A DNA stretch of 64,000 nt from Pseudomonadales bacterium. Its GTDB lineage: Bacteria > Pseudomonadota > Gammaproteobacteria > Pseudomonadales > Azotimanducaceae. Location of the stretch: the NCBI GenBank assembly GCA_963664635.1, contig OY761542.1, positions 2,644,112 through 2,708,111 of the forward strand, read 5' to 3'. A model generated the notes under the pieces. The model made no database searches, had not been told where the DNA came from, and saw nothing but the letters and a program-made list of their open reading frames with translations. Numbering within the stretch: position 1 is the stretch's first letter; each line of letters begins with the position of its first letter. The position numbers and the translations under genes were made by a program. Positions 1-64,000 of this stretch are shown piece after piece.

Positions 1-473
1 GGCCCCGGCCGGATTGCCGGGCAGATAGGTGCGCCCGATCTGCTCGAACGTCTTGACGCTGCCCCCGGTGGCGTCGAGCAGCCGCACGTACGGAATCCGG
101 CTCGACAGGGCGAGGTTCTCGATGAACTCGGACTTGTTGCCGACGGCGGCGTCCGCGGCGCCGCCCCGGATGGTGAAGTCGCCGCCCGAGAAGGCCACCT
201 TGCGCCCGTCCACGCGACAGGTGCCGATGACGGTGTTGGACGGTTTCAGGTGCTCGACGCGGTCGCCGTCCCAGGTCGCCGTGCCGGCGAGGGCGCCCAC
301 CTCGTGGAAGCTGTCGGCGTCGCCCAGCAGGTCGATCCGCTCGCGGACCGTGAGCTTGCCCCGCCCATGCTGGAAGGCGACGCCGTCGGGCCCGCCCATC
401 TCCCGCGCCATGGCCGTCTGCCTGGCGAGTTCGTCTACGTCGGATTGCCAGCTCACGGGGGACAGTATGGCAT
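1..473 (-). CDS. acyl-CoA carboxylase carboxyltransferase (beta) subunit, N-terminal part; the rest of the gene lies outside the window
   Basis: Own translation of the minus strand from ATG at 473-471: MPYCPPVSWQSDVDELARQTAMAREMGGPDGVAFQHGRGKLTVRERIDLLGDADSFHEVGALAG...VAFSGGDFTIRGGAADAAVGNKSEF...IPYVRLLDATGGSVKTFEQ. This is the typical N-terminal carboxyltransferase pattern. It is absent from the ORF track because it runs off the window edge. Confidence 0.8.
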
Positions 474-492
474 AGCGATCCTGCCGCCCCGG

Positions 493-1731
493 TCAGTCGT
501 GGCGCAGGGCTTCGATGGGATCGAGACGCGCTGCGCGCATGGCCGGCAAGACACCGAAGACGATGCCGACCAGTGCGGAGAAGACGAGCGCGAGGACGGC
601 GGCCGAGAGCGGGGGGACGGGGGCGGGGAAGTCCGGGATCAGGCTGGCGACGAACGCCGCGATGCCCCCGCCGACGAAGAGCCCGATCACGCCGCCGAGC
701 ACGGACAGGGTCATGGCCTCGATCAGGAACTGGAGCAGGACCTGATGGCGCGTCGCGCCGAGCGCCTTGCAGATGCCGATTTCACGGGTCCGTTCCGTGA
801 CGGACACGAGCATGACGTTCATCACGCCCACTCCGGCGACCAGCAGCGAGATGCCCACCATCCCCGCGACGAACGCGGTGATCGTGCCTGCCACAGCGTC
901 GAAGGCCTCCGCCACTTCCTCCGCGGTCTGAACCCGGAAATCGTCCTGATCCTCCGGATCGAGATCGTGGGCTCGGCGCAGCAGCGTCCGGATGCGCTCG
1001 GCGGTCGCCCGCCGCCGCGAGGGGTCTGCCACCGTGAGATGGATGAACAGGTCGGGGGGGTCGTGTGGCCCCGCCATGCTGCGCATGGTCTGGTAGGGGA
1101 GCAGGACGTGATGGTCGGAACTCGCGCCCAGCAACTCGCCCCCGCGCTCCATCACGCCGACCACACGGCACCACTCGCCCGCGAGTCCGATGAATTGCCC
1201 TATCGGGTCTTCGCCCATGCCCAGGGACTCCCCGGTCCGCTCGCCGATGACGCAGACGCGCCGGCGCTGGCGGTCGTCCGCCGGCGAAAGGAACCGGCCC
1301 TTGGCGGGAAACCTGTTGTAGACATCCTGATAGCTTTGCGTCGTGCCGCGGATCTGGCTCACGGTCGAATGGGCGCCGTAATGTATCTCGTCGTGGATGA
1401 CGACCAGGGGCGTAACGTTGCTCACGCCGTCCACGCGTGTCTGGACGAGCTCGAGATCTTCGTCCGTCAGGCGGACGCGGCGACCCTGCAGGGCATCCTC
1501 GACCGGCGTCAGGGCGCTGATTGCGAGGCTCGTCCCGCCAAGACCGGCGAACTGGCTGGCGATAGCGGTTTGCAGACCGCCCAGGAGCGCGACCACGGCC
1601 ACGATCGATGCGACGCCGATGACCACCCCGAGCGTCGTGAGGAAGCTGCGCAGACGGTGCGCGGCCAGGGAACCCACCGCGGAGCGGCAGCACTCCACGA
1701 AGACGGAGAGGGAGACCGGGGCGATCCTCAT
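493..1731 (-). CDS. ABC transporter permease, FtsX/MacB-like
   Basis: 412-aa ORF. It has an N-terminal TM helix, a large periplasmic domain and a C-terminal FtsX-type 3-TM bundle (TREIGICKALGATRHQV motif). It follows the ATPase gene by 16 nt. Confidence 0.9.
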   Translation of the reverse strand: MRIAPVSLSVFVECCRSAVGSLAAHRLRSFLTTLGVVIGVASIVAVVALLGGLQTAIASQFAGLGGTSLAISALTPVEDALQGRRVRLTDEDLELVQTRVDGVSNVTPLVVIHDEIHYGAHSTVSQIRGTTQSYQDVYNRFPAKGRFLSPADDRQRRRVCVIGERTGESLGMGEDPIGQFIGLAGEWCRVVGVMERGGELLGASSDHHVLLPYQTMRSMAGPHDPPDLFIHLTVADPSRRRATAERIRTLLRRAHDLDPEDQDDFRVQTAEEVAEAFDAVAGTITAFVAGMVGISLLVAGVGVMNVMLVSVTERTREIGICKALGATRHQVLLQFLIEAMTLSVLGGVIGLFVGGGIAAFVASLIPDFPAPVPPLSAAVLALVFSALVGIVFGVLPAMRAARLDPIEALRHD

Positions 1732-1746
1732 GCGCGAGCGCCCGGG

Positions 1747-2427
1747 TCAGGTCCCCTCGTCACGTACGACCCGGCCGTCCGCCAGTTCGACCGTTCGCTC
1801 GCAACGGCTGGCGATGTCGGCTTCGTGGGTGACGATGAGGATCGTCTGGCCGTCGCCATGCATGGTGTCCAGCAGATCCATGACCTGGGCCGTGGCCGTC
1901 GAATCGAGGTTGCCGGTCGGCTCGTCCGCGAGCACGATGGACGGTCGCGTGACGAACGCCCGCGCCATGGCGACGCGTTGCCGTTGTCCGCCGGACAACT
2001 GCGACGGCAGGTGGTTGGCTCGGTCGTGGAGACCGACTCGCGACAGTGCGGCGAGCGCCAGCCGCCTGCGCTCCCGCATCGAGACGCCGCCGTAGACGAG
2101 AGGCTGCATGACGTTGCCGAGCGCCGTCAGGCGAGGGAGGAGGTGGAAGCTCTGGAAGACGAACCCGATCTCCGCGTTGCGGATGCGGGCCAGGCGCCGC
2201 CCGTCCTGTACGGACACGTCACGGCCGTTCAGAACGTACTCGCCGGATGTCGGCGTGTCGAGGCAGCCGATGAGACCGAGCAAGGTCGACTTGCCGGAGC
2301 CCGAAGACCCGACGATCGCGACCCGTTGGCCGCGGGCGACGGAGAGGTCCACGTTGTCCAGCGCGGCGACCGTATTCCCGCCTACGTCGTAACGCTTGCT
2401 GACGCCCTGGAGCCTGATGAGCGGCAT
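1747..2427 (-). CDS. ABC transporter ATP-binding protein (MacB/LolD-type)
   Basis: Walker A GSSGSGKST, signature LSGGQRQRVAMARA, Walker B IVLADEPTGNLD, H-loop VTHE. Confidence 0.95.
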   Translation of the reverse strand: MPLIRLQGVSKRYDVGGNTVAALDNVDLSVARGQRVAIVGSSGSGKSTLLGLIGCLDTPTSGEYVLNGRDVSVQDGRRLARIRNAEIGFVFQSFHLLPRLTALGNVMQPLVYGGVSMRERRRLALAALSRVGLHDRANHLPSQLSGGQRQRVAMARAFVTRPSIVLADEPTGNLDSTATAQVMDLLDTMHGDGQTILIVTHEADIASRCERTVELADGRVVRDEGT

Positions 2428-3671
2428 CAGTTCTCCCGCTGTCCTCCGGAGGGCACCGCCACGGGATCGCGGTCTCCGGAATGCAGCCGGACCGCGTCAC
2501 CGTCGCGCAGGCTTCGTAGCGTGCGGCCCGGTCCCCTGACCACGCGGTCGCCCTCCGTCAGACCGGACAGGACGTGCTGGTAGGCGTCGTCGGATTGGCC
2601 CGTGACGACCGGCGACAGATGGGCCGATCCGCCCCTCACTACGAATACGGCCTTGCCCGCCGAGTCTCCTTCGACGGTCCCGCCGGTCCCGCCGGTCCCG
2701 CCGGTCACGATGGCCTCGATGGGGACCGCCAATGCCACTTTGCCGTCGTGCGTGAGGATCTCGGCACGACAGGACATCCCGGGGCGCAGACGCATGCTCT
2801 CCGCGGGCGTCACCCGTATCTTCGTGACGAACGACAGGCTCCGGCGGGGTGGCTGGGTTGTTGCGGTATTGGCGATGAACGCGATGCGGCCCGTCATCGG
2901 TTGGCCGGGATGCGCCACGGCGACGATTTCGGCTGCTTGGCCCACGCGCACCGCCGCGACGTCCGCCTCGTCGACGTGGACCTCGGCGATGATGCGCTCG
3001 GGGTCGGCGATCGTCATGAGCTGGCTGCCCGGGATGTTCGTCGAACTCGGGATGGCGGTTTCCCCCGCATCGACGTCGAGTGCCGTCACGACTCCGTCTA
3101 TCGGCGCACGGACCCGGGTCTTGTCGAGCCGGTCTTCTGCCTGCCCGAGGCGCGCGCGGGCCTGCTCCAGGCGTTCGCGGCTCGATCGAAGGTCGATGCG
3201 GGCGAGTTCGAGTTCGTGGCGGCTGGCCTCCAGGGAGTGCGCATCGAGGACGCCCTGCTTGAAGAGCAGCGTGCTTCTCTCGTGTTGACGCGCCAGATTC
3301 GCGATTCTGGCGCGGACGCGGCCGATGTCGATCTTCTGAATCCGTACCGCGGCGCGGCCCTCGGCCACGTCCGCGGCGTACGCTTCGCTGTCGATCACCA
3401 GCACGAGCTCGCCGCGTTTGACGTGCTGACCCTCTCTGACGTGGACGATCTCGATCGCCCCAAGGACTTCGCTGGTGAGTCTGACTTCCTCTTCGTGGGT
3501 AATCTGGCCGGACGCGAGTACGGAAGGCCGCAGCAGCCGCGTGTCGACCCGCGCCGTCTCTACGACCTTTCCGGGGTCGCCGGAGAAGGTGCCGCTCGCA
3601 AGAGGCACGCAGACCAGGAGAGCCGCGGCGACCGACGCCAAAGCGCTCTTTTGGTGGCGTGTGGTCATCAC
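2427..3671 (-). CDS. HlyD/MacA-family periplasmic adaptor (membrane fusion protein)
   Basis: 414-aa ORF with a signal/TM N-terminus, a coiled-coil hairpin (ARIDLRSSRERLEQARARLGQAEDRLDKTRVRAPIDGVV) and a beta-barrel. Its stop overlaps the start of the ATPase gene by 1 nt (TGATG). Confidence 0.9.
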   Translation of the reverse strand: MMTTRHQKSALASVAAALLVCVPLASGTFSGDPGKVVETARVDTRLLRPSVLASGQITHEEEVRLTSEVLGAIEIVHVREGQHVKRGELVLVIDSEAYAADVAEGRAAVRIQKIDIGRVRARIANLARQHERSTLLFKQGVLDAHSLEASRHELELARIDLRSSRERLEQARARLGQAEDRLDKTRVRAPIDGVVTALDVDAGETAIPSSTNIPGSQLMTIADPERIIAEVHVDEADVAAVRVGQAAEIVAVAHPGQPMTGRIAFIANTATTQPPRRSLSFVTKIRVTPAESMRLRPGMSCRAEILTHDGKVALAVPIEAIVTGGTGGTGGTVEGDSAGKAVFVVRGGSAHLSPVVTGQSDDAYQHVLSGLTEGDRVVRGPGRTLRSLRDGDAVRLHSGDRDPVAVPSGGQREN

Positions 3672-3739
3672 TGGTCAGTGAGTTCCGGTGCTCGACCGCT
3701 CCTGCACTCGAGCCATCCGTGGCGGACCCGCCTCGCTTC

Positions 3740-4348
3740 TCAGCTTGGCGGCAGCGCGGCCAGCGCCTGCAAACCGGCGCCGAGCGCCACGACCATCGAA
3801 GCCGCGAAAGCGATGGAGATCAGACTGCTGACGCGGTCGGCGACGCGAGACAGGAGCAGGAAGACGACCAGGAAGAATGTCAAGAGGGTGGCGTACCGTA
3901 CCTCGCTCAACCAGGGTAGCCCCGTCAGGAGGTCCACGTTCGTCCCGGGCTGCGGCGACAGCAGCTCTGCGCGTGTGATGGGCAGAGGTGGATTGGCGGC
4001 GACCCAGGCGGCCAATACCACGACGTAGCAGGCAAATGCCCACAGGCCGCCTCCGAGTGCCCGGGCGATGGCGCGAACGTCCGTGGGTCCGTTGAGCCAG
4101 CGCAGCGTCAAACCGCAGCAGAGGCCGAAAGCGATGGTCACGCCGGCCGCCACGCCCATCAGGCTGGCCGCGGTGACGTAGGCCGAGAGCTTCGCCGGCG
4201 CTTGCAGGATCGCGGGCGACAACTCGGCCAGCAGGTGTTCGACGCAGACTGCGGTAAAGACCGCATAGCCCGCAACACAGACGAGGGCGGGGGTGAGCGG
4301 CGAGCGCGCGATCCGGCGCGAGTAAGGTGTGGCCACGTCTGCGTTCAC
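3740..4348 (-). CDS. multi-pass membrane protein, function unknown
   Basis: Only the distal 202 codons of ORF 3740..4741 look like protein, with about 5 hydrophobic helices. The upstream part is Arg/Pro-rich junk. A GTG at 4348-4346 overlaps the TGA of the upstream gene (GTGA), which suggests translational coupling. Confidence 0.55.
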   Translation of the reverse strand: MNADVATPYSRRIARSPLTPALVCVAGYAVFTAVCVEHLLAELSPAILQAPAKLSAYVTAASLMGVAAGVTIAFGLCCGLTLRWLNGPTDVRAIARALGGGLWAFACYVVVLAAWVAANPPLPITRAELLSPQPGTNVDLLTGLPWLSEVRYATLLTFFLVVFLLLSRVADRVSSLISIAFAASMVVALGAGLQALAALPPS

Positions 4349-4923
4349 GAGCCGATCCCCGCTTGGGCGATCGCTACGGTGACGTAGACCTCGATGGCGG
4401 CGGCGATGGCGATGCAGACGATGCCGCCGGCGGCCGGGCGCAGGACGCCTGCCAGGGGCGCGCCGCCGAAGGTGCCGCGGAACCATGCCGACAGCAATGC
4501 GGGACCTCGCAGCCCGATCGCGCCGGCGAGCAGGAACGCGCCGATTTCCGGGATCAGATGGGGGAGCGTCAACAACGCGAGACGCTCCAGAGGCATGCCC
4601 GCGCCGAGCGCGAGGCCGGCGATCTGTCCCAGGGCGACGCCGTTGAAGGCGAGCAGGGCCACGGTGGTCAATCCGCAGGAGATGAGCCCGCACAGCAGCC
4701 AGAGGTAGACCGCCAGGTTGCGGCCGAAAATGCCGATGCAAAGCCGAGCCGGTGGAATGTCCTGCCGGCGGGCCTCGGCGAAGCCCTCAAGACGTTCGCC
4801 CGGCGCCTCCGCGGCGACCAGCGTGCTCATGGGTTGTGCGGCGGTCGCGACTCCGGCGACCGCTCCAGCAACCCAGATCGACGTGGCCGCCACCAGGCCC
4901 CGCGTCCACCGCTTCGACTCCAT
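4345..4923 (-). CDS. SpoIIM/DUF95-like integral membrane protein
   Basis: 192-aa ORF with an N-terminal TM helix followed by a polytopic region (NLAVYLWLLCG..., LPHLIPEIGAFLLAGAIGL). It resembles the stage II sporulation protein M family by recollection. Confidence 0.55.
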   Translation of the reverse strand: MESKRWTRGLVAATSIWVAGAVAGVATAAQPMSTLVAAEAPGERLEGFAEARRQDIPPARLCIGIFGRNLAVYLWLLCGLISCGLTTVALLAFNGVALGQIAGLALGAGMPLERLALLTLPHLIPEIGAFLLAGAIGLRGPALLSAWFRGTFGGAPLAGVLRPAAGGIVCIAIAAAIEVYVTVAIAQAGIGS

Positions 4924-5217
4924 TCGCGTGATACTCCGTCCGTCGTTTCGGGTTAGCCCGGATTTCTCGCCAAGGGCCGCGATGATCGGCGAGGATTTTG
5001 GTCTCGTGCGCGTGCTCGCGACCGGAGGCGTAGGCGCGTCGCCTGCGACGCGGGTGTTCTACGGTGGAGGGAGCATGTGCGCGCACGGGACCAAAAGACC
5101 GCCGAGGGCGCGGCCAGCGCAGTCCGTTCGCGCGTCACGACCCCTGACAACCCGAGAAACCTGATGAGATCCAACGACTTTTGATTCATGTGCAAGCGAC
5201 TTGGTGAGAATTCCGGG

Positions 5218-6360
5218 CTAGGCGGACGCCTGCGTGGGCGTGAGCTTCCGCAGTGCGTCGATCCGTTCGTTGGCCGTCGGGTGGGTCAGGCTCTTCTTGT
5301 CGCGCGATACGTTCCGGAGTTCGCACAGGCGGCCCAGGGCGTCGATCATCTGTTCGGGATCGTCGAGGAGTTCTGCCGCCAGGCGGTCCGCGCCGTACTC
5401 GAGTCGGCGGCTTACCAGCCCTGGCAGGACGAGGTAGGCCAAGGGCGCGAAGAACCCTACGTAGGCCATTGCGAGTAGGGGGCCCATCGAGGTGGAGTGA
5501 TCCAGATTCGGGTTGACGAAATGGACGAGGACCGTCGCGTAGCAGGTGCCCCCGACCGTTACGGCCGCCAGCAGCTTGAGTACGTCGCGTCGGATTACGT
5601 GGGCGACTTCGTGCGCCAGGACCGCTTTGAGTTGTGCGGTTTTCATCCCCGTGACCAACCCGCCTCCGACGAGCACGAGATGGCCGAACATGCCCCCCGT
5701 TGCGTAGGCGTTCTTTTCCTGGCCTTCGTGTATCCGCACCCGGAAGCGGGGCACGCGTCTGTCGTCCGCCAGACCGGCCAACCATGGGTCGAGTTCGGCG
5801 TGGGGCGTGTCGCGGAGCTTCCGTGACCTCCACCACAGCAGCCACGGCGATAGCCACGTCTCGTACAGCGGCACCAGGCAGGCGGCCAGCGGCACGAGCA
5901 GGAAAGCGAACGCCGTGCCGCCCAGGGGCAGCGCGGCGAAGAGGATGGCCCCCAAGCCGGCGAACCCCACGGCGCCCCAGCCGATCGCGGCCGCTTCCAT
6001 CCGCCACGTCCTGTCGTGTCTTTCCGGCGCCCGGGACGCCCAGAGGCAGGCCCGGCGCCCGAGCTCCAGGATGATCACGCGGGCGTGCAGGTACGCGAGG
6101 AGTACGAGAGCTCCGCCAACCACGGGGAGCGGGTACGTGTCCGGCTCCCCGAAGAGCGCCCCGAGTGCGGGTAACGACCACGTCGCCAAGCCTGCCGAAA
6201 CGGCTGCTGCGAAGGTCCACCCGGCGGCCATGGTCGTGTGGCGGACCCGGGCGGGCTCCTCGTCGTCAGGTGGCCTGCGGTGCGCGAGCCACAGGACGAG
6301 GGCGGCCATGGTGCCGACGACCAAGGTGATCGGGAAGAGCATCTGCAGATCGGGTTGCAT
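5218..6360 (-). CDS. M48-family zinc metallopeptidase (HtpX/Ste24-like), membrane-bound
   Basis: HEXXH motif (AHEVAHVIRRD) and downstream E (RRLEYGADRLAAE). Several N-terminal TM helices. Start trimmed to MQPDLQMLFP (ATG 6360). Confidence 0.8.
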   Translation of the reverse strand: MQPDLQMLFPITLVVGTMAALVLWLAHRRPPDDEEPARVRHTTMAAGWTFAAAVSAGLATWSLPALGALFGEPDTYPLPVVGGALVLLAYLHARVIILELGRRACLWASRAPERHDRTWRMEAAAIGWGAVGFAGLGAILFAALPLGGTAFAFLLVPLAACLVPLYETWLSPWLLWWRSRKLRDTPHAELDPWLAGLADDRRVPRFRVRIHEGQEKNAYATGGMFGHLVLVGGGLVTGMKTAQLKAVLAHEVAHVIRRDVLKLLAAVTVGGTCYATVLVHFVNPNLDHSTSMGPLLAMAYVGFFAPLAYLVLPGLVSRRLEYGADRLAAELLDDPEQMIDALGRLCELRNVSRDKKSLTHPTANERIDALRKLTPTQASA

Positions 6361-6513
6361 GATCAGGGACGGAAGGCGACGTGGGATGCCATCTGAAAAT
6401 TCCCGCCGCCGTCCACACACCGGAGGCGGCGCCATGTGGGACGCAGCGTCGCGGTGGCCGGGACGGCGGCGGGGGTCAACATGCCGGGAAGCCCGTCATG
6501 CTTGCGGACGGCC

Positions 6514-6801
6514 CTACCAGGCGCCGAGCCCGCCTCCGATGACGGTGCCGACGGGCCCGACGGCGGATCCGGCCAGCCCGCCGGCCGCAGCGCCGGCACC
6601 TTGCATGAACGCCATCGCCATGTCGTAGACGACGCCGCCGGCATCCATCCCCGTGTACCGCCATCCGTAGTGGACGACGGCCCAGCCGCCGTCCGCGACG
6701 GGGAGGGGAGCGGTCGCGTCCACTTCCGGCGCCATGGCCAGTGCGGAAACCGTCAGGCCGCAGGCGGCGACGAGCGTCGTCAGCTTCTTCAACTTCTTCA
6801 T
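6514..6801 (-). CDS. small secreted or lipoprotein with C-terminal glycine-zipper
   Basis: 95 aa starting at MKKLKKLTTLVAACGLTVSALA (Sec signal; possible lipobox VAAC). The C-terminus is GAGAAAGGLAGSAVGPVGTVIGGGLGAW. Strong SD (AAGGAGAGAAGAAATG). The rest of ORF 6514..7140 is an artefactual extension. Confidence 0.65.
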   Translation of the reverse strand: MKKLKKLTTLVAACGLTVSALAMAPEVDATAPLPVADGGWAVVHYGWRYTGMDAGGVVYDMAMAFMQGAGAAAGGLAGSAVGPVGTVIGGGLGAW

Positions 6802-6932
6802 TTCTTCTCTCCTTGAAATCAATGGAAGTTGAGGACGGACTTTACGCCCGTGCCGTTTTGCCAAGAATGGTCGATCGCCCGGCGGGACGTGGGAAATCGC
6901 ACTTCCTCGCTGGTGGATATCTCCTACACGGG

Positions 6933-8021
6933 TTATCCGGCGGGCGTCACCCGCACCACCCGCCCGGCCGCCGAGTCCGTCAGCACGTACAGACTCCCGT
7001 CCGTCCCCGTGCGCACGTCCCGCAACCGCTCCCCGATCTCCTCGAACATGCGGTGCCGCCCGATGACCTCGCCGTTCTCGAGATCCACCCGCTCGACGTA
7101 GTTGAACACCAGCGACGTGACGAACAGGTCCCCGCGCCACTCCGGGAAGGCGTCGCCGTCGTACCAGGTCATCCCGGAGGCCGCGATGGATGGCGTCCAG
7201 TCGATGACCGGCGGCGTCATGCCAGGGTACTCGCGGAACGGCGAGATGCGGGCGCCGGTGTAATCGATGCCGAGGGTCACGATGGGCCAGCCGTAGTTGC
7301 TGCCGGGCGTGAGGACGTTGAGTTCGTCGCCGCCCTGCGCGCCGTGCTCGTGGAGGAAGACGGTCCCGCTCGCCGCGTCGTAGGAGATGCCCTGCGGGTT
7401 GCGGTGGCCGTAGGTCCAGATCTCGTCGCGGGCGGCGGCGTTGTGGACGAAGGGGTTGTCTGCGGGCACGGACCCGTCGTCGTTCAGGCGGACGACCTTG
7501 CCGAGCAGGCTGCCGAGCCGCTGGGACGCCTCGCGATACACGAATCCGTCCCCGGTGGTCAGCAGGAGCGTGCCGTCCGGCAGGAACAGCATGCGCCCGC
7601 CGTAGTGAACGGGCGTGTCCTTCGTCGGTTCGACGGTGAAGACGGTCTCCACGTCCGTGAGCGCGGCGCCGTCGAAACGCCCACGCACGACCCGCGTCGC
7701 GTTCGCCTCCGGCGTGCCGTGCGCGAAACTCAGGTAGAGGAGCCGGTTCTCCTCGAACTTCGGGTGCGGGAGCACGTCGAACATGCCGCCCTGGCTGCGC
7801 GCGTACGCGGGAGGAACGCCCGCGACGGGCCGCGGGTCCAGGATGCCCTCGCGGATGACGTGCAGGTCCCCGTCGCGCTCCGTCACGAGCAGGTCACCGT
7901 CGGGGAGGAAGGCGATGCACCAGGGCCACGTCAGGTTCTCGGCCACCGTTTCCAGCCGGTAGTCGACGGCGCCGGACTGCAGTGCGGCCAGTAGCGCGAG
8001 CCATCCGAGGGCTGCCCGCAT
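6933..8021 (-). CDS. PQQ-dependent sugar dehydrogenase (soluble aldose dehydrogenase, YliI-like)
   Basis: 362 aa from MRAALGWLALLAALQSGAVD (signal peptide). Motifs: WCIAFLPDGDLLVTERDG, HYGGRMLFLPDG, GHRNPQGISYD, GGDELN..PGSNYGWP. Confidence 0.9.
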   Translation of the reverse strand: MRAALGWLALLAALQSGAVDYRLETVAENLTWPWCIAFLPDGDLLVTERDGDLHVIREGILDPRPVAGVPPAYARSQGGMFDVLPHPKFEENRLLYLSFAHGTPEANATRVVRGRFDGAALTDVETVFTVEPTKDTPVHYGGRMLFLPDGTLLLTTGDGFVYREASQRLGSLLGKVVRLNDDGSVPADNPFVHNAAARDEIWTYGHRNPQGISYDAASGTVFLHEHGAQGGDELNVLTPGSNYGWPIVTLGIDYTGARISPFREYPGMTPPVIDWTPSIAASGMTWYDGDAFPEWRGDLFVTSLVFNYVERVDLENGEVIGRHRMFEEIGERLRDVRTGTDGSLYVLTDSAAGRVVRVTPAG

Positions 8022-8063
8022 GGGGTTCTCCCGAGGGCCAAAAACCGTCATCATGGTACCGGG

Positions 8064-8531
8064 ATGCGCGCAATTCGTCAGATCGCCGGTTTCGTCGTCG
8101 CGGTCGCGGTGACGGCCGTCGGATCGGCCTTCCTGTCCAGTCACTTCGTCCTGCGCGCCCTGGAGAGCCTGGGTGTCGATGTCCCGATCTCGGACCGGTT
8201 CGCGATGTATGGGCACGACATTCTCGGCATGGGCCCCCTTGTCGGGGCGGTGGCGGGAGTGGGGTTCCTCGTCGGGTTCCCGGTCGCCGCACTGATCGTC
8301 CGCTTTCTGCCCATGCTGCGCACCGTTGGCTACGTGCTGGCCGGGGCGGCGGCGATGGCGGTGGCGCTCGCCCTGATGGAGGCGGTCCTCGGCATGATGC
8401 CGTTGGCCGGGGCGCGGACTTCGGGCGGCCTGATCGCGCAAGCCCTGGCGGGCGCCTGCGGCGGCTATGCCTTTTCCCAGGTAACGCGGCGCCGCGGACG
8501 TGCCGGGGGACGCCCTGGTGGAGGCGGCTGA
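8064..8531 (+). CDS. hypothetical membrane protein
   Basis: 155-aa ORF with 4 predicted hydrophobic helices and GC3-rich codons. No recognisable family. Confidence 0.5.
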   Translation: MRAIRQIAGFVVAVAVTAVGSAFLSSHFVLRALESLGVDVPISDRFAMYGHDILGMGPLVGAVAGVGFLVGFPVAALIVRFLPMLRTVGYVLAGAAAMAVALALMEAVLGMMPLAGARTSGGLIAQALAGACGGYAFSQVTRRRGRAGGRPGGGG

Positions 8532-9810
8532 GCGGGAGACCGTAGAGCGGCATCTCAACAGGAACGTCGCCGGACAGCTCCTGCACGGCATGTTCGGCCA
8601 GACGGGCTTCCGGCTGGTGCAGGCGCCCACGTTCTTCCCGGCCTTCCTGTTCGAGTTGTCGGGCTCCGATCTGGTCGTCGGGGCCGCCCGCTCCCTGCAG
8701 GGACTTGGCACGGTGGTCTCGCCGGTGATAGGCGCGTCGCTGATCGGCCATCGGTCCCGCATCGTCGTCACCTCGATGGTCACGAGCACCCTGATGCGCC
8801 TGCAGGTGCTTGGCCTCGCGCTGGCCGCGTTCTTCCTGGGCGCGGGGGCCACGGTCGTTGCGTTCCTTGCCTTCATCACGCTGCTCGGCTTCTTCCAGGG
8901 CATGTCGCAGGTGGTGGTGAACTCGCTGCGGGCCCGGGTCATCCCGGTGCGGCGCCGCGGCATCGTGACCGGCGCGCGCCACTTCCTCGCGGGCTTGACG
9001 TCGGCCGCCGTGTCCTACGTTGCGGGGGCGTACCTGATCGAGAACGACGTGCTCGGAAATGGCTACGCGTCGGTGTTCCTGCTGGCCTTCGTGCTCGGGT
9101 CGCTGGGTCTCGTGGGCGTCGCCATCACGAAAGAGCCGGCGTCGACCGCGCTCCGCCCGCGCGAGTCGCCGCTGGCGGCGCTGCGGGGCATCGCGCCCCT
9201 GCTCCGGGAGGACCGGGCGTTCGCACGGTTCTTCGTGGCCCGCGCGCTCGGGTCCTGCGGCCGGATGGCCCTGCCGTTCTACATCGTGTTCGCCGCGACG
9301 CGGATGGAGGTCACCGGCGCCGTGCTCGGTCTCGTCACGACGGTGTGGATGCTCACGTCCAGTACGGCGACCCTGGCCTGGGGCGCGCTGGGCGACCGCC
9401 ACGGCCATCGCGTCGTGCTGATCGCCAACCTGGCGCTGTGGACGGCCGCCAACGCGTACATTCCGTTCGTCGATTCGGTTCCCGAACTGGTGGTCTTCTT
9501 CGTCGTGCTCGGCATCCCGTCGGGCGGCTTCAACCAGGCGGCGCAGAACATGGTGCTCGAGTTCGGCCGCGTGCACGACATTCCCCTGCGCGTCGCGGCT
9601 TCCGGGACGGCCGTCAACGTCGTGGCCGCCGCGGGACCGTTCGTGGGCGGGGTGCTGGTGGCGGTGTGGTCGTACCCCGCGCTGTTCGGGGTAACGGTCG
9701 CCCTCCAGCTTTTGGCGCTCGTGATCGTGATCGCGTGGACGCCGGAGCCGCGCTTCGCCGATATCGGCGCGGCGCCCCGCGCCGATCGCGGGGAGACCGG
9801 AGAGGGCTGA
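8500..9810 (+). CDS. MFS transporter
   Basis: 436 aa with about 12 hydrophobic segments in a 6+6 layout and a central loop (KEPASTALRPRESPLAAL). The exact start is uncertain; it overlaps the previous ORF by 32 nt. Confidence 0.8.
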   Translation: MPGDALVEAAERETVERHLNRNVAGQLLHGMFGQTGFRLVQAPTFFPAFLFELSGSDLVVGAARSLQGLGTVVSPVIGASLIGHRSRIVVTSMVTSTLMRLQVLGLALAAFFLGAGATVVAFLAFITLLGFFQGMSQVVVNSLRARVIPVRRRGIVTGARHFLAGLTSAAVSYVAGAYLIENDVLGNGYASVFLLAFVLGSLGLVGVAITKEPASTALRPRESPLAALRGIAPLLREDRAFARFFVARALGSCGRMALPFYIVFAATRMEVTGAVLGLVTTVWMLTSSTATLAWGALGDRHGHRVVLIANLALWTAANAYIPFVDSVPELVVFFVVLGIPSGGFNQAAQNMVLEFGRVHDIPLRVAASGTAVNVVAAAGPFVGGVLVAVWSYPALFGVTVALQLLALVIVIAWTPEPRFADIGAAPRADRGETGEG

Positions 9811-9826
9811 CGGGGACGCCGCCGCG

Positions 9827-10474
9827 TCAGTCCGGCCAGTGGGCCGCCATCAGGCACACGTAGCTCGACAGTACGAGCTTGTTCCGGTCGCGGCCGAGCG
9901 TCGCGAACTTCTCCAGCAGTTCCGCCGGCACGCCGTGCTCGGAGGGCCTGCGCGTGTACTGCCAGTGGGCGACATCGGGGTATCCGGCCAGGTTGACGAT
10001 CGCCAGCGGCGAGGTGGTCGCCGCGTCGCGGAACTGTCCGAGGACCCAGTGGCCCATGTGGTCGAGCGCCGGCCAGACGCCTTCGTAGGAAAGTCGGTTG
10101 AAGGTCAGCCAGTCCTCCGGCCGGATCCACCAGCGGCGCAATCCATAGACGGGCCGCCGGTCCTCGGGACGCGTCGGGCCCGTGGGGCGGTAGGCGGAGG
10201 CGAGGAGGGGGCGCGCCTCCTCGGACGCGATCCATTGCCGGGGCCCGTCCGCGCCGCCGGCCACAACGGGCTGTGCGGCCTGCCACGCATCGAAGTCCTC
10301 GAAACCGGTGAAGCACACCACCTCCTCGGCGCGAGCGCCGATCAGGCCGTTGAGCACGCAGAGGGGGCGGTGGCCGGCCGCGCCGAGCTCCGGCCACAGC
10401 GTCTCCAGTGCCCAGGCCCGGTAGTTCGGGAAAGTTCCGGGCTGGAGCCGGACGCGGCGTTCCTCGTAGATCAT
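9827..10474 (-). CDS. NIPSNAP-family protein
   Basis: 215 aa from MIYEERRVRLQPGTFPNYRAW with SD GGAGGGGG. Two NIPSNAP-like halves (second: YGLRRWWIRPEDWLTFNRLSYEGVWPAL). The upstream part of ORF 9827..10792 was rejected. Confidence 0.7.
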   Translation of the reverse strand: MIYEERRVRLQPGTFPNYRAWALETLWPELGAAGHRPLCVLNGLIGARAEEVVCFTGFEDFDAWQAAQPVVAGGADGPRQWIASEEARPLLASAYRPTGPTRPEDRRPVYGLRRWWIRPEDWLTFNRLSYEGVWPALDHMGHWVLGQFRDAATTSPLAIVNLAGYPDVAHWQYTRRPSEHGVPAELLEKFATLGRDRNKLVLSSYVCLMAAHWPD

Positions 10475-10772
10475 GGGTGTCCCCCTCCGGTGTGTGAGGT
10501 GCATGCGTTGTGTGGCGCTGGATCGCGATAGGAGCTTGCGACGTACAAGCGTTTGAAGTAGGACGGTCTGCGTGCCCCTGCAACGGTATGCGCCTCTCGT
10601 TTTCCGATAATATCGTTCATTATCAATCGGATAAGGTCGTTTTCGACGTGCAATAGGGTGCCATCCAGTGTCATTCGACGCCAACGGTTGACGCCCTGCA
10701 TTGTGGGACGCGTTGTAAGCCAATAGCCGCCTGTGTAGAATGGGATTCCGCCCGGAATCCGATGCCCGTCCC

Positions 10773-11963
10773 ATGCCGAAGCTCAATCGCAACGCCCTGT
10801 CCGCCCAAATGGTACGCCACGCCGGTCCCGGCAGCTATGTGGACGGCAACGGCCTCATGCTGCGGGTCCGCGACAGCGGCTCCCGTTCCTGGGTGCAGCG
10901 CATCATGGTCCATGGACGGCGCATCGACATCGGCCTCGGCAACGCGGAGCTGGTGAGCCACGCCGACGCGCGGCGCATCGCGGCCGACAACCGCGCCGTG
11001 GCCCGCACTGGCGGGGATCCGCGCCGTGCGCGGACCATCTCGTTCGCCGAGGCGGAACCGCGGGCGATGGCGGAGAAGGCGGAGACCTGGCGCGGCGGCG
11101 GCGCCGCGAAGTCGGCCCGCGACTGGCGCTCCACGATGGACGCCTACGTACTGCCGCAGTTGGGGACGATGCACGTGGGGGCGGTGGCGACCAGCGACGT
11201 CAAGCGGGTGCTGCGCCCATTGGCGCTGGCGGGCAAGCACGCGACGGCGCGCATGGTGGCGGGCCGCATCGTGGCGGTGCTGGAGTGGGCGGAGGTGGAG
11301 AACCTGCGCGAGCCGGCCGGCAGCGGGCGGGTGATCGTGGAGACGGTGATGCGCTCGCTGCCGAAGGCCGGAGCGGTGCGGCACCACCCGGCGCTGCACT
11401 TCGCCGACGTGGCGGATGCGCTTGCCAGAGTGGACGCGCACCCGCGTATCGCGCGCTGGGTTCAGCTCGCGATCCGGTTCGCGGCGCTGACGGCGGCGCG
11501 GCAGGCGGAGGTACGGCGGGCGACCTGGGAGGAGTTCGACTTCGAGTCCGCGGTGTGGACGGTGCCGGCGGCGCACATGAAGCGCCACCGGCCGCACCGG
11601 GTGCCGCTGTCGACGGGCGCCCTGGTCGTGCTGGCGGAACTGCGCGAGGCGTCCGACGGCGACGCGGTCGTGTTCCGCGGCCCGCACGGTCAGCAGCTCG
11701 GTGCGACCTCGGTGACGAACGCGCTGCGCAAGGCGGAGATCAATGCCACCGGGCACGGTTTCCGTTCGAGTTTCAAGGACTGGGCGCGCCACGAGGGTGT
11801 GGACGAGCTGCTGTCGGAGTTCGCGCTGGCGCACGTCGAGGGCTCGAAGACGGTGGCGGCCTACGCGCGCGACGATCTCCTCGAGAAGCGGCGCCCGGTG
11901 ATGCAGGCGTGGTGCGACCTCATCCTGCGACGAGAGGATCGTCGCGGTCGCGCAAGCGGCTGA
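10773..11963 (+). CDS. tyrosine-type site-specific integrase, P4-like (Arm/DUF4102 N-terminal domain)
   Basis: MPKLNRNALSAQMVRHAGPGSYVDGNGLMLRVRDSGSRSWVQRIMVHGRRIDIGLGN...ADARRIA is the classic arm-binding domain. The C-terminal catalytic region is HGFRSSFKDWARHE...LAHVEGSKTVAAYARDDLLEKRRPVMQAW. Confidence 0.9.
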   Translation: MPKLNRNALSAQMVRHAGPGSYVDGNGLMLRVRDSGSRSWVQRIMVHGRRIDIGLGNAELVSHADARRIAADNRAVARTGGDPRRARTISFAEAEPRAMAEKAETWRGGGAAKSARDWRSTMDAYVLPQLGTMHVGAVATSDVKRVLRPLALAGKHATARMVAGRIVAVLEWAEVENLREPAGSGRVIVETVMRSLPKAGAVRHHPALHFADVADALARVDAHPRIARWVQLAIRFAALTAARQAEVRRATWEEFDFESAVWTVPAAHMKRHRPHRVPLSTGALVVLAELREASDGDAVVFRGPHGQQLGATSVTNALRKAEINATGHGFRSSFKDWARHEGVDELLSEFALAHVEGSKTVAAYARDDLLEKRRPVMQAWCDLILRREDRRGRASG

Positions 11964-12072
11964 ATCCTGGAATGGACGTGGAACCCGACGCCGATCCGCT
12001 GCTCGCCGCGTACCTGCGGAAGGTGCCGGGCATTTCTTGCGTGTTGCCGTCGCGCGGCTGCGTGAGCTGACG

Positions 12073-12255
12073 ACCATGTCGCTGCCGCCGGCAGGGTCGA
12101 CGTTCGTGACGTGGTGGACGGACCCGGAGGGTTGGTCCGCAAGTCCGGCGTCGCGTGCGTGTGAGGCGGCGGGCTGGCGGCTGGAGTCCGTGCAGGTGGC
12201 CGCAGAGCTGGTGCGGTTCATGCGGACAGGGGTGGACGAAGCATCCACGGCTTGA
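12073..12255 (+). CDS. hypothetical small protein (60 aa), weak call
   Basis: ATG at 12073 and GC3-rich codons (MSLPPAGSTFVTWWTDPEGW...). No recognisable motif and no clear SD. Confidence 0.25.
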   Translation, partial: TMSLPPAGSTFVTWWTDPEGWSASPASRACEAAGWRLESVQVAAELVRFMRTGVDEASTA

Positions 12256-12495
12256 CGATGAAGGCCTGCGCGACGCGTTCGCCCGCGCTGGCGACGCCGA
12301 GAGTGGCCTCGTTCGCAACATGGCCCGCGTTTTAGGAAAGCAGGGCACTGTCAAGCGCGATTCGGGGGTCGCTCCGGCCCGGATCGGACCTCGCGGCGGC
12401 CATTGTCGGCCAACGGACGGAGTGGCCGTCGCGACGGTGGCGAGGGCCGGCGCCGGGGATGCGGCGGCCGGCCCGGGCGCGTTGTGGCGTCGCGG

Positions 12496-12924
12496 TCAGC
12501 CGATCTCGAAGGACCGGCGGGTGCGGATGTCGTCGAGGTCCGGCGTACCGTCGAGTTCGGTGCGGGCGTAGACGGCGTACTCGCCGAAGCGGGGCTCGAT
12601 GCGGCGCATGGCGGCGTCGGCGTGGGCTTCGATCTCGTCGCCGTAGGGTCCGAACTCGCAGCCGCCGACGGTCTCGATGTACCAGGCGCGGATCTGCCGC
12701 GGCCACGCTTCCGGCGGCTGGTGCGCGCAGTCCGAGCAGCGCGATTCGCCGGGCATGGCGGCGCGGCGTCCGCAGCGCGTGCAGGCGGCCCTGGCAGCGA
12801 GCCTGGCGTAGCGCTTGCGGGAGTTCGCCGCGGCCTTGTCGAGGCACGGACGACACCTCCGGCGGTCCGGTGCGGCGGGACGGCGGCGGCAGTGGTTGCA
12901 GGTCTGGATGGCAGCGGTGGTCAT
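12496..12924 (-). CDS. Cys-rich (zinc-ribbon-like) hypothetical protein
   Basis: 142 aa from MTTAAIQTCNHCRRR. Repeated CxxC-type pairs (CNHC, CRPC, CTRC, CSDC) are followed by an acidic globular C-terminus. Confidence 0.5.
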   Translation of the reverse strand: MTTAAIQTCNHCRRRPAAPDRRRCRPCLDKAAANSRKRYARLAARAACTRCGRRAAMPGESRCSDCAHQPPEAWPRQIRAWYIETVGGCEFGPYGDEIEAHADAAMRRIEPRFGEYAVYARTELDGTPDLDDIRTRRSFEIG

Positions 12925-13117
12925 GTCGGAACTCCGGCAGTGAAGGAATGCCTGGAGATCGGACGGGCGCGCGCAGGCCGGGCACCCCCAGGGCCGCAAC
13001 GCAGTAGAGGACCGGGCGCAGCCGGGTTGCCGGGGCGAGCACGGCCGTCATGCTGGGTGATTCCCTTCACGGGGAAGGCACAGCGGATGGCGTTCGACTT
13101 GAATGCTGGCGGGCGGT

Positions 13118-13136
13118 TGCAACGCACCACGTTGCA
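13118..13136. promoter_or_regulatory. inverted repeat TGCAACG-N5-CGTTGCA, possible HigA operator
   Basis: Perfect 7-bp inverted repeat lying 15-33 nt upstream of the higB ATG. Confidence 0.35.
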
Positions 13137-13150
13137 GGCGACGATAGGCC

Positions 13151-13426
13151 ATGCGGATCAGGCACAAGGGGCTCCGGGCGCTCGCCGAGCAGGATCGGAC
13201 GAGCCAGGTGCCCACGGAACTGGCCGCGCGGCTGAGGCGCATCCTGACGGCTCTGGGCGAGGCGCGGCGTCCCGGCGACCTCGCCAGCCGCCCCGGCTAC
13301 CGTCTGCATCCGCTGAAGGGCGACATGGCTGGACTGTGGAGCATCAGCGTATCGGGCAACTGGCGCGTGGTGTTCCGGTTCGAGGACAGCGAGGTGGTCG
13401 ACGTGGACCTGGTGGACTACCACTGA
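13151..13426 (+). CDS. higB: type II toxin HigB (plasmid maintenance system killer, RelE/ParE superfamily)
   Basis: KGLRAL...RLRRILTAL...PGYRLHPLKGDMAGLWSISVSGNWRVVFRFEDSEVVDVDLVDYH, a near-textbook HigB pattern. Confidence 0.93.
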   Translation: MRIRHKGLRALAEQDRTSQVPTELAARLRRILTALGEARRPGDLASRPGYRLHPLKGDMAGLWSISVSGNWRVVFRFEDSEVVDVDLVDYH

Positions 13427-13444
13427 GACGAGGAGGAGACGACG

Positions 13445-13702
13445 ATGGCGATGCTGAACCCCTGCCACCCGGGAGAGACCCTGCGCGACGATCTGGCGGC
13501 GGCGGGGTTGACGGTGACGGACACGGCGGCGCGGCTAGGCTGCACACGGCAGGCGCTGTCGCGGCTGCTGAACGGCAAGGCGGGGATCTCGCCGGCCATG
13601 GCCATCGCGCTGGAGCGGATGGGGTGGAGCAACGCGGCCTACTGGATGCGGTTGCAGGCGGCCTACGACCTGGCCCAGGAGCGGCGCCGGCAGGCGGCCT
13701 GA
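13445..13702 (+). CDS. higA: HigA antitoxin (XRE-type HTH)
   Basis: HPGETLRDDL...GLTVTDTAARLGCTRQALSRLLNGKAGISPAMAIALERMG.SNAAYWMRLQAAYDL. Toxin-first gene order, typical of HigBA. Confidence 0.93.
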   Translation: MAMLNPCHPGETLRDDLAAAGLTVTDTAARLGCTRQALSRLLNGKAGISPAMAIALERMGWSNAAYWMRLQAAYDLAQERRRQAA

Positions 13703-13706
13703 ACAC

Positions 13707-13979
13707 ATGACGGCCGACGACTTCCGAGCCGAACTGGCCAGCCTGTTCGAGGCGGCGGCGAACGTCGGGCGCGGCACGATCGTGGTGCGCGCGGGAGACC
13801 TGCACCGGGGGGTGGGCGGCTACCCGGGGACGAACCACCGGATGCCGATGTGCTGCGGCGTGATGTACGCCGAAATGGTCGAAGGGGTCGACGAGCTTCT
13901 GTCGGCGCCGCCGAGCGGCCAGGGCGCGTCGGTGGCGATCGAGTACCTGCTGCCGCGGCCCGGGGCGAACGACGACTGA
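13707..13979 (+). CDS. hypothetical protein co-transcribed with higBA
   Basis: 90-aa ORF starting 4 nt after the higA stop. Conserved-looking core GDLHRGVGGYPGTNHRMPMCCGVMY. Family not recognised with confidence. Confidence 0.55.
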   Translation: MTADDFRAELASLFEAAANVGRGTIVVRAGDLHRGVGGYPGTNHRMPMCCGVMYAEMVEGVDELLSAPPSGQGASVAIEYLLPRPGANDD

Positions 13980-14034
13980 GCCGCTGCGATGGCTGGCCCG
14001 CGTTGGGGCTCAGGCGTGGCAGCCCGACGGTCGG

Positions 14035-14982
14035 CTACGAGCAGTAAGTCAAGGTTATGTCCGGGCGCAGGTGTCCCATTTCCTCGGCGACGATCGCGAG
14101 CGCGAGGTGGTGCTCCGCGTGATGCATCAGTTCCCGCATCCTTGATTGGGCGTACTGGTAGCGCAGCCCATGGGCGCCCTTGCTCTTCCCCAGCGCCGCC
14201 ATGCTGGCGCGCGAGAACGACACGCTGAAGGCGTGTCCGCCGCCGACATCGTAGCGTAGCCGGTAGCGGACGCCGCGGTCGACGACGGGCACCGGGACGT
14301 CCAGCCGCCGTTCCTCGAGGCGTTCCGCCAGACCGCGCGGCAATAGCACCTCCCGGACCAGCCCGCCCTTGCCGACAACGGTGTAGATCACGCCGTTGCG
14401 GCCGGCGAACTTCATGCCCTCGGCGGCGGTGCCCGTGAGGTGCGACCGGTCGCGCCGGTCGTCGGGCGGCTGTTCGGCGGGGCGGCCCAGAGTGAGCAGC
14501 TCGTGGGCCCGGATCCCCGAGGCGTGGGCGATCTCGGTGGCGAGCGCGTTGCGGGGATCCTGCCGGGCGGCGACGGCGCGGACCTGGGCCGGGGAGTAGG
14601 CGCGCGGCCTGGGACGGTGCGGTTCCGTGGACTTCACCACCGGCAGCGTGGCGCCCGGCGGCAGTTGGCCGGTGACGCCGACCATCATCGCCTGGATCGC
14701 CTGCCGCTCCATGTCCAGGGTTTTCTGAGCCACTTCGCCAGCCCGGCCCTTCAGGTAGGCGACGGCGCGCTCGGGCGTCAGCGCGGTCAGCGCCACATCC
14801 AGCCGCGCGGCGATCTGCACCAGCCGCTCCTGGTAGTTCCTCCCGGTGCCGACCGACCGGATGCGCGCGCCCTGCAGGCGCTTGACGACGCCGGCGGCCT
14901 GCTTCTTCGGATCGCTGGGCTTCGAGCGGAACCGGTGGCGCGGCTGGTCGTGGCCGCGGCGGACGCGGCTACGCCTGGCCAT
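14035..14982 (-). CDS. tyrosine recombinase / phage integrase-family protein
   Basis: 315 aa from MARRSRVRRG. ASGIRAHELLTL (catalytic Arg box), HGLRYQYAQSRM and MGHLRPDITLTYC (His..Tyr box). The 5' extension in ORF 14035..15111 was rejected. Confidence 0.8.
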   Translation of the reverse strand: MARRSRVRRGHDQPRHRFRSKPSDPKKQAAGVVKRLQGARIRSVGTGRNYQERLVQIAARLDVALTALTPERAVAYLKGRAGEVAQKTLDMERQAIQAMMVGVTGQLPPGATLPVVKSTEPHRPRPRAYSPAQVRAVAARQDPRNALATEIAHASGIRAHELLTLGRPAEQPPDDRRDRSHLTGTAAEGMKFAGRNGVIYTVVGKGGLVREVLLPRGLAERLEERRLDVPVPVVDRGVRYRLRYDVGGGHAFSVSFSRASMAALGKSKGAHGLRYQYAQSRMRELMHHAEHHLALAIVAEEMGHLRPDITLTYCS

Positions 14983-15385
14983 TGGCGTGCTTCCGCAGCC
15001 AGCGGGAAACGGTGGAGCGGTCCACCCGCAGCCCGTGCTCGTCGCGCAGCGTCCGGTGGCACTCGCCGATGGTGGCGCCCTGGGCGCGCAGTCTGAGCAC
15101 GTGGTAACCATGCTCGTCGATGCTTGAGACGGTCAGGCGCGGAAAGCGCAGCTCCCGGTCGCGGGCCCGGAGTTCGTCGAGGGCGGCGGCGGCATCGAAG
15201 CCGAGGGCGGGATTGACGCGGAGCGTATCCACCTTGGCGAGCCAGCGCCCGGCGGTCGTCGCCGCGACGACGGTGTCGCGCTCGAAGCGCAGCCAGCGGG
15301 TCAACTGGGCGAGCGTGGCCCCGGCCCGCCGCAGGGCGAGCAGTTCGGCTGCGTGGCGGTCGAGCGTCGACCGGCGCTGTCCCAT
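14969..15385 (-). CDS. helix-turn-helix DNA-binding protein (two HTH modules), partner of the recombinase
   Basis: 138 aa. GATLAQLTRWL and GATIGECHRTLRDEHGLRVDRSTVSRWLRK resemble Hin/resolvase-type HTHs. The 3' end overlaps the recombinase start by 14 nt. Confidence 0.6.
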   Translation of the reverse strand: MGQRRSTLDRHAAELLALRRAGATLAQLTRWLRFERDTVVAATTAGRWLAKVDTLRVNPALGFDAAAALDELRARDRELRFPRLTVSSIDEHGYHVLRLRAQGATIGECHRTLRDEHGLRVDRSTVSRWLRKHANGQA

Positions 15386-16243
15386 GTGCGTACCTCCGAG
15401 CGCACGACCTGTGTGGTGATCCGTAGCCGTTAGAACTATTGCCGCGTTCCAACGCTTCTCTCGAAACGTCCGGATCGACGCGGCTCAGCGGGATCGGAAG
15501 CGCCGTGGCGTTCCTCTCCCGACTCGCCCACGTTCAGTCCTTGATGGACTCGGCCGGGACCGTTCTCGCCGTTGCAGGTGGTTGTCGCGCTGTGTAGCCG
15601 CGCGGGATGCCCTGCCGCATCCCGTCCATGTCGCGTTCGTCACGGTTGCGCACGGACGCCTGAAGCGCCGATGGATCGCATCGGTTGCTTGCTGCTATGG
15701 GCTTGTGGCCCAAACGGTGTGTTGCCGGGACCGCCCGGCTCGACTTCGCGGGCGTGACCCGCCGGAGGCGTGGGTGGCCTCCTGCCGCACTGTCGCAGGA
15801 TCGCTGCGTTGCCCTTGCGGGCCGGGAGCCGTGCGGTCGCCCCGTGGTAGCTGCCTTCGGTCGGCACGTCCCGTGGCCAGCGGGGAATCAGGTATGGCCA
15901 GTCGGCGTTGCGCTGGCCGGAGGGTCGCTCCAGGTCACGCTTTGCGCGGATGTCGCCGCGCCGGAGGCCGCCGTCGCCCCCGGTACGCTTCGTGTCACAT
16001 GGCACTTGCTGCGTCTTCACGCGCCGGAGCCGCGTACGGGTGCCCCGGTTCAGGCGTCGGTGCGCCGCTTCTCTGGTGTGGCTAGGACCGGTCGGTCCAA
16101 CGTCGCCGCTCCGGTCGGAGCTGGCGGGTAGTGGCGGAGATTATGGGCGACGCCGGGTAATGCGCGCAAATGTGTGCGTGAACGGTTGGAGAGCGCGCAC
16201 GAGTCGTCCTGAACTTGGAGCGGCCGGGCCAGAGCGGCGTGCT

Positions 16244-16289
16244 GCGCGTCAATCAAGATGAGAACGGCTTCTCATCCTGATTGACGCGC
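16244..16289. repeat. long hairpin / inverted repeat (21-bp arms, 4-nt loop)
   Basis: GCGCGTCAATCAAGATGAGAA-cggc-TTCTCATCCTGATTGACGCGC. There is one A/C mismatch on the + strand, which becomes a G-U wobble on the minus strand. No U-tract follows on either strand. Confidence 0.85.
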
Positions 16290-16403
16290 TACAGCGGCGA
16301 GCGGCTGGACGACGAGGGGGGACCCCAATGGCTACGAGACATCTGCGCTGGGCCGTCGACGCAGTGTCGTCAAGCCCAATCGGTCGCTCGTCACGCGTGG
16401 GGG

Positions 16404-16431
16404 TTGACACTGCGGCAGGACGTGTAGTGTC
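16404..16431 (+). promoter_or_regulatory. possible promoter/operator of the 4-gene operon
   Basis: TTGACA (16404-16409), N15, TAGTGT (16425-16430). It overlaps a 6-bp inverted repeat GACACT...AGTGTC. It lies about 35 nt upstream of the first operon ORF. The spacing is suboptimal. Confidence 0.3.
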
Positions 16432-16467
16432 ATTACTTCACGGAAAGATAGTTGGAGAACCACTGTG

Positions 16468-16662
16468 ATGACCGATGAAGAGAAGAGCGCCTTGACGCTC
16501 ACTGTGTTGCTGACCCTTGCTGTCGAAGGCATCAGGGTGGCCTTTAGTTTCGTGGATCGCAGCTTGGCGCACTGGCAGGGCCGCAAAGAAGAGGAACGGC
16601 GGCGCGCTGCGAGACAAGCGCGTGCCGACAAGGAACCTGAGGGAGAGAGCTATGTCCTCTGA
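16468..16662 (+). CDS. small hypothetical protein with one hydrophobic helix
   Basis: MTDEEKSALTLTVLLTLAVEGIRVAFSFV followed by a charged tail. GGAG lies 10 nt upstream of the ATG (an in-frame GTG at 16465 is also possible). It overlaps the next gene by 11 nt. Confidence 0.35.
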   Translation: MTDEEKSALTLTVLLTLAVEGIRVAFSFVDRSLAHWQGRKEEERRRAARQARADKEPEGESYVL

Positions 16663-17005
16663 CAATCCGTACGGGCCAGGCCGGGCCAAGCGTTGGGTGA
16701 AAGGCGGCACGAGGCTCCCGCCAGGAACGGCCGGAGAGTACCGGATCGTGAAAAAGGAGACGGGCAAGCCACACTACATCGGGGAGTCCGGAGACCTCGA
16801 GCGCCGACTGAATCAGCATACGCGTATGGGGAAGGCTGGGACCACGGACAAGAGCCACCTGTACGACGCGAGCAAGCACGAGATCACCTATCAGGTGGCG
16901 AAAGCCGGTGCATCGACCGAGGCCCGGCGAGAGCACGAGAGGAGGAAGATCGCTGAGCATGCCCCCTCCTGGAATCTGGACCGCGGGGGGAGCGGAAGGA
17001 GATGA
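16652..17005 (+). CDS. GIY-YIG domain nuclease (stand-alone, 117 aa)
   Basis: GEYRIVKKETGKPHYIGESGDLERRLNQHTR gives the GIY and YIG elements and the catalytic Arg. Downstream are EARREHERRKIAEH (Glu) and ..SWN. Start at ATG 16652 after GGGAGAGAG. Confidence 0.75.
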   Translation: MSSDNPYGPGRAKRWVKGGTRLPPGTAGEYRIVKKETGKPHYIGESGDLERRLNQHTRMGKAGTTDKSHLYDASKHEITYQVAKAGASTEARREHERRKIAEHAPSWNLDRGGSGRR

Positions 17006-18096
17006 AGACACACGACGCTCAAGGTCGGCCTGTGCTGACGTTGATTCGGGGTGGGAGACCGCTGGGTGTACAAGATCCGTCTCAAACTCATCTGGCGTCA
17101 GGTCAGGGGAGAAGTGGTCGCGCGAGTGCACGGGACAATGGGCCCCAATTGATGCCAACCGAGGACAATCGCATGTCAGAGAAAAGCAAACTTCCAGAGA
17201 GGATCGCCGGGATGGCCTTCGGCACAAACGACCGCCAGAGCATCCAACGCGTGGGCGAGCTCCATAGGGTCTCCGAGTCGCACGTCGTGCGAAGCTGCGT
17301 GGGCATCGGGCTCCTGGTGTATTCGGACATTCGTCTGCGGTCTAGGATCGCGACGGCCGCCAAGGACCATGCGACAAGTGAGCGCGCCGTGATTCAAGCG
17401 GCGGTTCGGCGGGGGTTGGAACGTGCCCGGTTTGGCACGCGCCCGAGTGTGGAGCGCCTGGACAAGGGCGCTGAGGGAGAGCAGCGGCCTAAGGGCAAGT
17501 ATCCGAAGCGAATCGCGGGGCTGGCCTTCAGCGTGGACGACTATGAAGCCGTTCGACGGATCAGGGCGAGCCGTGAAGTTTCCGAGGCGCAGGTTGTGCG
17601 AGAGTGCAGTTCGATTGGCTTGGCGATCTATGTGGACGATGAGTTGCGGAGTCGGATCGAAGATGCGGCCTTCCGGCACGGGAGGCGCGAGCGGGACATC
17701 GTCTACAGCGCCATGCAACAAGGGCTGGAGGAGGCCCTTGTCTGGCTTCGGCTGGCTCCGGTATTGCGAATCAGGGACGGACTACGGGCTGAGGATCCAG
17801 GACTTGATTTGAAGCTGACCGAGTACATTCATGCCGTTGGGAGACGAGTCCAGCCGGTGGGTCTCCCGGATCCGCTTTTCGCTGATGAGAGGGATCGAGG
17901 TTGGACGGAATCATCCTTGGAACTGCAAGGCCTCCATGAAACGTTGAGCGAGAGCCCTCTGGACGAGCATGATCGGCTGTTGGCCAGCTACCTCGACGGA
18001 CGTAGTGCTGAGGCGAAGGAGCAAGCTCGGCGATCGTTTGAAGCCCGCCGGTCCGAACTGCTTGAGCTTCGGGGGCTAGGGGACGAGGAAGTGTGA
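17002..18096 (+). CDS. hypothetical protein with two tandem ribbon-helix-helix-like modules and an acidic helical C-terminal region
   Basis: Internal duplication: ERIAGMAFGTNDRQSIQRVGELHRVSESHVVRSCVGIGLLVYSDIRLRSRIATAAKDHATSERAVIQAAVRRGLE versus KRIAGLAFSVDDYEAVRRIRASREVSEAQVVRECSSIGLAIYVDDELRSRIEDAAFRHGRRERDIVYSAMQQGLE. ATGA overlap with the GIY-YIG gene. Confidence 0.6.
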   Translation: MKTHDAQGRPVLTLIRGGRPLGVQDPSQTHLASGQGRSGRASARDNGPQLMPTEDNRMSEKSKLPERIAGMAFGTNDRQSIQRVGELHRVSESHVVRSCVGIGLLVYSDIRLRSRIATAAKDHATSERAVIQAAVRRGLERARFGTRPSVERLDKGAEGEQRPKGKYPKRIAGLAFSVDDYEAVRRIRASREVSEAQVVRECSSIGLAIYVDDELRSRIEDAAFRHGRRERDIVYSAMQQGLEEALVWLRLAPVLRIRDGLRAEDPGLDLKLTEYIHAVGRRVQPVGLPDPLFADERDRGWTESSLELQGLHETLSESPLDEHDRLLASYLDGRSAEAKEQARRSFEARRSELLELRGLGDEEV

Positions 18097-18121
18097 CGGC
18101 TAGGCGTCCGCAAAGGATCAG

Positions 18122-18814
18122 ATGACGGCGATACTTGACCACATTGGGCGCTTGTACGGTTGTTTCGACGCTGGGGACTTCGAGCGCTACGTAGTGCGCG
18201 ACATCTTGCAGGGCGACGACCTCAAGGTCGTGCTTGTGTTCGAGTCGCCCCACCGTGACGAGTTGAAGGACACCAACCCTCAGCGTCTCCCAGCGGTTGG
18301 AGCTACTGGGCGATCCGTGACGAAACTGCTCGATGGGTTGGTCCACCAGACCGGTTCGATGCGTCCACCGATACGAACTGAGCCAATAGGGCGACTGTGT
18401 GGACGACGGGACAACGGATTCGGATGGCTTGGCCTCATGAGTGCCTGTCAGATCCCGCTCCAGAAGAAAGCGTACGACGGCAATGCGGAGTTGCAGCGCA
18501 GCTATGGAAGTCTCTTGGCGGATTTGCAGACTTTCAAGGACGCACTGGATGGCGATGAGGACGCCGACGTCATTGGAGGCGATTTGGGACAAGCGATAGC
18601 GGCTGTTCTTGCGGAGCGGCTGGGACCAGTTCAGCAGCGCAGGCTGCTACTTGTACCCTGCGGCAGGGTCGCACGAGCCCTATGTGGGGCGGCAGGCGTT
18701 CATGTTGATAGCAGGTTGCCCCGAGTTCCACATCCTTTGGCACCGGATGCTTGGGGGCATGCGCCGGCGCTCGTGGAGATGGCGAGGGTGATCCGAAGTG
18801 TGCTTGAGGACTAG
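18122..18814 (+). CDS. divergent uracil-DNA-glycosylase-superfamily (UDG-fold)-like protein
   Basis: By-eye alignment to family-4 UDG motifs. VVLVFESPHRDE...PAVGATGRSVTKLL corresponds to lmlVGEgPGeeEd..PFVGkAGqLL. LMSACQIPL corresponds to NivkCrPP. LLLVPCGRVA corresponds to ivplGavA. PRVPHPLAP corresponds to HPa/s. This is inference only. Confidence 0.55.
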   Translation: MTAILDHIGRLYGCFDAGDFERYVVRDILQGDDLKVVLVFESPHRDELKDTNPQRLPAVGATGRSVTKLLDGLVHQTGSMRPPIRTEPIGRLCGRRDNGFGWLGLMSACQIPLQKKAYDGNAELQRSYGSLLADLQTFKDALDGDEDADVIGGDLGQAIAAVLAERLGPVQQRRLLLVPCGRVARALCGAAGVHVDSRLPRVPHPLAPDAWGHAPALVEMARVIRSVLED

Positions 18815-19739
18815 CTCTGGTGCGCCTCACGGTGGACAACGGTCCCGGCTATCAGCCCCGCACGTTCAGCACTCTCGAGCGCGTTTCGGGGCCGGATCGG
18901 GCTCCGGATGGGCCATTTTCGGACAACGGGCCGCGTGGCCGCGGCGGCGACCAGGCCGAAGATCGGGCGCTGCATGAGCAGGATCGGGCACGGCACAGCG
19001 GCAAGCCGGTCGGCCTGGCGGGGGACAAGCGGTCGGCGATGAGTTAGAAATTTCTCGCATCCGACCGATGCTTGTCGGTCGGTCGGCGCTGAGCGGAATC
19101 GCGGGTACCAATCCGGTCATCCTGTTCGCACCCTGTTTCGTCCTTGCGGACGGCGCCGGCACTGTTCTCGCGCTGTTCCTTTGGTCAGTGGAACGTCTGC
19201 GACGCGTTGCGCGTCATCCCGTATTGTTCAGCCGTCGCTGCGCATCGGGGCGTCTCGCTGGGTTACCCGCAGTCTGCCTGATGCGCGCTCCGGTTGTGTC
19301 AGCCGGGATGTTGCTGGAACGGTCGCCACTGGCGACTGCGCCCGTTGGTTCAGCTAGGGTCGTGCTGGGGTCCACGCGGTGGACCCTTCCCGATGATTTT
19401 GCATGGTGGGGAAGCCATGTCCGGGTCACAGATCCCGGCGTCTGTATGCTTGGTGCGGATCGTAGACGCTCCCCGGACCCAGGGCAAGCGGCGTTTGCGG
19501 GTGTGCGTGGCGCATGTTAGTCGCCATCTGTGCGCGAATCTTGGCACAGCCAGCCCCCACGCTGGAACCGGTCCAGACGCGCGCTCGGACACGGTGCGCG
19601 ACTGCGCCGGCGGCGGGCTTCGGCGGCGCCCCGTCGTTCAGGCGCTGGCACAACAAGGCACACGCCGCGGACGCACAAGGTGGCGATCAGGTGCGCGGCG
19701 GGGCTGCACGCGAGATCGTGCGCGGTTCGGCGGAAACCC

Positions 19740-19792
19740 CGCCCCGACGCCGTGGGACGCGACAGTCAGGTCCGTCCCACAGCGTCGGGGCG
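19740..19792. repeat. long hairpin (19-bp stem, 15-nt loop) in a gene-free stretch
   Basis: CGCCCCGACGCCGTGGGAC ... GTCCCACAGCGTCGGGGCG. There is a single C/A mismatch on the + strand (G-U on the minus strand). Confidence 0.8.
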
Positions 19793-19979
19793 CGCAGAGA
19801 CGCGGGAAGCGGACCGGACGCGCACCCGGACACGGCGCGGAACATCGCGGCGGGGACGCCGCCGGTGCGCCAACAATCGGTACAATGTCGCCTCTCGGAG
19901 AACGAAAGCGCTAGCAGCCTCGCGCGGGATGGCGAAGCCCGCGCCCCGTAAACGAAAGAGATGACCGTCAGGAGGGCAT

Positions 19980-20531
19980 ATGGGACAGTCCCCGATGCGC
20001 GAGAAGCTCGCTGAAGCACGGTACTTCCGGGCCGGGATGGATCGGAACGCAAACGACCTGACCCCCTTCAAATGTGAGCTGAGCGCGTTTCTGACGGCGG
20101 CGCGGACGGTGTTGCAGTACCTTCGGGATGAGTGCGGCAACGCGGGACGCCAAGGGTGGTATGACAACAAGATGGCCGATCAGATGTTCCGGTTTATGGG
20201 ATGCCAAAGGAACGTGAACATCCACGAGCGCCCCATAGAGCCTAGGCAGAACGTGACCTCGACAGTCGAGGAGCGAGTAGTTCTCAGGGATAGCTTCTCG
20301 ATCACGACGACCGATGAACACGGGAACGTCGTTCAGCACGAGGAGATCGAAACGACACTGCCAGAGGCGGTGCCGACCGAGATCGAACGAACGGTCGAGT
20401 ACCGGTTCGCTGACTGGACCGGCCAAGAAGATGTTCCCGCGCTGTGCGACAAATACGTGGGTGCGCTTGAGTCCATCCTTGATGCATGGGACCAGGTGCA
20501 GACTGGCGTAGCAGGCACGAAGGGCACTTAG
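19980..20531 (+). CDS. hypothetical protein with HEPN-like Rx4H motif
   Basis: 183 aa with SD GGAGGG 5 nt upstream. Helical N-terminal half (REKLAEARYF...ELSAFLTAARTVLQYLRDE) ends in QRNVNIHE, the R-N-x-x-x-H signature of HEPN RNases. Confidence 0.55.
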   Translation: MGQSPMREKLAEARYFRAGMDRNANDLTPFKCELSAFLTAARTVLQYLRDECGNAGRQGWYDNKMADQMFRFMGCQRNVNIHERPIEPRQNVTSTVEERVVLRDSFSITTTDEHGNVVQHEEIETTLPEAVPTEIERTVEYRFADWTGQEDVPALCDKYVGALESILDAWDQVQTGVAGTKGT

Positions 20532-20683
20532 CGGGGCGTGGCGCGACCGCGGGACCGTGGCAACCTTGCCGCGGGGGAGGGCTACTTGGCTCTGCTAGGG
20601 GTGGCGGACCGCGCGAGGGTTCTGCGGCATACGTAGTCTGCCCTTCGGCCTAGGCGTCGGCGGCATCCAAGTTTGAAGGGTCT

Positions 20684-21652
20684 ATGTTCGGGAGTGGAAG
20701 GATGGGCGACGATCGGGCGGAGGAACACTTGGTCTGGTGTCCATACACCGACAAGGAGATCCGGTTGGCCGACACCACACCAGAGCACGTGGTCCCGCTT
20801 TCGCTCGGTGGCGTTAGCGAGTTTTGCGTACGTACGGAGAAAAAGGCGAATTCGGATATTGGGTCGAAAATCGACGCACCCTTGGCGGATGAGTTCCTCG
20901 TGAAACAGCGCCGGAACCGGCTCGGCATGGTCGGGCACAGCGGGAACCACCCGGTTGTGACGTGGAAGAGTTCGGAGCTTGACTCTGGCGAGCCGGTGCA
21001 GGTGACGCTCGACCGGGGGGACGTACGAATCTGGTCGCCGGTGCGGAAGCAGTACATCGCTGTGGGAAGCGACGTGCAAATCCGCTCGAAGTGGACCATG
21101 TATGTGGACACGCCCCTTCGTTTCGCGGCCAAGGTCGCGCTGTCGGCCGGGTACTTCGTGTACGGAGATCTCTTCCGGCGCGCCGTGGCGCATGACGAGG
21201 TTCGTTTCATTATGGAGTTCGACCTACGCGGTGTGACGCCCGGCGAAAGAGCCGAACTCGAAAGACGTGCGTCGACGATGGGGGTTCAAGCAGAGGACTG
21301 GCTGCGGAGAGACGATAATCCAGATTTGGAAGTGTTCCGGTTGTTGTCTCAGGCGTACGGAAGTTCGTCCATCGCGGGCCTGATCCCTACCAAGAGCTCG
21401 CTGACCGTATTCGTCGGCGTTCTCGGGATGTACGTAGGGCTCGTTGACGCGCCGGCAGACACCACTGAGTTTCCTCTTGGTGGAACGCACGATCTGGGGC
21501 ATGTCGTGGCGCTGCGGGACGGCAAGATCGAACGACAGTCGCTAAGGGACGCGGCGCGAATGCTCGACGGAATGCTGAAGAACGGTTGGCGACCGGAGTA
21601 TGGAGAACCATCCCGTGGCGCCGGCGGTGACGCCGGAGTCAACAGTGACTAG
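20684..21652 (+). CDS. HNH endonuclease domain protein with an uncharacterised ~250-aa C-terminal domain
   Basis: N-terminal CPYTDKEIRLADTTPEHVVPLSLGG....KKANSDIG is an HNH (HNH_5-like) core. An alternative start at ATG 20702 has GGAG 7 nt upstream. Confidence 0.75.
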   Translation: MFGSGRMGDDRAEEHLVWCPYTDKEIRLADTTPEHVVPLSLGGVSEFCVRTEKKANSDIGSKIDAPLADEFLVKQRRNRLGMVGHSGNHPVVTWKSSELDSGEPVQVTLDRGDVRIWSPVRKQYIAVGSDVQIRSKWTMYVDTPLRFAAKVALSAGYFVYGDLFRRAVAHDEVRFIMEFDLRGVTPGERAELERRASTMGVQAEDWLRRDDNPDLEVFRLLSQAYGSSSIAGLIPTKSSLTVFVGVLGMYVGLVDAPADTTEFPLGGTHDLGHVVALRDGKIERQSLRDAARMLDGMLKNGWRPEYGEPSRGAGGDAGVNSD

Positions 21653-22026
21653 GACGAGCCTCCCGTGACTCGCTGTGTCCGGACTGACGATTCACGGCTG
21701 GGGCGGTCGTTGTTGTCGAAGCGTAGGACCGCGTCGAGGACGACGAGCTGTCCGGAGGCGACCTAGTGGCCCTGGCGGACGATCCGGCGTGCTGTGACGG
21801 TCGCTACAGTAGCCTGGTTCGATACTTCGTCTGCGTTTTCGAAAACCATGGCACTGTGGAGCGCGATACGGGGGCCGCATGCGGCCCGGATCGGGCCTCG
21901 ATGATGCGGCACGCCGCACCAAGGCCGCGATGCGGCGGCCCACCGCTGCTCGCCCGCTCCCGTAGCTCAGCGTGCCGTCGGCTGCCGTAGCGTCAAGGGG
22001 AACGCGCCCGGCGTCAGCCGGGCGCC

Positions 22027-22170
22027 CTAGCCCGCATTTCTCACCAGGCCGCTAGTCGGCGTCAAAAGGCTCTTGGGTTTCAAGTAGTTGACTACGATGC
22101 CAAGTGATCGCGCCAAGTACGGACTGCGCTGGCCGCGCCCTCGCGGCCCCTGGTGAGAAATGCGGGCTAG
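22027..22170. repeat. perfect 22-bp inverted repeat pair flanking a 100-bp spacer
   Basis: CTAGCCCGCATTTCTCACCAGG at 22027-22048 and its exact reverse complement at 22149-22170. Confidence 0.9.
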
Positions 22171-22230
22171 CGGCCCTTGACCCGACGCCGGCGGGAGGCG
22201 GCAGGAAGTGCATAGACGAGAGGCGGAGAG

Positions 22231-22267
22231 GTCAAGGCGTCAAGGCGCTCAAGGCGTCTCAAAGGGC
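22231..22267. repeat. iteron-like tandem array of TCAAGGC motifs
   Basis: GTCAAGGC GTCAAGGC GCTCAAGGC GTCTCAAAGGGC. Related single copies lie at 21992 (GTCAAGG), 22061 (GTCAAAAGG), 22175 (inverted, CCTTGAC) and 22310 (GTCAAGA). Confidence 0.8.
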
Positions 22268-22373
22268 GGCGCTGGTGCGCGGCTTGGGAAGGTGTCGCGT
22301 TGTTGGCTGGTCAAGATGAAAATCTCGTAACCCAATGATTTAACATTGTTTTACGAGAGTTACACGCTGCCGA

Positions 22374-22422
22374 CGTAGGAGTTTCGCGCAGCGAAACTCC
22401 CAACGCGACCGTCAGGTCGCGC
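22374..22422 (-). repeat. REP-like double-hairpin element, copy A (abuts the stop codon of the NHL gene)
   Basis: The reverse complement reads TAGCGCGACCTGACGGTCGCGTTGGGAGTTTCGCTGCGCGAAACTCCTACG. It is nearly identical to copy B at 32036-32089. Confidence 0.9.
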
Positions 22423-23459
22423 TACCGCGGTTCCAGGACGCGTACGCGGTGGTTGTCGCTGTCGCCCACGAACAGACGCCCGTCGGCGGCGGCGAAGATG
22501 CCGTGCGGCCGTGCGAGCCCGCATCGCAGCGGGTCGCCGTCCGGGCCGTCGTGGCGCGTCCCGTCGCCGATCACCGTCGTGATGATGCCGCTTGCGCGGT
22601 CGATGCGGCGGACGGTATGGCTTTCCGTGTCCGCGATGTAGACGGCGGCGCGCGTCACCGAGATGCCCTTGGGGCCGGCGAGGTCCGCCGCCTTCGCATC
22701 GCCGCCGTCGCCCCGGTACCCGCCCCGACCGGTGCCCGCCACGTGGTGCAGCGTGCGGCGGGCCATGTCGATCCGGTACACGGCGTTGCCTTCGCGCAGG
22801 GTCAGGTAGAGGTCTCCGCGTGCGTCGAAGGCCAGCGTGCGCGGGCCGTGGAGCGGGGTGCGCGCGACGTCGGCGCCGTCCGCCGCGGGCGCGGGTTCGC
22901 CGGTGCCGGCGAAGGTCTCGACGAGTCCGGTCGCGGGATCGATCCGCCGGATCCGGTGGTTGCCGATGTCGGCGACGAACACGGCTCCGTCGGGGCCGAT
23001 CTCGACGCTGTGCGGCTGCCGGAACGTGGCTTGGGTGGCGGGGCCGCCGTCGCCGGAGAAACCCGGCTCGCCGGTACCCGCGATCGTGTCGATGCGCCCG
23101 TCGGGGGTCACGCGGCGGACGACGTGGCTCGGCATGTCGACGAAGTAGAGGTTGCCGGCACGGTCGAACCGGATCTCGTAGGGTTCGCGGATGTCCGCCT
23201 CGAGGGCCGGGGCCCCGTCGCCGGAGTGGCCCGATTCACCGGTGCCGACGATGGTTGCCAAGCGGCGGGACCGCAGGTCGACGCGGCGGATGCGGTGATT
23301 GCCGAGGTCGCAGAAGCAGAGACGCCCCTCGGGGTCGACCACGACGCCGAAGGGCTCGGCGATCGCGGTGTCCGGGTCGACCGCGCCGTCGGACGCGCGG
23401 CCGCGGGTCCCGGTACCGACCACGGTGGTCACGGATGCGGGAGCGTGCATGGCGGCCAA
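22422..23459 (-). CDS. NHL-repeat beta-propeller protein
   Basis: Six repeats of the type P.GV.VD..G.L.F.D.GNHRIRR.D...G...T.AGTG..G.SGDGG.A. Confidence 0.85.
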   Translation of the reverse strand: MAAMHAPASVTTVVGTGTRGRASDGAVDPDTAIAEPFGVVVDPEGRLCFCDLGNHRIRRVDLRSRRLATIVGTGESGHSGDGAPALEADIREPYEIRFDRAGNLYFVDMPSHVVRRVTPDGRIDTIAGTGEPGFSGDGGPATQATFRQPHSVEIGPDGAVFVADIGNHRIRRIDPATGLVETFAGTGEPAPAADGADVARTPLHGPRTLAFDARGDLYLTLREGNAVYRIDMARRTLHHVAGTGRGGYRGDGGDAKAADLAGPKGISVTRAAVYIADTESHTVRRIDRASGIITTVIGDGTRHDGPDGDPLRCGLARPHGIFAAADGRLFVGDSDNHRVRVLEPR

Positions 23460-23471
23460 CCCTTGTGCGAC

Positions 23472-24563
23472 TCAGCCCGGTGGGGCGGGGCGCCCGTCCA
23501 GTGCCGCCAACGCGGCGATGTCGGGATCGGTGAGCCCGGCGCGCCGGGCGGCGTCGACGATCCCGCTCCAACTCTTGTCGTCGATGGGAATGCCGTGTTT
23601 CCGCCGCTCCTGCAGGGACTCCTCCTCCGGGTCGCCGGGTAGCCGGACGCGGTCGTGGCCGTCGCCGGGCGCCGTGTCGAGCAGGTAGTCGGCCATCGCG
23701 CGGATTTCCTCCTGGAAGGCCGTGCTGCCCCCGAAGACGTCGGGGTCGAGCACGAACATCAGCATGTGGTTCACGAGCGTATCGGTGCGGGGGCGCCCGG
23801 GCTGGATCGTCCACTCGCCGGCCAGGCCGCCGCCGAGCAGTTCGCAGACGAGGCCGAGCCCGTAACCCTTGTGCAGGCCGAAGGGCCGGATGGAGCCGCG
23901 CGGGTCCTCGAAGAGCGCGGCGGGATCGTCCGTCGGCCGGCCGTCGTGGTCGAGGAGGGCGTCGGAGGGGACCGGTTCCTCCTTCATGTACGCGACGCGA
24001 ACCTTGCCGAGGGCGATGGCGCTCGTGGCCATGTCGAGGACGATGGGGCGTTCGCCGTCGCGGGGGATCGCGCAACAGAAGGGATTGGTGAGCATCCGCG
24101 CGGCGCGTCCTGCCCAGGGGGACACGACGGGATCGTGCCCGACGACGTTGACGAAGTGGAGGCTGACGAAGCCGGCCCGTGCGCAGCGTTCCGCATAGGT
24201 GCCGATCCGCCCGAGATGATGGGCGTTGCGCAGGCCGAGGGTGACCACCCCGGTGTCCCGCACGCGCTCGAGGGCAAGGTCCGTCGCCTGGCGGCCCACC
24301 ACTTGGCCGAAGCCGAACTGTCCGTCCAGCAACAGGACGGCGCCCCGGTCGCGCAGGACCTCCACCTCGGCGTCGGGCGCGAGCTGTCCGCTGGCGATGC
24401 CCTTGACGTAGGTCGGGACCATCCCGACGCCGTGGGAGTCGTGCCCCTTGAGGTTCGCGAGCACGAGGTGATCGGCGGTCTCCCGCGCGCTGTCGCGGCT
24501 GGCGCCGGCCGCGACGAAGATCGCGGTCGCGAAATCGGCCAGGCGCTCCGCCCCGATCCGCAT
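23472..24563 (-). CDS. Ldh-family (malate/L-lactate/ureidoglycolate dehydrogenase type 2) oxidoreductase
   Basis: 363 aa from MRIGAERL after GGGGAGG. Motifs: LKGHDSHGVGMVP.Y, NAHHLGRIG.YAE, NPF..AIP, LDMATS..ALGKV, GLHKGYGLGL..ELLGG. Confidence 0.85.
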   Translation of the reverse strand: MRIGAERLADFATAIFVAAGASRDSARETADHLVLANLKGHDSHGVGMVPTYVKGIASGQLAPDAEVEVLRDRGAVLLLDGQFGFGQVVGRQATDLALERVRDTGVVTLGLRNAHHLGRIGTYAERCARAGFVSLHFVNVVGHDPVVSPWAGRAARMLTNPFCCAIPRDGERPIVLDMATSAIALGKVRVAYMKEEPVPSDALLDHDGRPTDDPAALFEDPRGSIRPFGLHKGYGLGLVCELLGGGLAGEWTIQPGRPRTDTLVNHMLMFVLDPDVFGGSTAFQEEIRAMADYLLDTAPGDGHDRVRLPGDPEEESLQERRKHGIPIDDKSWSGIVDAARRAGLTDPDIAALAALDGRPAPPG

Positions 24564-24706
24564 CCTGCCTCCCCGGGAGTCCCGGACGAAGCTCGCCACC
24601 TTGCCTAGAAAGGGGGGGTATGACAAGGTGCCGGGTTTTCCGCCGTGGCCAGCCGGGGGGCGCGGGAGCGGCGGCGTGTTCGGGGAAACGGAGGAAGAGC
24701 GGCGCG

Positions 24707-25567
24707 ATGTTGCCTGAACGGCTGACCGGCGGTTACGGCCTGATCGAGGGGCCGGTGTGGGACGACGACAGGGGCCTGCTCTACAGCGACGTGGTCTTCG
24801 GGGGCGTGTTCGCCCTCGGCCCCGACGGCACGGTGTCAACGGTCTTCGAGCACCGGCGCGGGATTGGCGGGATGGCGCGGCACGCGGCCGGCGGCATGGT
24901 CGTCAGCGGCCGCAACATCTCCTACAAGGGTTTCGACGGCAGCGCGACCGTGACGCTCCTCGACCGGGACCCGGACCACGGCAACGTGGGATACAACGAC
25001 ATCACGACGGACGCCGAGGGGCGCGTGTATGCAGGCTCGCTGGGGGCGGACCCGATATTCGGGGACGAGAGCGACCCCGGCGCCGGCGACCTGTACCTGA
25101 TCGATCTCGACGGTTCCGCCCGCATGGTCGGCCGGGACGTGCAGCTCACCAACGGCCTCGGCTTTTCGCCGGACGGCCGACGCCTCTATCACTCGGACTC
25201 CCGCCGCCAGGCGGTGTTCGCTTATCCGGTGCTGGACGGCGGCGACCTCGGCGAGAAGACGCTTTTCGTGCGTACGGAGCGCGGCTCCCCTGACGGGCTC
25301 GTCGTGTCGGAGGACGGCGCCGTGTGGGTGGCCCTCGCCGGCGGCAGCGCGGTCGGGGTCTACGAACCGGACGGGAGCGTCCGGGAGTACGTCGAGATTC
25401 CCCAGCCGATGTGTACCAGCGTGTGTTTCGGCGGCGGCGACCTGCGTGATCTGTACATCGTCTCCGGGTCGGCCGGCGGCGCGACGGAGCGCGAGGGCGC
25501 CGTCTACCGTCACCGGACCGACGTGGCCGGGTTGCCCGTGCCGCCGGCGCGCGTGCCGATTCCCTGA
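24707..25567 (+). CDS. SMP-30/gluconolactonase/LRE-family protein
   Basis: GLIEGPVWDDDRGLLYSDV, NDITTDAEGRVYAGS, LTNGLGFSPDGRRLYHSDS and GSPDGLVVSEDGAVWVA. Start at ATG 24707 after GGAGGAAG. Confidence 0.85.
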   Translation: MLPERLTGGYGLIEGPVWDDDRGLLYSDVVFGGVFALGPDGTVSTVFEHRRGIGGMARHAAGGMVVSGRNISYKGFDGSATVTLLDRDPDHGNVGYNDITTDAEGRVYAGSLGADPIFGDESDPGAGDLYLIDLDGSARMVGRDVQLTNGLGFSPDGRRLYHSDSRRQAVFAYPVLDGGDLGEKTLFVRTERGSPDGLVVSEDGAVWVALAGGSAVGVYEPDGSVREYVEIPQPMCTSVCFGGGDLRDLYIVSGSAGGATEREGAVYRHRTDVAGLPVPPARVPIP

Positions 25568-25613
25568 ACCGGAACCGCATTCTTCCCTTGGACAACAGGA
25601 GAGACCACCAACC

Positions 25614-26450
25614 ATGAGCAGAGTCGACATCGACACCGGTACCGAGCACCTGCTTGCGTACGAAGACAACGGCGTGGCCGTGATTACCCTGAACCGCCCC
25701 CAGGCGCGCAACGCCATGTCGAACGAGATGACCGCCGGGCTCGCCGAGGCCCTCGACGTTGCCGAGCAGTCGTCGAGCGTCCGCGCGGTGGTCGTCACCG
25801 GGGCCGGCGGCGCGTTCTGCGCGGGTGGGGACGTGAAGAACATGGCGGCCGGCGGCAGCGGCCCGAGTGCCGGCAACGAGCCGTCCCTCGACGAGCGCAT
25901 CCACGCCCAGCGGCTTTCGCAGCGCAACACGGCGGGGCGCATGTACCTGATGCCGAAGCCGGTCATCGCCATGCTGCCCGGCCCGGCGGCCGGCGCGGGC
26001 CTCGCCATCGCATTGGCCGCCGACCTGCGCACCATGGCCGACACGGCCTTCATCACGACCGCGTTCGCGCGCGTGGGCTTCAGCGGCGACTATGGCGGCA
26101 CGTATTTCCTGTCGCACCTGGTCGGCTCCGCCAAGGCCCGCGAGATGTACTACCTGTCCGACCGCGTAGGCGCGGAGGAGTGCCGGCAGCTCGGCATCGC
26201 GAACTACGTGTTCCCCGCCGCCGAGCTGGAGGAGCAGACGCTCGCGGTGGCCCGCCGCCTGGCGGACGGCCCGCCCATCGCGTACCGCTACATGAAGGAA
26301 AACCTGAACCGGGCGGCCATGGGCGCGGACGTGATCGAGTGCCTCGACCTCGAGGCGACGCACCACGTCCATGCAGGGCTGTCGGAGGACCACCGCGCGG
26401 CCGCGGCGGCCTTCGTCAACAAGGAGCAGCCCGTCTTCAAAGGGCGCTGA
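25614..26450 (+). CDS. enoyl-CoA hydratase/isomerase family protein
   Basis: VAVITLNRPQARNAMS, VVVTGAGGAFCAGGDVK, PVIAMLPGPAAGAGLAIALAADLR. Confidence 0.9.
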   Translation: MSRVDIDTGTEHLLAYEDNGVAVITLNRPQARNAMSNEMTAGLAEALDVAEQSSSVRAVVVTGAGGAFCAGGDVKNMAAGGSGPSAGNEPSLDERIHAQRLSQRNTAGRMYLMPKPVIAMLPGPAAGAGLAIALAADLRTMADTAFITTAFARVGFSGDYGGTYFLSHLVGSAKAREMYYLSDRVGAEECRQLGIANYVFPAAELEEQTLAVARRLADGPPIAYRYMKENLNRAAMGADVIECLDLEATHHVHAGLSEDHRAAAAAFVNKEQPVFKGR

Positions 26451-26501
26451 GTCCGGTGGGTCGGCGCGCGGCCCGGGGAATCTCCGGGCCGTGCGCGCGC
26501 C

Positions 26502-27284
26502 TCAGGCGGCGGGCTCGTCCTCGGGTCCGTCGCCAACCACGGCCAGCCGCTGCAGGGTGTCCATGATGTTCATGGGCAGCGGGAACACGATCGTGGACGA
26601 CTTCTCGCCGGCGATCTCGGTCAACGTCTGCAGGTAGCGGAGCTGCATCGAGGTCGGCTGGCCCGCAAGGCGCTCGGCGGCCTGCACGAGGCGTTCCGCG
26701 GCCTGGTATTCGCCGTCGGCGTGGATGATCTTCGCGCGCCGCTCGCGTTCGGCCTCCGCCTGCTTGGCGATGGCGCGGATCATGCTCTCGTCGATGTCGA
26801 CGTGCTTGATCTCGACGTTCGCGACCTTGATGCCCCACTGGTCGGTCTGCTGGTCGAGGATCGTCTGGATGTCGGCGTTCAGCTTCTCGCGCTCGGCGAG
26901 CAGTTCGTCGAGTTCGTGCTGGCCGAGGACCGAGCGCAGGGTCGTCTGCGCGAGCTGTCCCGTGGCCTGCATGTAGTCCTCGACGTTGATGATGGCCTTC
27001 TGCGAGTCGACGACCCGGAAGTAGAGCACCGCGTTGACCTTGACGGACACGTTGTCCCGGGTGATGAGGTCCTGCGTCGGGATGTCCATCACGATCGTCC
27101 GGAGATCGACCCGGACCATCTGCTGCACGACCGGGATGATGATGATGAGGCCCGGCCCCTTGACCCGGTAGAAGCGTCCGAGCATGAAGACGACGCCGCG
27201 CTCGTACTCGCGCAGGACGCGCAACGCGCTCGCGAGGATCGCCAGGACGATGCCGATGACGACGATGGTGAATATTTCGGTCAT
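26502..27284 (-). CDS. SPFH/band-7 (stomatin-like, slipin) protein
   Basis: N-terminal TM helix then [25 protein letters not shown]....VRVDLR. C-terminal coiled coil. Confidence 0.9.
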
Positions 27285-27317
27285 GTTGGTTCCGTTTTTC
27301 GTTGATGCTGGCCGGCG

Positions 27318-28727
27318 TTAGCCGGCGTCTTCCTTCGGCTCGACGTCGAGATCGAGCCCGTCCCGGCTCGTCACGGTCAACACCGCGCCCTTGGCGACGG
27401 GCCGTTCGCTCCTGGCTCGCCAGACTTCGCCGGCGGCCCGCACGCTGCCTGCGCCCTCGAAATCGTCCAGTGCCACGGCTTCCGCTCCGATGAGGGCCTC
27501 GCCGCCGCTGACGACGGGGCTCTGGCGCGCCCGGATGGCGGCCCCCACCACGAAGACCACCAGGCCGGCCGTGCTGGCGGTGACGGCCAGGATGATCGGA
27601 ATGGACACACGGTAGCCGGGCAGGTCGGTGTCGAACAGGATGACCGAGCCGATCAGGAAGGCGATCACGCCGCCGGTGCCCAGTACGCCGAAGCTCGGTG
27701 TGAACGCCTCCGCCGCGAGCAACGCGAGTCCGACGATGACGAGGGCCAGGCCCGCGTAGTTCACGGGCAGCATCTGCAGCGCGTAGGCGCCGAGCAGCAG
27801 GCAGATGATTCCCGCCACGCCGCCGACGCCGGTGCCGGGGTTGTAAAACTCGAAGATGAGGCCGTAGACGCCGATCATAAGGAGGAGGTAGGCGACGTTC
27901 GGGTCGGCTATGAGTCCGAGCAGTTCGTAGCGCCAGTCCGGCTCGACGCGTTCGATGCGGTTGTCGGAGGTGTCGAGCGTCACCGCGCCGCCCTCCACGT
28001 CGATGGTCTCGCCGTCGAGCGCCGCGAGCAGTTCGTCGAGATCTTCGACCACCAGGTCGATGACGTTCTGGTCGAGGGCGTCCCGCGCCGGCAGGTTGGA
28101 GGCGTCGCGGACGGTCTGTTCCGCCCACTCGACGTTGCGGCCCCGCAGTTCGGCGATGCCGCGGATGTAGGCCACCGCGTCGTTGACCACCTTGCGCTCC
28201 ATCGCCGTGCCCGGCTTGGCAGGGGGGGCCTCGCCGGGCTCTTCCCCCTCCGCCGCGGGTTCCTCGGCGGCCGGCTCTTCGGCGGGCTGCGGCGCCTGGG
28301 GGAGTGGCAAGGGACTCCCGCCCCCGATGCTGACCGGGGTGGACGAACCGATGTTGGTCGCCGGAGCCATGGCCGCGACGTGACTGGCGTACATGATGTA
28401 CGTGCCGGCGCTCGCCGCGCGGGCGCCGTTCGGGGAGACGTAGGTGGCCACGGGCACGCGGGAGGCCAGCAGCACCTTGATCATGTCGCGCATGGACTTG
28501 TCGAGTCCGCCGGGCGTGTCGAGCCGCAGGACGACCAGGTCCACGTCGGCGTCCTCGGCGTCCTCGAGGGAACGGATGAAGTAGTCGGCGGAGGCCGGGC
28601 CGATCGCGCCGTCGATCTCCAGCACCCATACCTTGGCCGCCGCCGCGTGCTGGGAGAAGCAGACGGCGCCGAGCAGGGCGCCGGCGAAGAGCAGGGCGCG
28701 TCGGTGCAACGGGGTGTTTCTGACCAT
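27318..28727 (-). CDS. NfeD-family membrane-bound ClpP-class serine protease
   Basis: 469 aa from MVRNTPLHRR. Motifs: VLEIDGAIGPASADY, LRLDTPGG, GARAASAGTYI. TM block and C-terminal OB (NfeD) domain. The classic NfeD-SPFH operon. The upstream part of ORF 27318..29969 was rejected. Confidence 0.9.
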   Translation of the reverse strand: MVRNTPLHRRALLFAGALLGAVCFSQHAAAAKVWVLEIDGAIGPASADYFIRSLEDAEDADVDLVVLRLDTPGGLDKSMRDMIKVLLASRVPVATYVSPNGARAASAGTYIMYASHVAAMAPATNIGSSTPVSIGGGSPLPLPQAPQPAEEPAAEEPAAEGEEPGEAPPAKPGTAMERKVVNDAVAYIRGIAELRGRNVEWAEQTVRDASNLPARDALDQNVIDLVVEDLDELLAALDGETIDVEGGAVTLDTSDNRIERVEPDWRYELLGLIADPNVAYLLLMIGVYGLIFEFYNPGTGVGGVAGIICLLLGAYALQMLPVNYAGLALVIVGLALLAAEAFTPSFGVLGTGGVIAFLIGSVILFDTDLPGYRVSIPIILAVTASTAGLVVFVVGAAIRARQSPVVSGGEALIGAEAVALDDFEGAGSVRAAGEVWRARSERPVAKGAVLTVTSRDGLDLDVEPKEDAG

Positions 28728-28807
28728 TCCAGCGGCCTCGGGGCTTGGGCTGATCGGGGCGGCGATACCACCGCGGCGACGCACGGAATTCGCACGCATG
28801 CGCCTAT

Positions 28808-28839
28808 TCTGACATAGATTGCGTCTGACATAGATTGCG
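28808..28839. repeat. perfect 16-bp tandem duplication TCTGACATAGATTGCG x2 upstream of nfeD
   Basis: Copies at 28808-28823 and 28824-28839. They are flanked by CGCATGCG-type palindromes (28795-28802 and 28837-28850). Confidence 0.9.
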
Positions 28840-28870
28840 CGCATGCGCGCGCCGAGATGCGTTCCCGCGG

Positions 28871-29854
28871 CTACGGGGCCGGGACGTGAAGGTCGCGCTC
28901 GGCCAGCCACTCCGGGTTGAACAGGCGGGACCGGTACTTGCTGCCGTCGTCGCAGAGCATCGTGACGATCGTGTGTCCGGGCCCGAGTTCCCTGGCGACC
29001 CGCACGGCGCCGCAGAGGTTGATGCCCGTGCTGGACCCGAAGAACCAGCCGGCGTTGCGCAGTTGGCCGTACACCATGTCGATCATGTCCTGGTCGGACA
29101 CCTGCAGCGCCCAGTCGATCTCCGCGCCGGCGAGGTTGTCGGTCACCCGCGAGTTGCCGATGCCCTCGGTGATCGACGGGCCCGGCGTCATCTTCGCCTC
29201 GCCGGTCGTGACGTAGTTGTAGAGCGCGCTGCCCATGCAGTCCGACAGCACGAGCCGTATGTCCGGGCTGCGTTCCTTGAGGTACCGGGAGACGCCGGCC
29301 AGCGTGCCGCCGGTGCCGACGGCGCTGACGAACGCGTCGACCTTGCCCCCGGTCTGCTCCCACACTTCGGGGCCGGTGGACTCGTAGTGGGCGAGGCGGT
29401 TCGCGGTGTTGTCGAACTGGTTCGCCCAGACGGCGCCGTCGATCGAATCGGCGTAGCGGCCGGCCTGCTTCTGGTAGTTCATCTCGTTGGCATACGGCAC
29501 CGTGGGGACGACGCGCACCTCCGCGCCGAGCGTGCGCAGGATCTCCACCTTCTCGGGGGACTGGTTGTCCGGCATGTAGATGACGCAGCCGTAGCCGCGG
29601 GCGTTGCAGATGTGCGCGATCCCGATCCCGGTGTTGCCGGCCGTGCCCTCGACCACCGTGCCGCCCGGCTGCAGCGCACCGCTCTTCTCGTGCTCGCGGA
29701 TGATCCACCACGCGGCGCGGTCCTTGACGGAGCCCCCGGGGCTCATGAATTCCGCCTTGCCGAGAATCTCGCAGCCGGTCTGCTCGGAAAGGTCGGTGAG
29801 GCGAATGAGCGGGGTATTGCCGACCGCTGCCACGAAACCGTCCCGAGTGTCCAT
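28871..29854 (-). CDS. PLP-dependent cysteine synthase family protein (CysK/CBS-like)
   Basis: 327 aa from MDTRDGF. Motifs: GNTPLIRL, NPGGSVKDR-like (SPGGSVKDRAA), GTAGNTGIG, GTGGTLAG. Confidence 0.9.
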   Translation of the reverse strand: MDTRDGFVAAVGNTPLIRLTDLSEQTGCEILGKAEFMSPGGSVKDRAAWWIIREHEKSGALQPGGTVVEGTAGNTGIGIAHICNARGYGCVIYMPDNQSPEKVEILRTLGAEVRVVPTVPYANEMNYQKQAGRYADSIDGAVWANQFDNTANRLAHYESTGPEVWEQTGGKVDAFVSAVGTGGTLAGVSRYLKERSPDIRLVLSDCMGSALYNYVTTGEAKMTPGPSITEGIGNSRVTDNLAGAEIDWALQVSDQDMIDMVYGQLRNAGWFFGSSTGINLCGAVRVARELGPGHTIVTMLCDDGSKYRSRLFNPEWLAERDLHVPAP

Positions 29855-29971
29855 GCCGTTCCCCTTGCCGCGCGGCGCGACATTGTACCGACGGCATTGG
29901 GCGGTTTGCATTTTCAGCGCAGACGCTTTCCTGATAGGTTGGCGGCAAGGAACGGACCAGGGGGGACACAG

Positions 29972-31126
29972 ATGCCGAACCGCAAGACCGTGGTGGACCC
30001 AGGGGCCATCGGGCTGGAGCCCGAACGCATCGATGCGCTCAGGCAACGGGTCCGGCAGGAAGTGGACGAGGGACTGCTTCCGTCGGCACAGATCGCCGTG
30101 GCGCGGGAAGGGCGCCTGGGCCTCTTCGAGACCTTTGGGGACGCGGACAACGACACGCTCTACTGCGTGTTTTCGTCCACGAAGGCGATCACGTCGGCGG
30201 CCGGGTGGCTGTTGATCCAGGACGGCTTGCTGGACCTCGGCGAGCGAGTGGCGGACATCGTCCCGGAGTTCGGATCGAACGGGAAGGACGTCATCACCGT
30301 GGAGCAGCTCTTTCTGCATACCGGCGGCTTCCCGCACGCTCCGTTCCGGCCGCTCGACTGGGAAGACCCGGCCCGGCGCCTCGAGCGCTTTCGCCAGTGG
30401 CGCCTCACCTGGCCGCCCGGATCGCGCTTCGAGTACCACCCGACCTCCAGCATGTGGGTGATCGCGGAGATCGTGGAGCGTCGCAGCGCGCGCGAGTTCC
30501 GCGAATTCGTCCGCGAACGCATCGCCCTGCCGCTGGGGCTGCCCGAGCTCTTCGTCGGATTGCCCGACGACCGGAACGGCCGGGTGGCGGAATGCATGCA
30601 CGCGGGCGCGGCGTTGACGAGCGAAGACTACGCGCGCCTCGGCCTGCCGGAGCCGCCGGTCACGGAGGTCACGGAAGACGCCATCCTCAGCTTCAACCGC
30701 CCGGAGATCCGCGCCGTCGGCGTGCCCGGCGGCGGCGCCGTCACGTCCGCGGCGGAGCTGGCGCTTTTCTACCAGGGACTGCTGCATGGCGGGGCCGGGG
30801 AACACCGGGTGTGGACCGACGAGACGCTGGCGATGGCGCTCACCGTGCGTAGCGGCGAGCTGACGGATGCGATGTACGGCAAGCGCGTCCACCGGGCGCT
30901 GGGCGTCGTGGTGGCGGGGGACGAGGACAGGAACTACCGGGGTTTCGGGCACACCAATTCCGAGGTCGCCTTCGGGCACGGGGGCGCCGGCGGCCAGATC
31001 GCCTGGGCGGATCCGGCGACCGGCATTTCCGTCGGCTATTGCACCAACGGCCACGACCGCAACCCGGTGCGCTCGGGCCGGCGCGGCGTCAGCATCTCGA
31101 GCCGCGCGGCCGTCTGCGCCGCCTGA
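29972..31126 (+). CDS. serine hydrolase (beta-lactamase/esterase class C-like family)
   Basis: SxxK motif (FSSTKAITS), YHP.S. and a GHGGAGG-type box. Start at ATG 29972 after a G-rich SD. The 5' part of ORF 28835..31126 was rejected. Confidence 0.85.
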   Translation: MPNRKTVVDPGAIGLEPERIDALRQRVRQEVDEGLLPSAQIAVAREGRLGLFETFGDADNDTLYCVFSSTKAITSAAGWLLIQDGLLDLGERVADIVPEFGSNGKDVITVEQLFLHTGGFPHAPFRPLDWEDPARRLERFRQWRLTWPPGSRFEYHPTSSMWVIAEIVERRSAREFREFVRERIALPLGLPELFVGLPDDRNGRVAECMHAGAALTSEDYARLGLPEPPVTEVTEDAILSFNRPEIRAVGVPGGGAVTSAAELALFYQGLLHGGAGEHRVWTDETLAMALTVRSGELTDAMYGKRVHRALGVVVAGDEDRNYRGFGHTNSEVAFGHGGAGGQIAWADPATGISVGYCTNGHDRNPVRSGRRGVSISSRAAVCAA

Positions 31127-31138
31127 TCGCCGGGGAGC

Positions 31139-32038
31139 GTGGAAGCTACCGACGATCCGTTCGCCTGGGTCTGCATCCGGCATCACCGCGACGCCCGGCA
31201 GGTCAACGACGCCGCCCTGGTCCTGACCGCGGTCGGCATCGACAACTTCACGGAACGCATCCCGGAAGAGGGCGAATGGGGGCTGTTCATCCGGCGGGGC
31301 AACGCCACGGTGGCCGCGGACCAGCTCGAGCGCTACCGCGTGGAGAACCTGCCCCCCAGGATCCGCATCCCCCCGATCATCACCTTCGACAGCGGCTGGG
31401 CGGGCGTGCTCGGTTACCTGTGCATCCTGTGGGCGCTGCCGGCCCTCGAGGCCTGGGACTGGTTCGGGATGGACTGGCGCGGCGCGGGGCGCATGGAGGC
31501 GGCGCTCGTCCGGGACGGCGAGTGGTGGCGGACGATCACGGCGCTCACGCTGCACGGCGACTTGGCGCACATCCTCGGGAACTCGCTGTTCGGGGCGGTC
31601 TTCGGGCTCATGGCCGGGCGCTATCTCGGATCGGGCCTGTGCTGGCTGCTCGTGTTGCTCGCCGGCGCCGCCGGAAACGGCGTGAACGCGTGGCTGCGGC
31701 CGGACGGCTTCGCCTCCCTCGGCGCATCGACCGCGACGTTCGCCTGCGTGGGACTCACCTCCGCGTTCATCTGGCGCCGCGGCTACTTCCGCGGCCGCGG
31801 CTGGCGGCGCGGCTTCGCGCCGATCGTGGCCGGACTGGCGATGCTCGCCTTCACGGGCATGGGCGGGGCGAACACCGACGTCCTTGCGCACGTCGCCGGC
31901 TTCGCATGCGGAGTGGGCGCCGGCGTCCTCATCGCGCCGTTCGACATCCGCCGGCTCGGGCGCTCGGGGCAGCACCTCGCGGGCGCCGTCGCGGCGGTGC
32001 TGATTGCGCTTGCGTGGGTGTTTGCAGGTGAGCCCTAG
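31139..32038 (+). CDS. rhomboid-family intramembrane serine protease
   Basis: WWRTITALTLHGDLAHILGN, GASTATFACVG (catalytic Ser) and AHVAGFACGVGAG (catalytic His). N-terminal cytoplasmic domain. GTG start is uncertain. Confidence 0.8.
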   Translation: MEATDDPFAWVCIRHHRDARQVNDAALVLTAVGIDNFTERIPEEGEWGLFIRRGNATVAADQLERYRVENLPPRIRIPPIITFDSGWAGVLGYLCILWALPALEAWDWFGMDWRGAGRMEAALVRDGEWWRTITALTLHGDLAHILGNSLFGAVFGLMAGRYLGSGLCWLLVLLAGAAGNGVNAWLRPDGFASLGASTATFACVGLTSAFIWRRGYFRGRGWRRGFAPIVAGLAMLAFTGMGGANTDVLAHVAGFACGVGAGVLIAPFDIRRLGRSGQHLAGAVAAVLIALAWVFAGEP

Positions 32039-32089
32039 CGCGACCTGACGGTCGCGTTGGAAGTTTCGCTGTGGCGCGAAACTTCTACG
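32036..32089 (+). repeat. REP-like double-hairpin element, copy B (abuts the stop codon of the rhomboid gene)
   Basis: TAGCGCGACCTGACGGTCGCGTTGGAAGTTTCGCTGTGGCGCGAAACTTCTACG. The first 25 nt, including the TAG, are identical to copy A. The second stem carries a compensated A-T versus G-C change. Confidence 0.9.
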
Positions 32090-32230
32090 GCGCGAGCTCC
32101 TGGAATCTCTCCGTTCGGACGAGCAAGCCCGCCCTACCGGGTCACTGCCGGTCCCCGGGCGGGGCAGCGCACGTAGCGTTCCGTGCTACGGTAACGGCGC
32201 GGGTGGTCGCCGGGCTGACGGAGACGCGGC

Positions 32231-33412
32231 GTGGGATTGAACAGAATTCGCATCCAGAATTACCGTGCGCTGGCGGATGTCGAGTTGGCAGTGCGGCCAA
32301 TCAACGTGTTGTTCGGACCCAACGGATCGGGAAAGTCAACGCTACTCGATACCCTGTATTTCTTCCGGGATTGTGCCATCCGGGGCGTGGAGGTCGCGTC
32401 GTCGGAAAGGGATCATGGCATAGGACTCCTTTGGGACGGGGCCACCAACGGGGATCGCATCTCCGTGGAACTCGACGGCAGCGGCGTCACCTATGGCCTG
32501 TCGTTCTCGCTGGCGGCGGGCAGGATCGACCCGTTTCCCGGCGAGCGGCTCTTCTCCAAGGGGCGCAACCTGACGCTAATTGATCGTCGGTCCGGCGCCG
32601 ACACCGCGTCGCTGTTCCATGCCCAAGTGGATGAGACGCTCGAGCTCCCGTTGCGCGACCCGGACAAGCTGAGTCTTGGGGTGTTCCTGGACTTCAACCA
32701 CGGCGATTCCGAAGCGGGACATCTGGATCGCTTGCTGCACTTCGTCCGGCTGTACCACTCTCGCTCCTTCCGCCTCCATGTCCTCAAGCGCACCGGTTCC
32801 GAAAGTAGTCACCAGACCAGGCTTTGGGATTTGGGCGACAACGCTTGGTCAGTCCTGCGGAATGTTCAGGACAAGCGCAACGTCGACGCCAGATACAAGA
32901 CGATCATGGCGTACATGACCGAAGCGTTCCCGGCGCTCGACGACATCGTGCTCGAACAAACCGGACCGTCGTCGGTCTATGCGAGTTTTGTGGAGAAAGG
33001 CAGACGGGAAGCCATCCTCGCTTCGGGCGCATCGGACGGAGTTTTGCAGTTGCTCCTCTTGCTCATTGCGCTCTTCTCCGAGGGCGATCGAGACGCGGTA
33101 TTGCTGTTCGACGAGCCCGAGGTCTCTCTGCACCCCTGGGCGATTGCCGTGTTGGCGCGGGCGGTGAAGTGTGCCGCGGCGGGCTGGGGTAAACAGATCT
33201 TTGTCGCCACCCACTCGCCCGTGCTGATCAGCCAGTTCGAGCCTGATGACATTCTGGTCTCCAGCATGGAGCCGAGCGGCGCCCGGTTCGAGCGCGTTTC
33301 GGAAGTTGAGAACTTGGCGGACCTCATAGCGGAATACGCGACCGGCGCGCTCTACATGTCCGAGGCGATCGGGCCGCAGAGCTCCGACTCCACTGAAGCG
33401 CCCAAAACGTAG
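32231..33412 (+). CDS. ABC-type AAA ATPase (AAA_21/AAA_15-like, OLD/PARIS AriA-like architecture)
   Basis: IRIQNYRALADVEL....NVLFGPNGSGKSTLLD (Walker A), SDGVLQLLLLL (signature-like), VLLFDEPEVSLHP (Walker B/D-loop), VATHSP (H-loop). GTG start after GGAG. Confidence 0.85.
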   Translation: MGLNRIRIQNYRALADVELAVRPINVLFGPNGSGKSTLLDTLYFFRDCAIRGVEVASSERDHGIGLLWDGATNGDRISVELDGSGVTYGLSFSLAAGRIDPFPGERLFSKGRNLTLIDRRSGADTASLFHAQVDETLELPLRDPDKLSLGVFLDFNHGDSEAGHLDRLLHFVRLYHSRSFRLHVLKRTGSESSHQTRLWDLGDNAWSVLRNVQDKRNVDARYKTIMAYMTEAFPALDDIVLEQTGPSSVYASFVEKGRREAILASGASDGVLQLLLLLIALFSEGDRDAVLLFDEPEVSLHPWAIAVLARAVKCAAAGWGKQIFVATHSPVLISQFEPDDILVSSMEPSGARFERVSEVENLADLIAEYATGALYMSEAIGPQSSDSTEAPKT

Positions 33413-33435
33413 TGGGGTCCGCGGGCAGTGACGAG

Positions 33436-34179
33436 ATGCCGTGGCGATTCCGTCGCGTTGGTCTGATCGTGACGGGCCAGACCGAGGAGCTTTGCTTGCC
33501 TGATCTTTTTCGTCGGCTAACGTCGGAGGGCACATGCTCGTTCACCGTGATCAGACGGGTCGACCAGCGCTCGCCCGTCGAGTCTCCGAAGCGCAAGTTG
33601 CGGATGATCGGTACCGGGAAGGTCATTCCGAGCAAAGACGAGGAGCAGATTGGCGCCCCCGCACGGCGGTTCCTGCTGCGGCAAGGAGGCGACTACGTCC
33701 TCCTCATCGACGACCTCGAGGCGGATCGGGCCGCAAGGGTCGATGGCATCTTCCGCAGGTACCGGCTCGCGCTGACCACGATGTTGCCCGCGGAACTCCG
33801 CTCGAAGGTGGCGGTGCACTTCTTCGTCAACATGCTCGAGGCTTACTACTTCGCGGACGCGGCGGCCATCAACAGCGTGCTTGGTACGGAGTTCGAGGAC
33901 TTCACCGGTGACGTGGAGACGATTCAACATCCGAAGAACGAGTTGAAGTCGCTCTATCCCCGATTCGACGAAATGGAGCATGGCGTGGAGATCGTCGGGA
34001 AACTGGACATCGCCCACGTACTTGGGCCCCGAGATGTCTGCGCATCCCTCAGGACGATGTTCACATGGGCCGGCGAGGCCGTCGGCGTGACGGACTGGCT
34101 ACTGGAAGGCCGGCTGTTCGACGCCACGAAAGATCAAATCGAAGCCCTGCGCCAAGCGCTGCACGGAAGCGGGGGGTGA
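33436..34179 (+). CDS. DUF4276-like protein (Toprim-like putative nuclease partner of the ATPase)
   Basis: MPWRFRRVGLIVTGQTEE resembles the EGQTEE start of DUF4276 proteins (recollection). Later YVLLIDDLEAD supplies a DxD-like acidic motif. It starts 24 nt after the ATPase stop; the ORF-track GTG at 33412 is an alternative. Confidence 0.65.
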   Translation: MPWRFRRVGLIVTGQTEELCLPDLFRRLTSEGTCSFTVIRRVDQRSPVESPKRKLRMIGTGKVIPSKDEEQIGAPARRFLLRQGGDYVLLIDDLEADRAARVDGIFRRYRLALTTMLPAELRSKVAVHFFVNMLEAYYFADAAAINSVLGTEFEDFTGDVETIQHPKNELKSLYPRFDEMEHGVEIVGKLDIAHVLGPRDVCASLRTMFTWAGEAVGVTDWLLEGRLFDATKDQIEALRQALHGSGG

Positions 34180-34274
34180 GCACGCCCTCCGCAACGCGGC
34201 GGTGGTCGCGATCCCATGGATGGATCGCATCGAGGGGTGGGTCTTCGGGGCTGGATCGGTCGCGCGACGCCTCC

Positions 34275-35309
34275 TCAGCCCACCAGTTCCGGCAGGATCG
34301 TCTCGTTGAAGAGCCGGTCGTGGGTGGCGAAGTGCAGCATCTCGACGCCCAGGGAACGGAACGCCTCGAGGCGCTCGTAGACGGTGTCGGGGCTGCCGAT
34401 GAACCGGGCGGCGTAGCCCTCGTTGGTGTCGAGCAGGCTCAGGTCCTCGTCCGAGGCCCACATGCCCTGTGCGCCCCCGGTCGCGGCGCGGCGCCGCTCC
34501 GCCAGGCCGCGATCGATCGCCGCGACGCGGGTTTCGATCTCGGCCCACGCCTCGGCGTCCGTGTGGCGGACGAGCGGGGCGGCATAGAGGGCGAAGCGCA
34601 CGGTGCGGCCGGTCGCCAGGCAAGCCTTCCGCACCCTCTCGATGACGCTCCCGATCCGTTCGAGGGTGCCGCCGTTCAGGAACATCCAGTCCGAGCGCGC
34701 CGCGGCCAGCGCGACGGCGTCGTCGGACTGGCCGCCCTGGAAGACCGTCAGCGGCGTCGAGGGGCGCGGCTCCAGTTCCAGCTCGTCGGCGCGGTAGAAG
34801 CGTCCCGCGTAGGAGAAGCGGGGTGCGTCCCACGCGCCGCGCAGGACATCGATGAACTCGGCGGAGCGCGCGTAGCGTTCGTCGTGCTCGAGGGTGTCGA
34901 TGCCGTACATGTCGAACTCGCGCAGGTTCCAGCCGCTGGTGACGTTGATGTCCCAGCGGCCGCCGCTGATCCAGTCCATCGTCGTGCCCCACTTGGCGAT
35001 GGCGCCCGGATGAAAGAAGCCGGGGTGGATCGCGGTCACGAGCCGGATCCGCTCGGTGTGGGCCGCGAACAGGGCGGTCATGGCGAGGCAGTCGAGGGAG
35101 GAGCCTTCCATCTCCGCGCCGCTGCCCCACCAGCGCTGCGCGATGAGCAGGTGCGACAGCCCGAGTTCCTCGATGCGCCGTACCTCGGGCAGCACGGCGC
35201 TGTCGAGGGCGCCCCCGTCCGGGAAGCCGCCGTCGGGATTGTTCGAGACCACCCGGGGTCCACTGAACACGGTGGGGGCCCAGGTGCAGGTCAGCATCTT
35301 GCCAGGCAT
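34275..35309 (-). CDS. LLM-class flavin-dependent oxidoreductase (luciferase-like monooxygenase)
   Basis: 344 aa from MPGKMLTC after GGAG. GLSHLLIAQRWWG, GGRWDINVTSGW, ERYARSAEFIDVLRGAW. The 5' extension of ORF 34275..35600 was rejected. Confidence 0.85.
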   Translation of the reverse strand: MPGKMLTCTWAPTVFSGPRVVSNNPDGGFPDGGALDSAVLPEVRRIEELGLSHLLIAQRWWGSGAEMEGSSLDCLAMTALFAAHTERIRLVTAIHPGFFHPGAIAKWGTTMDWISGGRWDINVTSGWNLREFDMYGIDTLEHDERYARSAEFIDVLRGAWDAPRFSYAGRFYRADELELEPRPSTPLTVFQGGQSDDAVALAAARSDWMFLNGGTLERIGSVIERVRKACLATGRTVRFALYAAPLVRHTDAEAWAEIETRVAAIDRGLAERRRAATGGAQGMWASDEDLSLLDTNEGYAARFIGSPDTVYERLEAFRSLGVEMLHFATHDRLFNETILPELVG

Positions 35310-35331
35310 TCGAGAAGGCTCCTGGACGCCG

Positions 35332-37434
35332 TCAGGAGCCCGCGGCGTCCAGCGGCGGCTCAAACCAGATCGCGGATGTCCATGCGCGCTCCTCGATCGT
35401 GCGGGGCAGGTCGTTGTCGGCACAGGCAAGGGGCCGCTCGTCCGCGGGCAGCGCCGCGCATTGCCGGGCATGCCACCGACAGCTCGGCTGCTCGAGGACG
35501 CGAGCGTAGTACACGGCCGGCTTGCCCGGGTTCCAGGCGGGATCGCGCCACACCGCGCAGAGGCTGTTGGCGCCCTGCCGGTTGGGCCGGCAGGCGGCAT
35601 CGACCTCCGCGGGCGGACCGTCGTCCAGGGCGAGGTCGACCACGGTCTCGCGGAACAGCCCGGAGTCGTCGACCTCTCCCTTGATCATCTGGATCCGCTG
35701 CAGCCCCGCGCCGGCGTCCATGGCGGTCCCCGGGTCGCGCAGGGCGCTCGCGAAGAACACGGGGCCGTCGGCGTCGGCGCCCGCCGGGTCGAGCGCGCCG
35801 CCCATGGGGATGCCCTGCGCATAGGCTGCCGCGACGGCGTCGGGGTCCTCGCACAGGTTGTCCGGCAGCTCCCAGCCCGCGAACAGCCGCGGCTGGATGC
35901 GCACCCCGCTGGTGGCGAAGGTCTCGCGCCGTTTCATGGCGTCGAACAGGGCGTCGCGGGAGTTCTCCTCCGCCCAGACGCCGATGAGGCCGCCGGGATT
36001 GCGCATCGGGTGCGGCGCGTAGGCCGGGGTCGTGATGCGCTTCTCCAGGGTGTCGTCGACCAGCGAGTTGTGGCCGAGGTAGTTGTATTCCTCGACCGCG
36101 CCGGGGGTGCCGTTGTGGGTGTCGGTGCTGCCGATGAAGCCCAGGCGGTAGGGATTCACGCCGATGCGCGCGTACTCGCGCAGCCCCTCGATGAGCCCGT
36201 AACGGACGAAGTCGAGGCGGGACTGGCACCCCACCCCGGCCATCGCGCCGCTGCCGAACGACTCCTCGCAGTCCGCGGGCCGCGCGCCCGCGGTCGTGTA
36301 GCGCACCTTCTCGAAGCCGCACAGTTCGTCCTCGCCGCCGAGCACGCCCCACATGCCCGTGCGGCACTCCGACTCGCCCTTCGACTGGATCATCTCCACC
36401 AGCGGTTCGAGCCGCCGCTGGAGTTCGGCGCGCTCCCGCTGCGCGTCCAGCGGGCGGTCCTTGTAGGTGACGGTGAAGTGGCGTCCGTTCGAGATGTTCG
36501 GGTTGTGCGGGATCGTGAGCGCCTCGCAGCCCGTGTCCGTGTCGTTGCAGCGCGCCTCGAGCTTCTTCCAGAGGCCTTCCGGCTCCGCTTCCTCGGACCA
36601 GGAGATCGGCAGTTCCGGCACGCTGTCGTTACGCAGGATCACGTTGCGGTGGACCTTGCTCCTGCCGGGGGCGGAGGTGAACTCCCACGCGTTGAACGCC
36701 GTGAACGCGCACGCCTCCGTGCGGTCCTGGTGCGCCTCGGCCGCCGCGACCGTACGCCGCCACGCGTGCCCGGCGTACTCCCGGCACACCGAGGCGGCGT
36801 CACCGCACATGCCGCCGGGCCCGCGGATCTCGCCAGTGATGACGCGGCGGATGAGTGCGTCGCCTTCCGGCGAGGAGCCTGTCAGGGGCCGGCCGCGCAT
36901 GATTTCGCAGTCCAGGCTGTCGTAGGCAGGGGAATCCGGTGTGGTGCAGGACTCCAGTTCGCCGATCCACTCGGCGTGGTCGGTCACGGCGGCGAAGTCG
37001 AGGGGCCGGTCGATGGTCCCGAAACGCAGCGGTTCTCCGTCCGCGTCCCGCGGGGCCAGGCCGATGGGCTCGCCTTTCGCGAACCGGTAGGCGTCGTCGG
37101 GCGTCTGGAAGCCCCCGCGGCCGTACGCGTCCAGGGACAGGTTCGTGTGGACGTGGAGGTCGCCGAAGAAGGCGGAGCGGGTCGGACTGTAGTGGGCGCA
37201 ACGGGGTCCTGGCGGACTCGCGGGCGTGGTGGCCGGCCCGCCGGGCGGTTGCCACTCGCGATGCTGCCGCGGGGGGACCACGAGCGTCGGCTGCTCCGCC
37301 TCCACCCCGGCCCGCGCGGCCGCGGCGTTCGGGTCGCCTGGCTCGGCCGGCTCGGGTGTGCACGCGGTGGCCGCGAGCAGGAGCGATGCCAGGAGGCCGG
37401 CATGACGGACCGACGGTAGCGATAACTGTTGCAT
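35332..37434 (-). CDS. DUF3604 domain-containing lipoprotein (PHP-like metal-dependent hydrolase fold)
   Basis: Lipobox LLAATAC. Motifs: FGDLHVHTNLSLDAY, LDFAAVTDHAEW, FNAWEFTS, IPHNPNISNG, GSTDTHNG. Confidence 0.8.
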   Translation of the reverse strand: MQQLSLPSVRHAGLLASLLLAATACTPEPAEPGDPNAAAARAGVEAEQPTLVVPPRQHREWQPPGGPATTPASPPGPRCAHYSPTRSAFFGDLHVHTNLSLDAYGRGGFQTPDDAYRFAKGEPIGLAPRDADGEPLRFGTIDRPLDFAAVTDHAEWIGELESCTTPDSPAYDSLDCEIMRGRPLTGSSPEGDALIRRVITGEIRGPGGMCGDAASVCREYAGHAWRRTVAAAEAHQDRTEACAFTAFNAWEFTSAPGRSKVHRNVILRNDSVPELPISWSEEAEPEGLWKKLEARCNDTDTGCEALTIPHNPNISNGRHFTVTYKDRPLDAQRERAELQRRLEPLVEMIQSKGESECRTGMWGVLGGEDELCGFEKVRYTTAGARPADCEESFGSGAMAGVGCQSRLDFVRYGLIEGLREYARIGVNPYRLGFIGSTDTHNGTPGAVEEYNYLGHNSLVDDTLEKRITTPAYAPHPMRNPGGLIGVWAEENSRDALFDAMKRRETFATSGVRIQPRLFAGWELPDNLCEDPDAVAAAYAQGIPMGGALDPAGADADGPVFFASALRDPGTAMDAGAGLQRIQMIKGEVDDSGLFRETVVDLALDDGPPAEVDAACRPNRQGANSLCAVWRDPAWNPGKPAVYYARVLEQPSCRWHARQCAALPADERPLACADNDLPRTIEERAWTSAIWFEPPLDAAGS

Positions 37435-37486
37435 GTGCCCCCCACCGATGCTCGTTCGCGCGGGAGGTGCGGCGTGCGCTCCCGCG

Positions 37487-40400
37487 TCAGGCTGTCTGTT
37501 GACCCGTCCGTTGACGCCCCTGCTGACCCGTCGGCTCGACCTGGCTGCCCTCCCGCATCGGACCCCACTCGAAGAAGTCCTCGACGATCATGTACAGGCC
37601 GGGCACCAGGATCAGCGTGATGGCCGTGGCGAACAATACTCCGAACGCGAGCGAGATCGCCATCGGGATGATGAAGAAGGTCGTCGGGTTCTGGCTGGAC
37701 ATCAGTGGCAGCAGGCCGACGAAAGTCGTCGTCGAGGTCAGGACGATGGGCCGGAAGCGCACGACCCCGGCGTTGTACACAGCTTCTTCCAGGGGCATGC
37801 CCTCGCGCCGGCGGCGGTTGATGTAATCGACCAGCACCAGGCTCGCGTTCACCACGACGCCGGACAGCGCGACGATGCCGAGCAGGGAGAAGAACATGAG
37901 TTCGACGCCCATGACCCAATGGCCGAAGATGGCTCCGACCGCGCCGAAGGGAATGACGCTCATGATGACCATGGGCTGGAGATACGACTTCAGCGGGACG
38001 GCGAGCAGGGCGTAGATGCCGACGAGGGCGAGCAGGGCGCCGTAGCCCAGCCCCATCATGGACTTCAGCCGTTCCTCCTGCTCGCCCGACTGACCGAGGG
38101 TGACCGAGGGGTACTTCAGGCGCAACGCGGGCAGCATCTCCGTCATGATGCTGGTGTTGACCTCCTCGGGAGTCACCCGTTCCCGGTCGATGTCGCCCAG
38201 GACATTGACCACGCGCCGCCCGTTGATGCGGTTGATCTGCGAGTAGCCGCGATCGATCTCGAAGGTGGCGACGCTCGTGAACGGAACCTCCGACCCTTCC
38301 GGCGTGCGGATGCGCATGTCCTCCAGGTTGCCGATGGAGCGGCGCTCGGCCTCGGGATAGCGCACCATGACGCGCACCTCGTCCGGCCCGCGCTGCACGC
38401 GCTGCACCTCGGCGCCGTAGAAGGCGCTGCGTACCTGGGCGGCCAGGTCGGTCAGCGTCAGCCCGAGGTTGCGCGCGCCGGGCAGGAGACTCAGCTTGAT
38501 CTCCTGCTTGCCGGCGCGGAACGAGTCGGTGATGTCCTTGACCCCTTCGTAGCGGGCGAGTTCGCTCTTGAGCTCCACCGCCGCCTTGCGAAGTTCGTCC
38601 ACATCGGCTCCGGAGAGCTCGAGATGAATCGCGGCCCCGGTACTGTACGAGTCCGCGCCGAACGACAGGCTCACGGCGTCGGGAATCGAGCCGACGAGTT
38701 CGCGCCAGCGGTCGGCCACGTCGCTCGACAGGATGTAGTCGCGCTGTTCGAGCGGCACCAGTTCGATGGCGACCTCGGCGAAGTCGCTCCGTCCGGGCCC
38801 CTCCGGCATCGGTGGGCCGCCCCGGTGGATGTGCGTGCCCACGCTCACCAGCGTGTGCCCGACGACGCTCGGCACGCCGGGCGCCGCGTGCTCGTCGAGT
38901 TCGGCCCGCAGTTGCTCGACCGCCGCCTCGATCTGCAGCGCCGCGGCCTGGGTCTTCGCCGCGGAGATCCCCGGCGGCATCTCCAACTTCGCGTACACCT
39001 TGTCCCCGTCGATGGAGCTGAAGAACGAGAAGATGACGCGGCCGCTCAGGATCAGGGACACGGAGACGATCAGGATGCCGAGGCCGGTCGCCGCGGTGAC
39101 GTAACGCCAGGCGATCGCGCGGCGCAGAAACCGCACGTACCCGTTCGCCGCGAAGTGCATGAGGGCGCCGGAGAACCTCGACTGGATGGCGTTCCAGCGG
39201 GTGGCGACCCGGCCGGACTCGTCCCGTTTTCGGTGCGCGAGGTGAGCCGGGAGGATCCACTGGCTCTCCACGATGGACAGGAACAGCGCCATGATGACGA
39301 CCGCGCCGATGACCCCGAAGAACGAGGACATGCGGCCCTCCACCATCAGCAGCGGCAGAAACGCAGTCACGGTCGTCAGCACGCCGAAGATGACGGGCAC
39401 GGCCACCTCCCAAGTGCCGTCGACGGCCGCCTGGATGGGTGGCTTGCCGAGTTGTTCGTGCGCGTAGACGCGTTCCCCCACGACGATCGCATCGTCGACC
39501 AGGATGCCCAGCACGAGGATGAAGGCCATTACCGTCATCGTGCTGATCGACACGTCGAAGAAGGGGAACAGGGCGACCGTACCCAACATGGCGATCGGGA
39601 TGCCCACCGCCACCCACATCGCAAGCCGGAAACGCAGGAAGAGGGCCAGGACCGCCAGGACCAGTGCGAGCCCGGAGCCGGCGGTCCGCAGGAGGGTGGT
39701 GACCCGATCCCGCAGGTCCCGCGAGGCATCGGCCCACAGGGTCAGCTCGATGCCCTCGGGCATGCGTGGGCGGGCCTCGGCGACGTAACTGCGCACGAGT
39801 TCCGCCATCTCCATGATGTCTTCCTTGCCGATGCGCAAGACCTTGACGACGGCGGCGGGCTTGCCGTCGAAGAGGGCCGACAGGTCGCCCTCCGCGAAGG
39901 AGTCGCGCACTTCGGCGACGTCGCGCAGGGTCACCCGCGTGCCGTCCTCGCGCGTCAGCACCACGAGGTCCTCGAACTCGGTCCCGAGATAGGCCTGTCC
40001 CTTGGTGCGCAGGAGAATCTCGCCGCCCTCGGTGCGCAGCGTACCGCCGGGCATGTCGAGGGACGCCCGGCGCAGTGCGTGGGCGACGTCGTCGAGCGTC
40101 AGTCCGTGGCGGCGGAGCATGTACTCCGAGACCTCGACGGAGATCTCGTAGGGCCGGGTGTACATGAGGTCGACCTGGGACACCCCGTCGAGGGCGGCGA
40201 TATCGTCGCGGATGCCGCGGGCGACCTCCTTGAGCGTGCGCTCGGCCACGTTCCCGGAGACGGCGATCTCGATCACGTTGTGGCGGAAGGACATCTTCGA
40301 GACGATGGGCGCCTCGGTTTCGACCGGAAACGACGCGATGCCGTCGACCTGGCTCTTGATTTCGTTGAGGGCCTGGGCCTCGTCGGAGCCTACGAACAGT

Positions 40401-40684
40401 TGCGCCTGGACCGAGCAGGCGCCCTCGGACGCGGTCGAGAAGATCTTCTCGATGTTCTCCACGCCCTCGATCGCCTCCTCGATGCGCACGCAGACGCCGA
40501 GTTCCGCTTCCTCCGGGGCGGCGCCGAGATAGGGAACGTTGATGGTCACCATCTCGAACTCGATGTTCGGGAACTCCTCCTGGTGCACGGAGAACAGTGC
40601 CATCACCCCGCCGATGACGAGGATGGTCATGAGCAGGTTGGCGGCCACGATGTTGTGGCTGAACCAGGAGATGGCGCGGTGCAT
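37487..40684 (-). CDS. RND efflux transporter permease (AcrB/HAE family)
   Basis: 1065 aa with 12-TM/2-loop architecture. Begins with the characteristic AISWFSHNIVAANLLM. Also VDDAIVV and LGQSGEQEE. Confidence 0.95.
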   Translation of the reverse strand: MHRAISWFSHNIVAANLLMTILVIGGVMALFSVHQEEFPNIEFEMVTINVPYLGAAPEEAELGVCVRIEEAIEGVENIEKIFSTASEGACSVQAQLFVGSDEAQALNEIKSQVDGIASFPVETEAPIVSKMSFRHNVIEIAVSGNVAERTLKEVARGIRDDIAALDGVSQVDLMYTRPYEISVEVSEYMLRRHGLTLDDVAHALRRASLDMPGGTLRTEGGEILLRTKGQAYLGTEFEDLVVLTREDGTRVTLRDVAEVRDSFAEGDLSALFDGKPAAVVKVLRIGKEDIMEMAELVRSYVAEARPRMPEGIELTLWADASRDLRDRVTTLLRTAGSGLALVLAVLALFLRFRLAMWVAVGIPIAMLGTVALFPFFDVSISTMTVMAFILVLGILVDDAIVVGERVYAHEQLGKPPIQAAVDGTWEVAVPVIFGVLTTVTAFLPLLMVEGRMSSFFGVIGAVVIMALFLSIVESQWILPAHLAHRKRDESGRVATRWNAIQSRFSGALMHFAANGYVRFLRRAIAWRYVTAATGLGILIVSVSLILSGRVIFSFFSSIDGDKVYAKLEMPPGISAAKTQAAALQIEAAVEQLRAELDEHAAPGVPSVVGHTLVSVGTHIHRGGPPMPEGPGRSDFAEVAIELVPLEQRDYILSSDVADRWRELVGSIPDAVSLSFGADSYSTGAAIHLELSGADVDELRKAAVELKSELARYEGVKDITDSFRAGKQEIKLSLLPGARNLGLTLTDLAAQVRSAFYGAEVQRVQRGPDEVRVMVRYPEAERRSIGNLEDMRIRTPEGSEVPFTSVATFEIDRGYSQINRINGRRVVNVLGDIDRERVTPEEVNTSIMTEMLPALRLKYPSVTLGQSGEQEERLKSMMGLGYGALLALVGIYALLAVPLKSYLQPMVIMSVIPFGAVGAIFGHWVMGVELMFFSLLGIVALSGVVVNASLVLVDYINRRRREGMPLEEAVYNAGVVRFRPIVLTSTTTFVGLLPLMSSQNPTTFFIIPMAISLAFGVLFATAITLILVPGLYMIVEDFFEWGPMREGSQVEPTGQQGRQRTGQQTA

Positions 40685-40723
40685 CTGCCCTTCCGGCGTC
40701 CTGTCCGTCGGTTCGAGGGGGGA

Positions 40724-41920
40724 CTACGCGGCGCCAGGCACGCGGCTGGCCGTTCCGGAGCCGTTCGGGCCCGTTTCGGCCCCGGCCTCGTCCAGGGCCC
40801 GGACGCGCATGCCCTCGATGACGGTCTGCAGCGGCGAGACGCAGACCCGCTCGCCGGTGTGCAGGCCCTCCTCGATCAGCACGCGGTCGCGGTACAGCCG
40901 CAACGGGACGATCTGTCGGTATTGCAGCCGGCCTTCCTCGTCGACGATCACCACGCGGTTGCCCCGCCGCAGCGCATTGCGCGGCAGGTCCACGATGTCG
41001 TTCGCCTGCACGCCCTCGATGTCGGCATCCACGAACAGTCCGACGGGAAGGGGCAGCGGGGCGCCGGCGTTCGTCACCCGCGCGACGACGTGCACCATCC
41101 GGCTCTTCATGTCGATCTCTGCTTCCGTACGCACCAGCTGTCCGTTCCAGGTGATCGGTTGCCCACCGTAGTCGGCGCGCAGCGTCACCCGTGCCTGCAA
41201 CTCATCGGGCAGGGCGCCCCGGTGCCCGAACGGCAGGCTCAGGAACGCGAGTTCGCGGTCGGCGATGGGCAACCGGACTTCCACGACATCGGTGGCGTAG
41301 ATAGTGGCGATCGGGGAGCCTCGCGACACGAACTGCCCGAGGTCCACCTGCTCCGATCGCACGAGACCCGTGAACGGTGCGCGGATCTCGCCGCGTCCGA
41401 GGTCGCGCGCGGCCTGCTCGTGCGCCACCCGCGCGTCCTGCAGCGCCGCCGTGGCGATGCGGTAGGCGCGCAGGCTGTTCTCGATCTGCGAGCGGCTGGC
41501 GAGCTGGCGGTCCCCGAGGCTGCGGATGCGCTGGAACTCGAAGCGGGCGTGCTGATGTTCCGCCTCCGTACGGGTGAGGCTGGCCCTGGCCCGGGCGACC
41601 GTGGCCGCGAGGTCCTTGTCGTCGAGGCGCAGGAGCGGGTCACCGGCCTCGAAGTAGCCCCCGGCCACCAGCGACGGGGACATCCACACCACGCGTCCGG
41701 AAACCTCGGGAATGAGTTGGCTCTCGGTACTCGGGCTCACCGTGCCCTGGGAACTCACCGTGAGCCGGATCGGGGCGACTTCCACCGTCGTCACGCGCAC
41801 CGTGAGCGGGATCGGCTCGGCGGCGTTCGGTTCGAGGCGCGGTGCGGTCGCCATGAGGGTGAGGGCGGCGAACACCGACACCACCACGACGACGGCTGGA
41901 ATGACGACTGTCTTGCTCAT
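40724..41920 (-). CDS. RND efflux periplasmic adaptor subunit (MFP)
   Basis: 398 aa from MSKTVVIPAVVVV. EVSGRVVWMSP, coiled-coil hairpin, IRAPFTGLV. The 5' extension of ORF 40724..42793 was rejected. Confidence 0.9.
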   Translation of the reverse strand: MSKTVVIPAVVVVVSVFAALTLMATAPRLEPNAAEPIPLTVRVTTVEVAPIRLTVSSQGTVSPSTESQLIPEVSGRVVWMSPSLVAGGYFEAGDPLLRLDDKDLAATVARARASLTRTEAEHQHARFEFQRIRSLGDRQLASRSQIENSLRAYRIATAALQDARVAHEQAARDLGRGEIRAPFTGLVRSEQVDLGQFVSRGSPIATIYATDVVEVRLPIADRELAFLSLPFGHRGALPDELQARVTLRADYGGQPITWNGQLVRTEAEIDMKSRMVHVVARVTNAGAPLPLPVGLFVDADIEGVQANDIVDLPRNALRRGNRVVIVDEEGRLQYRQIVPLRLYRDRVLIEEGLHTGERVCVSPLQTVIEGMRVRALDEAGAETGPNGSGTASRVPGAA

Positions 41921-42657
41921 CGGGCGAATGCCTCCCGACGGGCGGGTTGTCCCGCCCGTGCGATGGCCTGCAGGATGGTTTCGCGACTGAGATCCATGAT
42001 GGCGTCGAGGCTGTCCCGGAGCCGCGCGCGGTCCCGGTTGCGCAGCGCCAGCTCGAACTCGGCCATGCCGGCCGCGTAGCGGTCGGGCGCGACCACCTCG
42101 TAGTACTCCACCAGGTTGCCGACGCGTTTCGCGATCTGGGTCAGCAGCCCCCGGGAGACGATGCGCGTCGCCAGGTTGCCGGAAACTTCCATGACCGCCC
42201 GCATCAACTCGAAGCGCGCGACCATGTCCTCCTCGTGAGAGCCGGCGGCCGCGTTCTTCACCGAGTCGTGCATGCGGCGCGCGTGCGAGGCGATGTTCCG
42301 CAGTTCCTCGTCGGACGCCTGTTCGATGGCCGTTTCGGCGGCGAGCTTGAACAGCGCCCCGATGACCTGCAGCACCTGGGTCACGAGCTCCGGGTCGGGC
42401 ACGTCGTGGACTTCGAGGAGCTTGCCGATCACGTCGAAGCTGGCTTCCTCCACTGCGGCGACGCGGGCGCCGCCCGGCTGGACCTCCACGATGCCCAGTT
42501 GCTGCAGGGTCTTGACGGCCTCGCGGACCGCGCCCCGGTTGACGTCGAAGCGCGCGGCGAGGTCCCGCTCGGAGGGGAGCCGCTCGCCCGGGCGACGGCG
42601 ACCGGAGAGAATGTCGCGCGTCAGGCTGTTGGCGATGACTTCGTGTTGTGCCGCCAT
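41917..42657 (-). CDS. GntR/FadR-family transcriptional regulator
   Basis: 246 aa from MAAQHEVIANSL. Winged HTH GERLPSERDLAARFDVNRGAVREAVKTL plus an all-helical FCD-like C-terminal domain. ATGA overlap with the adaptor gene. Confidence 0.85.
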   Translation of the reverse strand: MAAQHEVIANSLTRDILSGRRRPGERLPSERDLAARFDVNRGAVREAVKTLQQLGIVEVQPGGARVAAVEEASFDVIGKLLEVHDVPDPELVTQVLQVIGALFKLAAETAIEQASDEELRNIASHARRMHDSVKNAAAGSHEEDMVARFELMRAVMEVSGNLATRIVSRGLLTQIAKRVGNLVEYYEVVAPDRYAAGMAEFELALRNRDRARLRDSLDAIMDLSRETILQAIARAGQPARREAFAR

Positions 42658-42669
42658 GGTGGACAGAAG

Positions 42670-42695
42670 TGGTCGGACCAAATTGGTCTGACCAA
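42670..42695. promoter_or_regulatory. two adjacent GntR-type palindromic operators
   Basis: TGGTCGGACCA (42670-42680) and TTGGTCTGACCAA (42683-42695) lie 13-38 nt upstream of the GntR start, in the divergent region shared with the M20 gene. Confidence 0.6.
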
Positions 42696-42794
42696 TTATA
42701 GGCGCGATCCTGGACATGTAAAGCATGGTGCCCATGCTTGCGTTTTGGCGGGCCGGTGCGCAGGCTTCGGCCTTCCGCAGCGGGAGGGGTCACA

Positions 42795-44243
42795 GTGGCG
42801 GGAACCTGGATGGGCCGTTGGGCGCGCGCCGCGTGGTTCGGGACGCTCTTGGGTCTGCCGCCGGCGTTGGCGGCCGAGCATCCGTCGGACGCCGTGCTGC
42901 GGGATGTCTCTCGTCAGGCAGCGGAGGCCGTTGCCGTGGCGAGCGACCTGTGGGACTTCGCCGAACTCGGCTACCTGGAGGAGCAGAGTTCGCAACGCCT
43001 CGCGACTTACCTCGAGGAGCGGGGCTTTGCCGTCGAGCGGGGCGTCGCCGGCATGCCGACCGCGTTCGTTGCCACCCGCGGCGAGGGCGCACCGACGTTG
43101 GGAATCCTGGCGGAGTTCGATGCGCTGCCCGGCCTGTCGCAGGCCGCGACGCCGGAGCGCGAGCCGGTCGTGGAAGGTGGCCCCGGCCACGCCTGCGGCC
43201 ATCATCTCTTTGGCGCCGCATCCGTCACCGCCGGCGCCGCGGCGGCCCGCTGGCTCGATGCCGCCGGCCACCCCGGAACGGTGCGCGTGTACGGGACTCC
43301 GGCGGAGGAGGGCGGCTCGGGCAAGGTGTATCTCACGCGGGCCGGCCTGTTCGACGACGTGGACGCCGTCCTGCACTGGCATTCGTCGGACCGCAACGAC
43401 GCCTCGCCGGGGAGCAGCACGGCCAACAAGTCCGGGCGTTTCCGGTTCCGCGGCGCGGCGGCGCACGCCGCCTCCGCGCCCGACAAGGGGCGCTCGGCCC
43501 TCGACGGGGTCGAGGCCATGAACTACATGGTCAACCTGATGCGCGAACACGTGCCGTCGGACGCGCGCATGCACTATGTCATCACCGATGGCGGCGACGC
43601 GCCGAACATCGTCCCGGAATCCGCGGAGGTCTACTACTACGTGCGCCATCCGCGGCCGGAGCGCGCCGTCGCGCTGTTCGAGCGGGTGGTGTCCGCCGCC
43701 GAGGGCGCCGCGCGCGGCACGGGCACCGAGATGTCGTACGAGGTGATGCACGGCAACTACCCCGTGCTGCGCAACGACACGCTGGCGCGGGTAATCGATG
43801 CCAATCTGCGGGCTATCGGAGGCATCGAGTATTCCCCCGAGGAACAGGCCTTCGCCGAGGCCATCCGCACGACATTGCTGTCGCCGCGCCTGGAACTCGG
43901 TTCCCAGGGAGAGATCCGCCCGTTCGAGTTCCGCCAGGGCATGGGGTCCACCGACGTGGGCGACGTGAGCTGGAACGTCCCGACCGCGGGATTCCGCACC
44001 GCTACCTGGGTGCCTGGCACTCCGGCCCACAGTTGGCAGGCCGTGGCGGCCGGCGGCATGAGCATCGGGCACAAGGGCATGCTGCTGGCGGCGAAAGTGC
44101 TGGCCGTCACCGCGGTGGAGCTGTTGCAGGACCCCGCGCGGCTGCATGAAGCCCGTGAGGAACTGGAACGTCGCCGGGGCGAGGACTTCGTCTACGCGGC
44201 GCTGCTCGGGGACCGGTCGCCGCCGCTGGACTACCGGAAATGA
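42795..44243 (+). CDS. M20-family amidohydrolase (AbgB/aminobenzoyl-glutamate hydrolase-like), secreted
   Basis: GHACGHHL, YGTPAEEGGSGK, RFRGAAAHAASAPDKGRSALD. Signal-like N-terminus. GTG 42795 is preceded by GGGAGGGG; ATG 42810 is an alternative. Confidence 0.85.
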   Translation: MAGTWMGRWARAAWFGTLLGLPPALAAEHPSDAVLRDVSRQAAEAVAVASDLWDFAELGYLEEQSSQRLATYLEERGFAVERGVAGMPTAFVATRGEGAPTLGILAEFDALPGLSQAATPEREPVVEGGPGHACGHHLFGAASVTAGAAAARWLDAAGHPGTVRVYGTPAEEGGSGKVYLTRAGLFDDVDAVLHWHSSDRNDASPGSSTANKSGRFRFRGAAAHAASAPDKGRSALDGVEAMNYMVNLMREHVPSDARMHYVITDGGDAPNIVPESAEVYYYVRHPRPERAVALFERVVSAAEGAARGTGTEMSYEVMHGNYPVLRNDTLARVIDANLRAIGGIEYSPEEQAFAEAIRTTLLSPRLELGSQGEIRPFEFRQGMGSTDVGDVSWNVPTAGFRTATWVPGTPAHSWQAVAAGGMSIGHKGMLLAAKVLAVTAVELLQDPARLHEAREELERRRGEDFVYAALLGDRSPPLDYRK

Positions 44244-45067
44244 GCGAACGCTTGCTGCTGCTGCATCCGGGGGCCATGGGGGCGTCCCTGGGGGCGGCAC
44301 TCCGGGCCAACGCGCACGCCGTGCACTGGGTGACGGACGGTCGGTCGGAAGCTACGGCGCGGCGGGCGCACGACGCGGGGCTCGTGCCCGTGGCCCGGTT
44401 GCCGGACGCGATCGGCACGGTCGAGCACGTGCTCTCGGTCTGTCCTCCCGCCGCCGCGGTCGCGGTTGCCGAGGCGGTCATGGAGGCCGGCTTCGACGGC
44501 ACGTACGTCGATGCCAACGCCGTTTCGCCCGACACCGCCCGTCGCATCGGCGCGATCGTCGGGGACGGATTCGTCGACGGTGGCATCGTCGGCCCGCCGG
44601 CGTGGCGCCCCGGGGTCACCCGGCTGTACCTGTCGGGACCCGGGGCCGACGACGTGGCCGGGTGGTTCTCGGGAACCCTCGTGGACGCGCGTCCGGTCGC
44701 GGGCTCGGCCTCCGCCCTGAAGATGTGCTATGCCGCGTTCACCAAGGGCTCCTCGGCGCTCATTTTGGCGATCCGGGCGCTTGCGGAACGCGAAGGCGTC
44801 ACCGAGGCATTGCTCGAGGAGTGGGCGCTGTCCCAGCCAGGGCTGCCGGAGCGTAGCGACCGGACGGCGGTTGCCGTGAGCGCGAAAGCCTGGCGTTTTG
44901 AAGGCGAGATGCGGGAGATCGCGGCGACGTTCGACGGCGCGGGGTTGCCGGGCGGATTCCACGAGGCGGCCGCGGAGGTCTACCGTCGCATGAGCGGCCT
45001 GAAGGACGCGGCGGACGTCGACCTTGAGCGGGTAGTCGCCGACCTGCTGCATGGGGGAGGTGGCTGA
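44240..45067 (+). CDS. NAD(P)-binding dehydrogenase-like protein (6-PGDH NAD-binding / DUF1932-type)
   Basis: LLLLHPGAMGASLGAAL Rossmann start and a helical C-terminal domain (ALKMCYAAFTKGSSAL). ATGA overlap with the M20 gene. Confidence 0.65.
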   Translation: MSERLLLLHPGAMGASLGAALRANAHAVHWVTDGRSEATARRAHDAGLVPVARLPDAIGTVEHVLSVCPPAAAVAVAEAVMEAGFDGTYVDANAVSPDTARRIGAIVGDGFVDGGIVGPPAWRPGVTRLYLSGPGADDVAGWFSGTLVDARPVAGSASALKMCYAAFTKGSSALILAIRALAEREGVTEALLEEWALSQPGLPERSDRTAVAVSAKAWRFEGEMREIAATFDGAGLPGGFHEAAAEVYRRMSGLKDAADVDLERVVADLLHGGGG

Positions 45068-45230
45068 CCCGCAATCACGCGCTAGGCGTTGTCGTACCCC
45101 GATGAGCGCTTCCGTCCGGGGCGGACTGCAGATATCTGCCATGGAGTGCCCCTTCCAGGATCCGTAGAGTGGCGAATTGTCCACCCCCGCGGCGGATCCC
45201 ATTGCAGACAGAAGAGGCGAGGACTAACCT

Positions 45231-45917
45231 TTGGCCGCAGCTATGGAAGAATCTCTGGCACCCATCACCCGACGCGACTTCGAACGGTTCGCTGCCGAGA
45301 TGCGCGAGGAAGTCGCGGCGGCGGTAGCCGCATCGGCACGGTCCGGCGGACAAGATGTCTTGAGCGACGTGCTCGGGCAGCTACGCATCATCAAGTGGGG
45401 CGCTGGTTTTGCCTTGGCCGCCATCATGGGCGCCTTCGGCATCCTGTACCAGGGTCAGATCGATCTCCGCGCGGAGATGCGCGGTGAGATTGCGGGGTTG
45501 CGCGCGGAGATGCGCGGCGAGATTGCGGGGTTGCGCGCGGAGATGCGCAGCGGGATTGCCGGACTGCGTGACGAGATGCGCACGGAAATCGCCGGACTGG
45601 GCGAGGAGATGCGCACGGAAATCGCCGGACTGCGCGAGGAGATGCGCACGGAGATCGCCGGACTGCGCGAGGAGATGCGCACGGAAATCGCCGGACTGCG
45701 CGAGGAGATGCATCGTGAGTTCGGCGTTCTCCGGCGCGAGATCGCGGGCCTGGGCGAACGTGTAGCGCGCCTGGAAGCGGGCCAGGGGTTCATCCTGACC
45801 CGTCTCGACGATCTCGTCGCCAGGGTGGGGGCGCTCGAAGCGAGCCAGGGCGAAGACGCGGGGGGCGAGACGCCGCGGCCGGCCCGGGACGCGGCGGCAG
45901 CCCCGCGCCCGAGTTAA
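45231..45917 (+). CDS. membrane-anchored coiled-coil protein with 11-residue tandem repeats
   Basis: One TM helix (WGAGFALAAIMGAFGILY) followed by about 8 x EMR.EIAGLR. repeats. Starts at TTG 45231 (GAGGA 7 nt upstream) or ATG 45243. Confidence 0.7.
   Translation: MAAAMEESLAPITRRDFERFAAEMREEVAAAVAASARSGGQDVLSDVLGQLRIIKWGAGFALAAIMGAFGILYQGQIDLRAEMRGEIAGLRAEMRGEIAGLRAEMRSGIAGLRDEMRTEIAGLGEEMRTEIAGLREEMRTEIAGLREEMRTEIAGLREEMHREFGVLRREIAGLGERVARLEAGQGFILTRLDDLVARVGALEASQGEDAGGETPRPARDAAAAPRPS
45471..45734 (+). repeat. 33-bp tandem repeat, about 8 copies, coding
   Basis: Units GCGGAGATGCGCGGTGAGATTGCGGGGTTGCGC / GAGGAGATGCGCACGGAAATCGCCGGACTGCGC. Copies 5-7 are nearly identical. Confidence 0.95.
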
Positions 45918-45954
45918 GGCAGCCCAGTTAAGGCAGCCCAGCTAAGGCAGCAGG
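45913..45954. repeat. 14-bp tandem repeat GTTAAGGCAGCCCA, about 2.7 copies
   Basis: Two perfect copies (45913-45940) and a degenerate third. Copy 1 contains the TAA of the + gene. Copy 3 contains the TAG (as CTA) of the convergent SDR gene. Confidence 0.9.
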
Positions 45955-46658
45955 GCTCCCCCCTCCACATCGACCGTCGATCCGGTCATGAAGTCGTTGC
46001 CGATCACGAAGAGGATCGCGGAAGCGACCTCCGCGGCGGTGCCTGCGCGCGGGATCGGCTGGTTGCGCGTCGCGCTGGTCAGGAACCCCGAGCGCGCTTC
46101 GCCCTCGATCGGGAACATCGGCGTGTCGATGACGCCCGGAGACACGACGTTGATCCGGCGCGGCGCCAGTTCCGGCGCCACCCCGCGCACGAAGCCCTCG
46201 ACGGCGTTGCCCACCGTCGAGATCGCGATGGATCCGGGATTGCACTTGCGCGCCGGGTACCCGCTGACGAGAACGATGGCCCCGTCCTCGGTCATGTGGT
46301 CGGCGCCGAGGCGGACGGAGTTGGTGTAGCCCCAGAGCTTGCGGAAGGAGCCCTGGAAGCCGTCGAGGTCCATCTGCAGGAAGGGGCCGGTGGCCCGCGC
46401 GCCGCCGGTCGCGGCGTTGACCAGGATATCGAAGGGCGCGAGTTCCTCGAACAGGCCCGAGAGCCCCTCGCGGTCAAGGACGTCGACACGGCGCAGCGAG
46501 ACCCCATCGCCGAGCGCCTTGGCCGCGACCGCCGCGTTCGAGTCCGAACGGCTGCACGCCGTCACGTTGGCCCCGGCCTCGGCGAGTTGCCGCGCCGCCG
46601 CCAGTCCGATTCCCGAAGTGCCGCCCAATACGATCGCGCGCCTGCCCTGTACGTCCAT
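45942..46658 (-). CDS. SDR-family oxidoreductase
   Basis: 238 aa from MDVQGRRAIVLGGTSGIGLA (TGxxxGIG). NAATGG; PGVIDTPM. Confidence 0.9.
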   Translation of the reverse strand: MDVQGRRAIVLGGTSGIGLAAARQLAEAGANVTACSRSDSNAAVAAKALGDGVSLRRVDVLDREGLSGLFEELAPFDILVNAATGGARATGPFLQMDLDGFQGSFRKLWGYTNSVRLGADHMTEDGAIVLVSGYPARKCNPGSIAISTVGNAVEGFVRGVAPELAPRRINVVSPGVIDTPMFPIEGEARSGFLTSATRNQPIPRAGTAAEVASAILFVIGNDFMTGSTVDVEGGALLP

Positions 46659-46746
46659 CCCGCTCTCCCGTGTGATTCGGCGCGACACGATGGCCCAACG
46701 TGCCGTGCTCCGCAAGTAGTGGACCCGTCCCGGCCCCGTCGGCCGT

Positions 46747-47493
46747 TCAGGCGTCCCGCGGTACGGCTCCCCGTGCTTCGACGATGCCCCTGACTTCCGC
46801 CAGCATCCGCTCGAGGGCCGCCTCGTCGGCGCCGCGCATCACGAGCGTCGTGCCGTACACGTTGTCGCGGTAGAACGGATAGCTCCCGAGATCGATGTCC
46901 GGGTACCGCCCCTGGATCTCTTCGAGCCCGTCCGCGATCTCGCTCTCGCCAAGGTGCGCGGTCACGGACCGGGAGCGCACGACCGCGCCTCCCTCGAGTT
47001 CGCTTTCGAGGGTGGAGAGCATCGCCTGCATCACGGCGGGAATGCCCGCCATGACGAAGACGTTGTCCATGCGGAAGCCCTGTGGCCCGCCGGTCGGATT
47101 CGGGACGAGGGCAGCGCCCTGGGGGATACGGGCCATGCGCATGCGCGATTCCATGACGTGGGGCGGCGCCGGCCGGCGGCGAATGACCGCCGCGATCTCT
47201 TCGTTGACCACCACCGGGACGCCGAAAGCCGCCGCGATGCAGTCCACGGTGATGTCGTCGTGGGTCGGCCCGATGCCGCCGGTGGTGAACACGTAGTCGA
47301 ACGCCGCGCGGGCCGCGTTCACCGCGTCCACGACCACGTCCAGCACGTCGGGCACCACCCGCGCCTCCCGCACGCGCACGCCCCACTCGTTGAGCTGCAG
47401 GGCGATGTGGGCGAGGTTCGTGTCCTGGGTCCGACCGGACAGGATCTCGTTGCCGATGATCACGACGCTGGCCGTGACGACGCGTTCGGTCAT
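46747..47493 (-). CDS. molybdopterin-binding (MoCF/CinA N-terminal-like) protein
   Basis: 248 aa from MTERVVTASVVIIGNEILSGRTQDTN. TTGGIGPTHDDIT. Confidence 0.85.
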   Translation of the reverse strand: MTERVVTASVVIIGNEILSGRTQDTNLAHIALQLNEWGVRVREARVVPDVLDVVVDAVNAARAAFDYVFTTGGIGPTHDDITVDCIAAAFGVPVVVNEEIAAVIRRRPAPPHVMESRMRMARIPQGAALVPNPTGGPQGFRMDNVFVMAGIPAVMQAMLSTLESELEGGAVVRSRSVTAHLGESEIADGLEEIQGRYPDIDLGSYPFYRDNVYGTTLVMRGADEAALERMLAEVRGIVEARGAVPRDA

Positions 47494-47500
47494 CTCCGGG

Positions 47501-48301
47501 CTAGCGGCCCACGAAGCTCGGGGGCCGCTTCTCGGCGAAGGCCCGGCGGCCCTCCCGGTAGTCCTCGGAATCGAAACACGCGTCGACGAGTTGCCGAACG
47601 CCGTCGAGGTCGTCCTGGCGCCCGCCGCGTTCCCAGGCATCCACGGCGGCCTTGGCCGCGCGCACGGTCAGGGGCGCGTTGGCGGCGACGCGTTGGGCGT
47701 AGCTCACGACCTCGTCGTGAATCTCGTGGCGTTCGTAGATGAAGTTCACCAGCCCGATGCGCAGGGCCTCCTCGGCACTCAGGAAGCGCGCGGAGAGCAG
47801 GATGTCCCGGGCGCGGGAGGGCCCCACGACCCGCGACAGCTTGGCGAGGCCCTCGTAGTCGTAGCCGAGGCCGAGCCTGGCGGCGGGGATGCCGAACGTG
47901 GAGTCGGGAGTCGCGAATCGAATGTCCGCGTTGAGGGCCGTGGCGAGGCCGCCGCCGATGCAATAGCCCTCGATTTTCGCGATCAGCGGCTTCGAGAGGG
48001 CCGCCAGCGCCCGGCCGCCCCGCGCCGAGATGCGGCCGTACTCCGCCTTCTGTTCCGCGTTCGAACGCTTGCTGTCGAACTCGCTGATGTCGGCCCCCGA
48101 AACGAACGCCTTGCCGCCCGCGCCCTGCATCGCGACCAGGCGCACGGCATCGTCGGCCTCGAAACGCTCCAGGATGTCGCCGATGGCCTGCCACATCTCC
48201 AGCGACATGGCGTTGTGCCGCGCCGGGTTGTTGAACGTCATCCAGCCGACGCCGTCTTCGATGGCCCCGCGCATCTTGTCGGTGGCAAGGGTCAGTTCCA
48301 T
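47501..48301 (-). CDS. enoyl-CoA hydratase/isomerase family protein
   Basis: 266 aa from MELTLATDK. WMTFNNPARHNAMS, GAGGKAFVSGADISEF, PLIAKIEGYCIGGGLATALNADIR. Confidence 0.9.
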   Translation of the reverse strand: MELTLATDKMRGAIEDGVGWMTFNNPARHNAMSLEMWQAIGDILERFEADDAVRLVAMQGAGGKAFVSGADISEFDSKRSNAEQKAEYGRISARGGRALAALSKPLIAKIEGYCIGGGLATALNADIRFATPDSTFGIPAARLGLGYDYEGLAKLSRVVGPSRARDILLSARFLSAEEALRIGLVNFIYERHEIHDEVVSYAQRVAANAPLTVRAAKAAVDAWERGGRQDDLDGVRQLVDACFDSEDYREGRRAFAEKRPPSFVGR

Positions 48302-48423
48302 GCCTCGCCGCACTCCTCTGTCCGCAGGAGCGCAGAGTGTAGCGCACCGGCAATCCACGCTGCGGTCGATGCGGTGTCGATTCTGCTAAGGTCCGGCGGT
48401 CGTCCCACAACCTGAGGAAATCC

Positions 48424-49590
48424 ATGGACTTCGAGGCCACCGAGGAGCACCGGCTCATCCGCGACGCCATCCGCAAGCTGTGCGCGGACTTCCCGGACGA
48501 GTACTGGTCGAAGTGCGATACGGAGCATCGGTTCCCGTGGGCGTTCTACGAGGCGCTGGCCGCGGCCGGGTGGATCGGCATCGCCATCCCGGAGGAATAC
48601 GGCGGCAGCGGACGCGGCATCACCGAGGCATCGATCCTCCTCGAGGAAGTCTCCGCGAGCGGTGCGGCGATGAACGGGGCGAGCGGCATCCACATGTCGA
48701 TCTTCGGCATGCACCCGGTCGTCAAGCACGGCAGCGCCGAGATGAAGCAGCGCTTCCTGCCGCGCATCGCCAACGGCGACCTGCACGTGGCGTTCGGCGT
48801 GACCGAACCCGACGCCGGGACGGACACCACGTCTATCTCCACCGTGGCGCGGCGGGATGGCGACCACTACATCGTCCGCGGACGGAAGGTCTGGACGACG
48901 AAGGCGCTGGAGTCGGAGCGGGTGCTGCTGCTGGTGCGCACCACGCCGGCGGACCGCGTGGCGCGCCGGACCGACGGCATGACGCTGCTGTTCGCGGAGC
49001 TGCAGCGCCCGGAGGTGCGGATCTCCCCCATCGACAAGGCGGGCAGGAACGCGGTCGCCACCTGCGAGGTGGTGTACGACGACCTGCCCGTGCACGTCAC
49101 GGATCGCGTGGGGGAGGAAGGCAAGGGCTTCCGCTACCTGCTCGACGGCCTGAACGCGGAGCGCATCCTGGTCGCGGCGGAAGCGCTCGGCATCGGGCGG
49201 GCGGCGATGCGCAGGGCCACCGACTATGCCCGTGAGCGGGTCGTCTTCAAGCGCCCGATCGGCATGAACCAGGGGGTGTCGTTTCCGCTCGGCGAAGCCC
49301 GGATGCGGCTGGACGCGGCGGAGTTGATGATCCGCAAGGCGTCGTGGCTCATCGACCAGGGCCAGCCGTGCGGGGCGGAGGCCAACATGGCCAAGTGGCT
49401 CGCGGCGGACGCGGCCTGCGCGGCGGCGGACCAGGCCGTCCAGACCCACGGCGGCTTCGGCTACGCGCGCGAGTTCCACGTCGAGCGGTACTGGCGCGAG
49501 GCGCGGATCATGCGGCTCGCGCCGATCTCGCAGGAAATGATCCTGAACTACGTGACCGAGCACGTGCTGGACCTGCCCCGGTCCTATTGA
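48424..49590 (+). CDS. acyl-CoA dehydrogenase
   Basis: 388 aa. FGVTEPDAGTD, KVWTTKA, ERILVAAEALGIGRAA, QTHGGFGYAREFHVERYWREARI. Confidence 0.95.
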   Translation: MDFEATEEHRLIRDAIRKLCADFPDEYWSKCDTEHRFPWAFYEALAAAGWIGIAIPEEYGGSGRGITEASILLEEVSASGAAMNGASGIHMSIFGMHPVVKHGSAEMKQRFLPRIANGDLHVAFGVTEPDAGTDTTSISTVARRDGDHYIVRGRKVWTTKALESERVLLLVRTTPADRVARRTDGMTLLFAELQRPEVRISPIDKAGRNAVATCEVVYDDLPVHVTDRVGEEGKGFRYLLDGLNAERILVAAEALGIGRAAMRRATDYARERVVFKRPIGMNQGVSFPLGEARMRLDAAELMIRKASWLIDQGQPCGAEANMAKWLAADAACAAADQAVQTHGGFGYAREFHVERYWREARIMRLAPISQEMILNYVTEHVLDLPRSY

Positions 49591-49593
49591 CCC

Positions 49594-50235
49594 ATGGACG
49601 ATCGGCTGGAGTCCGTCTGCAACGTCGAAGTCGCGGCTGCGCAGGTGTGGCGGCGGTGCCGGCTCCCCGGCCCCGACCAGCCGGATCGATGCCGGATACC
49701 GGGCTTCCCTTCGGTGGACGGGATGACGGGCTGTGCGGCGGCCGTGCTGGAAGCAGAGCCGCAGAAGCTGCTGCGCTGCCGGAAGCTGGACATGCCGTGT
49801 GCCGGTACCGAGATCGCGATCCGGCTGGAGCCGGCCAACGCCGCCGGATGGCCGACCCGTGTCTCGGTCAGCCAGCAGGGTTTCGATGGCGTCCTGCCCC
49901 GGGACATCCTCGAGGTCCACTGGCGACAGATCGCCGCGGACTTCCTGCTGTACCTGCAGCGCGAGATCACGGTCCCGGGTACCGCCTGGGGCATCTCGCT
50001 CGACGCCGCCGTGCGACAGACAACCGCCGGGCTCGAGGTCACGCACGTCGCCGAAGCCGGGCTGGCGGGGCGTTGCGGCGTATGCGCGGGCGATCTCCTG
50101 CTCACCGTGGGCCCCATCCGCGTGCACGACCTCGCGCAGCTCTGGACGGTGCTGGCGCTATTGCCCGCCGACGGGGAGGTGCGGCTCGGCTGGGCGCGCG
50201 GAACGGACTGGATGGACGCCGCGTCGACGCCCTGA
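49594..50235 (+). CDS. hypothetical protein with C-terminal PDZ-like segment
   Basis: 213-aa ORF starting 3 nt after the ACAD stop. GLEVTHVAEAGLAGRCGVCAGDLLLTVGPIRVHDLAQL resembles a PDZ core. Confidence 0.5.
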   Translation: MDDRLESVCNVEVAAAQVWRRCRLPGPDQPDRCRIPGFPSVDGMTGCAAAVLEAEPQKLLRCRKLDMPCAGTEIAIRLEPANAAGWPTRVSVSQQGFDGVLPRDILEVHWRQIAADFLLYLQREITVPGTAWGISLDAAVRQTTAGLEVTHVAEAGLAGRCGVCAGDLLLTVGPIRVHDLAQLWTVLALLPADGEVRLGWARGTDWMDAASTP

Positions 50236-50245
50236 GCGGCCCGGA

Positions 50246-51457
50246 CTACTCGACCGGTGCGGGCGCCAGGGCGCGGGTAAGCGTGAGGGTGGGGTGCGTG
50301 CCCGGCGCGGTCAGGGCGCTCAGCACCTCGAACTCCAGGGTCACCGAGGGCCCGTCGGTTGCCGAGACCAGCCAGAGCTGCTCGGTCCCGTGGGGCGCGA
50401 TGTCCACGAGGTCCGCGTGCATGCCGAACTCCTGCGCGGCCCCGGGCGCGTTGCGCAGGCGGAACGGGGAACTCGTGTGGTTGCGCAGCGTCAGCGAGAC
50501 GGCGTCGCGCCGCGTGTCGTAGGCCGCGTCCTCGAGAATCAGGGCGGCCTCGAGCAGGGGTTGCAGGTGCTGGCGGCGTCCGATCAGCAGATGCTGGAAG
50601 AGCACCACGGTGCGGCCGGCGAAGAGGGCGGCCCGCACCGCGTCGGAGCTGCGCTCCTCGGCCATGACCAGCGTGACGGGGCGATGCCCGCCCCGGTGCG
50701 GCTCGTGGTCCCAGTCGATGAGGTTGTGCACGTCCGACGTGCCGATGAGGGTGAGGTTCTGCGCCAGCGCGAGGCGATGCGCGGACTCGTTGTACATGCT
50801 GCCGTTCGCGATCTCGATCCCGTGGAGCTTGCCCAGGTGGGCGAGGTCGGCGTGGAAGTCGGTCATGGCGACGCGCGTGTTGGGCGACTGCCGTGACCAC
50901 CAGGCGTGGTTCCAGAACACGAATGCCCCCTGGTCGTTGGCCGCCAGAACGGCATCCCGGGCCGGCATTTCGGCCGCCGCCGCGTAGTAGGCGGTCGGGT
51001 CGACGCCGACCTCCTCGCCGACGCTTGCCACGAGCGCGTTGGCGTCCGTCAGGAAGACGGCGTTCATGTGGCCCGCCGGCGGGTCGCGGGTGATCTCGGA
51101 ACCGTTGATGATCAGGAGGTCGCTGCCGGCGGCGGCGTTCGCCGCCTCCCGGAAAGCCGCGTTGCGGTCCGGGTGGGGCAGGTGCTCGCGATGGGGCTGC
51201 CATTCCAGGTGCTCCGTGATGGCGATGCCGTCCAGGCCGTCACGCCGTGCCTCCGCAATGCGCACGTTGGGCCAGACGTGGCCATCGGAGAAGACGCTGT
51301 GCGTGTGCAGGTCGACGATCACGGTGCGATGCTCGGCGGTGTCCGGGAAGGCGATGGTGCGTGCCGTGTTGTCGCCGCCGGCGGGTACCGCGCCGTGGGC
51401 CAGGGCCTGGCACGCGGCCAAAGACAGGACGGTCGCGGCGGTCGCCGGGTGGGTCAT
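50246..51457 (-). CDS. PHP-domain metallophosphoesterase (CehA/McbA / Sb-PDE-like), secreted
   Basis: Signal peptide, VDLHTHSVFSDGH, GLDGIAITEHLEW, GTSDVHN. Confidence 0.75.
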   Translation of the reverse strand: MTHPATAATVLSLAACQALAHGAVPAGGDNTARTIAFPDTAEHRTVIVDLHTHSVFSDGHVWPNVRIAEARRDGLDGIAITEHLEWQPHREHLPHPDRNAAFREAANAAAGSDLLIINGSEITRDPPAGHMNAVFLTDANALVASVGEEVGVDPTAYYAAAAEMPARDAVLAANDQGAFVFWNHAWWSRQSPNTRVAMTDFHADLAHLGKLHGIEIANGSMYNESAHRLALAQNLTLIGTSDVHNLIDWDHEPHRGGHRPVTLVMAEERSSDAVRAALFAGRTVVLFQHLLIGRRQHLQPLLEAALILEDAAYDTRRDAVSLTLRNHTSSPFRLRNAPGAAQEFGMHADLVDIAPHGTEQLWLVSATDGPSVTLEFEVLSALTAPGTHPTLTLTRALAPAPVE

Positions 51458-51587
51458 CGGTCGCTCCTTCTTATGGTGAGAGTTGTCGTGAAAGCCGCAA
51501 GGGCTGGAATGGCCAGACAGGCCGGAACGTTGCTGGTCAAGTCGGCGGCCGGCCGCGGTGCGGGGCGGCTTGGAGACTCGACGAACA

Positions 51588-53588
51588 CTACCTCCGGCCC
51601 AGCTTCTTGCGCTTGTGATCGACGTAGTCGACGAGGATGTACTCGCCGAGCTTCTCCGGCGTCGTGTAGAAGACCCTGCCGCCGTTGATCCGCGCGACGT
51701 GGTCCATGAAGTCCTTCAGGTAGTCGTTGGCGTCGAGCATGAAGGTGTTGATGGCGATGCCCTTCTGCGTGCAGCGCTGCACGGCCCGGAAGGTCGCCCG
51801 GAACGTTTCCGGCGTGGGCGGATACGCGAACCGGTGGCGTCCATCCGGGAGCAGGTGAGCGGTCGGTTCGCCGTCGGAGATCATGATGATCTGCTTGCTG
51901 CCGGCGTCATGCCGCGACAGCAGCCGCTCCGCCAGCAGCAGCGCGTGCTGCATGTTGGTGCCGAGCACGTACTCGTCCCATTGCAGGAACGGCAGATCGT
52001 GGGCCTTCAGTTCGTTGGCATAGGCCGCGAAGCCGATAATGTGGAAATTGTCGCGCGGATACTGCGAGGTGATCAGGTTGTGCAGCGCCAGGGCGACCTT
52101 CTTCGCCGCCTGGAACGAACCGCGCAGCGCCATGGACCAGGACTGGTCGACGAGCATGGCCGTGGCCGTCGAGGTGAGGAGTTCGGAGCGGTAGATCTCG
52201 AAGTCCTCGTGCTTCAGGGCGATGGGCACCGAGGGCCCCGTCCGGTCGATGGCGTTGCGGATCGTGCGCGGCATGTGCAGGTGGAACGGGTCGCCGTACT
52301 CGTAGGGCTTGGTCTGCTCCTTGCGTTCCCCGAAGCGTCCTTCCTCCGGAACCGCGTGGCTGCCCAGGCTCTGGCGACGCAGGCGGGCGTAGATCTCGCC
52401 GAGGGCCTGCTGCCCGATCATGCGCGAACCGCGCGGCGTGATTTCCCACTTGTCGGCGCCGGTCGCGCGGATGTACCCCGCGTCCCGCAGGGCGTCCACG
52501 AGCCTGGTGAGCTCCTCGACGGACTCGGCGGCATCGTCGCCGAGCAGCGCCTTGAGCGTCTCCTGGTCGATGCCGTCCGGATCCCCGCGCCGCTCGGCCG
52601 CCTGCACCTGCTCGATCAGGTCGTCGAGCTCCTGCATCTCGTTCATGAGGGACATGGCGGCCTCGAGATCGAGTTCCTCGCTGCCGTCGAAGTGGTACCG
52701 GTTGCCGCGCGGATTCAGGAAGCTCATCTCCTTGGCGAGCTTCGCGAGTTCCGCCTCGAGTTCCGGGTCGCCGAAGCGGTCACCGAGGAGAGACTGCAGT
52801 TGGGCGCGCTGATCCGGCGACATGGAACCGAGCATGGACTGCGCGGCGGCCATCTGCCGGCGCATCTCTTCGAGGAGATCGTCGAGGGAGGCCGGCGGGT
52901 TGTCGCCGAACATGTCCCCGAAACGTTCCATGAACTCCTCGAAGCGGGGATCCTCCCCGGCGATCTTGCGCACGAGCATCTCGTTCAGCGCACGCAGCAT
53001 GTCCTTCATGCGCGCGATGTCGCCGTCCGAGAGGTTCTTCACCATCTGCTCGACGTCGTTGAAGAACGTCTGGGTCATGGCCTTGCGCAACTGGTTCAGC
53101 AGTTCGAGGAACTTGCGCTGCGCGTCGGGGTTCAGGAACTCGTATTTCTCGAGCGCCTTGATCCGGCCCGCCGCGTCCTCGGGCAGCCGGTCGAGCTCCT
53201 CCTGGTTGCGTTCCGCGATCTGGCGCAGCACCTCTTCGGAGAAGTCGTCCTCGGTCCGGTCGAGCCACTCGTCGATGGTCGCTTCTTCCATCGCGAGGAC
53301 CTCGTCGAGCTGCTCCTCGATGTCCTTCATGACGCTGTCGAGGTCGAAGCGCTCGAGACGCTCCTTCTTGCGTTCGCGGAGCTGGCGCATGAGGTCCCGC
53401 AGGCCCTGCAGGCGGTTGCCGTCCGGCAGGGACATGCCGCGGGACATCAGGTTGCGGATCGCCCAGCGAAAGTCGCCGTAGGTCATCAGGTCGTCGGCGA
53501 TGGCGCGCAGCACGTCGTCCGCGGCGACCTCGACGTCCTGGCTGCCGTCCCAGCCGGAGTAGCGGAAGCGTTTCGCGAATCCGGCCAT
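51588..53588 (-). CDS. VWA-domain protein (CoxE-like C-terminal VWA, long helical N-terminal region)
   Basis: 666 aa from MAGFAKRFRYSGWDG. C-terminal MIDAS-type VWA: AMLVDQSWSM....MISDGEPTAH....INTFML. The 5' extension of ORF 51588..54632 was rejected. Confidence 0.8.
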   Translation of the reverse strand: MAGFAKRFRYSGWDGSQDVEVAADDVLRAIADDLMTYGDFRWAIRNLMSRGMSLPDGNRLQGLRDLMRQLRERKKERLERFDLDSVMKDIEEQLDEVLAMEEATIDEWLDRTEDDFSEEVLRQIAERNQEELDRLPEDAAGRIKALEKYEFLNPDAQRKFLELLNQLRKAMTQTFFNDVEQMVKNLSDGDIARMKDMLRALNEMLVRKIAGEDPRFEEFMERFGDMFGDNPPASLDDLLEEMRRQMAAAQSMLGSMSPDQRAQLQSLLGDRFGDPELEAELAKLAKEMSFLNPRGNRYHFDGSEELDLEAAMSLMNEMQELDDLIEQVQAAERRGDPDGIDQETLKALLGDDAAESVEELTRLVDALRDAGYIRATGADKWEITPRGSRMIGQQALGEIYARLRRQSLGSHAVPEEGRFGERKEQTKPYEYGDPFHLHMPRTIRNAIDRTGPSVPIALKHEDFEIYRSELLTSTATAMLVDQSWSMALRGSFQAAKKVALALHNLITSQYPRDNFHIIGFAAYANELKAHDLPFLQWDEYVLGTNMQHALLLAERLLSRHDAGSKQIIMISDGEPTAHLLPDGRHRFAYPPTPETFRATFRAVQRCTQKGIAINTFMLDANDYLKDFMDHVARINGGRVFYTTPEKLGEYILVDYVDHKRKKLGRR

Positions 53589-53602
53589 CCCCGGCTCCCC
53601 GG

Positions 53603-55000
53603 TTATCCCGTGAACGTCGCGCGGCCGCCGACGCCGTGCTTGTTGAGGAGCTTGTGCAGGTGCAGCCCCTCGAGGACGAACTCCACGGCCGCCGCCGCAT
53701 GGGCGGGTCCCGCTTCCCCGGCGAGCCCGGCCACGGCTTCGGCGAGGCCGTCCACCCGTTCGATGATGTCCGCGTAGGCGCCGGCCGGCGCCGCCTCCCC
53801 GACCTCGACCGAGAGGCCGTCGCTGAAGGCGAGGGCGATCGCCTCGAGATCGGACACGTCGAAGCGGCGGTCGAAGACCGCCTTGACGGCGGCGTTCAGG
53901 ATGCGCTGGGTGATCTTGTCCTCCTGGCCCTCGTCCATCGCCTCGAATTCGAGCTTGCCCTGCAGGGCGGGGAGGATGAAGGGCAGGTCGGAAATGCGCG
54001 GCGTGACATCGGTCTCGCCGAGGCGGAGGGCGCGCCGGAAAGCGTTGGCCAGCAGTGCCTCGTAGTCCGCCACCGAGGCGCGCACGGATACCCCCGACCG
54101 CTGGTTGACGTCCGGTGATCGGCGCGCATGGTGCGTCACCTCGGCGACGATCTCGCGCATGTAGGCCGGCACGTCCTGGCGGTATCCGGTCATGTCGAGA
54201 CGCGCGGACTCCTGGTCCATGATCGCGATCTCGTGGGCGATGTCCGCGGGGTAGTGCGTCCGGATCTGGGCACCGTAGCGATCCTTCAGCGGCGTGATGA
54301 TGCGGCCCCGATTGGTGTAGTCCTCCGGGTTGGCCGTCGCCACGAGAAACACGTCGAGGGGCAGCCGGATCTTGTGGCCGCGGATCTGCACGTCCCGTTC
54401 CTCGAGGACGTTCAGGAGGCCCACCTGGATGCGTTCGGCGAGATCCGGCAGCTCGTTGATGGCGAAGATGCCGCGGTTCAGGCGGGGGATCAGGCCGAAA
54501 TGGATCGTGAGCGCGTCGGACAGGTAGCGGCCTTCCGCCACCTTGATGGGGTCGACTTCGCCGATCAGGTCCGCGATCGTGATGTCCGGGGTGGCGAGCT
54601 TCTCCCCGTAGCGCTCGTCCCGATGCATCCACCGGATGGGCGTATCGTCGCCGCCCGCGGCGACGGCGGCCTTGCCCTGCTCGGTGATCGGCGCATGCGG
54701 GTTCTCGGGAATCTCCACGCCCGCGAGCACGGGGGTGTATTCGTCGAGCAACTCGGTCAGGCCCCGCAGGATGCGGGATTTCGCCTGCCCGCGTTCCCCG
54801 AGGAGGATGAGGTCCTGCGCGCCGAGCAGGGCGTTCTGGAGTTGCGGGATGACCGTCTCTTCGTAGCCGACGATGCCGTCGAACAGGCGCTCGCCAGCAC
54901 CGAGTTTCGCGATCAGGTTCCTGCGGAGTTCGGCCTTGACCGGGAGCACCTCGTGGCGGGCCGCCTTCAGTGCCCCGAGCGTAGCTGGCTGGGGATGCAT
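53603..55000 (-). CDS. AAA+ ATPase, Mg-chelatase ChlI/MoxR-like
   Basis: 465 aa from MHPQPATLGAL. LLGERGQAKS (Walker A-like), IFAINELPDL (Walker B), LLNVLEERDVQI, VATANPEDY. It lies 14 nt upstream of the VWA gene. Confidence 0.85.
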   Translation of the reverse strand: MHPQPATLGALKAARHEVLPVKAELRRNLIAKLGAGERLFDGIVGYEETVIPQLQNALLGAQDLILLGERGQAKSRILRGLTELLDEYTPVLAGVEIPENPHAPITEQGKAAVAAGGDDTPIRWMHRDERYGEKLATPDITIADLIGEVDPIKVAEGRYLSDALTIHFGLIPRLNRGIFAINELPDLAERIQVGLLNVLEERDVQIRGHKIRLPLDVFLVATANPEDYTNRGRIITPLKDRYGAQIRTHYPADIAHEIAIMDQESARLDMTGYRQDVPAYMREIVAEVTHHARRSPDVNQRSGVSVRASVADYEALLANAFRRALRLGETDVTPRISDLPFILPALQGKLEFEAMDEGQEDKITQRILNAAVKAVFDRRFDVSDLEAIALAFSDGLSVEVGEAAPAGAYADIIERVDGLAEAVAGLAGEAGPAHAAAAVEFVLEGLHLHKLLNKHGVGGRATFTG

Positions 55001-55126
55001 GTTCCTTCGCGCCTTCCCGCCTTTCCGGTGTGGTGGCGCTTCGAGTGTGTCAGCAACGTCCGGGGATGGCAAACACTACACGGTGTCCGTGCGCCGCCCG
55101 CCCCGCGGGGCGGCGTACGGACGGCG

Positions 55127-56179
55127 TCAGGCGGCGTACTGGTGGGACGTCGCCGCGGCGACAAAGTTCTCCTTGAGGATTCCGTAGTTCTGGATGTCCG
55201 CGTTGACGACGTCCATGCCGTGCTCGAGGACGTAGGCGTAGCTCCGCTGGAAGTCGGAGAGTCGCGCGCCGAGCAGCTTGCCGTCGTAGTGTCCGTCGAA
55301 CGCCTTGCCGTCGCCGCCGCCGAGCCAGCCCCTGCCGGCAAGGAGGCGCCCGGCCTTCATGCCGACCAGTCCGATTCCGGCGGCCCGGGCCGCGTCGAGG
55401 AGGGGCCGCAGGGACTTCATGTCCGGCGTGCCCTCGAGGATCTTCCTGCTCTCCCAGTCGTACCACCCGGCCGGCGTGATCGCGATCATCGCCAGGTCGT
55501 ACCAGCCGCTGTCGATGGCCGCCTGGAGGACGTTCGCCGCGTTTTCGTGGGTGCTCACCCCGTACCAGGAGACCTTCCCCGCCGCCTTCGCGTCCTGAAA
55601 AGCCCGGTACACCTCCTCGGCCCTCACCACGTGCGGATTGTTCGCCCCCATCTGGTAGTAGGCGTCCATGTGGTCCGTGCGGAGCTCGACGAGACTCTCG
55701 TCGAGAATCGTGGCCCAGGTGCGCGCCGCCTGCCTGGCCTGGTCGACGGTGATCTCGTCGTCCGGCGCCACGTCGAGATAGGTCTGGCCCTTGGAGATGA
55801 GGAAGACCTCGTCCCGGTGACGCGCGAGGAAGCTGGACAGGTTGCGTTCGGCGTCCCCGTAGTACCGCCGCGAGCCCACGTCGAAGGTGTTCACCCCGGC
55901 CGCGAAGGCCGACTCGAGCAGCGCGTCGTTCGGCTTGCGCGACAGGGCCGCGCCGCAGCCGAACACCAGGCGACTGGCGTTGAACCCGGTGCGTCCAAGC
56001 GTGCGGTACGTCATCCCCGGCCAGGCTTCGGCCCCGGGGGCGGCGTCTTTCGCGGCGGCCACGGCGGCATGCAGGCTGCCGGAGTGCCACAGCGCCTGGC
56101 TGCCGGCGCCGAGCATCGCGGCGTAGCCGAGGAAGGACCGTCTGCTGGGTGCGCGCGCGCCGTTCGGTTCGGTGGTCAT
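55127..56179 (-). CDS. aldo/keto reductase with Tat signal
   Basis: 350 aa from MTTEPNGARAPSRRSFLGYAAMLGAG (twin-arginine motif). YRTLGRTGFNASRLVFGCG; FDVGSRRYYGDAE. Confidence 0.85.
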   Translation of the reverse strand: MTTEPNGARAPSRRSFLGYAAMLGAGSQALWHSGSLHAAVAAAKDAAPGAEAWPGMTYRTLGRTGFNASRLVFGCGAALSRKPNDALLESAFAAGVNTFDVGSRRYYGDAERNLSSFLARHRDEVFLISKGQTYLDVAPDDEITVDQARQAARTWATILDESLVELRTDHMDAYYQMGANNPHVVRAEEVYRAFQDAKAAGKVSWYGVSTHENAANVLQAAIDSGWYDLAMIAITPAGWYDWESRKILEGTPDMKSLRPLLDAARAAGIGLVGMKAGRLLAGRGWLGGGDGKAFDGHYDGKLLGARLSDFQRSYAYVLEHGMDVVNADIQNYGILKENFVAAATSHQYAA

Positions 56180-56311
56180 CGTCGTCTCCAGGTCGTCGAG
56201 AGCATGGCCCGCCGCCCCGCAGAGGGCGCCGGCCGCCAAGGGGCAATATTCGTCAAGCCGCCTCGCAAGTCAACGACCGGCCGCGCCGCGGCGGCTCTCG
56301 CCCGGGTTGTC

Positions 56312-57088
56312 TCAGACGTCGATATCCACGCCGACGGGGCAATGGTCCGAGCCGATCACTTCCGGCCAGATGAACGCCTCGCGGACCCGCCGCGCGGCGG
56401 ATGGGGAGGCGAACACGTAGTCGATGCGCCAGCCGACGTTGCGTTCCCGGGCGCCGCCCCACTGCCGCCACCAGGTGTAGTGGCCCGCGGCGTCGGGATG
56501 CCGGGCGCGGAAGGTGTCGACCCACCCGGCATCGCACCACCGCGTCAATTCGGCGCGTTCCTCCGGCAGGAAGCCGCTGTTGCGCGTGTTCGAGGCGGGC
56601 CGGGCCAGGTCGATCGGCGCGTGCGCGGTGTTGTAGTCGCCGACCAGGAGCACCGGGCAGTAGCGCCGGAGGGCGTCCAGCCGGTCGAACGCGGCCTGGT
56701 AGAAGGCGAGCTTGTACGGCACGCGGCTGTTGTCGCGGTCGCGCCCGCTGCCCTTGGGGAAATAGACCGACGCCACGGCGAGCCGGCGTGCGAAGCGCGC
56801 GACGACAAAACGGCCCTCGGCGTCGAACGCGGGATCGCCCAGCGAGGTCTCCACGGTGGTGGGGGCGACGCGTGAGTAGATGCCCACGCCGCTGTAACCG
56901 GGCCGCTCGGCCGGGGAGAAGGTCGCGTGCCAGCCATCGGGCGCCGCTACCCGGCGCTCGAGCTGATGGGGAAAGGCCCGGACCTCCTGGATGCCCACGA
57001 CGTCGGCGCCGCAGCCCTGGAGGACGTCGAGGAAGCCCTTCTTCGCGCATGCACGCAGTCCGTTCACGTTCCAGCTCAGTACGCGCAT
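56312..57088 (-). CDS. xth: exodeoxyribonuclease III
   Basis: MRVLSWNVNGLRA......ADVVGIQE, VYFPKG, LLVGDYNTAH..IDL, RIDYVF.S, SDHCPV. Confidence 0.93.
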   Translation of the reverse strand: MRVLSWNVNGLRACAKKGFLDVLQGCGADVVGIQEVRAFPHQLERRVAAPDGWHATFSPAERPGYSGVGIYSRVAPTTVETSLGDPAFDAEGRFVVARFARRLAVASVYFPKGSGRDRDNSRVPYKLAFYQAAFDRLDALRRYCPVLLVGDYNTAHAPIDLARPASNTRNSGFLPEERAELTRWCDAGWVDTFRARHPDAAGHYTWWRQWGGARERNVGWRIDYVFASPSAARRVREAFIWPEVIGSDHCPVGVDIDV

Positions 57089-57180
57089 GGGGTACCACGG
57101 CGAAGGCGACCGGGTGAGGGTACGTGAGCGCGGGCCGGGGCGCCATGCGTCGAGGCGCCCCGCTTGCCGGGCCTGCGCAT

Positions 57181-57210
57181 TTGCCCGCCGCGCCGCGACG
57201 CGGGTATGTT
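57181..57210 (+). promoter_or_regulatory. possible sigma70-type promoter for the structured RNA / hydrolase leader
   Basis: TTGCCC (57181-57186), N18, TATGTT (57205-57210). It lies about 20 nt upstream of the first hairpin. Confidence 0.3.
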
Positions 57211-57232
57211 GCGGCTCGCATTAGCCCGGGTT

Positions 57233-57385
57233 GGGGAAGCTCTGATCAAGAGCTTCCCCAGTGCGGCACAGGGATGTGCCGCCAGATTCGATGGCGTAAG
57301 CCATTGAATCTGTGGAGCAAGACGAAACCACGTTTTGTCTTGCGACCTGATCAAGCCCATGGATGGGCTTGATCAGAGGTTTTTT
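57233..57385 (+). ncRNA. candidate structured RNA (sRNA or 5' leader/attenuator): five consecutive hairpins ending in a U-tract
   Basis: Hairpins at 57233-57259 (11 bp), 57263-57282 (8 bp), 57283-57312 (13 bp), 57318-57342 (11 bp) and 57347-57376 (14 bp), then TTTTTT at 57380-57385. Two non-Watson-Crick positions are G-T on the + strand and would be C-A on the minus strand. This favours a + strand RNA. Confidence 0.45.
57347..57385 (+). terminator. intrinsic-terminator-like hairpin plus T6
   Basis: CTGATCAAGCCCAT-GG-ATGGGCTTGATCAG, then AGG and TTTTTT. It lies immediately upstream of the SD (AGGGGAG) and GTG start of the hydrolase gene. Confidence 0.55.
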
Positions 57386-57400
57386 AGGGGAGAACTGATC

Positions 57401-58819
57401 GTGCGATGGCTTTGGGCCCCGCTTGCGCTGGCCCTCGCGGCGGGTTGCGGTCCGGCAATCGATATCGAGTCGCTGCCGGAAACGCCGGAGCGCCCGCAAC
57501 GCATCGTGGGCATCTGGGAAGGCACGATCGAAATGGCGGGCCTGCGTATGGTCGTCCACGTGGAACGCGCCGACGGCGGCCTGTCGGCCCGGATCGACAG
57601 CCCGGACCAGGGCGCCTACGGCATCGAAGCCGACGCGGTGCGATTCGATGGCCGGCGGCTCGCGCTGCGTGTCGACGCGTTGCCGGCCACGTACTCGGGA
57701 ACGCTGGACGATGGCGGAACGCGGCTGCGGGGCGAGTGGCACCAGGGCGTGGGGATCGACCTTGACCTCGTCAGGGTGGACAAGCCGAGCGAGCGCGTTC
57801 GCGCGCAGACGCCGCAGCCGCCGTTCCCGTACCGCATCGAGGAGGTGACGCTGCCGGGCGGGGGGCCCGACGTCGTGCTCGCCGGGACCCTCACGGTGCC
57901 ACCGGGCGCTGACTATCCGGCGGTGGTGCTGGTCAGCGGCTCCGGACCCCAGGACCGCAACGAAACCATCATGGGACATCAGCCCTTCCGCGTGCTGGCC
58001 GACCACCTGTCGCGCAACGGAGTTGCGGTATTGCGCTATGACGACCGCGGTGTCGGCGCATCCACGGGTGACAGGACGCATGCGGTGACGTCCGACTATG
58101 CCGACGACGCCGCGGCGGCGGTCGGGTACCTGCGGGCGCGTCGCGACATCGACCCGGCCCGCGTCGGCGTGATCGGTCACAGCGAGGGCGGTCTCGTCGT
58201 GGCGGATCTGGCCGCTCATGACCGCGGGTTGTCCTGTGGCGTCATGCTGGCAGGTCCGGCGGTCTCGGGAGCGGAAGTGCACCAGGAGCAGATCCGCCTC
58301 GTCCTGGGCGCGAGCTGGTTTCGACCGGATGCGACGGTCGACAAGGTCGCGGATCTGAACGCGGCACTCTACGGGGCGGCCCGCGGATCGGGAACATGGG
58401 AGCAGCGCCGCGCCGAGGGGCTCGCGATCTATGGCGAACACTACGAGCGTTTCAACTTCGCCGAACGCGCAATGGTAGGCCTGCAGCCCGACGGCGCGCT
58501 CATGGTGGACGTCGTCGTGTCGCCCTGGTTCGCCCACTTCCTGGACTACGATCCCGCGGCGGACCTGGCCGCGGCGCGCGTCCCGGTCCTGGCGCTCTAC
58601 GGCGAACTGGACCTGCAGGTTCCCGCAACCCAGAGCGTCCCGGTGCTCGAAGCCATCGACGCCGACGCCGGCCGCTTCGACATCCGCGTTCTCCCCCGGC
58701 TCAACCACCTGTTCCAGACCGCGGAAACCGGCGCGCCCGACGAGTACGCCTCGATCGAGGAGACCATGGCCCCGGCGGTGCTCTCGACCGTCGCGGCCTG
58801 GGTGGTGGACCGCTGTTGA
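57401..58819 (+). CDS. alpha/beta hydrolase lipoprotein
   Basis: VRWLWAPLALALAAGC lipobox start (GTG 57401 after AGGGGAG). GHSEGG nucleophile elbow. A C-terminal catalytic His region (LNHLF) is plausible. Confidence 0.8.
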   Translation: MRWLWAPLALALAAGCGPAIDIESLPETPERPQRIVGIWEGTIEMAGLRMVVHVERADGGLSARIDSPDQGAYGIEADAVRFDGRRLALRVDALPATYSGTLDDGGTRLRGEWHQGVGIDLDLVRVDKPSERVRAQTPQPPFPYRIEEVTLPGGGPDVVLAGTLTVPPGADYPAVVLVSGSGPQDRNETIMGHQPFRVLADHLSRNGVAVLRYDDRGVGASTGDRTHAVTSDYADDAAAAVGYLRARRDIDPARVGVIGHSEGGLVVADLAAHDRGLSCGVMLAGPAVSGAEVHQEQIRLVLGASWFRPDATVDKVADLNAALYGAARGSGTWEQRRAEGLAIYGEHYERFNFAERAMVGLQPDGALMVDVVVSPWFAHFLDYDPAADLAAARVPVLALYGELDLQVPATQSVPVLEAIDADAGRFDIRVLPRLNHLFQTAETGAPDEYASIEETMAPAVLSTVAAWVVDRC

Positions 58820-59412
58820 GCGCGGCGGATCGACAACGGTGGAACGAGCGGTATCGCCTGGGGGCCTACGCGGATCGCGAACACCCGAGCCCCTGGCTCG
58901 CGTCCTGCCGGCCGCGCGTGGCCGCTGGCCGGGCTCTCGACGTCGCCTGCGGGGCGGGGCGCAACGCCCTGTACCTGGCCGAACAGGGCTTCGCCGTTAC
59001 TGGAGTCGACATCTCCGGGGAGGCCCTCGCGCGGGCCGGGGCGTCGGCCCGCGCCCGCGGACTGACCGTCGATTGGATCGAGCACGATCTGGAAGAGGGG
59101 CCCGGCGCATCCGGTCCCTTCGACCTCGTCCTGCTCGTCCGCTACCTGGATATGGGCCTGCTTCCGGTGCTGTGCCGGGAACTCGCTCCCGGGGGCTGTC
59201 TCGTCGTGGAGGAGCACCTCGCCACGCAGCGCGACGATGTCGCCGGGCCGCGGAATCCGAGGTTCCGGGTCGTTCCGGGAGCCCTGCGGGAGGCCGCGCA
59301 AGGCGTGGAGATCGTCGAGTTCTTCGAGGGCGAGACCACCGACCCGGACGGTCGGCCGGTCGTGCTGGCCCGGCTGCTGGCCCGGCGCCCCCGGGAGGCT
59401 CCGCGCGCATGA
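58816..59412 (+). CDS. class I SAM-dependent methyltransferase (TehB-like)
   Basis: WNERY...ALDVACGAGRNALYLAEQGFAVTGVDIS (motif I). TTG start overlaps the hydrolase TGA (TTGA). The 5' part of ORF 58396..59412 was rejected. Confidence 0.75.
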   Translation: MSAADRQRWNERYRLGAYADREHPSPWLASCRPRVAAGRALDVACGAGRNALYLAEQGFAVTGVDISGEALARAGASARARGLTVDWIEHDLEEGPGASGPFDLVLLVRYLDMGLLPVLCRELAPGGCLVVEEHLATQRDDVAGPRNPRFRVVPGALREAAQGVEIVEFFEGETTDPDGRPVVLARLLARRPREAPRA

Positions 59413-60296
59413 CGGGTCGCGAACGGCCCCCGCGCTCCGCGACGAGCGGTAACGTCGGTCCGGGCGGTCGCCACTGGTGGGGATGGCGCGCCTTCGCTCT
59501 CACGTTGCTGCTCGCCGTCGTCGGCGTGCGTGCCGCGTCAGGCGGCGAGCGCGACGCGGATTCCGGCGTTGCTGCCGCCGAGGGCATTGGCCCGACGCCT
59601 GCCGTCCTGGAGTACGGGGTCCGCGTGGTCGGGATGGGCATGACGTCGAAGGTGACCATCGAGAGCGAGGGCAATGTCCTGTCCATCGCGAGCCGGCTCG
59701 AGGGACCGCGGTTCGCCAGGGCGTTGGCGAGGAACGAACACACCACCCGCTTCGAACTGTGTGACTGCGCACTCCGGCAGCTCTCCTACGTCAACGTCGG
59801 CGGCTTCCTGGCGTGGCGTTTCGACGACCGCGTGGAGTTCGACTGGCGCAACCGCACCATTGACTACCGGGGCCGGGACGAGCACCTGCGTTACGAGTTC
59901 GCCGGCGAGACCTTCGTCGACAAGCTCAGCCAGTACGAGGCGATCGGCTGCCGTCTGCGGCAGGGGCTGCACGCGTTCACCCTGAACTATGTCGACGACG
60001 TCATCGCCCGGTACCGCTTCGAGGTTGCCGGCGAAGAGCCGGTCGAGTCGGAGGCCGGGGTGTTCGAAACGGTGCGCCTGGTCGCGGGACCGGCGGACCA
60101 CATCGAGAGCGGGTCGAGCTATCACGGCGGCGTGACCTATTGGCTCGCTCCGGAACTCGGGTTCTATCCGGTCCGCATTCGCACCGAGTCCCGCGGACCG
60201 TGGGGCATCACCGTGGGGCTGAGGAAGGTCGTTCCGGGGACCGAGCGCCGACAGTGCGTTGACGCCCCCGCCCCCGGCGGAGCCTCCGCCCCGTAA
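59409..60296 (+). CDS. DUF3108-like secreted protein
   Basis: ATGA overlap with the methyltransferase gene. TM/signal segment WRAFALTLLLAVVGVRA. Beta-rich body ending in YWLAPELGFYPVRIR. Family assigned by recollection. Confidence 0.55.
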   Translation: MTGRERPPRSATSGNVGPGGRHWWGWRAFALTLLLAVVGVRAASGGERDADSGVAAAEGIGPTPAVLEYGVRVVGMGMTSKVTIESEGNVLSIASRLEGPRFARALARNEHTTRFELCDCALRQLSYVNVGGFLAWRFDDRVEFDWRNRTIDYRGRDEHLRYEFAGETFVDKLSQYEAIGCRLRQGLHAFTLNYVDDVIARYRFEVAGEEPVESEAGVFETVRLVAGPADHIESGSSYHGGVTYWLAPELGFYPVRIRTESRGPWGITVGLRKVVPGTERRQCVDAPAPGGASAP

Positions 60297-60427
60297 TGGC
60301 CCGTAATGGCGACCCGTGTGGTTGCCCGCCCGGGATCGTGCTTGAATTCGACCGGGGACGCCTCCGGGGCGTCCTCTACAAGGGGCGCACCGCGCAATTG
60401 CACGCGCAACAGGTTCGGAGGTCTGCG

Positions 60428-62851
60428 TTGCTCTCTTCCTATCGCGTACTCGACCTGACCGACCGGCAGGGCATGTTCTGCGGTTACGTCCTGGCGCACC
60501 TCGGTGCGGAGGTCATCGCCGTCGAGCCCCCGGGCGGCTCGGAAGCTCGCTCGGCGCCGCCGTTTCGAGCGGACACGGGAGGGCGGGAAGACGGTCTCTG
60601 GTGGCAGGCCTATGCGCGGGGCAAGTCGAGCTGCGTGCTCGACCTGGCATCCGCCGCGGGCCGGGAGCGTTTCGTGGCACTGGCCGCCGGCGCGGATTTC
60701 GTCATCGAGTCCTTCCCGGCCGCGCAGGCGCGTGTCCTGGGCGTGGACTACGAGACGCTGGCCGCCGGGAACCCGTCCCTCATCGTGGTGTCCGTCTCGC
60801 CGTTCGGCCGCACGGGACCGAAGGCGGACTGGCCCGCCACCGACCTCACCGTGTGGGCTTCTAGCGGCGCGCAGATCCTTGCCGGGGACAGCGACCGGGC
60901 CCCCGTGCGCACCAGCGTGCCGCAGTCCTTCCTGCATGCCGGCGCCGATGCCGCGGCCGCCGCGCTGATCGCGCTCCAGGAGCGTCACCGGAGCGGCCTC
61001 GGGCAGCACGTGGACATCTCCGCCCAACAGTCGTCGGCACAGGCGGCGCTGGCGGCGAACCTGGGCGCGCCCAACAACTCCGGCCTGACCGTGCAGCGGG
61101 TCGCGGGAGGCCTCGCGGGCGCGTTCCCGATACAGCTGACCTGGCCGTGCGCCGACGGGTACGTGGCGATCACGCTGCTGTTCGGCGCGGCGTTCACCGA
61201 CCCGACGCGCAACCTCCTGGCGTGGGTGTACGAGGGTGGCTGCTGCAGCCAGCAGGACGTGGAGACCGACTGGGGGCTGGAGATCGCCGCGATGATGCGC
61301 GAAGAGGCGTCTCCCGAGCCCTACTTCGACCTGTGCCGCAAGATCGGCCGGTTCACGGCAACGCGCACGCAGGAGGCGCTGTTCGAAGAGGGGCTGCGCC
61401 GCGGCGTCTACATCGCCCCGGCGTTCGACGTCGCCGGACTGCTCCGGGAGCGCCAGTTCCAGGAGCGCGACTTCTGGGCGCGGCTGGACGCGGGAACCGA
61501 CGCGCCGGTGCGCGTGCCCGGCGCCTTCTCGAAGCTCTCGAAGAGTCCGTTGACCATCCCCGGGGCCGCGCCCGTGCTCGGGGAGTCGACGGTGGTCCCG
61601 CGCCCGCCGGCCGCGGTGCCGAAGGCGGTCGGGGCGGACGCATCCCTGCCGCTGGCCGGCCTCAAGGTCGTCGATTTCATGTGGGTCATCGCCGGTCCGC
61701 TCTGCACGCGCGTGCTGGCCGATTACGGCGCGACCGTGATCAAGGTCGAATCGAGCATCCGGGTGGATCCCGCGCGGGGCTCGCCGGCGTTCAAGGACGG
61801 CGAACCGGGGGTCGAGACCGGCGTCCCGTTCGCGACGTTCAACGCCGGCAAGATGAGCGTCACGGTCGATCCATCGAACCCGGTCGGCCGCGAGGTCATC
61901 CTGGACCTCGTCCGCTGGGCGGACATCGTGACGGAGTCGTTTTCTCCGAAGGCCATGAAGGGCTGGGGCCTGGACTACGCATCGCTCCGGGAGGTCAATC
62001 CGTCGCTCGTCATGCTGAGCAGTTGCCTGATGGGCCAATCGGGCCCCCGGGCGCAGGTGCCGGGCTACGGGAACATGGCCGCGGCACTGGCCGGCTTTTA
62101 TGACCTCACGGGCTGGCCGGACCGGTCTCCCGCAGGCCCGTACCTGGCCTACACGGACGGCATTGCGCCGCGGTTCATGCTCGCGTCGCTCCTGGGCGCC
62201 CTCGAGCACCGCCGCCGCACCGGCGAGGGCCAGTACATCGACCTCTCCCAGGCGGAGGCGGCCATCCACCTGCTCGCTCCGGCGATCCTCGAGCACGAAC
62301 TCAACGGGCGGGTCTGGCACCGCATGGGCAACCGGGACCTCGAGTTCTGTCCGCACGGCGTCTACCCCGCGGCCGGCGACGACCGCTGGGTCGCGGTCGC
62401 GTGCCAGTCCGACGCGGCGTGGGACGCCCTGTGCGGGGTGATGGGACGCGACGACCTCCGTGCCGACCCGGGGTTGGCGATGGCGTCCGGCCGCCGCGCC
62501 CGCGAAGACGAACTCGACGGCGCGATCGCCCGCTGGACGGAGCGGCGCCCGGAACACGACATCCAGGTCGCGCTGATCGAGGCGGGGGTCGCGGCGCACG
62601 TCGTACAGAACAGCCCGGAGTGCGTGGACGACCCGCAACTCCGGCACCGGCGCCACTTCGTGGCCGTGCCGCACGCCTCGCTCGGCGAGATGGTGGTGGA
62701 GAACACGCGCTCCGTGCTGTCGCGCACGCCCTCGCGGGTCGAGCGGGCCGGCCCCGAGCTCGGCGAGCACAACGTTGCCGTGCTGCAGGACATCCTCGGC
62801 TACGACGACGAGCGCATGGCGGACGTGTTCGCATCGCTTGCCATGGAGTGA
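60428..62851 (+). CDS. tandem (two-domain) family III CoA-transferase (CaiB/BaiF-like fusion)
   Basis: Two full repeats of the fold: YRVLDLTDRQGMFCGYVLAHLGAEVIAVEPPGG and LKVVDFMWVIAGPLCTRVLADYGATVIKVES. Probable TTG start at 60428 with GGAGG 6 nt upstream; ATG 60296 is an alternative. Confidence 0.85.
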   Translation: MLSSYRVLDLTDRQGMFCGYVLAHLGAEVIAVEPPGGSEARSAPPFRADTGGREDGLWWQAYARGKSSCVLDLASAAGRERFVALAAGADFVIESFPAAQARVLGVDYETLAAGNPSLIVVSVSPFGRTGPKADWPATDLTVWASSGAQILAGDSDRAPVRTSVPQSFLHAGADAAAAALIALQERHRSGLGQHVDISAQQSSAQAALAANLGAPNNSGLTVQRVAGGLAGAFPIQLTWPCADGYVAITLLFGAAFTDPTRNLLAWVYEGGCCSQQDVETDWGLEIAAMMREEASPEPYFDLCRKIGRFTATRTQEALFEEGLRRGVYIAPAFDVAGLLRERQFQERDFWARLDAGTDAPVRVPGAFSKLSKSPLTIPGAAPVLGESTVVPRPPAAVPKAVGADASLPLAGLKVVDFMWVIAGPLCTRVLADYGATVIKVESSIRVDPARGSPAFKDGEPGVETGVPFATFNAGKMSVTVDPSNPVGREVILDLVRWADIVTESFSPKAMKGWGLDYASLREVNPSLVMLSSCLMGQSGPRAQVPGYGNMAAALAGFYDLTGWPDRSPAGPYLAYTDGIAPRFMLASLLGALEHRRRTGEGQYIDLSQAEAAIHLLAPAILEHELNGRVWHRMGNRDLEFCPHGVYPAAGDDRWVAVACQSDAAWDALCGVMGRDDLRADPGLAMASGRRAREDELDGAIARWTERRPEHDIQVALIEAGVAAHVVQNSPECVDDPQLRHRRHFVAVPHASLGEMVVENTRSVLSRTPSRVERAGPELGEHNVAVLQDILGYDDERMADVFASLAME

Positions 62852-64000
62852 TGCGGCCCCGGGACGCCATGCAGGAGGCCAGGCTCCTGGACGACGCCGC
62901 GGTGCGGGAGTTCCTGACCAACGGCTTCGTGCGCCTGACGCCGGACGTGGACCCGGGCGTGCACCGCGAGGTCGACGCGCTGCTGCGCTTCGCTTGCGAG
63001 CGGGAGACCTGGCACGGCAACAACATCCTGGCGCGCGTGCCCAGGATGTACGAGGTGCTGGACTGTCCGGTCGTGCGCGGCGCCCTGATCTCGCTGGCGG
63101 GGCCGCACTACTACCTGCACCCTCATCGGGCCGTGCACACGAGTACGCCGGTCGCGGAGCCCCCTGGGGATGTCGACCCGGCGGCCGACGCGCCGCCCAT
63201 GGGGCGGGGGTCGAGGGCCGGGTCCGGCTGGCACCAGGACGCGCAAAGCCCGCTGGCGCGGGCGCGCCACCACGTACCGCGGTATCTCATCGGCTTCTAC
63301 TTCCCGCACGACACGCCGCTGGCCATGGGACCGACGCGCATCCAGGCCGGCAGTCATCTTCATGCCCACCCGGTGGAGCCCCATGGCGTGGTCCTGGACC
63401 CCATCGCCGCGGGCACGTTTCTCCTCCTCCACTTCGACATGGTGCACGCAGGTTTCCCGAACGGCACGGAGTCGACGCGCTACATGGTCAAGTTCGTGTT
63501 CGCCCGCACCCGTCACCCGACGGCGCCGAGCTGGAACAACGCGGAGGCGACATGGCGCAGACCCGAGCGGTGCATTCCGGACTACGACCTGCCCGGAACG
63601 TGGTCGTACCTCTGGAACTGGATGCGCGGGACGGCCGGCGGCGCCGTGGCTCCCTTCGGAACGACGGGCGGCGTGGACCCGGGAGGACAGGCGGCGCGGC
63701 TCGAACGCATCTATGCGGGGCCGGGGGCCGAAGGGGCGAAGACGGGGGCCGAAGGGGCGAAGACGGGGGCGACGCAGGCCGATGTGGCCAGTCTGGCCCG
63801 GGAGCTGGCGGAAAGTGCCGGACGGGGACGGCATCGGCGCGTCCTTGCCAGGGACGAAGCGGGGCGCAGCCTGCCGCGCGACGACATCCGTGGGTACCCG
63901 CTGTGCTGGAACGAGCGCGCCATCGTGATGGAAGATGCGGCCTATGGGCTGGCCGCACGCGGCCCGCGCGCCATTCCGGCGTTGCTCGGACTGCTCGGGC
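62851..64000 (+). CDS. phytanoyl-CoA dioxygenase (PhyH)-family protein with repeat-containing C-terminal extension; 3' end outside window
   Basis: Own translation: MRPRDAMQEARLLDDAAVREFLTNGFVRL...WHQDAQ...MGPTRIQAGSH...LLLHFDMVHAG (2-His-1-carboxylate-like layout). TGATG overlap with the CoA-transferase gene. Absent from the ORF track because it is open at the window end. Confidence 0.7.
   Translation, partial: MRPRDAMQEARLLDDAAVREFLTNGFVRLTPDVDPGVHREVDALLRFACERETWHGNNILARVPRMYEVLDCPVVRGALISLAGPHYYLHPHRAVHTSTPVAEPPGDVDPAADAPPMGRGSRAGSGWHQDAQSPLARARHHVPRYLIGFYFPHDTPLAMGPTRIQAGSHLHAHPVEPHGVVLDPIAAGTFLLLHFDMVHAGFPNGTESTRYMVKFVFARTRHPTAPSWNNAEATWRRPERCIPDYDLPGTWSYLWNWMRGTAGGAVAPFGTTGGVDPGGQAARLERIYAGPGAEGAKTGAEGAKTGATQADVASLARELAESAGRGRHRRVLARDEAGRSLPRDDIRGYPLCWNERAIVMEDAAYGLAARGPRAIPALLGLLG
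63723..63764 (+). repeat. 21-bp tandem duplication (coding GAEGAKT x2)
   Basis: GGGGGCCGAAGGGGCGAAGAC at 63723-63743 and 63744-63764, followed by a partial third copy. Confidence 0.9.

Follow-up and report, generated by a model that had tools for sequence, protein, structure and literature searches.

Gene organization and expression signals

The window, which is the whole 64,000 nt stretch of contig OY761542.1 that was analysed, carries a module of four co-oriented ORFs (Table 1) encoding a small peptide (gene 1), a GIY-YIG nuclease (gene 2), a tandem-repeat protein (gene 3) and a UDG-fold protein (gene 4). Their coordinates and spacing agree with those given in the first-pass annotation. Read from the sequence, genes 1 and 2 overlap by 11 nt (the ATG of gene 2 is at 16652 and the TGA of the peptide gene at 16660-16662), genes 2 and 3 share an ATGA (17002-17005) and a gap of 25 nt (18097-18121) separates gene 3 from gene 4. 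All four ORFs are genuine genes evolving under purifying selection: dN/dS values against homologues are as follows: GIY-YIG gene, 0.14-0.18; gene 3, 0.26-0.32; gene 4, 0.32-0.38; peptide gene, 0.30-0.43. The values of 0.3-0.4 for the last three are elevated compared with those of housekeeping genes.

The peptide gene has a GGAG Shine-Dalgarno sequence 8-9 nt upstream of it. A consensus scan upstream of the module found no sigma-70-type site; it missed the tentative promoter in Table 1 because the spacer is just 15 nt. The TTGAC and CTGCSGCAGG part of this promoter is common to the window and one homologous locus (L003) only. Further upstream, the inverted repeat could be either a terminator for upstream transcription or a protein-binding site.

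Table 1. Features of the locus, numbered from the first nucleotide of the window
Feature	Position	Strand	Remarks
P4-type tyrosine integrase gene of the island	10740-11963	+	Bona fide; 41% identical to the integrase adjoining the module in L011
Inverted repeat	16244-16289		21-nt arms, 95% complementary; 4-nt loop; ~180 nt upstream of the module
Tentative promoter	16404-16430	+	TTGACA (16404-16409), palindrome CTGCGGCAG (16410-16418), TAGTGT (16425-16430)
Small peptide gene (gene 1)	16468-16662	+	64 aa
GIY-YIG nuclease gene (gene 2)	16652-17005	+	117 aa
Gene 3	17002-18096	+	364 aa
UDG-fold gene (gene 4)	18122-18814	+	230 aa
Gene remnant	18776-19285	-	Decayed and frameshifted; 85% nucleotide identity to L002 8883-9190; tblastn E 1.75e-14

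The small peptide and the GIY-YIG nuclease

The peptide consists of an N-terminal hydrophobic helix followed by a charged RKEEERRR tail. The 19-residue hydropathy maximum is 1.5-2.0 and the helix contains an invariant Glu plus one Lys/Arg; a single-pass TM helix is plausible but not certain. The peptide is conserved in the window and in L003, L004, L011 and L012, and the same slot is occupied by called ORFs of 54-55 aa in L037/L038 and L039.

By its sequence, gene 2 is a canonical minimal stand-alone GIY-YIG nuclease, as had been proposed. It scores 26.7 bits against PF01541 in Pfam, above the cut-off of 22.6, and 10 of the 14 GIY-YIG homologues have a precomputed match to this model. All 13 sequences compared have Y30 (in GEYRI), Y42-I-G-E45, R52, H56, E96 and N108, so that the family has the GIY and YIG tyrosines, the catalytic Arg, the metal-binding Glu and the distal Asn, with all the catalytic residues invariant. 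Gene 2 has the catalytic core and motifs of the single-domain YhbQ/URI-type proteins, the restriction enzymes Eco29kI and Hpy188I and the I-TevI-type homing endonucleases. It differs in having neither an appended DNA-binding domain nor a methyltransferase partner. Specific to gene 2 are a conserved N-terminal segment, NPYGPGRxKRW, and a C-terminal GGSGRK tail. There are weak matches to homing-endonuclease models, and a comparison of the sequence with the PDB gave no match.

Gene 3 encodes a tandem-repeat protein

The long form of gene 3, starting at 17002 in the ATGA overlap, is supported by sequence comparison. There is an alternative internal start at 17173 (M58), and the called start of most homologues is the equivalent of M58. 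The N-terminal extension contains a conserved motif, (S/G)RPxLTLIxGGR, whose codons vary synonymously. This motif is in frame, starting at the ATG over the GIY-YIG stop codon, in the window, L011, L012 and L039; in L037 it is in frame but that ATG is absent. It is kept but frameshifted in L003 and L004, the latter being a low-coverage long-read contig. In the window a variable linker separates the motif (GRPVLTLIRGGRP, nt 17026-17061) from repeat 1 (nt 17185-17430); repeat 2 spans nt 17491-17742, and the remainder (nt 17743-18093) is a C-terminal helical domain of ~120 aa with no known relatives.

Gene 3 had been described as a tandem RHH protein. The tandem duplication is clear, the two repeats of ~83 aa being 45% identical, but the RHH label is unconfirmed because the best profile matches are to RpiR-type HTH domains and are themselves below threshold. 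Nine of 12 repeats match HTH_6 (PF01418) with E values of 2e-4 or above, the best score being 22.7 bits against a cut-off of 28.3, and the repeats match the PDB RpiR-family HTH chains 2o3f and 4ivn with E ~0.006. The pattern VSEaxVVReCxxiGLxxYxDxrLR resembles the recognition helix and following segment of HTH_6 (RpiR/MurR-type). The RHH-type matches are all weaker (VapB26, E 0.09; TraY, Foldseek probability 0.21; a CopG-domain viral protein, probability 0.54) and no RHH family in Pfam was matched; nor did gene 3 match any TA family model. The best AF2 model (pLDDT 78; the other four, 43-53) predicts a beta-alpha-alpha-alpha-alpha arrangement twice and a helical C-terminus, each repeat starting with a short strand and two helices. 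In this gene 3 would resemble F-plasmid TraY, which has tandem RHH domains in one chain, with two repeats per polypeptide that each begin beta-alpha-alpha. Every match to TraY or HTH_6 is nevertheless sub-threshold, and gene 3 has the N-terminal RPxLTLIxGGR motif and the C-terminal domain in addition.

Gene 4 encodes a divergent UDG-fold protein

We are confident from structure prediction that gene 4 has a divergent UDG-superfamily fold, in line with the first-pass annotation of a glycosylase fold with altered motifs. The AF2 model has a pLDDT of 93.9 and the first 48 Foldseek matches in the PDB all belong to the UDG superfamily (TM 0.24-0.47, ~0.45 for the best; probability up to 1.00; E from 6e-3), the predicted fold being alpha/beta with a parallel sheet that corresponds to solved UDG structures. 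The window protein itself has no match in Pfam (including PF03167), NCBIfam or PDB sequences. Of 100 distant relatives reached by an exhaustive profile search, though, 34 match PF03167, with a best E value of 5.6e-10.

Both of the motifs that mark the superfamily can be placed. Motif A is a variant, E41-S-P-H44..E47 (ESPH..E and not GEAPG), which follows the strand of residues 36-40; the family profile aligns it to GEGPGEEE of 1L9G and also to the family 4 UDGs 1VK2 and 4ZBX. Motif B, V202-P-H-P205 (VPHP), is retained and follows strand 176-179. P57, G60 and G63 are the equivalents of the family 4 PFVGxxG, the stacking Phe of which is Ala in gene 4, and P179-C-G181 and W211 are also present. 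At the M106-N107 site the window protein has Ser107, where Asn is near-invariant in the family. Across the family the motif A Glu and the motif B His are kept while Leu or Ala takes the position of the uracil-stacking Phe. This replacement suggests that the base specificity of gene 4 differs from that of the uracil enzymes.

By profile and fold the nearest relatives are the family 4 UDGs (Thermotoga maritima 1L9G/1VK2 and S. tokodaii 4ZBX) and UdgX. They have in common with gene 4 the motif A block xxE-x-P-x..E....P-x-x-G..G, an N-x-x-C-x-x-P segment that follows strand 2, and the HP of motif B. Gene 4 differs from them in having ESPH for GE(A/G)PG, Leu or Ala for the stacking Phe, no four-Cys Fe-S cluster and ~25 additional residues inserted where helix 1 would lead into strand 2, and the TM-score reaches no more than 0.45-0.5. 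Membership of family 4 (UDGa) was considered and rejected: besides the ESPH motif, only C109 and C180 are conserved, and the relatives score 16-24 bits against TIGR00758 and NF040953, which have cut-offs of 125 and 250. Gene 4 belongs to an unnamed clade to which family 4 is nearest. This ESPH-type clade comprises at least 281 clusters when grouped at 50% identity, and fusions to a HicB-like antitoxin domain or to a cytidine deaminase occur among the distant relatives.

Genomic setting

The region from 16 to 22 kb has a GC content of 61-63.5% (67.6% at 19-20 kb) against ~70% in the flanks, which bears out the low GC reported initially. The same is seen across loci, where the module has 59-63% GC and the flanks 63-70%. 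The proposal of an integrase island holds as far as the P4-type integrase gene is concerned, but neither a tRNA gene nor convincing att repeats were found. A second ORF (14035-15111) has weak integrase matches only. The module had also been thought to lie between gene-free stretches. This is so upstream, where 15386-16467 contains no recognisable gene; downstream there is a decayed gene on the opposite strand (Table 1). Relatives of this remnant are an intact gene of 195 aa in L002, where it is convergent with gene 4, and a gene of 340 aa in the L011 island; the remnant matches no Pfam family. Integrases, IS elements and TA genes lie near the loci of the module family.

Distribution of the four genes

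We refer to the peptide, GIY-YIG and gene 3 genes, a trio coupled in translation, as unit A and to gene 4 as unit B. As predicted, the four genes are found together in other genomes with different surroundings: intact A+B is present in the window, L003 and L004, with unrelated flanks. In the latter two the block is surrounded by ordinary chromosomal genes and no integrase lies closer than 8 kb, and the homology between them runs precisely from the start codon of the peptide gene to the stop codon of gene 4. The three intact copies are 78-84% identical at the DNA level, so a single juxtaposition event may be their origin.

The genes recur together, but they do not form a single obligate four-gene system as first envisaged; the block divides into two units that can be separated. 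Eight contexts contain unit A, and A and B are joined, or have left joining remnants, in five; each also occurs alone. L001 has gene 4 preceded by the final seven codons of gene 3, beside an IS, and L011 has unit A and 136 nt of the gene 4 leader, then an integrase. In L012 unit A, with gene 3 intact, the peptide gene kept and the GIY-YIG gene frameshifted, is followed by a different protein with a weak UDG match (PF03167, E 0.0087). Unit A without gene 4 is present in L037/L038 and L039, and gene 4 without unit A in L002 and L005. Three assemblies (L008-L010) have a solo, catalytically intact GIY-YIG gene and no gene 3, with just ~40-50 nt of flank in common with the module copy; one solo gene adjoins a type III-B Cmr locus.

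There is a conserved leader of ~250 nt upstream of gene 4 in L003 and L004, and gene 4 has its own conserved leader in L002 and L007 as well. This suggests that co-regulation with unit A is not required. In the window and L001, by contrast, the leader has been lost and the 25-nt gap that remains implies that gene 4 is co-transcribed with unit A. None of the distant gene 4 relatives at 24 loci (L013-L036) has a GIY-YIG or gene 3 partner. At the 17 genome loci among these no neighbour is conserved across loci, and some of the relatives lie among ordinary metabolic genes.

Among 5.8 billion proteins the three families, all extremely rare, account for 11, 6 and 14 clusters, and the cassette was found in about 15 assemblies. 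No terminal repeats or conserved target sequence were found across the loci, and searches of phage, plasmid and IMG/VR collections gave no homologues and no intron or intein context. The cassette is rare, horizontally transferred cargo of mobile islands.

Comparison with known systems

The first-pass annotation knew of no named defence system with this composition, and the PADLOC-DB v2.0.0 models agree: no system was matched, the GIY motif alone being detected (E ~0.003) and genes 3 and 4 not at all. The module has no match in NCBIfam either.

The closest parallels to gene 4 are Brig1, Brig2 and Brig3, antiviral glycosylase effectors of the UDG superfamily that act alone (PMC11078745; 10.1101/2025.10.29.685425; PMC13160076). 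Like gene 4, they have divergent UDG folds of ~220-260 aa whose best structural matches are family-4-type UDGs, have transposases and defence genes nearby on the islands or mobile DNA that carry them, and lie in small operons with accessory genes (the three-gene operon of Brig1; Brig3-BapA). Gene 4 was considered as a member of the Brig1 family and rejected: the sequence comparison, which covers Brig1, used the query from the supplement of PMC11078745 against a profile of 100 gene 4 family sequences, and hhalign gave a probability of 0.3%, i.e. no detectable homology. The motifs also differ (GLNPG and YPWHS in Brig1; ESPH and VPHP in gene 4). The Brig enzymes work alone or with a glucosyl hydrolase, whereas gene 4, of putative activity, has a GIY-YIG neighbour.

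A conceptual precedent for base excision followed by a nuclease at AP sites is the glycosylase R.PabI, whose restriction of foreign DNA is boosted by AP endonucleases (PMC10273834). The PabI fold (HALFPIPE) is unrelated to that of gene 4, however, the PabI enzymes are paired with a methyltransferase, and the cooperating AP endonucleases are housekeeping enzymes of the host and not operon partners.

Proposed function and alternatives

Taking the setting and the precedents together, we suggest, tentatively, that genomic islands carry this previously undescribed cassette for a role in conflict or defence, with DNA as its target; this is the most likely of the readings, at somewhat under even odds. 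Like Brig1, Brig2 and Brig3, gene 4 would act on invading DNA, flipping out and excising a pyrimidine that is non-canonical or modified. The GIY-YIG nuclease, having no DNA-binding domain of its own, would be targeted or restrained by gene 3 and would turn lesions or foreign DNA into strand breaks, while gene 3 may additionally autoregulate the operon. Each unit would retain some activity alone, which would explain the solo copies. That the genes are real, the families and folds of genes 2 and 4, the recurrent linkage, the mobility and the lack of a match to known system models are established; the substrates, the cooperation of the enzymes and the defence phenotype are all inferred. This reading draws on those families and folds, the linkage of A and B, the low GC, the nearby integrase, IS and TA genes, the Cmr-adjacent solo GIY-YIG gene, the HicB-like and cytidine deaminase fusions and the high dN/dS, as well as on the Brig and PabI precedents. 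The facultative linkage, the possible single origin of the intact A+B copies, the separate leader of gene 4 in L003 and L004, the partnerless distant relatives of gene 4, the Ser at Asn107, the absence of a PADLOC match and the lack of both a modification gene and a phage-sensing gene at the locus speak against it. Nor is any GIY-YIG nuclease known as a dedicated AP endonuclease.

A more specific form of the same idea, which we regard as unlikely, is two-enzyme base-excision restriction. The glycosylase would remove a modified base and the GIY-YIG nuclease would make lethal breaks, recruited or licensed by gene 3 as an adaptor, possibly via its N-terminal RPxLTLIxGGR peptide; the small peptide would serve either as an anchor or as a reserve abortive effector. 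As L012 hints, UDG-fold proteins that are not orthologous would be able to replace one another in the glycosylase slot.

It is also possible, though rather unlikely, that the two units are cargo of islands each in its own right, next to each other by chance, and do not make up one functional system. The loci with one unit or a lone GIY-YIG gene, the separate gene 4 leader and the invariably solo distant relatives are what this would predict, and one fusion event could account for the A+B copies. It is harder to reconcile with adjacency or its remnants in five contexts among three such rare families, with the co-transcription implied where the leader is lost, or with a second possible UDG-like protein in the same slot in L012. 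A TA-like addiction or island-stabilization role, with the GIY-YIG nuclease or the membrane peptide as toxin, gene 3 as antitoxin and autorepressor and the UDG-like protein as a passenger, would fit the tight overlaps, the antitoxin-like layout of gene 3 (DNA-binding repeats at the N-terminus, a helical domain at the C-terminus), its weak match to the RHH antitoxin VapB26, the frequency of TA genes in these islands and the HicB-like fusions. A type II toxin would not be expected to persist without its antitoxin, though, and this explanation is weakened because catalytically intact GIY-YIG genes occur without gene 3 in L008-L010. L012 conversely retains gene 3 and the peptide despite the frameshifted nuclease gene, and gene 3, with its four parts, is far above the usual antitoxin size and fits no TA family model; we consider such a role doubtful.

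Protecting or maintaining the DNA of the host or the element could be another use for the two enzymes. GIY-YIG domains of the UvrC and Slx1 types incise DNA, and a mini base-excision pathway, in which the UDG-fold protein removes uracil or damaged bases and the nuclease incises, would agree with the similarity in fold and motifs to family 4, UdgX and TDG, with the retained Glu and His and with the housekeeping-type surroundings, outside islands, of several distant relatives. The loss of the stacking Phe and the Fe-S cysteines, the very rare and patchy distribution at low GC beside integrases and IS elements and the elevated dN/dS argue otherwise, and such a pathway has no role for a small membrane peptide or a large DNA-binding partner, which makes it quite unlikely. 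Classic homing endonucleases include free-standing GIY-YIG genes, and unit A might be a selfish cassette in which gene 3 gives the nuclease its target specificity in trans to promote its own spread. The weak homing-endonuclease matches, the sharp edges of the L003/L004 block away from any integrase and the short flank shared by the solo genes and the module copy are consistent with this. It is nonetheless improbable: there are no terminal repeats, conserved target or phage, viral, intron or intein connections, the insertion sites vary between loci, unlike those of site-specific homing, and most copies lie in larger integrase or IS islands that are enough to explain their mobility.

Significance

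Even if the conflict or defence reading is wrong, the analysis has defined a UDG family that had no name, a rare GIY-YIG cassette of three genes and a conserved N-terminal peptide motif, none of which is annotated in a current database. The impact is tempered by the rarity of the cassette and by its inferred function. If the reading is right, the locus would combine an antiviral UDG-fold glycosylase with a DNA-binding adaptor and a dedicated nuclease, going beyond the single Brig1-3 enzymes and the pair with a sugar hydrolase, and would define the ESPH-type proteins as a new UDG clade. Since their base-binding pocket differs from that of the uracil enzymes, a new modified base may be recognised, which would be useful in mapping or editing modified DNA.

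Gene organization and selection

The four genes are all on the plus strand at the positions proposed in the first-pass annotation, as the ORF coordinates confirm. The junctions that it described are also correct when read from the sequence: the peptide gene and the GIY-YIG gene (gene 2) overlap by 11 nt (ATG at 16652, TGA at 16660-16662), gene 2 and the tandem-repeat gene (gene 3) share an ATGA overlap (17002-17005), and there is a gap of 25 nt between gene 3 and the UDG-like gene (gene 4). GGAG or GAGG, resembling a Shine-Dalgarno sequence, is found 5' of the peptide gene, the GIY-YIG gene and an internal ATG at 17173. Against homologues at other loci, dN/dS is 0.14-0.18 for the GIY-YIG gene, 0.26-0.32 for gene 3, 0.32-0.38 for gene 4 and 0.30-0.43 for the peptide gene. 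All four are under purifying selection and are therefore real genes rather than chance ORFs of high-GC DNA.

A palindrome in the putative promoter, CTGCGGCAGG, was considered as an operator. It was not accepted because a second copy lies inside gene 4, where it encodes the invariant P-C-G-R.

Coordinates of features in the window and at the compared loci
Feature	Locus	Position	Strand
P4-type tyrosine integrase	window	10740-11963	
Recombinase-like ORF	window	14035-15111	
Peptide gene, 64 aa	window	16468-16662	+
GIY-YIG gene (gene 2), 117 aa	window	16652-17005	+
Gene 3, 364 aa	window	17002-18096	+
Motif (S/G)RPxLTLIxGGR	window	17026-17061	
	L011	~7860-7895	
	L012	~7845-7880	
	L039	~1650-1685	
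	L037	~4150-4190	
Gene 4, 230 aa	window	18122-18814	+
Gene-4 codon 107	window	18440-18442	
Gene-4 leader	L004	7745-8000	
	L003	7788-8000	
	L002	7745-8000	
	L007	80-338	
Decayed gene	window	18776-19285	-
Hairpin	window	19740-19792	
Match to hairpin region	L011	6945-7091	
ORF with RNVNIH motif, 183 aa	window	19980-20531	+
ORF with HNH_5 match, 322 aa	window	20684-21652	+
Shared segment	window	21738-21865	
	L011	3401-3528	
Inverted repeat, two arms	window	22027-22048, 22149-22170	
Protein in gene-4 slot, 217 aa	L012	9150-9803	+
AAA_14 + DUF4143 ATPase gene	L039	3307-4137	
	L007	1563-2600	
tRNA genes and group II intron domain	L002	12204-12397, 15638-15755	
Locus of solo GIY-YIG copy	L008	1-8369	

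Distribution of the two units

Comparison with other loci (L001-L039) shows that the four-gene block resolves into two units: A, containing the peptide, GIY-YIG and gene 3, and B, which is gene 4. The proposal that the genes belong together is supported by two further intact copies, and the homology between these (L003 and L004) is bounded exactly by the peptide start codon and the gene-4 stop. On mobile DNA of low GC the cassette genes are repeatedly found together.

Arrangements of units A and B
Arrangement	Loci	Remarks
A+B intact	window, L003, L004	unrelated flanks; module GC 59%, flanks 62-65%; no integrase within 8 kb in L003 and L004
A+B, leader deleted	window, L001	25-nt spacing in both; in L001 gene 3 reduced to its last 7 codons, beside a Tn5-like IS
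A + leader start	L011	unit A + 136 nt of leader, then integrase
A alone	L037/L038, L039	
A + different protein	L012	GIY-YIG frameshifted
B alone	L002, L005/L006	
Gene 4, contig end too close to tell	L007	
GIY-YIG alone	L008-L010	beside type III-B Cmr locus

Gene 4 has a conserved, non-coding leader of ~250 nt in both module and solo copies (L002, L003, L004 and L007), in which covariation does not support an RNA structure and to which no Rfam family matches. The window and L001 have lost the leader; the window retains 18097-18121 alone.

In the most divergent copy of the module, L012, the gene-4 slot is occupied by a different protein with UDG-like motif spacing and a weak match to PF03167 (E 0.0087). 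No tie to UDGs beyond the weak Pfam match came from hhalign comparisons with the gene-4 profile, PDB, NCBIfam and Brig1, each of which was negative. This protein may be a non-orthologous glycosylase replacement.

At none of the 24 loci with distant relatives of gene 4 (L013-L036) is there a GIY-YIG or gene-3 partner or a unit A, and neighbour clustering of the 17 genome loci among them (L013-L029) found no neighbour common across loci. Gene 3 gave no match in scans of the JGI metagenomes and IMG/VR; with gene 4 the IMG/VR scan was empty and the JGI scan gave distant relatives only. Genes 2, 3 and 4 have no tblastn match in PLSDB plasmids or INPHARED phages.

An ATPase gene (AAA_14 + DUF4143) adjoins unit A in L039, and L007 has one beside the UDG-like gene. 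The L002 island, which carries a solo gene 4, has two tRNA genes as well as a group II intron domain (RF02012).

The GIY-YIG protein

Gene 2 belongs to the GIY-YIG superfamily, as first suggested. It scores 26.7 bits against the Pfam GIY-YIG model (gathering cut-off 22.6), and both tyrosines (GEYRI, YIGE), R52, H56, E96 and N108 are invariant in 13 homologues. There are weak matches to homing-endonuclease and UvrC-type models, and a sequence search of the PDB found no relative. The protein has no appended DNA-binding domain. Judged by its conserved residues, the product should be an active nuclease.

The solo GIY-YIG copy is 66% identical, with all catalytic residues intact. It lies directly 3' of a type III-B Cmr operon and a Cas_NE0113 gene, and the layout is the same in three assemblies (L008-L010).

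Gene 3: start codon and repeats

Gene callers place the start of most gene-3 homologues at the equivalent of M58, which in the window would put the start at 17173 and make the ATGA overlap an artefact of choosing the longest ORF. This was rejected because of a conserved N-terminal motif, (S/G)RPxLTLIxGGR, with a variable linker after it. In the window, L011, L012 and L039 the motif is read in frame from an ATG overlapping the GIY-YIG stop. In L037 the frame is kept and the overlapping ATG is missing; in L003 and L004 the motif is kept but frameshifted relative to the main body of gene 3. Codon changes within the motif are synonymous, so selection acts on the protein. Because the upstream motif is conserved and in frame, we accept the start at 17002 and the translational coupling through ATGA that the first-pass annotation proposed. 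The motif could serve to bind a partner or as a clamp-like docking peptide.

Only six homologues of gene 3 were found. Residues 62-143 and 164-247 are a tandem duplication (45% identical) kept in every homologue, so that the tandem DNA-binding-type repeats of the original description are supported. The ribbon-helix-helix (RHH) assignment is unconfirmed: the repeats match the RHH antitoxin VapB26 at E 0.09, whereas the repeat profile matches the RpiR-type HTH chains 2o3f and 4ivn in the PDB more strongly (E ~0.006), all of these being sub-threshold. Pfam HTH_6 matches nine of the 12 repeats, every one under the cut-off. The AF2 prediction is unstable, with a pLDDT of 78 for the best model and 43-53 for the other four; the best model has a short strand and four helices, twice over, and then a helical C-terminal domain. 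Foldseek with the whole chain found nothing significant in PDB or BFVD (TraY, probability 0.21; a viral CopG-domain protein, 0.54). Gene 3 fits no known family.

Gene 4: fold and active site

By sequence the gene-4 protein has no match in Pfam, NCBIfam, PHROGs, PADLOC or PDB. A word-indexed search found only 11 proteins (65-100% identity); with an exhaustive profile search, relatives in 281 clusters were recovered. Of 100 sampled relatives, 34 match the Pfam UDG family PF03167; relatives also touch TIGR00758 and NF040953 with scores far under the cut-offs. In the family profile the block ESPH..E....P..G..G is aligned to GE(G/A)PGEEED..GRPFVGRAG of the family-4 UDGs 1L9G, 1VK2 and 4ZBX. With a 100-sequence alignment AF2 gave a model with pLDDT 93.9 and pTM 0.91, for which Foldseek ranks 1-48 in the PDB are all of the UDG superfamily (UdgX, TDG, family 4, MUG, UNG and vaccinia D4). 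The probability is up to 1.0, yet TM is just 0.24-0.47 (~0.45 for the best matches). Taken together, the PF03167 matches of the relatives, the motif alignment and the agreement of AF2 and Foldseek show that the description of gene 4 as a divergent UDG fold with altered motifs was correct.

The invariant residues are E41 (the motif A Glu), H204 (the motif B His), E47, G60, G63, P112, G181 and P205, and C180 is kept in at least 90% of relatives. Family-4 UDGs have a uracil-stacking Phe and four Fe-S cysteines; in the gene-4 family the Phe is replaced by Leu or Ala and the cysteines are absent. There is no detectable relationship to Brig1 (sequence from the supplement of PMC11078745; hhalign probability 0.3%). 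Fold and motif layout place gene 4 in the UDG superfamily. It is outside both family 4 and the Brig1 family, in an unnamed clade of ESPH type.

Position 107 is the equivalent of the base-recognising Asn after strand 2 of UDGs. The window has Ser there; all other close homologues have Asn, as do at least 90% of the sequences in the 100-sequence family. Among the distant relatives, P0074 and P0170 have the ESPH-type domain fused C-terminally to an N-terminal HicB-like antitoxin domain, and P0180 has a C-terminal cytidine-deaminase domain after the UDG-like domain. This last pairing, of a deaminase with a UDG, could attack DNA.

Island context

The GC content of the window is ~70% and falls to 61-63.5% at 16-22 kb, except at 19-20 kb (67.6%). 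The P4-type tyrosine integrase is 41% identical to the integrase adjoining the L011 module; the recombinase-like ORF is a second candidate with weak support. Core-type genes (NHL repeat, Ldh_2) start again at ~22.4 kb. No tRNA or Rfam family was found in the window, and the search for att sites gave only short, possibly chance repeats, such as a 19-nt pair at 12375 and 21882. The gene-free flanks of ~1 kb that had been reported hold upstream, where there is no recognisable gene, but not downstream, where there is a decayed gene common to L002 (intact there and convergent with gene 4) and L011.

Several rearranged pieces are common to the window and L011 islands. One is the hairpin (20-nt arms, 95% complementary), which with ~150 nt around it is 81% conserved just upstream of the L011 module. 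A perfect inverted repeat (22-nt arms, 100 nt apart) lies close to the right-hand end of the low-GC region and could be a MITE-like element or a mobile-element end. The 183-aa ORF has an RNVNIH motif (Rx4H, HEPN-like), its sole family match being a weak one to PADLOC 'Unk_03'; the 322-aa ORF has a sub-threshold match to HNH_5 (E 0.0014).

Possible role of the cassette

The cassette contains a minimal nuclease that is predicted to be active, a translationally coupled partner with two DNA-binding-type repeats, and a UDG-fold protein in which the catalytic Glu and His are present and the base pocket is remodelled. We tentatively infer a DNA-targeting role in conflict or defence, in which gene 4 would excise a non-canonical base and the GIY-YIG nuclease would make breaks, with gene 3 targeting or restraining it. 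Antiviral glycosylases with a UDG fold are known (Brig1, PMC11078745; Brig2, 10.1101/2025.10.29.685425; Brig3, PMC13160076), and restriction by the glycosylase R.PabI is enhanced by AP endonucleases (PMC10273834). These systems, the HicB-like and deaminase fusions, the solo GIY-YIG beside CRISPR type III-B and the L012 slot protein are hints of such a role. Against it are the facultative linkage of A and B, the leader that gene 4 has of its own, the lack of a PADLOC match for the cassette and the possible descent of the intact A+B copies from one origin.

Each unit is found alone, which would fit A and B being independent neighbours, a reading that we consider rather unlikely. An addiction module of toxin-antitoxin type is unlikely, given the intact solo GIY-YIG in L008-L010 and, in L012, a frameshifted GIY-YIG beside an intact gene 3. 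Repair carried by the element is argued against by the altered pocket, the rarity and the island context, and we regard it as quite unlikely. A selfish cassette of homing type would be improbable, as there is no common target, no repeats and no phage or intron context.

The four-gene combination corresponds to no named system. We infer all function here for a very rare cassette; the gene combination and the new UDG clade are attractive and open to direct tests. If the cassette is defensive, it would be a Brig-type glycosylase with an extra nuclease arm.

Follow-up and report, generated by a model that had tools for sequence, protein, structure and literature searches.

Within the 64-kb window that makes up the whole stretch of DNA analyzed here, two genes were found to end in copies of the same structured repeat. 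The NHL-repeat gene (22422-23459, minus strand; 345-aa product) ends in copy A, which on the minus strand reads TAG-CGCGACC-TGAC-GGTCGCG-TTG-GGAGTTTCGC-TGC-GCGAAACTCC-TACGTCG. The TAG stop codon of this gene (22422-22424) serves as the head of the copy and is followed, on the same strand, by hairpin 1 (22404-22421, the CGCGACC-TGAC-GGTCGCG portion); hairpin 2 (22378-22400), which is headed by GTAG on the opposite strand; and the heptamer TACGTCG (22371-22377), an attR-side core at which the head part of copy A is joined to an inserted island. Copy B is whole (32036-32103, plus strand), beginning at the TAG (32036-32038) of a rhomboid-family gene and continuing through hairpin 1 (32039-32056), hairpin 2 (32059-32085), and TACGGCG (32086-32092) into the tail CGAGCTCCTGG. 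The two copies share 25 identical nt, TAG included, and their common 23-mer had exactly two matches in the window compared with 0.02 expected by chance. They differ in stem 2, where GGAG..CTCC of copy A is replaced by GAAG..CTTC in copy B, and in the loop of that stem (TGC versus TGTGGC). The original prediction of a double hairpin fused to both stop codons, with 25 identical nt, a compensated change in the second stem, and an altered loop, was confirmed in each of these respects.

When copy A was folded as RNA, two hairpins were predicted (−32.5 kcal/mol, z = −4.2). No terminator-like site and no U-tract were found, the stems being followed by TACGKCGCAAGC; an intrinsic terminator was therefore rejected for these GC-rich hairpins, and the earlier description of the element as REP-like was borne out. 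A search of Rfam with positions 10000-34500 of the window at E ≤ 1 returned no family. Two features of the prediction had to be revised: the unit is not about 50 nt in length but about 63 nt, since it runs on as TACG(T/G)CG-CAAGCTCCTAG, and it is not core sequence, as relatives were found to be without the repeat at both loci.

A census of the single-contig genome (G000; 5.39 Mb, 68.6% GC) was performed by BLAST, a hairpin regular expression, and two nhmmer profiles. The nhmmer scan of the whole genome placed the family at about 100 copies (100 at E ≤ 0.01 and 65 at E ≤ 1e-10), most of which lie at ordinary conserved gene ends. The order of the unit was found to be (N)TAG, hairpin 1, TTG or a third hairpin, hairpin 2, and TACG(T/G)CG-CAAGCTCC-T(A/G)G. 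Two forms were distinguished: (i) a short form of about 63 nt, with TTG between hairpins 1 and 2; and (ii) a long form of about 85 nt, with a third hairpin, GCCCATCC-N4-GGATGGGT, in place of the TTG. The family is also present in several congeners, and tandem arrays with a period of 61-64 nt, in which the units share the TAG, were seen in this genome and in congeners G012 and G033. The suggestion that the structure is selected, made from the two copies of the window, was supported by double changes across the family. Among 31 short-form copies the 17 base pairs of the stems were 98.5% paired and 5 of them were changed on both sides, with G-C, A-U, and C-G all occurring at one stem position; none of 500 shuffles reached the observed level of covariation, and sliding the register reduced pairing to 31-52%. 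The opposite strand of hairpin 2 reads CGTAG-GAGTTTCGC in most copies, and the head of hairpin 1 was NTAG in 38 of 77 copies, with G in only a minority. A co-oriented gene was located upstream in 56 of 85 copies, and just 5 of the 85 were positioned between divergent genes.

With a conserved palindrome, an unpaired GTAG end, and a high extragenic copy number, together with the BIME hallmarks of different REPs in alternating orientation, conserved linkers, and frequent tandem arrangement, the element is a member of a dispersed non-coding family of the GTAG-type REP/BIME class. Other classes were examined and rejected. The repeat is not a REPIN, as hairpins 1 and 2 are unrelated in sequence and fold separately, nor is it a MITE, as its ends (TAGCGCG... 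and ...CTCCTRG) are not inverted repeats and no consistent duplication was detected, the 5′ and 3′ flanks being unmatched within a copy. Other REP-like families were observed in the genome, namely GTAG-GGGACGGGCTCGTCCC, GGGCGACCC-N-GGGTCGCCC, and CAGTTCGGCTGCGCCGAACTG (at genome positions 99796, 1519420, 4066062, 4588986, and 5352474, among others). These form mosaics with hairpin 1 of the family studied here, and several of them also begin at TAG stops, 22-24 nt upstream of hairpin 1.

The position of the repeat relative to stop codons was examined with gene ends from a crude GC3-based gene call, in which only credible genes were considered. The head was fused to the stop codon of a credible gene (offset 0 or +1) in 22 of the 77 copies with a complete head, whereas only 1 of 38 tails was used in this way. 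The 22 fused gene ends were then compared with the orthologous ends in the congeners G011, G014, and G001, the relatives used throughout being uncultured Pseudomonadales/Candidatus Azotimanducaceae MAGs. Where the orthologous site was without the repeat, TAG was present at the aligned codon in 38 of 52 comparisons (p = 3e-11). TAG accounts for about 28% of the stops genome-wide (1053 of 3720), which is in itself high for a gammaproteobacterium of 68.6% GC. At 20 of 21 sites, one or more of the relatives without the repeat had TAG at the corresponding position, including the copy B site, where the rhomboid gene of G014 ends in TAG at the same codon with no repeat. The sole exception was the copy A site, where the aligned codon of the relatives is TGA or TAA. 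As repeat-less orthologues carry the TAG, the trinucleotide is a pre-existing insertion target rather than a donation of the repeat, and the apparent fusion to genes arises because a pre-existing TAG in a GC-rich genome is usually a stop codon. Judged by these sequence comparisons, the repeat is shown to arrive immediately 3′ of an existing TAG. The alternative, in which the repeat was recurrently and exactly lost with retention of the TAG, would need similarly exact chemistry and is less parsimonious, since at most sites none of the three relatives has the repeat. Other REP families in this genome appear to behave alike, as perfect hairpins of at least 7 bp directly following the stop codon were detected at 111 of 1053 TAG stops compared with 20 of 2400 TGA and 2 of 267 TAA stops. 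The termini of GTAG REPs have been reported to coincide with TAG stops and often to supply the TAG to the flanking ORF (PMC3733652). Whereas the TAG is described there as provided by the repeat, the empty sites identified here indicate that the TAG came first and sharpen this older statement.

Y1 transposases of the IS200/IS605 type typically insert DNA 3′ of a short, fixed target, and insertion 3′ of an existing TAG is what would be expected of single-strand transposition of this kind. No RAYT gene flanked by the studied repeat was found in the genome or in 21 congeners, in which only weak Y1_Tnp matches without repeat flanks were detected. Thus, no REPtron, defined by a cognate RAYT flanked by its own REPs, was recognized for the family; REPtrons can be absent according to the literature. 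A lone RAYT-like ORF (genome 3212352-3212915; locus L001, 1267-1830) scored 25 bits for Y1_Tnp and 36 bits for NF047646 against a cut-off of 80, and has HAH and Y motifs; no copies of the studied repeat flank it, and similar ORFs were identified in 8 of the 21 congeners. The repeat may spread as a hairpin-forming single strand that would be acted on in trans by a Y1 (RAYT-like) transposase.

Copy A was found to be split, as an island of 11,825 bp (10546-22370) lies between hairpin 2 and the tail, with TACGTCG duplicated at the flanks. The attL-side heptamer (10539-10545, minus strand) adjoins the displaced tail of the copy, CAAGCTCCTAT (10528-10538, minus strand), at a distance of 11.8 kb from the head part. 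The island consists of an integrase, a shared 1.2-kb module, a variable cargo that in this case is of nuclease and defense type, and a conserved right arm. The integrase gene (10740-11963, plus strand) is the first in the island, with its start 195 bp from the attL junction, and encodes a P4-type tyrosine integrase with Arm-DNA-bind_3, Phage_int_M, and Phage_integrase domains. The right arm (about 135 bp, 22237-22370) is conserved in all three islands described below and contains repeats of GTCAAGGC, which are candidate arm-type integrase sites. Comparison of empty and occupied sites revealed that the copy A site is free of the island in relatives: at the NHL locus of G002, G006, G011, G013, and G014, the next gene of the operon lies about 25 nt away, with no repeat or island. 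An arm-binding integrase near one end, att direct repeats, and an empty site together identify the insertion as a P4-type integrase island. The integration was not into the 3′ end of a tRNA or tmRNA gene, the target being the linker of the repeat, and a tRNA search of positions 8000-35000 of the window detected none. Metagenome scans for the NHL-repeat junction and, as a pattern, for the predicted attP each gave 0 matches, neither a circular excision product nor a restored attB was seen, and an exact-protein look-up of the neighboring gene found nothing on record.

Two further observations were made in the region of the copy A island. About 50 nt (10475-10527) separate the repeat tail from the next gene of the operon (MIYEERR...), which exceeds the entire intergenic spacer found in the relatives by about 20 nt, and therefore extra sequence accompanied the insertion of the repeat. 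The conserved 1.2-kb module common to all three islands (14035-15385, minus strand) contains a 358-aa ORF with no Pfam match but a recombinase-like C-terminus (HGLRYQY...Y), together with a small HTH protein, and could be an excisionase/regulator pair or a second recombinase.

The family was then examined for other interrupted copies. In five copies, the tail CAAGCTCCTAG was found to be replaced after TACG(T/G)CG by GGCAG(C/T)G and then by AT-rich sequence, and the genome encodes two intact paralogues of the integrase (97.5% and 90.7% identical) as well as several further ones that are partly decayed. Three intact islands of identical architecture were identified, ...hairpin 2-TACGKCG/GGCAGCG...island...CAAACGCTTG/TACGKCG-CAAGCTCC (where the slash represents the junction), of 11.8 kb (I1, at copy A), 18.2 kb (I2), and 14.6 kb (I3). 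All three share the integrase module, the 1.2-kb module, and the 135-bp right arm with its GTCAAGGC repeats, while the cargo differs; the nucleotide of insertion and the orientation are the same for each. I1 and I3 have TACGTCG as their heptamer and I2 has TACGGCG, in each case fitting the local subtype of the repeat. Remnants of islands were detected at genome positions 5198595, 2228232, and 903630-906719. The host copies are of different variants (short with GGAG and loop TGC; long with GAAG and the third hairpin; short with loop TGAT), so the repeat preceded the islands rather than arriving with them. At the loci of I2 and I3, neither island nor repeat was present in five relatives. Of the exact linkers in the genome, 16 are intact and 4 occupied, such that about a fifth of the usable pads are filled; 32 and 34 intact linker sites were counted in the congeners G012 and G033, respectively. 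The same relationship was observed beyond this genome: OZ220680.1, from another species, has the repeat family, with some copies intact; three of its tails adjoin the island arm seen here, and a further one adjoins another element at the identical nucleotide. A tail junction as in the islands was also found in OY760226.1.

Read from these junctions, the 3′ linker of the repeat is shown to be the chromosomal attachment site of P4-type integrase islands of 12-18 kb, with copy A an occupied and copy B an unoccupied site. The islands would be integrated by conservative site-specific recombination, with TACGKCG as the presumed overlap region. As the identity between island and target is only 7 bp and the core variants do not track the relatedness of the integrases, a tolerance of mismatches must be assumed. 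Overall, we consider it highly probable that a REP family which inserts 3′ of TAG provides, in its linker, the attachment site of these islands.

Three other explanations were weighed. The one that survives best, though we regard it as unlikely, is that the element is a selected cis-regulatory 3′-UTR RNA, a stabilizer of the mRNA or a brake on translation of the NHL-repeat and rhomboid genes, and that the link to islands is incidental. The stable, compensated hairpins that begin at the stop codon and the bias of orientation toward the sense of the upstream gene are in keeping with such a function, yet about 100 copies follow unrelated genes, tandem arrays and a presence or absence that varies by lineage typify a repeat that is spreading, and island junctions that recur with nucleotide precision are not incidental. 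An effect on RNA is nonetheless compatible with the attachment-site reading as a secondary consequence. REPs of E. coli that lie fewer than 16 nt away from a stop have been found to down-regulate translation (PMC12306157). By analogy, and as part of the favored reading rather than of this rival, the two GC-rich hairpins placed 0-1 nt after the stop would, if transcribed, hinder terminating ribosomes, which would have to melt them, and may also shield the 3′ end of the mRNA by blocking 3′ exonucleases.

Less probable still, and in our view quite improbable, is the arrival of the islands by Tn-like transposition with a target-site duplication of 6-7 bp in place of recombination by the integrase. 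The duplicated heptamer does track the local variant of the repeat (TACGTCG for I1 and I3, TACGGCG for I2), as would a target duplication, and the identity of the island ends with the target is very short. However, no transposase was recognized and the island ends are not inverted repeats of each other, while every copy has, about 195 bp from one junction, a P4-type integrase that includes an arm-binding domain, as well as a right arm with repeated motifs typical of arm sites, and a constant insertion nucleotide and orientation. That the repeat halves are borne by the island, as its terminus and not as a prior target, would fit the relatives that are without both island and repeat at all three loci, but it is scarcely credible in view of three islands that lie in different variants and yet have integrase modules 90-95% identical in DNA, at least 16 intact unoccupied copies in the genome, and the lineage specificity that nearly all tested copies display anyway.

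Whether the repeat marks the borders of variable regions was considered in light of copy B. The downstream neighbors of this copy are an ATPase (AAA_21) and DUF4276 pair. In G014 the ATPase/DUF4276 cassette directly follows the rhomboid gene with no repeat, and other relatives have different DNA at the locus. Since G014 has the cassette without the repeat, the association of the two at copy B is coincidental, and copy B, which is itself intact, was rejected as an island border; variability of the region has causes of its own, and the repeat came to the TAG later, as an independent event. The proposal of a preferred integration target in the original prediction thus holds for copy A, through the TACGKCG linker, the three intact islands, and the second species, but not for copy B. 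Its companion, a general boundary element, was not sustained, as the roughly 100 copies are lineage-specific and most lie at ordinary conserved gene ends. Nearly all tested copies are lineage-specific insertions, and the family is not a generic boundary of core sequence.

The repeat resembles the REP/BIME elements of E. coli and the SMAG elements of Stenotrophomonas (Di Nocera et al. 2013, PMC3733652) in (i) its GC-rich stem-loops with a (G)TAG head; (ii) its two opposed and different REPs, conserved linkers, and tandem arrays; and (iii) the location of copies downstream of genes with their heads on TAG stops. It differs from these in that no REP-flanked RAYT was found and in the NTAG head of hairpin 1, in which the G is not fixed. 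The overlap of REPs and stop codons is already known biology. An abundant intergenic repeat that acts as a multi-copy attachment site is also known, from dRS3 and the filamentous prophage Nf1/MDA island of Neisseria (PMC3898611). There the repeat is the 20-bp dRS3 and the cargo a phage, whereas here a GTAG REP, a P4-type tyrosine integrase, and a variable island are involved. The recombinase of Nf1/MDA is Piv/IS110-like. Insertion sequences that target REPs include IS1397/ISKpn1, ISPpu9/10, and IS621 (IS110 family), as cited in PMC3733652 and PMC10849738. These likewise use REPs as safe, repeated landing sites for mobile DNA, but are transposase or bridge-RNA elements of 1-2 kb, unlike the present islands of 12-18 kb, whose tyrosine integrase is heterobivalent and whose 7-bp core lies in the linker rather than in a hairpin loop. 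P4/CP4-57-type islands of tRNA and tmRNA genes share the architecture of the integrase, its position at a junction, the short direct repeats at the ends, and the variable cargo; in contrast to these, no tRNA is involved here and attB lies in a repeat with at least 16 usable copies per genome, which accounts for several related islands in one chromosome. In the part of the literature covered, no report was found of P4-type islands with a REP/BIME linker as multi-copy attB, and this use of a REP linker by integrase islands appears to be undescribed.

We hold as evenly balanced the broader proposal of a two-tier nested system, in which a RAYT-less REP seeds itself 3′ of TAG and its copies become landing pads for islands with defense cargo. 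If true, one chromosome could collect related islands at gene ends on harmless pads, leaving its tRNA sites unspent. Many integrase islands are annotated with neither a tRNA nor a recognizable att, and a dispersed REP linker can be such an att. A REP-linker att explains the coexistence of three related islands and offers a simple sequence rule for island borders in this clade.

Variation in target use was also observed. At one locus (L152; G034:C1:3672892-3672906), the end of a different element (…GGTTGCAGCCGGTTG) adjoins the tail of the repeat at the same TACGGCG nucleotide, and may represent a second island type that shares the same attB. Other close relatives of the integrase have a different junction, ...CATGGA/ATAAGC. 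At six loci (L018, L024, L026, L027, L035, and L054), all in other MAGs, integrases 84-88% identical to that of the window were found with the left junction ...CATGGA/ATAAGCATTTGAAGTAG. This junction appears to coincide with the start codons of varied genes, suggesting that members of a single integrase family have switched targets.

Follow-up and report, generated by a model that had tools for sequence, protein, structure and literature searches.

A standalone ABC ATPase–DUF4276 gene pair related to HEC-01 with an altered Toprim-like motif

Introduction

Modules that combine an ABC ATPase with a Toprim component (OLD, Gabija, PARIS, retron effectors, HEC-01 and Mad3/4) are among the commonest building blocks of bacterial immunity. 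For the DUF4276 branch of these modules, we know of no biochemistry and only of phage tests with conflicting outcomes. A two-gene locus of this branch in a Pseudomonadales genome, lying in a stretch of 64,000 nucleotides that was analyzed as a whole (hereafter the window), raises the question of what such a pair does and to which of the named systems, if any, it belongs. We estimate a probability of about 60% that it is a self-contained, translationally coupled “ABC ATPase + Toprim-like nuclease” module, which represents a divergent subfamily of HEC-01 and a relative of Mad3/Mad4, PARIS, AbiL and OLD/Gabija. The initial annotation held that a DUF4276 version was not a characterized named system. 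This is out of date: the pairing of an ATPase with a DUF4276/TOPRIM protein is that of PADLOC's HEC-01 (Hma-embedded candidate 01; Payne et al., bioRxiv 10.1101/2024.01.29.577857) and also that of Mad3-Mad4 in MADS, where an AAA15/21 ABC ATPase is joined by a DUF4276 protein (PMC11464382; PMC12065111).

Organization of the locus

The pair and the segment that carries it have the following layout:

31984..34274, no strand assigned: exchangeable 2.29-kb cassette, delimited by the identity step in the alignment of the window with a related locus (L082) and by the dS contrast
32039..32230, forward strand: leader upstream of the pair, 192 nt
32053-32092: hairpin with 17-nt arms, an inverted repeat just 3′ of the rhomboid stop codon, within the leader
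32231..33412, forward strand: gene 1, GTG start, 393 aa, ABC-type ATPase, HEC-01A-like
33412..34179, forward strand: gene 2, GTG start, 255 aa, DUF4276 (Toprim-like) protein, presumed nuclease effector

Both open reading frames lie exactly where they had first been placed, and translation returned every peptide quoted for them. The stop codon of gene 1 and the start codon of gene 2 share one base (TAGTG), and the GTG start at 33412 is backed by N-terminal conservation in the closest homologs together with an invariant W11. The pair had been described as an isolated islet, which is borne out by its composition and its surroundings: its GC content is 0.62 where the flanks have 0.69, the GC3 of its two genes is 0.78 and 0.81 against 0.86–0.94, and the neighboring genes all code for housekeeping proteins, namely a rhomboid, a beta-lactamase-family protein, a luciferase-like monooxygenase, a DUF3604 protein and an RND pump. 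Besides the two genes, the cassette takes in the leader, a 3′ spacer and the final ~18 rhomboid codons. There are no tRNA genes within the whole window, no convincing direct or inverted repeats at the borders of the islet and no integrase at those of the cassette. The leader, in which a sigma-70 consensus promoter was not found, is not conserved in L082, and terminator-like sites occur at background level only. A structured RNA in the cassette (a retron ncRNA or riboswitch, for example) was rejected, there being no Rfam match of note.

The ATPase component

The motifs of gene 1 are, all on the forward strand:

32315-32341, forward strand: Walker A, GPNGSGKST
33032-33055, forward strand: ABC signature, SDGVLQLL
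33101-33136, forward strand: Walker B and D-loop, LLFDEPEVSLHP
33206-33220, forward strand: H-loop, ATHSP

The translation also contains LLFDEPE and SLHP. Profile comparisons place the protein with AAA_21 over its full length (E=6.8e-32) and with AAA_15 (E=2e-21), and an alignment of 34 gene 1 sequences reveals invariance of K35, the S, D, G and Q of the signature (including D269, G270 and Q273), D294, E295 and H328. By profile, its nearest PDB entries are the OLD protein 6P74, GajA, AriA and PtuA, and its AF2 model (pTM 0.81) recovers PtuA, the OLD 6P74, Rad50 and SMC heads in Foldseek with E values of 1e-13 to 1e-11 and a probability of 1.0. The first identification of this gene as an ABC/SMC-type ATPase thus stands, and it can be assigned to the OLD/AriA/PtuA group. 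For the pair as a whole, the AAA_21 score, the DUF4276 score given below (E=1.2e-8) and the invariance across the homolog alignments indicate that the motif match is far above chance.

The 33 closest homologs of the ATPase are 68–86% identical and almost fixed in length. Such conservation is unusual for a sensor, which counts against a defense module. Together with the resemblance to RecF, Rad50 and SMC heads, it would suit a housekeeping role in DNA repair or maintenance, wherein the ABC ATPase cooperates with its Toprim partner in the manner of RecF/RecR or of an SbcCD-type ATPase and nuclease. Purifying selection on both genes also fits this proposal, as does the stability of the locus within Poribacteria, within Microcoleus and across three related genomes. 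We nevertheless consider it very improbable: the closest characterized homologs are all defense proteins, and the distribution of the pair, taken up below, is hardly that of a maintenance system.

The DUF4276 component and its candidate active site

Gene 2 displays these motifs:

33457-33489, forward strand: VTGxxE motif within VGLIVTGQTEE, with T21 at 33472-33474 and E25 at 33484-33486
33709-33720, forward strand: DDLE motif
33832-33846, forward strand: MLEAY motif
33910-33918, forward strand: DVE motif
33928-33936, forward strand: HPK motif

The suspected membership in DUF4276 was confirmed by a match to the Pfam profile PF14103 over residues 22–213 (E=1.2e-8, 35.9 bits against a gathering threshold of 30.2); all 33 of the 33 aligned homologs likewise match DUF4276, and hhalign joins the subfamily to ordinary DUF4276 with a probability of 88% (E=3.3e-6). 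An AF2 model of good quality (pLDDT 90.6, pTM 0.88) displays strands at residues 14–20, 42–49, 95–102 and 133–139 (beta1 to beta4). Its top PDB matches in Foldseek are C-terminal regions of OLD proteins, the best being BpOLD (6NK8; E=1.5e-3, probability 1.0, TM 0.37/0.45), and the top viral match is a RloB-like protein (E=4.9e-4), with topoisomerases next. These matches suggest the Toprim-like character proposed at the outset at the level of the fold, though with modest scores (E about 1e-3, TM 0.37–0.47). Sequence profiles behave otherwise: a profile search of PDB sequences with DUF4276 returned no match, and hhalign comparisons with P2 Old were not significant (E=0.078 and 0.28), although the one stretch that aligned was the first Toprim motif, and it did so in the register expected. 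That sequence profiles alone do not connect DUF4276 to Toprim counts against a nuclease module.

The strand-associated glutamate that had been taken for the Toprim signature is present, but neither E25 nor E26 is the canonical residue. In a register fixed by alignment with ordinary DUF4276 proteins and P2 Old, the canonical position (the first Glu of “vEGxxE” at the end of strand 1) is occupied by T21. This threonine is found in 224 of the 228 subfamily members, as opposed to a glutamate in 120 of 120 ordinary DUF4276 proteins. E25 is instead the conserved +4 glutamate, corresponding to E404 of BpOLD. Similarly, the DxD suggested for LLIDDLEAD exists as a variant, D101-L-E103; the D with which “LEAD” ends is not conserved. 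D100, which precedes the variant, is specific to the subfamily; all three acids are invariant, and D101 falls opposite D72, which is invariant in ordinary DUF4276. E25, D101, E143, E169 and K175 are invariant or nearly so and are shared with ordinary DUF4276. We propose E25, D100/D101/E103, E143, E169 and K175 as candidate residues of the site.

The replacement of the canonical glutamate bears directly on whether the protein is a nuclease at all. It might rather be a nucleic-acid-binding or adaptor protein, or one with some other chemistry, so that the pair would bind, sequester or signal. The near-universal threonine would agree with this, as would the loss of cleavage in the AriB mutant E26A, which matches the canonical position (PMC12409363) and which counts against a nuclease here. 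However, the single E400A mutant of BpOLD is still active (PMC6755086), the remaining catalytic-type residues persist as described, the extra acids D100 and E103 at the end of strand 3 look like compensation rather than decay, and gene 2 evolves with a dN/dS of 0.16. We accordingly regard a non-nuclease role as unlikely.

Pairing and distribution of the subfamily

All 80 genome loci have the ATPase gene upstream of the DUF4276 gene on the same strand, 77 of them with the two directly adjacent, and the identity of one gene tracks that of the other from locus to locus (r=0.68). Confirmed loci number only 151 among 185,579 species genomes (<0.1%), scattered over more than 10 phyla, and the pair has a lower GC content than its flanks in 63 of 69 loci. 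No neighboring gene recurs across phyla; recurrence is confined to lineages, as in Poribacteria and Microcoleus, where the position of the pair is conserved across species. This is a compact subfamily, mostly standing alone and outside PADLOC's models, with the distribution of an accessory, horizontally moving element. Its rarity, its scattered and AT-richer loci, and the losses and replacements described hereafter all speak against the housekeeping role considered above.

Among the 68 immediate neighbors of 34 loci, known defense genes occur only as single cases (DrmA, a type I MTase, a type II MTase and a type I-U Cas protein), and the location of the subfamily mostly outside defense islands counts against defense, as does the lack of any match in phage and plasmid collections. 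In one locus (L081), gene 2 has suffered a large internal deletion while the ATPase persists, and in another (L007), an IS element separates the two genes. Such decay could be expected of a selfish addiction or competition module of the toxin–antitoxin kind, which would stabilize itself or exclude rival mobile elements, with phage defense not being its primary role. The exchange of the entire cassette at a fixed locus is compatible with this, as are an ordinary HEC-01 situated beside VapBC on a small mobilizable plasmid and the observation that mad5 of MADS can be deleted only if mad2 or mad3 is deleted too (10.1101/2023.03.30.534895). Nevertheless, the absence of the subfamily from the plasmid and phage collections, the lack of an integrase, repeats or tRNA at the borders and the conserved position within Poribacteria and Microcoleus are not what such an element would predict, and its mechanism would in any case overlap with that of abortive-infection defense. 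We hold addiction as the primary role to be improbable.

Cassette exchange and selection

Aligned with L082, the window is 98–100% identical up to about 31983, 56–88% identical inside the cassette and at least 95% identical from 34275, where the convergent monooxygenase gene has its stop codon. Over the pair itself, the identity is 78.4% against ~98% in the flanks. The dS values within the cassette are 1.06 and 0.87 as compared to 0.05–0.12 in the flanking genes, which points to replacement of the whole cassette by a divergent allele at a fixed locus. Accelerated evolution of the proteins was rejected as an explanation for the low identity, since synonymous sites, too, have diverged about ten times as much as those of the flanks. 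Moreover, dN/dS values of 0.09 for the ATPase gene and 0.16 for the DUF4276 gene indicate that both are under purifying selection.

Such a swap of a defense-type cassette between genomes whose flanking sequences share 98% identity bears on the within-species diversity of immune specificity. It is conceivable, as a tentative and rather doubtful extension, that the pair constitutes a distinct immune module outside the existing models, with a rebuilt Toprim-like active site (a threonine for the glutamate, compensated by DDxE) and deeply divergent alleles that recombine at a fixed chromosomal site as a balanced polymorphism of specificity. If this were true, the rebuilt site could differ from those of OLD, AriB and ordinary HEC-01B in metal geometry, substrate or chemistry.

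Proposed mode of action

By analogy with the related ATPase–Toprim systems, the pair is most likely an ATPase-gated nuclease module deployed in defense. We infer this role, the nuclease activity, its DNA or RNA substrate, the trigger and the direction of control along the following lines. The ATPase would dimerize or oligomerize through its ATP-sandwich head and hold the DUF4276 partner, thereby serving as both sensor and gate. The partner might then be freed or activated by an infection cue combined with the binding or hydrolysis of ATP, and would cut nucleic acid at a metal-dependent acidic site. The cutting could in turn stop the replication of phages or other mobile elements, possibly at the cost of the cell.

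Irrespective of the details, the natural Glu-to-Thr variant with its nearby extra acids could help to identify the Toprim residues needed for catalysis, and the subfamily offers a clean standalone group that current detection models miss or recognize only in part.

Relationship to known systems

The initial annotation had compared the pair with OLD/Gabija and PARIS; neither can serve as its family. OLD and GajA are the closest relatives of gene 1 by sequence profile (6P74 in the case of OLD), and the Toprim and helical region of BpOLD (6NK8) is the best PDB fold match of gene 2. They are, however, single fused polypeptides with an OLD-like_TOPRIM domain (PF20469), whereas the window has two unfused genes, with no PF20469 match in gene 2 or its homologs (P2 Old does carry it), and the threonine of gene 2 takes the place of BpOLD E400. 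OLD/Gabija was hence rejected. [quoted passage not shown] This split architecture suggests that a sensor-and-release logic is likely. The AriA matches of gene 1 nonetheless come from generic AAA_21/AAA_15-type models, and AriB is a DUF4435 protein that has the canonical Toprim glutamate (E26) and cleaves tRNA. As gene 2 lacks a DUF4435 (PF14491) match, PARIS too was rejected.

The AbiL (AbiLi/AbiLii) and RloA/RloB pairs also feature a split AAA_21 ATPase with an RloB-type Toprim-like protein; gene 1 matches AbiLi (E=6.6e-21) and the best viral fold match of gene 2 is RloB-like, but gene 2 has no sequence match to the RloB Pfam family. In MADS, mad3 and mad4 are each required for defense (10.1101/2023.03.30.534895), and this, like the mad5 observation above, favors a defense role for the pair. 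Gene 1 yields partial matches to mad3 models (E=1e-22 in PADLOC, E=5.6e-30 in NCBIfam), with 104.8 bits for NF047739 (MAD3) against a cut-off of 420; gene 2 has no mad4 match, and no methyltransferase or other mad genes lie near the window pair. MADS was rejected on the NF047739 score and the missing operon partners.

The closest likeness is to HEC-01, which has the same two-gene order, with an AAA_21/AAA_15 ABC ATPase first and a DUF4276/TOPRIM-like protein second. Phage tests of HEC-01 itself diverge. The one assayed in the study that described the system failed to protect against the phages used there (10.1101/2024.01.29.577857), which counts against a defense role; in favor of such a role, E. 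coli B with one HEC-01 cluster was protected from one or more of the phages T4, T5 and T7 (10.1101/2024.09.26.614923). Gene 1 matches the HEC-01A model PDLC04182 with E=1.1e-47 (residues 3–380 on model positions 4–400 of 406), and gene 2 weakly matches three HEC-01B models (best E=6.6e-5, 20.8 bits), which may be below the level for a PADLOC call. True HEC-01 pairs score far better, with E values of 1e-145 to 1e-182 for the A protein and 1e-79 to 1e-99 for the B protein. Gene 2 further differs from HEC-01B in the threonine at the canonical glutamate, in the DDxE motif of strand 3 and in its length (255 aa versus 189–222 aa), with a long loop at residues 50–74 and a C-terminal extension. True HEC-01 pairs lie within BREX-1, within a type I R-M operon and, on plasmids, beside VapBC, a context of relatives that favors a defense role. 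The window pair stands alone in housekeeping surroundings rather than being embedded in Hma, R-M or BREX. The pair reveals no new kind of system: the combination of an ATPase with DUF4276 was known already, and what is new is a divergent subfamily thereof with an altered catalytic motif.

Layout and setting of the gene pair

The gene pair reported in the initial annotation is real, with both open reading frames exactly where they had been placed, all quoted peptides confirmed by translation and the domain calls right. Its most likely function, at a probability of about 60%, would be that of a defense module in which an ATPase gates a nuclease. The two genes and their neighbors, together with two genes of a separate low-GC3 patch, are as follows:

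32231..33412, + strand: gene 1, ORF of 393 aa, ABC-type ATPase
33412..34179, + strand: gene 2, ORF of 255 aa with a GTG start, DUF4276 protein
Upstream neighbors: SPFH/Band_7, NfeD, PLP enzyme, beta-lactamase-family hydrolase, rhomboid
Downstream neighbors: luciferase-like monooxygenase, DUF3604, RND pump
16517-17005: GIY-YIG protein (E=1.1e-5), in the low-GC3 patch
20684-21652: 322-aa protein with a weak HNH_5 match, in the low-GC3 patch

The stop codon of gene 1 and the start codon of gene 2 overlap by one base (TAGTG), which suggests coupled translation. Both GC (0.62 versus 0.69) and GC3 (0.78 and 0.81 versus 0.86–0.94) are lower in the pair than in the flanks, and housekeeping genes surround it on both sides, in line with its earlier description as an isolated islet. 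We found no tRNA in the 64-kb window and, for the pair itself, no convincing flanking repeats, consensus promoter or Rfam match. Directly 3′ of the rhomboid stop, within the variable cassette, lies an imperfect hairpin (32053-32092; 17-nt arms, 6-nt loop) that lacks a T-run, is missing in the allele of the related contig L082 and may be the terminator of the rhomboid gene. The second low-GC3 patch (0.70–0.79; 16517-21652), about 11 kb upstream of the pair, also encodes a 364-aa protein with a weak HTH match and two proteins without Pfam matches, and may be another foreign or defense islet.

The ATPase

Gene 1 encodes an ABC ATPase of the OLD-like defense group, in agreement with the ABC/SMC-type call first made for it: Pfam AAA_21 spans its full length (E=6.8e-32), AAA_15 matches too, and Walker A K35, signature D269/G270/Q273, Walker B D294/E295 and H-loop H328 are all invariant in an alignment of 34 homologs. 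A profile search against PDB sequences recovered the T. scotoductus OLD (6P74, E=1e-13), GajA, AriA, PtuA and Rad50, and the AF2 model (pTM 0.81) matches PtuA, OLD, Rad50 and SMC heads (E 1e-13 to 1e-11). The protein is short, without a long coiled coil, and its conservation is unusually high, with 68–86% identity among the 33 closest homologs, nearly all of which are 391–395 aa long.

A DUF4276 protein with an altered active site

The DUF4276 resemblance noted for gene 2 is upheld by its score of 35.9 bits (Pfam threshold 30.2); the threshold is also passed by all 33 aligned homologs, none of which matches a Toprim, RloB or DUF4435 model. The accompanying Toprim claim is plausible at the level of the fold, where modest matches reach OLD and RloB-like proteins, but sequence profiles alone provide no link to Toprim; the hhalign alignment to phage P2 Old covers the first Toprim motif and no other stretch. 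In the confident AF2 model (pLDDT 90.6, pTM 0.88), four strands (14-20, 42-49, 95-102, 133-139) precede a C-terminal half that is helical. Among PDB entries, this model comes closest to the C-terminal Toprim and helical region of the B. pseudomallei OLD, BpOLD (6NK8; E=1.5e-3, probability 1.0, TM 0.37/0.45), and OLD entries fill four of the top five ranks; among viral proteins, an RloB-like protein ranks first (E=4.9e-4), ahead of topoisomerases. These model-based matches make a Toprim-like fold plausible, consistent with Payne et al. (10.1101/2024.01.29.577857) and PMC12065111. The public copy of the protein (P0001, 227 aa) begins at L29 and hence is without the invariant W11, the GLIVTG strand and E25; this deposited start looks mis-called, because the homolog alignment supports the GTG at 33412.

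The active site itself differs from the initial description: the canonical Glu position is occupied by T21, and the Glu that had been flagged, E25, is the +4 Glu, equivalent by position to BpOLD E404. Thus, the first motif reads LIVTGQTEE in gene 2, versus IICEGQTEE, ILVEEPSME and FIVEGDTES in three plasmid-borne B proteins of HEC-01, a PADLOC candidate system, and LLVEGKTET in P2 Old. A Glu is found at this position in 120 of 120 ordinary DUF4276 proteins sampled, versus Thr in 224, Ser in 3 and Lys in 1 member of the subfamily comprising gene 2 and its close relatives (n=228). When the subfamily profile is aligned with that of ordinary DUF4276 (88% probability, E=3.3e-6, 177 columns), T21 pairs with E9, E25 with E13, D101 with D72, E143 with E129, E169 with E161 and K175 with K173. 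In BpOLD, metal A is held by the canonical Glu E400 and D455/D457, metal B is served by E404, T506 and E508, and K562 is the catalytic lysine (PMC6755086); E143 and K175 would be the counterparts of E508 and K562. The subfamily further possesses two acids missing at this site from ordinary DUF4276, D100 and E103, which together with D101 constitute an invariant DDxE. With the canonical Glu gone and the acidic cluster enlarged, the aligned residues suggest a site that looks rebuilt rather than dead. Nevertheless, the loss of the canonical Glu counts against an ATPase-gated nuclease: the AriB E26A mutant is inactive (PMC12409363), whereas the single E400A mutation is tolerated by BpOLD (PMC6755086).

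The common Acinetobacter/Pseudomonas/Vibrio-type clade (P0392-P0509 in A6, our DUF4276 protein alignment) has the canonical EGQTEE but, where strand 3 ends, only a single acid (FFDFYG). The window subfamily, in contrast, combines TGxxE with DDxE, and the acidic residues seem complementary in distribution between the two clades.

Allelic replacement at the locus

On two metagenome-assembled contigs, L082 and L081, the pair occupies the locus that it has in the window. The L082 flanks are nearly identical to those of the window (proteins 96–99.9%, DNA 98.2%), whereas the pair is only 78.4% identical in DNA (ATPase 84%, DUF4276 protein 76%). The breakpoints are sharp: the left one lies at ~31984, and the right one, precisely at 34274/34275, falls on the stop codon that ends the convergent monooxygenase gene. 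The swapped segment takes in the 3′ end of the rhomboid gene, ~18 codons (31984-32038), so that the rhomboid C-terminal tails differ, while the remainder of that gene is 99–100% identical in DNA. Given dS values of 1.06 and 0.87 in the pair, versus 0.05 and 0.12 in flanking genes, the pair alleles are much older than the split of the two genomes; dN/dS of 0.09 (ATPase) and 0.16 (DUF4276 gene) establishes purifying selection on both genes. L081 is more distant (flank proteins 82–92% identical to those of the window) and its downstream genes differ, breaking synteny there; its intact 393-aa ATPase has a dS (0.68) close to that of the flanks (0.54–0.65), and its gene 2 (9182-9646) has lost ~residues 101-200 in frame, leaving a 154-aa ORF. 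On the simplest reading, the module was at this locus before these lineages split, and at least one lineage swapped in a divergent allele via recombination in the flanks.

Distribution and gene neighborhoods

The pair is rare, with only 151 confirmed loci among 185,579 species, in hosts including Gammaproteobacteria, Planctomycetota, Cyanobacteria, Poribacteria, Chloroflexota, Acidobacteriota and Myxococcota; the phage and plasmid collections held no match to the subfamily. In each of 80 loci from species-level genomes the two genes share a strand, with the ATPase gene upstream; they are directly adjacent in 77. The two genes also co-vary in identity across loci (r=0.68). One of the three loci without direct adjacency, L007 from Vicinamibacterales, has a 1.9-kb insertion (8100-10000) between the two genes, which contains an IS66-like transposase gene (8468-9949, - strand). 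In 63 of 69 loci, GC is lower in the pair than in its flanks (mean difference 7.3 points), and the GC of the pair tracks that of the host (r=0.93).

No neighbor recurs across phyla, synteny being kept only within lineages: the same neighbors occur in nine Poribacteria genomes (L036, L041, L046, L048, L064, L069, L075, L077, L079) and in six Microcoleus-type cyanobacterial genomes (L037, L057, L060, L062, L065, L078). Within these lineages the pair has stayed in place over the long term and does not behave like a rapidly moving island. The 68 immediate neighbors in 34 non-redundant loci are mostly metabolic, with three transposases; DrmA, a type I MTase, a type II MTase and a type I-U Cas protein occur at single loci each. 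This weak association with defense islands is a second point against the ATPase-gated nuclease defense reading.

Relationship to known systems

The suggestion that no named system uses a DUF4276 protein in this way is out of date, as the PADLOC library includes the pairing as HEC-01, matched by gene 1 (HEC-01A, E=1.1e-47) and gene 2 (HEC-01B, E=6.6e-5). However, the window pair scores far below the three true reference pairs, all from plasmids (1e-145 to 1e-182 for A, 1e-79 to 1e-99 for B):

Acinetobacter plasmid: adjoins VapBC
Meiothermus plasmid (L085, 3929-5826): within a type I R-M operon, flanked by a DUF4433/macro-domain pair and hsdR
About 10 E. coli IncHI1B-type plasmids (L086, 4980-6664): in BREX-1, between pglX and pglZ

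[quoted passage not shown] These mixed phage results likewise weigh against the defense reading. Burman et al. extended the group of systems that combine an ABC ATPase with a TOPRIM protein to AbiL and MADS3-4 (PMC11464382). In MADS, the methylation-associated defense system, Mad4 is a DUF4276 protein (PMC12065111); defense requires mad3, which encodes the ATPase, and mad4 individually, and mad5 can be deleted only along with mad2 or mad3 (10.1101/2023.03.30.534895).

We rejected assignment of the window pair to PARIS, OLD or MADS; its kin are HEC-01 and the Mad3/4-like pairs. When 1.84 billion representative proteins were searched exhaustively by profile, no more than 329 were related to gene 2 at E<=1e-3, and the subfamily is compact and separate, with no PADLOC or NCBIfam model of its own. 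The pair is thus a divergent new member of the catalogued HEC-01 and Mad3/4-like kind: the pairing itself is already on record, and what is new is the unusual catalytic motif together with a clear history of allelic replacement.
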